Shown here piece after piece: positions 1 through 30,283 of a stretch of 30,283 nucleotides of DNA. Source of the DNA: Cyanophora paradoxa CCMP329 (lineage: Eukaryota; Plantae; Glaucophyta). The notes under the pieces were generated by a model, which saw only the letters and a list, made by a program, of their open reading frames with translations, was not told where the DNA came from and did no database searches. How positions within the stretch are numbered: position 1 is the stretch's first letter; each line of letters starts with the position of its first letter. The DNA lies in contig QPMI01000223.1 of the NCBI GenBank assembly GCA_004431415.1, positions 1 through 30,283 on the forward strand. Direction: 5' to 3'. A program made the position numbers and the translations under genes.

Positions 1-26
1 GGGGTGCAGCAGGTTGGGAGGCAGGT

Positions 27-3000
27 CTAGAGTATGAGGTGGTCTCCGGGCGAGCGGGCACTTTCCCGTCTGGCGTCGGAGTGGGCCTGGAGGGCAGCTG
101 CGGAGGCAAATCGGGTGCCACAGGTGCAAGAGAAGTCAGATGTCATGGCTACGGTGCCGCATTGGGCGGCTGGGGGGAGGGGGGCCTGGGGGAGGGGGCG
201 GTCTGGGGCGAGGGGGAGGCAGGGAGTCGTGCAATTGCCTGGCGGAAATTTTCCAGGAGAACCCATGGTTGGCTTTCCGAGTCCAATCCGCAGCAGAAGT
301 CAGTGATGGAGATGGTATCATGGAGGGAGGGGCGGGGGGGGGGGGGGGGGGGGGGGGACTAGGCGGCTGTACTGGCGGCGAGCGGGAGGGTTTGGTGTCG
401 GCATGTTTGCGGTATCGACGTTTGGTTCTGTCAGTGATGCCCTGTCGGAGCTCCCAGGCGTGGTTGCGGGCGCAGCGGTCCCTCCAGATCGCACGGAGGT
501 GTTGGTCGAGGAGTAGCGCTAAATCTTTTTGGATTGACATTGTGGTGGTCTTGTTGATGCCCAGGGCTGCGCAGAGGGCGGGCAATCCTGCCGGGGTACC
601 GAGGCGCAGGAGGGCAGGAGCGGGGAGGGGAGTATGTCAGCCAAGGCCGGGCTAAGCTTTGTCCATAGGGTATCGGTGAGACTGGGGGGCGGAAAAGGGC
701 CGGATTTTCGGTGGGGGAGAGGAGGGCGGATTGGAGGGGAGAGGCGGGGTCAGGGGAGACGAGGCGGAGGAAGGGAAAGAGTTGAAAAATAGTGTCGTCG
801 TGTCCTAAGGGTTTGGGCGAGTGGCGGAGAACCCGGGTGCGGAGGAAGGTCACGAGTGCGTCCTGGAGAGCTTGGAGGAGGAGGCGAGCGGCGGGGCAAG
901 TAAATATGTGAATGAAGTCTTCGGGGGGGTGGGTTGTAGGGTCGGGCTGTCTGGGGTCTGCGGCCCTCGGTGGGGAAGAGGGCGGGGGGGAGCCCGGGGG
1001 GGTGCACGTGGCAGGGGGCGGGGAGGGTGGGGGTGGGGAAGTAGGGTCCTCGGGGACTGGGGCAGGGGTGGGGGGGAGGTGACAGAAGGGGCAGTGGGCG
1101 ATACCGTCAGGAAAGAGAGGGCCGTATAGGTCGGGGTCGTGGAGGAGGCGGATGGTGAGGGAGGGGAGGCCTCCAAGAATGCACTGGAATCTTGACTTTG
1201 CGGAGGTGATCGCCTGTGGGGTACGGCGGTCCGGTGGCTTGTCGGACACGAGGGAGAGGGCTGGGGCGAGGGTAACGTGAGGATTGCTGAGGACGGCCCC
1301 CGCGTTGCGAAGCTGGCGCCAGTCGAGGTATTGGGAGAGGGAGGCTTCGGCTAGGAAGTGAGAGCGGGGGTCCCCCTCAACGCGGTATGCATGGAGTCTG
1401 CCTCTGTAGGGCTCGGCTCCTGGAACTGGGCCTTGGGATGACGGGGGCGGGAGGCCGACGCGGATGAGGAAGCATTTGAAACTGTGGGGAATGAAGAGAA
1501 GGGCTGAGAGGGGGGCGTCTGGGGCCGTTTTGGCAAGCTTGTCAACGGCGTCATTGTGGCAGTTGTCAGGAGTATAGGCTGGGTTCGGGATACGGTTCTT
1601 GGCCGGGGTCCGGGCCGCCTCTTTCTTTGCGGCCGTTTTAGATGTTTTGGCGGACCGTGGTGGCGGCTGGGCGGCGTCGCGGTGAGCGGCTTCAGCTAGG
1701 ATGGTCGCCGCCTCGAGTGGGGTCACGTGGGACGGCCGGAAGAGACGGCGTGCTGTTGCGGAAGCTTCGTTGCGGGCCAGGTCAGCGAGCTGAGAGGCGA
1801 GTTCTTGGGCGTAGCGAGCCCCGGGAGGGAGGGGGGTGGCGGGCCCTGCAGGGCGAGGCGGGGTAGACTCAAGCACAGTTGGGGAGCGCGGGAGGGCTGG
1901 GCGGTCGGGGGAGGGTGGTGGGGAGTCTATAGCGAGGGTAGGCAGGGTGCCGCCAGTGGAGACCGGGGGGCGGCGTGGCGGTCGGGGGCGCCCCGGGAAG
2001 GTCGGTGGGGGTCTGAGGGCCGGGAGGGCAGGGCCACAGCATATAGAGTCGAGGGTGACGGACCCGTAGCAGAGGCTGAGGGCAATATATTCACGGTATC
2101 TGCGGAGCGCAGCATTGTCGACCTGAATGTAGGCTGGGGGGCGGGGCAAGTCCGACGGGGCAAGTGCTGAGGAGCGACTGAGTAGGTCAGCTGTGAGGAG
2201 GAGGAGAGGGCCGCAGGCCGTGCTGTTGGGAGGCTGGAGAACGGAGAGAGATGTCTCCGGGCGTAGATAGGTCCATCTGCAGAATGGAGTGAGGGGGAGG
2301 GGAGAACCAGAGTCGCGTTGACTCCAAGTGGCCGCCAAGTCTTGTGCAAAGGAGACAAGGTGATCAGGGACGTCGAGGGAGCCGTTGTGAATGTAGAACG
2401 AGCGCGTCTGAGGAAATAAAGCAAGTAGGTGCCAGTGTCCCGGGAGGGTGCCGGGATCTGCTTGAGGGAAGGGTCGGCGAGGGGGCTGGTGGGGTATGAT
2501 GAGTGGGGCGATAGGTAAGGATGGGGACAAGGACAAGGCGGGCATCGAGAAGGCGTCCGGGGGGAAGGTATTGGTGCAGGGGGAGAAGGGCAGAGCCCCG
2601 AGAGTCAAATTGGGAGGCTGCACTAGCGGGGTAGGAGCTGGACGACAGGAAGTAGGCAGGGTGAGGCGAGGCCAGGGCGGCTTCACGGGAGGAGAGCATG
2701 TCAAGGAAGGCTTCCACGAGGGGGAGGCTGAGGGCGGCATTCGGCCGGAGGTGGATAAGGTCGCCTCGTCGAATGAGGGAGTGGCGATGAGGGTCAGGTC
2801 GGGGGGCGGGTGGGAGGGGGGGTTTCGACATGAGAGTTTGCTCCGCGCAGTAATCATTGTCTGCAAACCGGAAGGCATTCCCCAGCCAACTTTTCTCCGC
2901 CAGCGTCAGGGGGCGAGGGAGGGGAAATTCAGTCGGGTGAGCGGGGGTTCGGCCTGGGGAAGCAGTTGGTCGGGCCTCGGGCGCCGGGGGGCGTGGGGGT

Positions 3001-6000
3001 GGGGAAGGGCAGGGTGGGGGGGGGGTGGGGGGCTGCGGGGAGGAGGGAGGGGAATTGGGGGACCGGGGGGTTACCGGTGTAAGGGACGGGGGGGAGAGGG
3101 GAGGACGGAAGGGAGGAGGGGTGGGGTCTCGCTTGCGTCTGACCGGACGGCGGGCTTTGGCTGCCGTGTGCTGGGAAGGGCGGGAGCTGGTGCGCGGGGT
3201 CATGCGCTGTCGTTTTGTTGTGAATGCCGGGTCGTTGGCCTGGACTGTCCCCAGGAGAACCTCAGGGTCCCGGAGAAGGAGAGCGGCCGCCAACGCTCCC
3301 GGTAGATGGGGGCGTGGAAGGGGATGGGGCGGCCCCGTCCTTTGCCATACAGGTGGACTTCCTCACCGCGGCCAATGAACTCAGCAGCGGTCATGACGAA
3401 GAGAGCGTCTTCACCCGTGTGAACGTTTTTCCAGGCTTGTGTGGGGAAGGTGCTGGTGTCGTACTTCCAGGCCGAGCGTGGGGAGGAGTCGCCGGGGCGG
3501 AGAGTCGCCGTCCACCAGTTGATGACCCAGTCTTTAAGAGGGGCCGTGACGTCGGAGGCGGGTTTGCGGGTGACGTCCAGGATGCGGATTTCGCGGAGGC
3601 GGGCCGAGATGATTGCTAGTCGCCAGGGTCGGGACCCAGAGGGGGGCAGGGGGAGGAGAATATAATCGTATTCCGTAGGGGAGAAAGGGTGCGGGACGTA
3701 GGGTCGGTCCAGTTGTGGCTGGCCTGCGCGGGCTTTGAGAGAAAGGGCAGTGGGGGCTGTGCCCATGAGGATCGAGGTTGCGTGGGAGGACGAGAGGAAG
3801 AGGCACTTGGGGGTGGTCGGGGCATGCAGGCGGAAGGAGACTTGTCGGTTTTGGAGAAGTCTGAAGAAAGCGTCGACGGGTTCTGCAGGTATGGGTTGTG
3901 CGAGGAGAACGGGTGTGGCCAGGTGGGCCCCAGACCGAGGGTTGGGGTCGATGAGGGAGAGGGGGGCCGCTTTAAGGGCAGCCAGGCGGGATTTTATGCC
4001 GTCGAGGAGGGGAAGTACTCGGCGATCATACCTGGGGCCGTCAGGGTCGATGGCAGCTGAGTAGGGGATGGCTCGGCGTCCATAGCGTTCGAATAAAACA
4101 GGAAGGGCGCCGGTTTGGTTGCGGAGAGGGAACGTGGGTGGGGGGCCAGGCGGGGCGGGGGTGGGGTGGCAGTGCTGGCAGGACAGGGCGGGTCCCCGTG
4201 CCCATTGTTCTGCGATCAGGGAGGAAATAGGGATGCCCCACATGCCAGGGTCGCAACGGTGGTACGCGACCAGAGGGGTGCCAGCTTCGGTCTGGGAGGT
4301 GGGGGCGAGTGTAAGATCCTCGTCCCAGTACCAGGCGGGGAGAGGCGTGTCACGGTCGGCGGGGACAGCGGGTTTGCAGAGGGAAGTGGGGTAGAAATGC
4401 CAGGTGGGGCCGGAGCCCCTAGGATGGGCTAAGTAATAGTCGAGGGCGAGTTTCCTTGTAGGCCCGGGATCAGGGTAGTCAACATCAGGGGCGTCCTCGG
4501 GGAGTGGTTGAAGGAAGATTGGGTTGGGAGGGGAGCAGCACTGGAAGGAGATGTTGTGAGTGATGTCTCTGCGTCCTAAGGCTTCAAGGAAAGCGGAGTA
4601 GGCGCGGAGGATGTCGCAGTCCGAGACGATAGTCAGGTGTTCGTCGGAAGGAAAAAGAGTATGATCTTTGGGAAGTCGGATGCAGCGGTTCCAGATGACG
4701 GTGTCCTCCGCCGTGAAGGCGCGTTCAAGTCTGGCGGACGCGAGGGGGACGAGGTCAAGGACCAGGTGGGTGTTGGTAGTCTCGGAGGCATCTACATAGT
4801 CAACAAGGTCCGCTTGGCATCGGAGGAAATTGTAGTCGGTGGGGCTGTCAGCTAGAATATATGTGCGAATGTGCCGGCGAGGCGGGAAGAGGGACGAGAA
4901 TAGTGACGGGGGGAGGGGTGGAGAGGAGTCGTCCGAAAAAAGGAGTCGGGCATCGGGGATGTCCATTCCACCAATATAGTGGTAGGGAGCCGAGGCAGAG
5001 AACGTCTGCGGGGCGGTAGGTAGGGGGGCAGCTGGTCCGCTGAGGGGGACACGGGGTCGGCGGGGGGAAGAGGGGGCCGGGCGGCGGGTCGTCGTTGGTG
5101 TCGGAGCCGTTGCAGGTGGCCGCGGGATGGTCTTTGGTTGGTGAGAGGGGACCACTGAAGCGTGACTTGGAAGTTCGGGTCTTGGGCGATACGAATGGCG
5201 TATTGCGTTCGAGCGTTGAGGAGAAGGGCCCGTCTTCTCGGCGGAGCAGGGTGCGGAAGTTGATGGGATGGGAGAAAGATGAAGGGTCTTGAAAGGCGAA
5301 GGCTGTCAGGGCTCGGATAGTGTTCTGACTGTCCGTGATAATTTTCCCGCCGTGGGCCCGAAATACGTGAATGCTGCGGAGATTGTGCCTGCTAGCTCTC
5401 CCAGGTTCACGTTATGTTGGACGCCGGGAGGCGGTGGGCGAACTCGATTTTGTCAGGCAGGTCGGGATTATTTTCGAGGGGTGCAAGGCCGGCGTAAGTG
5501 GTTCGGACGGAGGCGGAGCCCTGTTTTTGTGTGCTGGCGTCCGTGTATATTACCCGGGGAGTAGGTCCGGAGGGAAGGGGCGGGGAGTTTAGTGCGCGGA
5601 GTGTAGGGCAGAGCTCTGCGAAAAGGGCTCGGGAGGTAATGAAAAGGAAGTCGAGCCCGGCCGGGGATTCATAGAAGTCGCGGTCGGCTTGTGATGCGGG
5701 GGTCATAAGGCGTGGGCGTCTCTTGAGGGCAACATTGGTAGCCTGGGCCTCCGCTCGGAAAGAGTCCCACCAGTCAGTTTCCCGGAGCCAGAGGTCGATG
5801 AAGCCAATGTGTGTGATTTCGCGGGGGAGGTTGGAAGGGGGGAGTTCGGGGTCATATTGAGCAGGAGGGGTAGCTGAGGAGGGGTCAAGGCGGGCTTTTT
5901 TAGCTGCGCGTGTGGGTTGAGCACGGGAGGGCTGCTGCCCTCTAGAGTGGGAGCATGTGAAGGCGGAGGTGGAGTCGGGCCGATTTCGTCTGCTGTCCCC

Positions 6001-6003
6001 TTC
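27..6003 (-). CDS. C-terminal part of LINE ORF2-like polyprotein (RNase H, unknown domain, two C48-like domains, CCHC knuckle, terminal C2H2-like finger), frameshifted in this assembly
   Basis: ORF pieces 5407-5706, 3200-5155, 2364-3293, 431-2878, 136-585 and 27-266 can be joined by single-base frameshifts. The last piece has CTCGTRFASAAALQAH...H and a TAG stop at 27-29. Confidence 0.65.
2060..2800 (-). other. Ulp1/SENP (peptidase C48)-like domain 2, predicted active
   Basis: IRRGDLIHLRPNAALSLPLVEAFL...AYFLSS...LVLVPI (frameshift) GHWHLLAL...FYIHN...LQPPNSTACGPLLLLTADLL...LRRYREYIA. His codon at 2435-2437 and Cys codon at 2213-2215; oxyanion Gln present; Asn at the usual Asp position. Confidence 0.75.
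3290..3900 (-). other. Ulp1/SENP (peptidase C48)-like domain 1, predicted inactive
   Basis: EPVDAFFRLL...KCLFLSS...YDYILLPL...RPWRLAII...IRILD...PTQAWKNVHTGEDALFVMTAAEFI...YRER aligns by eye to the SENP pattern EVINFY...ILLVPI...HWCLAVV...YYD...PQQxNGSDCGMF. The catalytic His and Cys are absent. Confidence 0.65.
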
Positions 6004-6479
6004 ATGAGTCTAGCTCGCGATCGAGCTCTTTTTCAGAGTCTAGAGTCTAGCTCGAGCTTTTTTCGTGTCTCTCAAGCTCCTCAGGCCTCAAGCTCCTCTT
6101 TGAAGTTCGCAATCCGTCGGACGTCTCTGTCTTTCTCGTCCGTCGCGCGTCTCTTCCGAAGATCTCGAGCTCCATGCATATGAGTTTTCGCTATTGGCTC
6201 TTCGTCTTGTTTTTTGCTCCTGTCGATTTCTTGCTTCACTTGTACGTGTTTTCAGCCCCCCTGCCACGGCCCTGGCGCGGATTCTGGCAGCGGAGCCTCG
6301 GATCCGGAAGCTCGAACTCTCATGCTCTGATCATATGAGCGATTGTCGGACACTTATCTTTCTTGATATCGCGGCGAGAATTCGAAGCTCTCCGGATCCG
6401 GATCGATATCGGGGGAGGGGCCGGGTGCACGTGGCCATGGCCATGGGGCATCGTGGGGCAGGGATCGAGTGTGTGTGTG

Positions 6480-6499
6480 GGGGTGGGGGGTGAGGGGGT

Positions 6500-6532
<33 letters not shown>

Positions 6533-6590
6533 CGGGCGGGGGGAGGGGAGGCGGAGGGGGGGGAGGGAGAGAGGGAGGGGGGCCGGGGAC
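6480..6590. repeat. Poly-G / G-rich low-complexity tract
   Basis: Run of about 30 G at ~6500-6532 plus GGGA/GGGGA units. Similar runs occur at ~334-357 (G) and ~13032-13064 (C). Confidence 0.9.
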
Positions 6591-6735
6591 GAGGAGCTCG
6601 GAGTTCAAACTTTGAAACAGCTGCAGCGTACGTTCACTGAACAATGAACACCTTATAGTACTATAGCTACTACTGGCCGATCGATAATAATGATTCGATA
6701 TCGCTGATATCGATGATCGATGTCACTATCTTTCA

Positions 6736-7539
6736 GGTACCGGGTACGAGCCGCCCGAGCCCGGGCCCCGGAGGCTCTTTCAACGATGACGTTACCCAAC
6801 TTACCCTAGGCCTACCAAAAAACCCCGCTATCGGCGCCATATGCATGCAAAGATAGGCGAGCTGGGTCACAGCCTTGCAATTGGTGCCGCTGATAATAGC
6901 CTGATATCGATGTGACGCATAACTATGGTTACAGTATGCTTACAGTTGTATGGTTACTATGGTAGCGCGGCTACTAGCGCCCCGCGTCTACGACCGGTAA
7001 TAATGGTTTTAGTTGGACGAATCATCGCTCGTCCGACGGTCTATATATACTCGTCTAAATGAGATTCCGTCTACCAATATTATAATCACCTGACAATCGC
7101 CGAGTCGGGCTGACATTAGTCACTGTCGACTCACTTAACGGCCGCGGCCCGCGGCCCACCCCGCGGGCCGGCCGCGGGCCGCGCGCGGAGTAGACGGTAG
7201 GCGCGTACCGGCGGCGGTCCGACGGTCCGCGATCGCCGCGAGTCGCGCTCGCGCTCAATATGAACATTCGGCCCGGTTGCGGCGTCCGCGGCCGCCGCAA
7301 CCGGGCCGGCGCCGGGCCGGCGATACGCACCGGTTGCAATTGGCCCCCATCGCGATCGTGTGCAATGTGTCACAGTGTATGCCATGATATCGATCATCGA
7401 TGTCGCATGACTCGATCTCGCTGTCGATGTGCTCAGCGGCTCTAAGTTCCAAGTACTAGGTACGGTACCGGGTACGTATACGTGCCGCCCGAGGCCCCGA
7501 GCTCGGAGGCTCTTTCAACGATGACGTCGACGTTGCCCC
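6736..7539 (+). repeat. Two diverged direct copies of a ~60-75 bp repeat (6736-6797 and 7464-7539)
   Basis: Shared blocks ggtaccgggtacg, gccgcccgag, gccccg and gaggctctttcaacgatgacgt occur in the same order in both copies. Confidence 0.9.
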
Positions 7540-7601
7540 ACAAAAAGAAAAAAACAACAGAGAACTTGAAATATTCAATGATTCATATGCTCGATCAAAT
7601 C

Positions 7602-7727
7602 AGTCCCGACTCCCGAGTCCCGTGACTCCCGTCTCCCAAGTCCCGACCGTCGGACTCCCGACGTACTCGAGTCCCGAGTCCGGACTCCCGAGTCCCGACT
7701 CGGCCAGAGTCGGCCTCCGAGTCCGAG
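7602..7727. repeat. Degenerate minisatellite of GAGTCCC/GACTCCC units
   Basis: agtcccgactcccgagtcccgtgactcccgtctcccaagtcccgac...gagtcccgagtccggactcccgagtcccgactcgg: more than a dozen 6-7 nt units. Confidence 0.85.
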
Positions 7728-8197
7728 ATGCCAGCTACCGTATACGTACTAGGCGTAGGAGTACTGCAAGTACCGTAGTACTACTAGTAGGCTAGCGCTG
7801 CAGCCTGGACCGTCGGACCGCGCCGTCGACGTCACCGCGGGTGCAGGCCGGCCCGGGGCGCGGAGCACACTGTGAGAGCTGCTGTTAGTCGGCCTCACCG
7901 AATCGGAGCGCCGCCGCGCGCGCCGGCGCCTGCAGGATGCAGCCTGCAAGGCCCTGCATGCGCATGCACAGCTGCGGTGCGACGTCGGCTCGGCGACAGT
8001 GCAGCGCTAGCTTTGACTACCGTAGTACAGCGCCTATAGTACAGCCAGCCTACCTAGTTGCATGCAGCGCTCGCCAGCGCTAGCGCTCGCTATAGCTATA
8101 CACATATACACGCGCGGCACATATGCTTGCGCGTGAAATACAATTAGAACCGTATGAATTTGTGCTCCTTCCGTGAAAGATCACCAGCTGCAGTGTC

Positions 8198-10700
8198 ATG
8201 AGCTCGAGCATGAAAGACGATCGCGAAAGCCGCGCACCGCCTCAGCTTCTCCGGCCGCGGCCCAACGTCAACGTTGGAGCTGATCACGATGTAGAGAAGC
8301 CTCACAGTTTCTCTCACGCAGTCGATCCGGACTTGCCCCCTGTTCGCGTCCTCGCCATCGGTGCGCATTTAATTTCGTCCCAATTTGCAAGGCGCGCGCG
8401 CGCGCCGCGGCACCGGATCTTGACCGCTCCTCCGGATCCTGCAGATGGCGGCGGAGGTGAATTCTAACTAAGAATATGAATATGCTTGCGGCACCGATGC
8501 CATGATCGCGATCGCGAATCTTGAATTAATATATATTGAAGCCCGCGCTGATCATCGGATGCCGCGCGCATACGCGTGTCGTCGTGCGCAGCCAAGGGAA
8601 TTGTTCCGGCGAAGCTCATCGAGTGCGCTGTTCGGATCCGCGGCCGCGTGCATGCGCGCGTGCCTTCTAAGGGCTGCACGCCGTGCGCAGGTACATCTCC
8701 GCGAGGGCGGGGCGGGTGCGCACCGCGCAGGCGGCGGCCAGGGTATTTTTGAGCGCCTCAGGGCGCCTGACGCCGGGCGCTTGTGCTCCACATGCGCAGC
8801 CGATCCATGAGCTGTTCGACGTCGTCGCTGGTGCGCTGAGCCGTGCAGTGGATCAGACACTCGCTGATATACATAATATTTATGGAAACGGCTAATATTA
8901 ATATGCGTACTACTACGGTATGGCGTGTCGGATCGCAGGCACGAGCGCCGGAGCACTGGTTGCCATGGCAACGTTCGGTCTCCGCGACGGAAAGCCCATT
9001 GTGCCTGCAGAGAATTTGGTCCGACGTGCCCCTAATATAAGCCTCCTACATGCCGTCAACGCTTTCCCTCCCATGCGCCAGATCTCTGAGCGCAGCTGTG
9101 CTCCCGCGCGCAGGTCGCCACACTGATCGAGCGATGGATTGAGGTCTTCCCAAGCTACTCGGCCCCCGTCGCCCTCTTTCGAGCCCTCCGCGGCCCCATT
9201 TTCAGCGACGTAGGCACTACCCCTTGGAGCTCCGTTCTCCCCTCCTGGACCTCGCCTGAGACCCGCGCCTGCAGCAAGCGGCCCGCGAGGTTTTCAAAGA
9301 ATTCACTGGAGACGGTCGCCTTGCCGACACCGGCGCCTTCCTTGTCGTACGTGCCTCTAGATCGAGCCCTCGCTTGCTTAAGCTTGTGCCCTTAAGCTTG
9401 GTCCTGACGCCTTGCCCCCTTTTCGCCAGGTCCCGACGTACGACATTGAGGAGAGATGCCCCGTCTACTTCTCCACAGTGTGCCGCGCCCCTGGCCGAGG
9501 CTTCTCTTTTCTCGCAGCTCCAGCCCGACGCCCGCACAGGCCCAGGCGCTTGCCGATCCCGACGCTCACAATCTGCTGCTCCGCGACGTCCTCCGCGTGC
9601 GACGGCAATCCCGGCCCCCATGGCCACCATAAAGCGTGCGCTTCGCAAGGTAACGTTCGATCGCGAGCAGGCGGCGGTGGCGGCGCCCGCCATCCTCGCG
9701 CCCGTCCGCCTCCACTGCCCCGGCATCTACGCGCACAAGGACTACAGCACTTTCGTCGACGGCTGGTGCGCGCGCGGTGACCCGAGCACAGATATCGATA
9801 GGCCTGACACTGTGAGCTCGATTGCAAGTCTTGCATCAAACAACCCGGCACTCATCGCTCACGCCGAAGCCTCTCGCCTGTTCCCTGGTACCCGAGGCGC
9901 AATTCACCTCCCGCGTCGCCGTATTTCCTGATCCGCTTATGCCCGCAGGGCGAAAGATCCTCATGGTGTCACTGGGCACTGGCTCGGCCGACGTGCCTAT
10001 GAAGTGCGACATATTGCATTATCGCCGGCTTTGCGCTGCGACATCCACATATGCGTGTTACCTGACGCAACACCCACTGGGCCAGCTCCTCGGCGGCAAG
10101 CAAGTGGAACGCGCTTAAGTGAGCTCTTTTGTGCATCCTGTTAGGGAAAATTTGAGCTTAGAATTTCTCGCAGGTGGCTTCTCCCCGCCATTAGCTGCAT
10201 ACTGGACGGTGTGCTGCATCAAATTAAACGATACCACCTCCTACTATTTTCTAGATTCCCAAGTTCACTAGGCACGTCGCATCTGCAGGCACCGGCGACT
10301 GCGCGACGGACATGGCCAGTCGCCCGCCCGATCGCGAGCTCGCCCCGAGCTTCTAACGCGCCTGCAGGCCGAGAGCCTCTTGGGGGAAGACTTCATCCGC
10401 CTCTCCCCCCGCCTCCCGCCCGGCCTGGACAACGTGGCGAACGCGCGCCCCGAGCAGCTGCGCGCGCTCTGCCGCACCGTCGAGAAGCAGGTCCTCGGGA
10501 ACGATATCGATCACGCGCAGAGTCGAGGGAACTGATCATGACATCGTTCGACCGCAGCTGCTGCGGGGCGAGCCAAAGCGCCAGCTGGACGAAATCATTG
10601 AGCGTCTCGTGGCGGCGGCCGACCACCCGCGAGCTGTCGCTCGCCCATCCACTGCCCTTCTACCACCGGTGCTTGGAGCTCCTTCGCGCATTCTGGACGG
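8198..10700 (+). CDS. Patatin-like phospholipase (multi-exon; 3' end approximate)
   Basis: Spliced motifs: VRVLAI|DGGG|AKGIVPAKLIE (8343-8360, micro-exon 8445-8456, then 8592 onward), PIHELFDVVA|GTSAGALVA (GxSxG nucleophile, ~8800-8960), VPTYDIEERCPVYF, FVDG (~9752-9762), NNPALIAHAEASRLFP and KILMVSLGTG. Confidence 0.9.
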
Positions 10701-11259
10701 AGTGGGGAGTTTCTAGCTTGAACGTTAATTATATATAACGTACTCTTGATCACGCAGGACTTTGTTGTTCTGCCAAAGCAGCCCGGTGTGGGGTCGAAGC
10801 CGGCTGAGGTGACTGCACTCTAGATCTAGATCTCGTATTAAATTACAATATACCCGCCCGTTCACGTGACATCTGCGGGTCGTAATTAGGTGCTGTCTGA
10901 CATCGAAACATTCGGCACCTGCACCATCACATTCGGTGCGGAATATTTGTCTAGATCGCTTTCTTTCGGACAAAGAGCGCAATCGATATCCTGATATTGG
11001 TTATATGGATACCTTATTAAAAATAGCTAACGATTCAGGATGTTTCATCTTGTCTGTTCATTATAACTAGGGGCTTACTATTCCGTGTGAAGTACTTGAT
11101 ACTTTGTTCGGGTATACAGAAGAGATTTATGATCACATGCGCATGCGTATGCACGACAAGGATCCCAATAGCTTCAGAATGCGCAATCCTAAATTCTTTT
11201 GAATATATATGTAAGACTTAAGACTTCTACGTATACTTTGTTACTCGCGAGACCGCGAC

Positions 11260-13031
11260 ATGGAAATCTCTGGTGATGATTCGATGCCCGCGCATGCGCA
11301 GAGGGCGTGAGCTTCTCGGTCAGAGATGCCCCGTCGCAGCGGAAGGCGCAGCGGCAGGCGCTAGCTATAGACGCTGCAGAGACGACGCGCAAGGCGGGTG
11401 CCGGTTCCAGGATGGCGAGGTGCGCCGACGACTCCGATCCGTTCCCAGATACACGCCGCTGGGTGCGCGTGTCGGGGAGCTTACAATTATAGTAGTACCG
11501 TGAGCAGGACTATCAGTGCGAGTACTGGCATCAATATCGGCAAGCGATTACGTTGGCGCCACGTTCTCGCCCCCATTTCGGGTGAAATACGCGTGAGTGC
11601 AGCGTCATCCTTGTTGATAATGCTTTCAGCTTCACCTGTCGACACGCATTAATTTGAACGCCTGTACATGCCCGCGAACAGCCCGGTACCATGACCTGTA
11701 TCCTCGGGCCGGCCTTCTCCGGCAAGGTCGGCATTTTGGTTTCGTACACCATGGCATATGCATGAATATCGACGTCTCTTCGAGGTCAAATTCGAAGTTC
11801 ACTGTTACGTAAACGCAGAGCGCGTTGCTTCGGATTCTTGCGAACCGCTGCGGAGAGCTCAGGCAGGCCGGGCGCGTGGGAGGAAGCGTGAAGCTGAACG
11901 GCGAGCCGGCTCGCAATAATTCCGCCTTCTCAAGGCATGTGGGTTTTCCTCATAATCGAAAACTTCCGTACTGGTGAATATTATTAATCTTAGACGGGCT
12001 TCGTGCACAGGCGGGTCGTACTCGTTCGGCAAGACGACGGGTGCCACTACCGTACGCGTGCTTCCGAGATTCTTGTAATTATAATTAAGCTTCAGCTAGC
12101 GCTCCACATTCTCGATCTGCATTCGTCTACTCTAGATCTGAATTCAACGGTTATTAATATATATGTTTGCAGCCCAGCTAACGGTCAAGGAGGCACTCGT
12201 GTTCGCCGCACGCATGAAGCGGCCCACTAAGGGCGAGCGCGACGCTTCTGATTTGCGGGACGCACACGCAATGAGCCTCACTGCTGGAATGGTCTTGAAT
12301 CTTATTCAGGTGCGCCGGCGCCGGCCGTTTGTTTGGCGTCAGTGCCCTGTCGACGTCGCAAACGCTGCCCGCAGGTGATGGATTCGTTCGTCGGAGACCA
12401 GAACGTGCGCGGCATCTCCGGCGGCGAGCGGCGGCGGCTGACAGTGGCGATCGAGCTCGTGGGGGCGCGTCCCTCCTCGAGCTCGTTGGCGTTGTGAAGA
12501 GGCGTGCAGCTCACGGCCGTCGCAGGGCGGCAAGGGCGTCGTGATGCTCGACCAACCCACCGACGGTGCGCGCGGCCGCCCCGCGCCGGTCCCACGGCTT
12601 CCACTACATTTCTTTGGTGCCTGCCGGTGGCGATGACGTCTCTACAGGTCTGGACGCTGCAGGGTCTCTCGACCTCTGCCGCGCCCTTCGCAGCTTCGCC
12701 GAGTCCGGTGTGGCCGTCGTCTGCTCGCTCCTACAGCCCTCTTGGTGCGACATGCACGGGTGGAAACATTATGACCTGCGCTGCCGGTGCTGACACACAG
12801 CGCCGTGCAGGGACGTCTACAGCCTGTTCGACCAGCTGATCCTCCTCGCCCCCGGCCAGTGCGCCTACCAGGCGCGCCCGTTCTCCAATCCGGATCCCCT
12901 CCGCTTTCTTCTCTTCGAGCTCGAGTTCCTTCGCTATTCAACGCCGCGCAGGGCCCAGGCGGCCTCGCCCCCGTCCGCCACTTTGAGGAGCGCGGGATCA
13001 AGAACGTCGACGCCCTCAGCCCGCCCGTGCG

Positions 13032-13064
<33 letters not shown>

Positions 13065-16000
13065 TGCGATAATACACGTTAATCCCTTCTTTACTGATTC
13101 ATGACCCGATTGCCTTCCATTTGAGCACGAACGAACTCAAACGACGGCCGGGCGCAGGATTTCCTCGTCTCGGTTGCGTCGATGCCCCGCAAACAGCTCG
13201 CCGCGTCCCTTTCTCCGAACAGCGCCCCGCGGCCGGTGCGCACACACTCGCCTCGAGCTCTCCGCATGCGCACCGCATGAGTTGCACCCAAAGTTCCCTC
13301 GGCTGCAGGTCAAAGGTTCACCAGGGTCTTCTCTGATATCGATGTCCAACAGCAAGACGCTAAGGTACTGGCGAGCTCGCGTGCCCAACATCTTGCAAGG
13401 GTAAAATTGTAAATTAAAAGTATTGTATTTTCGCAGTCACCGGCTTCCGACAACCTGCACTATTTCGTCTGGGTCAATCAACGTCAATATCGTTCCGGAC
13501 TCGAGATCTGTCCGATTTGCTGATCACAAGCTCGAGGTCAACGTCCCAGAAGCGGTGCTCAACTGTCGCCTCTTCAAAGAAACAAGATCTCGACCAATGA
13601 GACGGATATGTGCTTATAACTATATGTAATTATGTGCCCGCGGCCGGCTGCAGGTCAAGGGCGGACGAGCTCCAGGTGTAGGGACCAAGGATGCGCTCCT
13701 CTCCGACAAGAATGCGCCTGCGGCTGCGAACGCTGCACATGTGCCCACGCGTACGGTCACGGCCAGGTAATCGTGACCATGATCAGTGGACGCCCAATTG
13801 CAATCTTGGATTTTCCCGGCCTCGCTCTCTTATGCAAACCTCGCCGATTTTCAGCAACCAGCTGCAGAGCAGTGAGAGCATCGGTTTTGTTGTCGACGTC
13901 GACGTCGTTCCACGCCCCAGGCGGTTGAGGTGATTTTTTTCAAGTGCTCGAATTGGCCGCTGGAACCGATTGAACGATCGATACGATCGCGCTTTTTGCA
14001 GCCTCCTAGCCGCCTCTGCCATGAACACTCTGGCGTCTGAGACCATCGGCATCGAAGTCGATCCCGAGGCGAGAACCATACGTTCGCCGTAAAGCAAGCC
14101 TAGGCCTTTTCAAAACTCTTTCACGCAGATTGAGCTAGAGCGCCGCTACGCCGCGCACCCCACAAAGCAGGTGCGGCCTCCATGCGGAAAACCTTCCATT
14201 ATATTCATAATTCCAGTCAGTCTTCTATGATTAATTACGCGGTCAGTTCGACATCCTCTACGAGCGTTTCAACAAGCTCCTCTTCCGGAATCGGCGGCCC
14301 CTCATCTCCCGCACCATCCAATCCCTCGTGATAGCCTTCATTCTCGGCACTCTCTTTTGCCAGGCAAATCGCGCTCTGCTCTTTGTTTCTCGCAATTTGA
14401 GCCCCGTCGACGTCGACGTCGCCTCGTGAGCTCGAGTCTGCAGATGCCTGCGACGACCACCGGCGCCATCAACCGCATTTCGTTCCTGCAGGCGCGCACC
14501 GCGGCGCACGCCGACGGCGCCACACGCGCCTGCGGGTTTTGTGTACGCGTACACGTCCGTCGTCGTGTTTAACCCTCTTCGCAGGCGTGCCTCCTCGTGT
14601 ACGCCTTCATGGCTCTCTCAAAGGTCGCGTACACGTAGAACCTTATATATAATTAAATAATTATTTCATCCCGTGCATTCAGAGGCGGTGGCATAACACC
14701 TCGATCACGGCAGATCGACATCAACTATGAGAACCGGCGGGTCATGCACGCGCAGACGCAGGACGGGACGTACCGCCCCGAGCTCGTGCGTTCGAAAGCC
14801 TTCGAATTCCCGCATTCACTTCTATGCCGCAGAACGTCCGGTCCAGTCTGACATTTGTTCTCGCAGTGGATCGTCGCGAATGTTATGTCAGAGCTTCCCA
14901 GACTCTTCGTCGAGGTGCTTCAGCTACAAACAACTTTTGAACGCTACCGCTTAAGCTTGCTGAGGGCGCTGGCGGGCGAGCAGGTCGTGCTCTTCTCGCT
15001 CGTGGCGTACCACGCGGCGGGCCTGCAGGTGGTGGACACGCATCAACGATTCGCTCGCTTCCTCCTCGTCATGTTCGAGGCTCGTTCTGCGAGTTGTAAG
15101 CGGGCTCCTGGGCCCGACTGACGGCCGCGGCCGGGGGCGTGCAGATGTCCTTGATTGCCGACGCGTCCGTCCTGGCGCTGTGCCAGGTCTTCGCCGTCCG
15201 CGAGGTGCCCTAAATCATCATCATGAGCTCCGCTGTCGCTCGTGAAATCGCAATGATATCGATATCAATACTATGCCGCACAGGTCTGCGCCTCGCTGGC
15301 GCCCATCCTGCCCGCCCTCTCGTTCATCTTTGCCGGCTTCCTCGTCCCGCGGACCTCGCTGCCCGCCTGGTGGAAGTGGGCCCGCTACTGCTCCTACTTC
15401 TCGTACCCGCACGAGGCCCTCAGCATCAACGGTGCGTACGGGCGCGAATGCGCACATGCATGAGCACGTGCACGCGGCTATCGGCATTATAATTACCCTT
15501 GCATTTGACTCGATCCACACGGCAGAGCTACGGGACCTGCCGGTCGACGGCCGCCCAAATGGCGGGGCTGTCATTCTCGAAACTTTCGGAATGAACAGTG
15601 ATCCCTCCTGGTACTGGTGCGCCGACCACTTAAATTTCGAATATCGACAGCTATAGTGCAACATGCTATTCTCTTCGTGATTTCTTGCACGCGTGTCGGT
15701 TGCACCAGCGTTTCCCAACATGTATAATAATAACAAAACATTCTACAGGTACAACGTTCTGATCGCGCTTGGCTTCTGGCTAGCGTGGCTCACGGTGGCG
15801 ATGCTCGGCGCGCGATACTTCCGTCCTCGGCGCGCAATTTCTTCTGGAACTGGCGGTTCAACCGCAGAGGCAGATGTACATGTGCAAGCTCCCAATGACA
15901 AGCTTAAGGCCGAAGCGGCCCCGGCACCCGCGCCCGCAGAGCTCGAAATGCGTTGGGAGATGGCAAGTTCCGAACACGGGGAACCAAACGGAAAGCAGAT

Positions 16001-19000
16001 CGCCATGGATCCAGTCCTGGTCGTCTCGGTTGACGTCGTACGCATGGACAGCGAGCGCGAATCCGACAAAAAGGCGCCTGCGCCCGCGCCCGCTGCGGCG
16101 CTCACCTTCCGCAACCTCTGCTACGACGTCCCCGCCGAGAAGGCCGGTGCGCTTCGTCACTCGTCTCGTGTCGGTTTCTGCCCATGCATATATGTAAATC
16201 AAGCTGATAATCACGCACTGTACATTTGCAGGCGACCCGCCGAAACGGCTCCTCAATGAGATCACGGGATACGTGAGGGGCGGCAGCCTCACGGTCCTCA
16301 TGGGCGCGTCGGGGGCGGGGAAGACAACCCTCATCGACGTCCTCGCGGGGCGCAAGACGACGGGGACCGTGACGGGGGAGATCAAGCTGAACGGGCGGCC
16401 GCTGCCCCCCAACGGCGGCTTCGCGCGCGTCTCGTCGTACGTCGAGCAGTTCGACCTCCTCTTCCCCACCATGGTGCAATTGATCGGCGTTTTCCGGTCC
16501 CTCGCGCTCTTGATCGGCCATCCGCAATCGCCCTTTTCGGTGACGTCGACGCTCTGCCGCAGACGGTGCGGGAGGCGGTGGTCCTCTCCGCGATGGTCCG
16601 CCTCGACGCCAGCGTGCCCCGCCGCGAGAAGCTCGACGCCGTGCGCTCGTCCTCTGTTTCGCAACACGAATATAAAAACTACTCACTGTGATTATGCTGT
16701 GATAATTATAATGGCAAATGTTAATGAACTGTGATGATTATACGCGCGATTCGATCAGTTGCCGTCGCCTTCTAATTTCGTGCACGTGACGCCGTCGACG
16801 TCGGCAGGCGGAGTGGGCGCTGCGGGAGCTCGACCTGCAGGCGGCCGGCGGCCTCGTGATCGGGACCCTCGAGAGCGGCGGCATTCCCGTCGAGGTGCGC
16901 CATCTTCCGGCTCCGGATCCCCATCGCGGGTGGCTGAAAATCAAATGATGAATCACACGCCGCGGCAGATGCGGAAGCGGACATGCATTGCGATGGAGCT
17001 CGTTCCTCGCCCCCAGATTCTCTTCTTGGACGAGGTTCACCATTGAGCTTGCAATTGGCCGCTTCGAATTCTTTCTGCCCACAAGGATACTTACGCCGTT
17101 GACGTTGCAGCCAACGACGGGCCTCGACTCCACGGCTGCACTCCGCGTTGGGAAGGCAAGCGCTGATTTTTCGTCCTGACGGCCGATTAATACTGCTTCG
17201 CTTGATATGTTTGCACAGCTGCTGCGCAGCATCGCGAGCGGAGGGCAGGCGACTGTTGCGACCATCCAGTAAGTTGGAAAGCCGAGTGTACGATGGCGAC
17301 TTCAACTGCAGCTGATGTGCCGGGCAGCCAACCGTCGCAGCAGCTGTTCTCCCTTTTCGACTGCCTGATTTTGCTCAAGAGAGGCGGCTTCCCCGTTTAC
17401 TGCGGTTCGCACTTCGTTCATCGCAAAACTCGCCGCATTGCACCCGGTCACCGCCGGAATCCATTCAGGCGAAATTGGCGATCGATGCTCAAAAGTGCTG
17501 GATTTCTTCTCCGAGCTGGGTTTGCTGTCCTCTGTAACTTATCGAACCTGGCAACAACTGCCAATGGGCTGACGGATCTTCGCAGGCTACGATCTTCCAC
17601 CGCTCCGCAACCCGGCAGACTTCGTCATCGAGGTGCGAGCTCGAGAGTGCACGTTTGGAAAAGCGCGATTTCGACGTTATAATCACCTGGGGTGTACGAT
17701 CAGCGATGTAACCGTATACGAATTGCTTGCGCAGACTGCGGCTGGCCGCTCGGCCAAGCGCGCAGCTGGCCAATTTTTGCAAGCCGCCTCGAAGTCAACC
17801 GCGTCCTCAAACCTGTCAACGATGTCGACTGCGGGCGATCCCGCGCCGGTCGCCAATGAGGCGACGGTGCCCTCGCGCTCGCACATGAAGCGCGCTGCTG
17901 ACGAGATTGCGGCTTCCTTCAAGGCACGTCGTCCCAACCGCGCGAAAGCGTTCTATATCTCCGGATCCTTTGAATTTAGTGCTGTTCTAGATCCAGATCT
18001 CTAGATCTGATCCTGACGTCGGGATCCGCAGGCGAGTCCGCTGGCACGGAAGCTCCAGGAGCAGGTTACGGAGCTCGAGGGCACCTGTGCGTTCGATGCC
18101 ATCCCATCGCCTTCATCCGATCAGTCGGCCATATCTGAATGTCTTCCCCGGGCCCAACGCGCTCGCAGTGGCTGCCCAGGAGCCGCCTCGCGTGCCCCAG
18201 CGGCCTGGATTCGGGCGCCAGGTAACCTTGACCTTCCCCGGCGCTCGGGCGCCACCAGTCCCACAGTCGATTCGCGCGTGCAGGTGGCGCTGCTGGTGGG
18301 CCGCAAAGCGCGTTGGCTCTGGCGCGAGCGGCAGCGCTTCTGGGTCAGCGTCTTCAGGTGCGTTCCGAGCCCGCTCTGTCCGATCCATGGCCACGGCCGG
18401 CCCGAGCTCGAGCTCCCCTCTGACCCTCCCCCAGCAATTTGGCCGTCGCCCTGATCGCCGGCACGACCTGGTGCCTGCTTCCCGCAGCTTTCCACATGTA
18501 CAGCGCTAGCTGCCCTGCTGACAGAGGATCCTCTGGCAGGTACCAGCTGGGGGCGGACCAGCCCTCCGCCCGCCTCCGCCTCTCCGCCATGTACTGCATT
18601 ACCCTCTTCTTCTACTTCAGGTCCCGTCGCGCTGCGTACTCGCTCCAGACTCGAGCTCCTTCCCCCAATTCACTCCTCCAATCGATATCTTTTCAGATCG
18701 CTCGGCGACATCACAAGTCATTGCGGGCTGCGAGAGGTCTACTACCGAGAGCGCGCCCAGGGTGCGGCCGCCGAGTGTAACAACCGTGGAAAGGTTTCTG
18801 CGCTGCTCTGACTGCCGCGGCTACACGCAGGCCTCGTCAACCCGCTTGCGCACCAGGTGCCGTCGCCATGCATATGGCCAACTGCAGCACATGCCGCAGT
18901 GCCACGGGCCAGTGGTTCTCGCGCCGGACCTAGGCCTGACCCTAGGCCTTCGCAGGCGTCCAACCTCGTCGTGCTGTCCACGTTTCACGTCATCAACTCA

Positions 19001-19999
19001 ATCGCCTTCATTGCAGTGGCATACCCCCTCTGCGGCTTCCAGACTGACGCGTGCGTACGCGTCCCTTGGCCATGGCGGGGCGACTCTTCAATATCGATGG
19101 CGACTAATACAGTTTTTAAATTTTCGATGTAGCGTCACGAATTCGAAGTTTGATCGCGCGTCTGCCGTCGCGCAGGCGGATGGGGTACGCGGTGCTGCTG
19201 GCGTGCCTCTGGACGCTCGTCAACAGCGCCTTCATCGAGTTCCTCGCCCTCGCCCTCCCGGTCCGCCCTCGCCCCCGCCGCCTCTGCTCGACACTTTTGC
19301 AGAGCGACGCGTGCCGCGCGCCTCGTGGTCAGATCGCGCCGGTGGTCTTCTCGGTCGCCTCCGCCACCCTCGCGTGCGGCGCCTTCTTCTCGGGCTTCAT
19401 GGCGCGTCCCCGGGACCGGCCCCGTTGCTCGCGCTCGCCGGTCGCCCCACATTCGCTGATCCTGCCGTAGATCTCGGGCCCGGACATTCCAAAGGGCTGG
19501 ATATGGTTCTTCTATTTCCTCTGGTTCCGGTGCCACCCCCACTGGCCATGGGCCCACCGCAAGCCCGCGGGTGGACCGTTCCTTCTCATGAAGTACGGAT
19601 CATGTTCAGGTACCCCTTCGAGGGGCTGGCGGTGAACGAGCTCTCGAACATCGTGTTTGCGGGCTGCAGCCCCCAGTGCGCCATCTTCTTTGGATCTTTA
19701 TGTGTCGCTGCTTTCCGGGCCCACTCGCGATCGCACGTGCACCTCACTCCCTCTGCAGGGCGGCGAGGCTCGGGCTCTGCTTTCCGACGGGGGCGTCGAT
19801 TCTGGCGCGCTACGACCTGAATCCCGACCGCCAGGTCAAACGTCTTGATTTCTGGTTCAATTCGTCCTCTCGAGCTTCGAACCGAAACCCGAGCTCTGCA
19901 ACGCAGTGGGCGAACCTGGGGATCCTGGCGGCCTACCTGGTCGCCTTCGAGGCGGGCAAGGCCCTCGCCCTCCACCGCATCAGCCACCTCCGCCGCTGA
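11260..19999 (+). CDS. Full-size ABCG/PDR-type ABC transporter (NBD-TMD-NBD-TMD), dozens of short exons; start approximate
   Basis: NBD1: MTCILGPAFSGK|S, QLTVKEALVFAARMK, VGDQNVRGISGGERRRLTVAIELV, VMLDQPTDG|LD, VVCSLLQP. TMD1 exons at ~14250-15820. NBD2: LTFRNLCYDV, LMGASGAGKTTLIDVLAGRKTTG, YVEQFDL, RKRTCIAMELVPRPQILFLDE|PTTGLDS, TIH|QPSQQLFSLFD. TMD2 ends ...LHRISHLRR with a stop at 19997-19999. Confidence 0.95.
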
Positions 20000-20797
20000 G
20001 CGTAGCGGAAACCGCGGCCCATAAGTTCGATTCTTAACTTGTTGACTCCCTGTACAGCTCTGTAGTTCAGGGGGCATTTTCCTAGCTAATATGTAAATAC
20101 AACGCCTGGCAAGCCCGGAGGAGGATGTCGACGAAATGAAATACCTAGGCCTAGGCCTAGGGTCGCGAAGTCGGGATTTCAGGGATCGGGGCTCCAGCCG
20201 CCGCAGCTGCAGGGTCGAAAGCTGTGGCCATGCCCGGATTATCTAAAGTTCCGGATCCAGCCGCCGCGCATGTTGCAAGCTGCTGCAGGCGGAGATCAAG
20301 ACCCTCAGATGGAGGCGAGCTCGCGATCGCCCTGCCCGCCCCCGCCCCCGCTGCCGGCGCCGGCGCCTGCTTCCCGCGGCCACCTGAGCTGCAGCTGCCG
20401 TCCGACGGTCGCCCGCATGCGCAGCGTAAGGTGCCTCCGCTAGGCCAGCGTTAACTGCCCCGGGCCCGTACTCGTCCGATGCGGGGCAACGCGTACGCGA
20501 GCCGATGGCATCCTCCTTGCACGGCCCTTGGAGCTCGAGCTAACTGACGCCTACGCCTACGCCCCCTGCCCGGCCCCGGGCCCGCGAACTTAAAAGCCAC
20601 CCGCTCGATCGCGAGGGGCCTCAAGCCCCTCCTTTGCGCAAGCACCCGATCTCGAGCTCTACTTCTGTCAGATCAAAAAATATACATGTGCGAACGAATA
20701 ACCAAGCGCAATCCCATAGGTAGTCTGACGGTCCAACCGTCGCCAGCACGCCTCGGGGCCAGCGTGTACATGTACCATATACGTATACGTCGTATGC

Positions 20798-22398
20798 CTA
20801 GTGGCGCCCTAACATAGAGACGAGGAGGCCGGTCAGGAGGGCCAGCTGCAGAGCTGCGCCGAGTCCAACCGACGCGGCGGTCGAGGGCCAGTACGTCTCG
20901 GACCCGGACGAGGTGCCGCTGGCGCCGGCAGTGGCGGTGTAGGCGCCGAGCTTGAGGGTGCGGGCGGTGACGGTCGCCTGGACGGCGTCGGCGAGCGCCT
21001 TGCCCGTCGCGTAGGCGCCGCCGCCGCCGAACGAGGCGGCGACGAGGACGCCGCTGCCGGTGCAGGAGATGCCGGCGATGGCGACCTGCGAGCGCGAGAT
21101 GGGGCCCCGGAGCGCGTTGACGGCGACGTACAGCGCGTCCTCCGCCTGCGCCCGCCGTCGGACAGCGTCAACGGAATTCTTAGCAAGAATTTTGAGTTTA
21201 TGAGCTTGAGCGCACGTCGAGGAGGCCGGCGGGGAGGGAGGCCATGTACGCCTCGCACTGGGCCTGGGTCGACTCGAAGCGGATGGAGAGCGCCGCGGGG
21301 GCCGCCTGCACGGCCGCCGCCGCCGCGACGGGCGGCGTGTACGTGAACGTGCCCGGCGCGTACACCTTCACGACGGGGTCGGCGATGCCCGAGGCCTTCA
21401 CCCCGTTGACCTGCGCATGCGGCGGAAACGCGTCAGATATCAATGGCTTATTGGTGCATTCGAGCATCGCGCTCACGGTGACTTGGCCGGCGGTGACGGC
21501 CGTCTTGAGCGCCGTGAAGAGGGCGGAGGCGCCGACGGAGCCGGTCGTGCCGCCGGCGGTGATCTGGTCCCGCACGACGACGCCGACGGCGCCCGTCGTG
21601 GCCAGAAGGCGGCGGGCCGCCTTGCGCCTGTGGGCGCGAAACTCGAAATCATTTTTGAGACGTCGACTGCGCAGCGCTAGCAGGTTAGGAATGCAGAAAA
21701 GCCGCGCACGAGCTCTTGCAGTCGGCGTTGCCGACGGTGATCATTGAGTCGTCGAACTTGTCCTTGTCCGAACGGCCGTTGTTGAGCGTGTCGAGCAGGC
21801 TCTTGCGCTCCTTGTTCGGGTTGAACGAGTGCTTCCAGTCCTTGCACTGCGCAAAAGCCCCCGGGATCAGCTTCATTCACGCAGAGTGACGTCGACAGAT
21901 GATGTATCCATATATATACTAATTATAAGATAAACGATTTCATGCATCAATTAATATTGCCAACGCACCTTGCTCTCGGTGTCGAAGCTGGTGGAGATGG
22001 TGGTGGATTGCTCGGTCACGTTGGACTGCACGACCACCGTCGACGTCGGGCCGGTCACGCCGGCCGTCATCGCCCCGTCCGGCGTGGCGCTCGTCGAGTT
22101 CGACGCCGCCGCCGGCGTCGGCGTTGGCGGCGCCGCGGCCGGCGCCGCAGTGGGGCTCGGGCTTGGCGTGGGCGTCGCCGACGCCGGCGCCGGGGTCGCG
22201 CTCGGCGAGAGCGTCGCGAGACTTGCAATCGGGCTCGGCGACTGCGCCAACGCTGAGCGCAAGATCAACAGCGGCTCGCGATTGCAATGCGTACCGGCAT
22301 GCCGGAGGAGCTCGGGCTGGGGGTGGCGCTGGGGCTCGGACTGGGGCTCGGCGTGGGAACCGCCACCGTGACATTCAGGCGGTGCGCGAAGACGTAGG
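20798..22398 (-). CDS. 3' part of a Pro/Ser/Thr-rich cell-surface protein with an RRLL motif and a hydrophobic C-terminal (GPI-signal-like) tail; interrupted by the Polinton-like element
   Basis: Spliced reading: YVFAHRLNVTVAVPTPSPSPSPSATPSPSSSGMP|SPSP...SFDTESK|CKDWKHSF...DCKSS|RKAARRLLATTGAV...|VNGVKASG...AGLLD|AEDALYVAV...STAASVGLGAALQLALLTGLLVSMLGRH, TAG at 20798-20800. GT-AG introns and GC-rich third codon positions. Confidence 0.75.
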
Positions 22399-22681
22399 AC
22401 ACATAGTAAAATGCGGAGTTTTAACCCTCGGCTTATCATAATTGATTTTGTTGATATATCTCGTATATTCTATTTCAATCAATCGATAATCTGTGTATAT
22501 CTTATCGAATATTCAATTATTTCGATTATTTTGTATTCTTTTCGATATTTTATCGTAAATTTCTCTTATTTTCCGATTAGTCTTACTGAGTTAATCGATA
22601 ATCTGTATATATTTCCGAATAATATAACTGAATCTCAATTATATCTTGCCTCTGGTTAAAACTCCGCATTTTACTATGTGT
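22399..22681. repeat. Perfect 28-bp inverted repeat at the element terminus
   Basis: acacatagtaaaatgcggagttttaacc (22399-22426) is the exact reverse complement of ggttaaaactccgcattttactatgtgt (22654-22681). Confidence 0.97.
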
Positions 22682-22935
22682 GATTGGTCTAAAAGTTAAT
22701 TGATTTAATCGATATTATATTCATGTACTTTCTCGATTAAATTTAATTAAATTTAAATTCATTTAATCGGAAATATATCGCTTAACTCGATTAAGATCCA
22801 TATTAGATTCATTTGTTTATATTAACAAATCGATCTCTTATTGAATTCAATCGTAATTATACATGAAACTTATATGATTTTATCATTGTTTTGTTGAGTC
22901 TAAGGGGGGACCCTTAGGTTTTTTGAAATAATTGG

Positions 22936-23255
22936 GTGTCACAGGTGTCACAGGTCCATCCCAAACTTTTGAAAATTCATTCTTTATAGGAGAAACTTTG
23001 GGATAAACCTGTGACACCTGTGACACATACCATATTTAGTAAGGATCTCTTTTATAATGAAAAACTCAGTAATAATCTTATCTATGTATTTCTAATTAAA
23101 TGAATAAATGATTTAATCGAGTGTCACAGGTGTCACAGGTCCATCCCAAACTTTTGAAAATTCACTCTTTATAGGAGAAACTTTGGGATAAACCTGTGAC
23201 ACCTGTGACACATACCATATTCAGTAAGGACCTCTTATATTGTGAAAATCTCAGT
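22936..23255. repeat. Two direct ~135-bp copies (22936-23070 and 23121-23255), each containing a 91-bp stem-loop
   Basis: Arms gtgtcacaggtgtcacaggt and acctgtgacacctgtgacac form a perfect 20-bp inverted repeat, extended by atcccaaa/tttgggat. Period is 185 bp. Confidence 0.97.
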
Positions 23256-23645
23256 GTTAGTTGGTGTAGTTGATTCAAAAAATGCATTTTATACTCTGAT
23301 TCATTGTTATTTCCTGTGAAATTTGAGTCAACTCAACCCACTTAGTCAACCCTTGCATTGAATTCGTAACAAAATCCATATACTATTACTACTTTTACGA
23401 TTAATATGAGTCAACCTTGAGTCCACTTTAATATAAATATTATATAATAGGGGGAATCAAGGGGAGATGCTTATAAACATATGAATTATTGAGCCTATGA
23501 TACTTACATCGTCAGGCAGGCCTCGTTAAGAGGATTCCGAATCTGTTTTGGTTTTGTCACATGATGAGTTGGTGAAGAGATACATGCATTTTAGTGTTTT
23601 GTATGTGGTTTAATGATATGATGTCATAATGCATGGGTTTTCGTC

Positions 23646-23744
23646 AACAGTTAAATGAACAGTTAAGTGGACACCGTTTCACGATAAACGAGTAGACACT
23701 GCCTACTCCCAACAGGTGTCCACTTAACTGTTCACTTAATTGTT
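23646..23744. repeat. 30-bp inverted repeat (2 mismatches), with a further partial copy of the right arm at ~23833-23856
   Basis: aacagttaaatgaacagttaagtggacacc (23646-23675) versus ggtgtccacttaactgttcacttaattgtt (23715-23744). Confidence 0.92.
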
Positions 23745-24223
23745 CGCAATTTGCTTCATTGTCTTTCAATAGCTTTCCCGCATATCTTGTTTTCAATTGT
23801 TGTTGCAGTACACTATTACAATAGTTGTCTCGTTAACTGTTCACTTATCTGTTCGCTGCGGAAAAAAGACGATGACGGACGTGTTATGTTACGAAATGAT
23901 GTCATAATGACGATGCATATGTATATGATATATATGACACACCATCGAACTCGGGAGATCATGACGATCACGGCGATATATATATGTTATGTGTTTATGA
24001 TACATCATTATTACATCATTATGATGCATCATTCCGAAATCTCGAAAAATCGATAATCGGCATCTTCAAACGCTTGTATCTCATCACCAGATTATCAAAT
24101 CGCAACGTTCTGCATATCGCTGTGAAGCGCTTGAAAAGATCTACAAGACAATGTGTATATCATATGCATATATGTATATCAGTCATACATATATTTGGAA
24201 AAAACGAGTTTTCGCCTAGCAAA

Positions 24224-25607
24224 CTAGCTAGTTTTGGTCCTTTCTCTTAGTGTTCTTTGAGGTTTAGGGGCTGTATATGACTCCTTAGTAGTCTGAAAGT
24301 CATTATACCATCTCTGGCTATTCACTTCTGAAAGTTTCTGTGTTCCTGCTATAGTGAGCTTTTTGAGTTCCCTGTTAACTTTGCCAGCCTTCTCCTTTCT
24401 AGCCTCTATCAAAGGCTTATCTGGGACTTCATTAGAAGCTTCTATACCCTCTCTTCTTATAGCAGCATCAACCCTAGCTTCCTCTTTAGCTTGCTCTAAG
24501 GCATCCACTGTAGGGTTTCCAGATACTCAACTGCATTCACAGGCAACAGCTCATGGAAAGCAAACCTGTTATCTATGATCTCTCCAGTGGGACTCTTTAG
24601 CTTAAACTTAAAGCCTTCTCTACTATCAACAGTGTAAACCATCCTAGACCAATTGTTACCCTGTTTAGCAAAGGGATTCTTCTCCACTTTCACTCTAACA
24701 AACATGCCAGGCTGCATGGTATCAAGATAAGCTATTGATTTCTTGAATCTTTCATCTTCTAATCCTACTATATACCTATAATGCTCCTCTGTAGTTTCAC
24801 CTGGCTTCATCTTAGTAGCTGAGTGAACTGTATTATTGTAATTATACTCAATATCACCTAACACATCAAAGAATCTAGCTGTGTTATTAGCTATGCAATA
24901 GTTTGTGATCAGTCTCTTAATCTGCTTGTTAAAGGCTTCAATTCGACCTTGGCTTCTATGGTCAGCAGTTCCACTCACTTGGTGTTCTATGAATTTACTA
25001 GATAAATACTCCTGGAATATTCGATTTTGGAATTCACTCCCAGCATCTGATTGAACTTTTACTATGGGTCTTGCCACTCTCATTTCAAGCTGTTTAAATG
25101 CAGCTAATGTAGTGAGAGCTGATTTATCCCTTATAGGTATGATATACCCAGTTCTCAGTGTAGATTCCATTGCAGTCATAAAGGTATCATAGCCATTGTT
25201 TTGTTTCTTATAAGCTGGGAAAAAGAGCAAATCAATCACATAGGTATCAAGGGGTTGCCTAATTGGGACCATGGGATCTCTCTTCCTAGATATAGCAGGT
25301 GCATTGATCTGAACAACTTCTTGTTTTTTATAGAACTCTTGCAACTGCTTATAGGATTCATCAGGTAACTCAGCCCTCATAGCTTGAAGCCCTTTGTAAC
25401 CAGTTCTCACATCATAGAATCTCTTGGCAATCTTGCTGGTTTCTTTCACTGCAATAGCAACTGGGATCTCTACTGGGACAAGCTCTTTCATCTCTGACTT
25501 TTTACAATTCGAGATTCTCCCTTTTCCTCCTTGGGAACTGTGATAGGCAGTAGGTTACCTTGTAGTTGCTCAGTGGTTCTCCTTACTATTCTTCCAGTTG
25601 CTGGCAT
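24224..25607 (-). CDS. Polinton-type retroviral-like (rve, DDE) integrase; core ORF 24496-25491 extended at both ends by probable frameshifts
   Basis: YVIDLLF (D1), VQSDAGSEF (D2), SQGRIEAFNKQIK (E), YNNTVHSATKMKP, and an SH3-like GMFVRV...NWSRMVYTV segment. The upstream ATG at 25607 (MPATGRIV...) and the downstream ORF 24224-24508 join by single-base insertions at ~25500 and ~24517. Confidence 0.93.
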
Positions 25608-25610
25608 CTC

Positions 25611-28600
25611 TTAATTAAAAGGAACAGAATTAATACCATCTGGTAAGATGTATCTCTTTGCATCAAAGCAGTTTAGGGCAACCCTTCTACTCACAGTATC
25701 TATTATTGTGTGATCTGCCCTTCTTTTCTGCTTTGCAGTCACAGTCTTGCTGATACCTGCAAATAAACACTCCTTAAAATCATTGAATTGGAGTTCCTCA
25801 GTGGAAGTCCCAGATAGCTTACTTCTCTCAATCTCAGCAGTTCTGAAACTGTAAACTTTGGCTCTCAGACCTACATACTCCAATATAGCAGAACCTGGCA
25901 TCTCATTTTTGTATTTACCTGGGGTCATTCTGTTAGATCCCCCTAAGTCCAGATTAAAGGATATATTCTCTAGGTCTTTTTGGAGGGTCTGAGATTCGAT
26001 ATATAGACAAAAGGAATCAGTATCATGGAATAGTAACTTTGCTTTTGCCCACTGGGACCTTACAGTATCATAGAAGAACTTGTAGTTATGCAGTTTGGCA
26101 GTATCCAAAACATAAGCCCCAATAGCAACAGGCTTATCTAGCTTCACATGTTTTGTGTAAAACTCAAAGGCAACTGCCCTTTCACTTATGGGACTTGTTG
26201 ATTTCACTAAAGGAGAGGCTGCATATTTCATAAACAGTTTCTCACTGTTGGCAATCTTAACCACAGATCTACCTCTACATGATTCAATGCATTTCCCATA
26301 GATTGAGTTATTCATGAGTTTATAGAAATCAGCCTCGAATTTATTCACTGCTTTCCTTCTCATATCAGTGTTCAGCTCAATGTAGGGTTTCATTACAGGA
26401 GCCACAGTAAATGATAGGACCCTGTGAACCTTCTTTAGTTTCACACCTTTGGTCAGAATATACTGTAGAAGAGGCTCAGAAATCACATAGTTTGTCACAG
26501 AACCAAAGGTTGCAGTTAGCTTAGGGGTCTTATCAAGCTCTTCTCCTGAGAGATCCAATAGGCTCTTTTGATATTGTGATAATTCTGCATATTCTACTAT
26601 TTCTTGTTTATAATTAGGGGGAAATCACTGTGATCTAGAAACAGCCTAATTGGGTAATCCAGATCAACTTCCAGGAAACTGGATCTGTTATCTTGTGGGT
26701 TGAATTCGGTCTCCCATCTAAAATCACCAACTGGAATAGGCTGACTCAAGCAGTAGCCATACAAGTTGTTAGCATCAAACAGCATAATATGGGAGTTCTC
26801 ACCATCAGCCTCAGCATACCTACAAGGCATTGTTGCAAAGCCACCCCTGATTCCCCTCTCAACAAATTCGTATTGCTCTACATCACTTATAAGCTCTATT
26901 TTTGCCTTGGTGGTCCTAAGCATAGCATCCCAAGATAACCCAGGTGCAGATACATAATGAACTGGGTCCAATCCATATACTGAGTGTGAAAGCCTTCTGA
27001 AGGCTTGGAATTTGTCCATTAAGTCATCTACATCAGCAGCCCCAAAGTCCATAAAATTACTTGCATCAATGAACTTGTAAAGACCCCATTGCAATGAAAG
27101 GTATTGATCAAAGTTTTTCGAAAGGATTTCGATTCGCTTTTTATCACCCATGCCTGCTATTTTTCTGAAAATGAATGTCCCACATTCATCCATTTGGTCA
27201 ACAACAACTGCAACTTTGGTTTGCTTTGAGATTCTCCTATGTAGATTACAGTTTCTGCATGCAGGAGCAATATAATTGCCTGTGTGATGATCATGATCCC
27301 TGCATTTGAAGTTTTCCTTAGTGAACCTCTCACTGCAAAGGTAACAGTGTTTAGTAGCCTTGTAAATTGCTTTCTGCTCATCTGTGAGTTCATTCATGGG
27401 AATATTGGTAAACAGGAAATCGATTAGTTCTCTTGCTTTGGACTCCAAGCATTCAAACAGACCTCCCATTGGATCCTGCCCCTCAAATCGAAAATCTTGA
27501 ACATCTGCCCCAGTGACTATTCTTATGTTGACTGCTGAGACTTCTCTCTTGGATTTTGATGCATCAATGGGGATGCTTCTATGTTCAATCTTGCAGTATA
27601 CCACAACAGGAAGCCACACAGTTTTCCTGAGGTTTTCAGTCCAAACTCTATGGTGGTCTCAGGCTTAGGAGTGATTCCCTTTGAGAGTCTCCAATCAATG
27701 CATCTGTTTGAGTCCACATGAGCAGTGAGTTTAGCCTCAGACCTGAATCGAGATAAGCATGTGTCACAGTAGTGTAACTTTTGATCCTTGGTTTTATCAA
27801 GGGCAACTCTGAGAAGTCTTGAAAGGGACATGATTGTAATATAGTGACCATTCCCTTCATCATCATGAATGAGCATGAGATTAATCTTTTGCTTTCTGCC
27901 TGGGTTGCTGGATTGATGTAGGGGATATATAACATCTCGATCCATTCCAAATATGTTTATGCTGATGCCTGCATTTTGAGATTCGAATTTATCAATGATT
28001 TCAGCATCACAGGGAACAGGAATGGGATGTTATCGAAATTGAGAGCCAGAGGATGTATGTAGTTGTGAGTATTTCCATTTGCGATATTGTGTTAGCTCAC
28101 TTCTCTTGTGGGAATTCACATCTTTCCTATGGATCCATGCCAAAACTGCATTTTCGAAGCAAGAATCATCAATATTTCGAATATTCACTGTGGCTCTCTT
28201 GGCTGCAATTGAATCAGGTGTTTTAACATAGCAACCACCAGTTGGGCATAACTCATAATAGCAACTCTGAGCATTTCGATTCTCTCCAATCGATAGCTAT
28301 CAACAACATTCATCTGCTCCTGACACATTTGGGCTGCTTTATTCAGCTCAGTTCGAATATTTCTCGATTTGGTTAATACAAAATAATCGCTGTAAATGTA
28401 TTTCGATATCCAAACCTGTGGATTGCTGACTTTTACGAACTTGCAGATAAACGATAAGCGAACTTTGATTGCCCTGAATTGATCTAGACTGTCTCTTAAA
28501 CGTTTTGGTAGAGAGGTTGCAATTCTATCTAAATATTCAATCACATCAACAACAACTTCCCTTCTGGCTCTGTAAGTGAGCCAGCGATATAATTCATTCA

Positions 28601-28850
28601 TTGCTGTACCATCTTCTGCCTCTGGTTCTATTTGCCTCAGGCGATCGAGTTCATCAAGAGTTTCAACTTTATCATAGAGGTTATTGGCTTTTCTGGTTAA
28701 TTTCGCTAAAGTGGGTCTGCCCCTTGAAATAAATCCGATTTCCCGGTCATATTCAGCCTCTGTAATTTCATGGGCTGCATACAGTGTTCCCAGTAATCCC
28801 ATGAGTTCCCATTTCTTCTCTCTAATGAGTCTGTTGCTAATTCGGGGCAT
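25611..28850 (-). CDS. Protein-primed family B DNA polymerase (pPolB), ~1,080 aa after correcting about five frameshifts
   Basis: Motif A LFDANNLYG, motif B KLMNNSIYGK, motif C FHDTDS; also YGLDPVHYVSAPGLSWDAML, GIRGG, GLRAKVYS and DAKRYI. The N-terminal part has NIRNIDDSCF...LNFDNIPFPV...FESQN...GHY (vOTU-like), a CDTC...H...C finger and the EndoVII-like CYLC...RDHDHHTG...CRNCN. Confidence 0.95.
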
Positions 28851-28920
28851 AGTTCCTAACTTGTTCCTACTAAAAGGGGAGGTTTGAAATGGGGATATTC
28901 CGAACGCAAAAATTTGATGA

Positions 28921-28960
28921 AAACTACTTAAAGAAATATCTTCTATATATATAAAAGGAC
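28921..28960 (+). promoter_or_regulatory. Putative element promoter motif, copy 1
   Basis: aaactacttaaagaaatatcttctatatatataaaaggac lies immediately before the ATG at 28962; 38/40 identical to 30231-30270. Confidence 0.7.
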
Positions 28961-28961
28961 A

Positions 28962-29787
28962 ATGGCAGAGAACAAAGCAACATCTTCTCTGGAACGCTTG
29001 AAGGCTACATTAATGTTTCTTTGTGGATCTAATAACTTTAAAGACTTTGTCGCTTTGGGGAGAAGCAAATATATGAACTCTTTGTATTTGAAACTTGCAA
29101 AGTATGATTTGACTCACGAAAGCCTTCCTCCACACTCAAACAGCTGTGCTTGCAAGCATCATATTGAAGAACAATGCTACATCTTGCATGTGGATAAAAA
29201 GATTGTGGTTCTTGTTGGCAACTGCTGCATTAAACGATTTATGCCAAATGGTGCAAGGAGGGAAGATATATGCAAGAAATGCGGAGATCGACATAAAAAC
29301 CGTAAGGATAATTTCTGCAATAATGCAGGATTATCATAAAGGAGGAGGAATTGGAAAGAAAAAAGCAAATCCAGAAAGAAGCAGAGGAGCGAAAGAAACA
29401 ACTTGAATTAGAAGAAAGAGAGCGAAGGCAGAGAGAATTAGAACAAGAAAGAGCAAGGAATAGACATGCAGTTAATCTTTTCCTGATTGGTGCAACCAGT
29501 TCATTCCAAAAATGGATAATCTTCGCAGAGATGATATAGAGAGGTTCAGAGAGGGTAGATCTGCATTGATTGAAATGTACGCAGAACTCAGTACAACAAA
29601 CACATTGGTTGCTGGTTTCAGGTGCCTTTTCTTAAAAAAGATATCGCAAAAGGATAGATTGCAGATGGAATAAGGACAAGAAAACATGGGAGACCTTGGA
29701 AATCGAACCATTTGTAGCATTGCTAGTAAGCATTTCAAACTTATGTATATTGAGAGATTTGGACAGAGAGTTAAAGAACAAAAATGA
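28962..29787 (+). CDS. Cys/His-rich zinc-binding, coiled-coil and DUF5710-like protein (frameshifted in this assembly)
   Basis: CACKHHIEEQCYI...VGNCCIKRF...CKKC...FCN(K)C, then an E/R/K coiled coil, then WFQVPFLKKDIA(K)RIDCRWNKDKKTW, resembling the DUF5710 pattern VPFxEKDxAKxxGxRWDxxKKxW. TGA at 29785-29787. Confidence 0.65.
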
Positions 29788-29788
29788 T

Positions 29789-29812
29789 TTAAAGAATTCT
29801 CTATATATATTA
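29789..29812 (+). promoter_or_regulatory. Putative element promoter motif, copy 2 (shorter)
   Basis: ttaaagaattctctatatatatta lies upstream of the ATG at 29829. Confidence 0.5.
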
Positions 29813-29828
29813 AGAGAGACAGAGGAAA

Positions 29829-30128
29829 ATGCCACTCAGTGAAGCCCAGAAGAGAGCTATGAAGAGTACCAGCAAACTGAAAAAGGTAAGGCTCAAATCA
29901 AAAAGTTTAACGAAAAAATAGCCAACGCTAAGAGATCTATATCAAACCGATGATACCTATAGAGCCATGAAAATAGCAAGTTCATGTCAGCGAAAGTATG
30001 CAGCCAATGCAGTCTGCTTTGTCAAATATTTGTATGATGTCCCTTACTCAAACAGAGGGAGAAATCGAAACATGTCTAAATTATTTTCCCAGCATATTAC
30101 TAGGCTGGGATATGCTGTTTATTGCTGA
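29829..30128 (+). CDS. Small basic hypothetical protein (frameshifted; end uncertain)
   Basis: MPLSEAQKRAMK(K)YQQTEKGKAQIKKFNEK... follows the promoter motif and needs about two frame corrections. Confidence 0.4.
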
Positions 30129-30230
30129 ATACAATTCATCCTTTTTGTACTGAACCACTCGATATATCATGTGGATAAATTTCGTAGGGATACTTTCTCG
30201 ATTTCCAACAAAAAATGATTGGGGGACCCA

Positions 30231-30270
30231 AAACTACTTAAAGAAAAATCTTCTATATATATAAAGGGAC
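30231..30270 (+). promoter_or_regulatory. Putative element promoter motif, copy 3
   Basis: aaactacttaaagaaaaatcttctatatatataaagggac; near-identical to copy 1 and flanked by an imperfect inverted repeat (gattgggggaccc / gggaccccaatc). Confidence 0.65.
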
Positions 30271-30283
30271 CCCAATCGCTGAA

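Follow-up and report, generated by a model that had tools for sequence, protein, structure and literature searches.

The RNase H fold is compact, with about 150 amino acids. Among non-LTR retrotransposons it lies downstream of the RT in the I group, Tad1, Ingi, plant L1, Proto1, and also in Dualen/RandI (PMC4640811). Some elements also carry a cysteine protease. In NeSL and Utopia-1_TSP, which are RLE-type elements, an Ulp1-like protease forms a separate N-terminal domain (PMC4640811), and the Dualen LINEs of Chlamydomonas combine APE, RT, RNH and RLE with a Josephin-related cysteine protease (PMC9977147). We found no earlier description in the literature of an RNase H that is split by a protease cassette. 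In an element of the glaucophyte Cyanophora paradoxa the sequence shows the RNase H motifs divided in this way: a cassette of ~1,190 aa, in frame, occupies the His loop and separates WVPSH from N-D-x-V-D-K-L-A-K.

The window, that is the whole stretch of 30,283 nucleotides that was analysed, contains at 139-6009 on the minus strand one copy of a non-LTR retrotransposon (LINE) of the APE type; the family is multi-copy, and this copy is truncated at its 5' end. Its features are listed below in the order in which they are translated, with identities given relative to the protein P0002 described below.

5578-5934, minus strand: RT-RNase H linker, where homology to P0002 (aa ~1497-1617) starts; 5'-truncation point (tblastn, blastp and alignment)
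5141-5577, minus strand: N-part of the RNase H, from strand 1 through strand 5, with the D, E, D and H motifs (motifs, RNase HI HMM, hhalign)
4979-5140, minus strand: Pro-rich linker 1, starting with the conserved junction QPKTIP; 54% identity, Pro fraction 0.30
3914-4978, minus strand: insert N-domain, Cys/His-bearing; 35% identity
3240-3913, minus strand: D1, a possible degenerate C48-like pseudo-protease, with a 1-nt gap at 3289; 46% identity
2790-3239, minus strand: Pro-rich linker 2; Pro fraction 0.30, 27% identity
2018-2789, minus strand: D2, a C48 (Ulp1/SENP-like) cysteine protease domain as judged by PDB profile and Pfam, with an 8-nt gap at 2443
1589-2017, minus strand: Pro-rich linker 3, with a conserved [ST]GGT[LI] motif at 1943-1960 and then a basic alanine-rich stretch (P0002 alignment)
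1517-1588, minus strand: distal helix (alpha-E) of the RNase H, PNPAYT..N.HNDAVDKLAK, which carries the fourth acidic residue; 62% identity, HMM and hhalign
139-1516, minus strand: C-terminal region and tail to the stop at ~139, with a CCHC-type motif (HCPFCH 1079-1096 ... HIFTC 896-910); 49% identity

As assembled, the reading frame of this copy is interrupted. The RNase H N-part is broken by four 1-nt gaps, giving -1 frameshifts at ~5425, 5349, 5228 and 5151, and the frame shifts again at 3289 and 2443; the C-terminal region has indels at 1217, 1192, 681 and 625. Altogether 11 small indels separate the window from short-read contigs of the same organism, some assembled from DNA runs and others from presumed RNA runs, and the bases missing at the frameshifts are present in those contigs at exactly the same sites. 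With the indels applied, 6009-139 becomes a single open frame of 1,960 codons without a stop, whereas the two remaining frames contain 27 and 54; the family reads as one ORF. Short-read contigs from several runs span both junctions of the cassette. The window copy itself may be broken or merely mis-assembled. The Cyanophora paradoxa gene model P0001 (a EukProt identifier) is 97% identical, and P0003 is likewise a EukProt Cyanophora paradoxa entry.

Neither tblastn nor blastp against P0002 detected APE or RT elsewhere in the window or upstream of the truncation point; the copy lacks these domains because it is truncated at its 5' end. The ORF ends at ~139, and the 3' end of the element extends past the start of the window. 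An Rfam search of the window gave no match, and Pfam recognized nothing in any window ORF or piece as assembled, even at E 10. The C-terminal region is without a match in Pfam or the PDB.

The missing domains are seen in a relative. The metagenome contig P0002/L001 encodes a single full-length ORF of 3,720 aa, in which the order is APE, RT, RNase H N-part, an insert of ~1,166 aa, the last helix and a CCHC tail. Pfam identifies both APE (Exo_endo_phos, E 8e-8, 32.7 bits) and RVT_1 (E 6e-18, 65.7 bits) above their cut-offs, and the closest solved relatives of the RT are R2 proteins and not L1 ORF2p. The window and P0002 are colinear over an alignment of 1,950 columns, with an identity of 38% (E = 0). 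The domains of the insert are 33-46% identical to P0002 and the RNase H N-part 40%, so that they are equally conserved. The window family and P0002 are the two independent lineages in which the split architecture is found. Scans of JGI metagenomes with conserved peptide patterns confirmed no further lineage, and in protein homologue searches the 651-aa ORF retrieved P0001 only, the 815-aa ORF nothing, and the P0002 region only itself.

Within the window the N-part motifs YTDAS (5533-5547), NLGEL (5393-5407), ITDSQ (5325-5339) and W(V)PSH (5141-5154) all lie on the minus strand where the initial annotation had placed them, and its far-downstream helix motif HNDAVDKLAK falls at exactly 1529-1558. 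P0002 has HDAS, GEV, LDSK, WVASH and NDQVDKLAK. The motifs of both proteins align with E. coli D10, E48, D70, H124 and D134, so that the local motifs and their order are canonical; all four acidic residues proposed to be retained are present, and the His with them. The junctions WV.SHQPKTIP and PNPAYT..N..ND.VDKLAK are also common to both. The catalytic site thus keeps its five residues, and the two junctions are conserved as well. What differs is the spacing, with His and the last Asp ~1,190 aa apart compared with ~10 in the usual type 1 RNase H.

The N-part alone is not recognized by Pfam, by PDB sequence search or by hhalign, and its look-alikes in the ESM Atlas gave low recognition. The assignment as RNase H therefore leans on the motifs and on the profile match of the spliced sequence. 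Scored against an HMM for RNase HI, made from 13 sequences of bacteria and phages, the N-part alone gives 3.8 bits, and addition of the distal helix raises this to 16.7 bits for the window and 9.7 bits for P0002. In an exhaustive scan of 24-aa segments the distal helix ranks first of 1,767 in the window, and the homologous segment first of 3,534 in P0002. With hhalign against bacterial and phage RNase HI, the probability rises from 1.9% for the N-part alone to 92.5% (E 4.7e-7) when the helix is spliced on in silico. The splicing of 150 control segments gave probabilities of at most 34%, and values of at most 29.2 compared with 46.0 (z ~7.6).

The cassette comprises ~1,170-1,190 aa, with three domains joined by Pro-rich linkers. 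It lies in frame within the His loop, and Pro-rich linkers (Pro fraction 0.30-0.38) flank its modules, as had been proposed. The insert N-domain has the conserved motifs AWYWDEDLT, H-x-C (4253-4264), C-x2-C-H (4166-4180) and GPRY-RR-LPL; it has no Pfam match, and its ESM Atlas look-alikes gave low recognition. Two tandem SUMO-protease-like domains had been suggested, and the second stands as C48/SENP-like. A profile of D2 against the PDB matches SENP2 and SENP8 only, over the whole catalytic domain (best SENP2, E 4.7e-4), and Peptidase_C48 (PF02902) matches D2 of P0002 with E 0.0031 and 17.8 bits, below its gathering cut-off of 20.7 bits. A PDB sequence search with D2 alone gave no relevant match, and AF2 returned a pLDDT of 36.4. 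P0002 has the full His-Asp-Cys triad and the oxyanion Gln in family order (GHW, YDG, QQ, CG). The window has the His in GHWHL (2426-2440) and the Cys in TACGP (2207-2221), and Asn replaces the triad Asp in IHNGS (2378-2392).

The first domain, D1, fits the suggestion only weakly and has no match in the PDB or Pfam. In each of the two lineages other residues stand at its catalytic His and Cys positions, and its likeness to D2 in hhalign is in register and weak (P=0.008, probability 5%). By these comparisons D2 is the only demonstrable C48 domain in the cassette, and D1 is at best a degenerate C48-like pseudo-protease. Just downstream of D2 there is a conserved Gly-Gly-Thr.

We read the family as encoding one giant ORF of APE, RT, RNase H and CCHC tail, with the cassette placed in frame between strand 5, which bears the His of WVPSH, and the last helix. 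Long flexible linkers could bring strand 5 and the distal helix together while the cassette protrudes from the loop, and we infer an RNase H that can fold in this way and remains functional. The protease might process the polyprotein, or strip SUMO-like modifiers from proteins of the element or the host; the roles suggested in the initial annotation, self-cleavage or a counter to SUMO-dependent silencing, are likewise conjectural. The architecture alone we regard as highly probable; taken jointly with a working RNase H it is a probable reading, held with somewhat less assurance.

The function of the RNase H is where an alternative survives best. The domain could be a dead relic, its fold destroyed by the cassette and the distal helix kept for the sake of the C-terminal CCHC domain. 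LINEs are able to transpose without an RNase H of their own. RNase H is absent from many LINE clades (listed in PMC4640811). Taken alone, the N-part has diverged strongly and matches nothing in Pfam or the PDB, and AF2 gives no usable fold for it (pLDDT 36.6). Yet the active-site positions D, E, D, H and D do not differ between the two lineages, whose identity across the domain is only ~40%, and the helix scores specifically as RNase H alpha-E, in register with the N-part. Moreover, differences between copies are skewed to synonymous sites: among the 40 listed of 268 substitutions, 25 are synonymous and 15 nonsynonymous, where 29% synonymous would be expected. We consider a relic unlikely.

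A retained RNase H might also be controlled by its insertion. The cassette would then be a regulatory module, in which the C48 domain cuts at the Gly-Gly-Thr, and either this self-cleavage or the cell's SUMO state turns RNase H activity on or off. Such a cut could part the RNase H N-part from the last helix, or free the cassette so that the halves assemble, and the switching could take place during target-primed reverse transcription. This extension is speculative, and we give it a smaller chance than the relic.

A nested mobile element, an intron or an intein, removed at the level of DNA, RNA or protein, is a very improbable identity for the cassette. Its size of 3.6 kb and its sharp boundaries do resemble an insertion, and in the window the C-side junction reads Asn-Cys, like the end of an intein. 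However, that +1 Cys is Leu in P0002, the N-junction reads H followed by QPKTIP, and there is no Hint motif or Pfam match to an intein. We find no TSD, TIR or other repeats at the boundaries 5140 and 1560. The insert is open and in frame throughout, and it is under purifying selection, with 20 synonymous against 12 nonsynonymous differences inside it among the same 40 listed of 268. It occupies the identical site in the 38%-identical relative and is present in other Cyanophora copies; all short-read contigs that cross the junctions carry it, and no read in any run joins ~5140 to ~1560. The only read joints seen, from 1033/1038 to 3012, lie within G-rich low-complexity repeats and occur in one DNA run only. 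The split keeps the frame, is shared by lineages only 38% identical and is under purifying selection, and the insert is not a nested transposon, a possibility that the initial annotation had named.

That the split is an artefact, arising from mis-assembly or from motifs that occur by chance in a frameshifted pseudo-ORF rich in Pro and in C, is scarcely credible, for while the 11 indels relative to short reads, a composition that readily yields long ORFs and the lack of Pfam matches in the window pieces would be in keeping with it, the order is repeated in several short-read runs and in an independently assembled metagenome contig, chance is rejected by the segment scan and the control splices, and stops are confined to the other two frames.

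If an RNase H that works across its cassette is the correct reading, then nature would offer here an extreme case of domain insertion, with ~1,190 aa set into the His loop, conserved and under selection. The His loop would then be a permissive site for the engineering of RNase H or RT fusions. Both halves of the split RNase H escape transposon annotation that is based on Pfam domains.

The element shares with other RNase H-bearing non-LTR elements the order APE, RT, RNase H and then a Cys/His motif, the D-E-D-H-D motifs, one long ORF, and 5'-truncated genomic copies. It differs from them in the interruption of the RNase H by ~1,170-1,190 aa between the His and the last helix, in the giant size of the ORF (3,720 aa in P0002), and in an RT that, among solved structures, is nearest to R2 and not to L1 ORF2p. 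As in NeSL and Utopia-1_TSP, a C48/Ulp1-like cysteine protease is present within a non-LTR ORF, but here the element is of the APE type and the protease lies within its RNase H loop, following an N-domain and a possible dead copy. Dualen LINEs likewise come from an alga and combine APE, RT and RNase H with a cysteine protease that belongs to the type acting on ubiquitin-like modifiers, and both have RT affinities to RLE-type elements. The protease is C48 here and Josephin there, however, and the Dualen RNH is given as one domain with no split mentioned (PMC9977147). Membership of Dualen/RandI was considered and rejected because, although APE is present, no RLE-like match follows the CCHC motif in Pfam or in profile comparison with the PDB, including R2 structures.

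The D2 profile resembles cellular SENP2, SENP8 and Ulp1, with His, Asp (in P0002), Gln and Cys in register, and differs from them in the Asn for Asp of the Cyanophora copy and in lying within a transposon polyprotein. A SUMO-type protease is now placed in a glaucophyte LINE, adding to NeSL, Utopia and Dualen. These scattered cases suggest that proteases acting on ubiquitin-like modifiers have been taken up by retrotransposons again and again, whether for processing or to counter control by the host.

The first 6000 nucleotides of the window (1-6000) carry a C-rich, Pro-rich coding region on the minus strand, with a plus-strand GC skew of +0.4 that ends near 6000-6600. The initial annotation had placed five RNase H motifs here, and we find every one in position on that strand:

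5533-5547, minus strand, YTDAS
5393-5407, minus strand, NLGEL
5325-5339, minus strand, ITDSQ
5141-5154, minus strand, W(V)PSH
1529-1558, minus strand, HNDAVDKLAK

As assembled, the N-terminal part of the RNase H (N-part, 5141-5577) requires four frameshifts, each -1, and more occur near 3289 and 2443. Pfam matched none of the element's ORFs or pieces in the window. The single database relative of a 651-aa ORF is P0001, a EukProt gene model of Cyanophora paradoxa that is 97% identical; a second fragment, P0003, comes from the same species.

The reading frame comes from a comparison of window 431-5706 with contigs from four public Cyanophora paradoxa runs, two of DNA and two guessed to be RNA. 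Over these 5.3 kb the contigs differ from the window by 11 indels, nine of them of a single base:

5425, 5349, 5228, 5151, 3289: +1 base each in the short-read contigs
2443: +8 bases in the short-read contigs
1929: -6 bases in the short-read contigs
1217 and 1192: +1 and -1, compensating, in the short-read contigs
681, 625: +1 base each in the short-read contigs

A script applying the 11 edits to 6009-139 yields one uninterrupted frame of 1,960 codons, with no in-frame stops as against 27 and 54 in the remaining two frames. The family reading is therefore one ORF, as the initial annotation expected of a frameshift-corrected element. Either uncorrected long-read errors or decay private to this copy account for the frameshifts in the window. 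At 5228 and 5151 the window is matched by about half of the contig depth, so some copies may truly carry both of these. Gene models based on assembly GCA_004431415.1 will be frameshifted. Contigs from runs X15 and X17, of 1.3-2.3 kb and 95-99% identity, span all of 431-5706; if these runs are truly RNA, which is a guess, the LINE family is transcribed.

No reverse transcriptase (RT) or endonuclease (APE) was found upstream of 5934 in the window, indicating that this copy is 5'-truncated, as is common among LINE copies. Upstream of the truncated end, at a distance of a few hundred bases, is a G-run of about 100 nt (6479-6582; a C-run on the element strand), and similar G-rich low-complexity tracts occur within the element.

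Searching with an 815-aa ORF of the window brought out a full-length relative (phmmer against 1.84 billion representative proteins, E 5e-104). This protein, P0002, is a single ORF of 3,720 aa on an 11.9-kb ENA metagenome contig, L001 (ERZ27275054 k141_121716), whose coding strand, like that of the Cyanophora copy, favours C over G (C 4311, G 2704). In Pfam, residues 13-292 match Exo_endo_phos (APE) and residues 733-1037 match RVT_1, each above cut-off. The corrected window protein is colinear with P0002 1497-3338, with 38% identity over 1,950 columns (E = 0), and the layout is the same: LWHDAS, GEV, VLDSK and LEWVASH lie within 1618-1757, followed after about 1,166 aa by NLYNDQVDKLAK at 2926-2937 and then by a CCHC-type tail. 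The junctions, WV.SHQPKTIP and PNPAYT..N..ND.VDKLAK, are among the best-conserved stretches. By region, identity between the window and P0002 is:

RNase H N-part, 40%
insert N-domain, 35%
D1, 46%
D2, 33%
distal helix, 62%
C-terminal region, 49%

The N-part alone was recognized by neither Pfam nor PDB sequence search, and its AF2 model has a pLDDT of 36.6. Given the failure of those searches we tested it against an aligned RNase HI reference set, comprising E. coli rnhA and 12 diverse phage genes. Alone, the window N-part scored 3.8 bits against the resulting HMM, and that of P0002 was not reported. Appending the 24-aa distal segment raised the window score to 16.7 bits and gave 9.7 bits for P0002, and D10, E48, D70, H124 and D134 all fell in register, bearing out the proposed retention of the four acidic residues. 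Every possible 24-aa segment of either protein was then appended in turn; the proposed helix ranks first among 1,767 segments of the window protein and first among 3,534 of P0002. Using a two-sequence profile in hhalign, the probability was 1.9% for the N-part alone and 92.5% (E 4.7e-7) with the helix spliced on, in an alignment that extends from helix A through helix E and places the junction precisely at the His loop. The real splice scored 46.0, against a maximum of 29.2 for 150 control splices of other conserved segments (mean 21.4, SD 3.2, z ~7.6). At the level of the sequence profile, the distal motif is the missing helix alpha-E of the element's RNase H, and the split suggested in the initial annotation stands.

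Could the insert be a foreign element? Hallmarks of an intein are either lacking or not conserved. The contigs of the four public runs contain no read joint that excises the insert. A nested transposon might show terminal repeats or be missing from other copies. No direct or inverted repeats were found at the boundaries, where there are only G-rich low-complexity families. The insert keeps the reading frame, both junctions are bridged by short-read contigs, every contig spanning these junctions contains it, and it occupies the same site in P0002 despite 38% identity. Among the 40 substitutions listed between copies, third codon positions account for 26, and 25 are synonymous, against 29% expected; within the insert those listed comprise 20 synonymous and 12 nonsynonymous changes. 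From this synonymous excess, purifying selection has acted on the insert during the family's amplification.

The insert had been described as carrying tandem SUMO-protease-like domains, and this holds for the second only. D2 (window 2018-2789, P0002 ~2490-2760) is a C48 domain as judged by profile: in the PDB a three-row profile drew matches from SENP2 and SENP8 alone, the best (E 4.7e-4) covering the entire catalytic domain with His, Gln and Cys in register. Pfam Peptidase_C48 gave 17.8 bits (E 0.0031), slightly below cut-off. P0002 has His-Asp-Gln-Cys, with Asn replacing Asp in the Cyanophora copy. D1 (3240-3913) has no database match, and its in-register similarity to D2 is weak (hhalign P 0.008, probability 5%). 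Both lineages have substitutions at its His and Cys positions, and it would therefore be a pseudo-protease at best. The N-terminal 355 aa match no family; they include a conserved H-x-C ... C-x2-C-H (window 4166-4264), possibly a zinc site. The modules are separated by the Pro-rich linkers anticipated earlier (Pro fraction 0.30-0.38). A conserved [ST]GGT[LI] (window 1943-1960, P0002 2789-2794) follows D2 at a distance of about 20 aa, within a Pro-rich linker that is otherwise poorly conserved. It is one of two Gly-Gly pairs common to both lineages and the only one outside the RNase H, and is a candidate protease cleavage site.

The sequences thus give good support to a split architecture that is in frame, conserved and under selection; folding, RNase H activity and a protease role we infer.

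Also in the window, an AT-rich block at 22400-30283 (GC 0.35-0.46 vs 0.57-0.67 elsewhere) looks like a Polinton/Maverick-like element from its weak Pfam matches:

24496-25491, minus strand, integrase core
25611-26558 and 26597-27619, minus strand, protein-primed DNA polymerase B
26597-27619, minus strand, endonuclease VII

The closest solved relatives of the L001 element's RT are R2 proteins (E 1.8e-10), and L1 ORF2p is absent from its matches among solved structures; this RT is nearer R2 than L1 despite the N-terminal APE. No restriction-like endonuclease (RLE), the defining feature of Dualen, was found by Pfam or by a profile against the PDB, so by that feature the element falls outside the clade. 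LINE clades with RNase H are listed in PMC4640811. Our literature search, of incomplete coverage and leaving novelty unproven, returned no split RNase H or embedded protease in LINEs. Dualen has a Josephin-type protease (PMC9977147), whereas that of the present element is C48. In NeSL and Utopia the Ulp1-like protease is an N-terminal domain (PMC4640811), whereas here the C48 domain lies inside the RNase H split. What is new is the domain architecture; the kinds it draws on, LINE, RNase H and C48 protease, are known.
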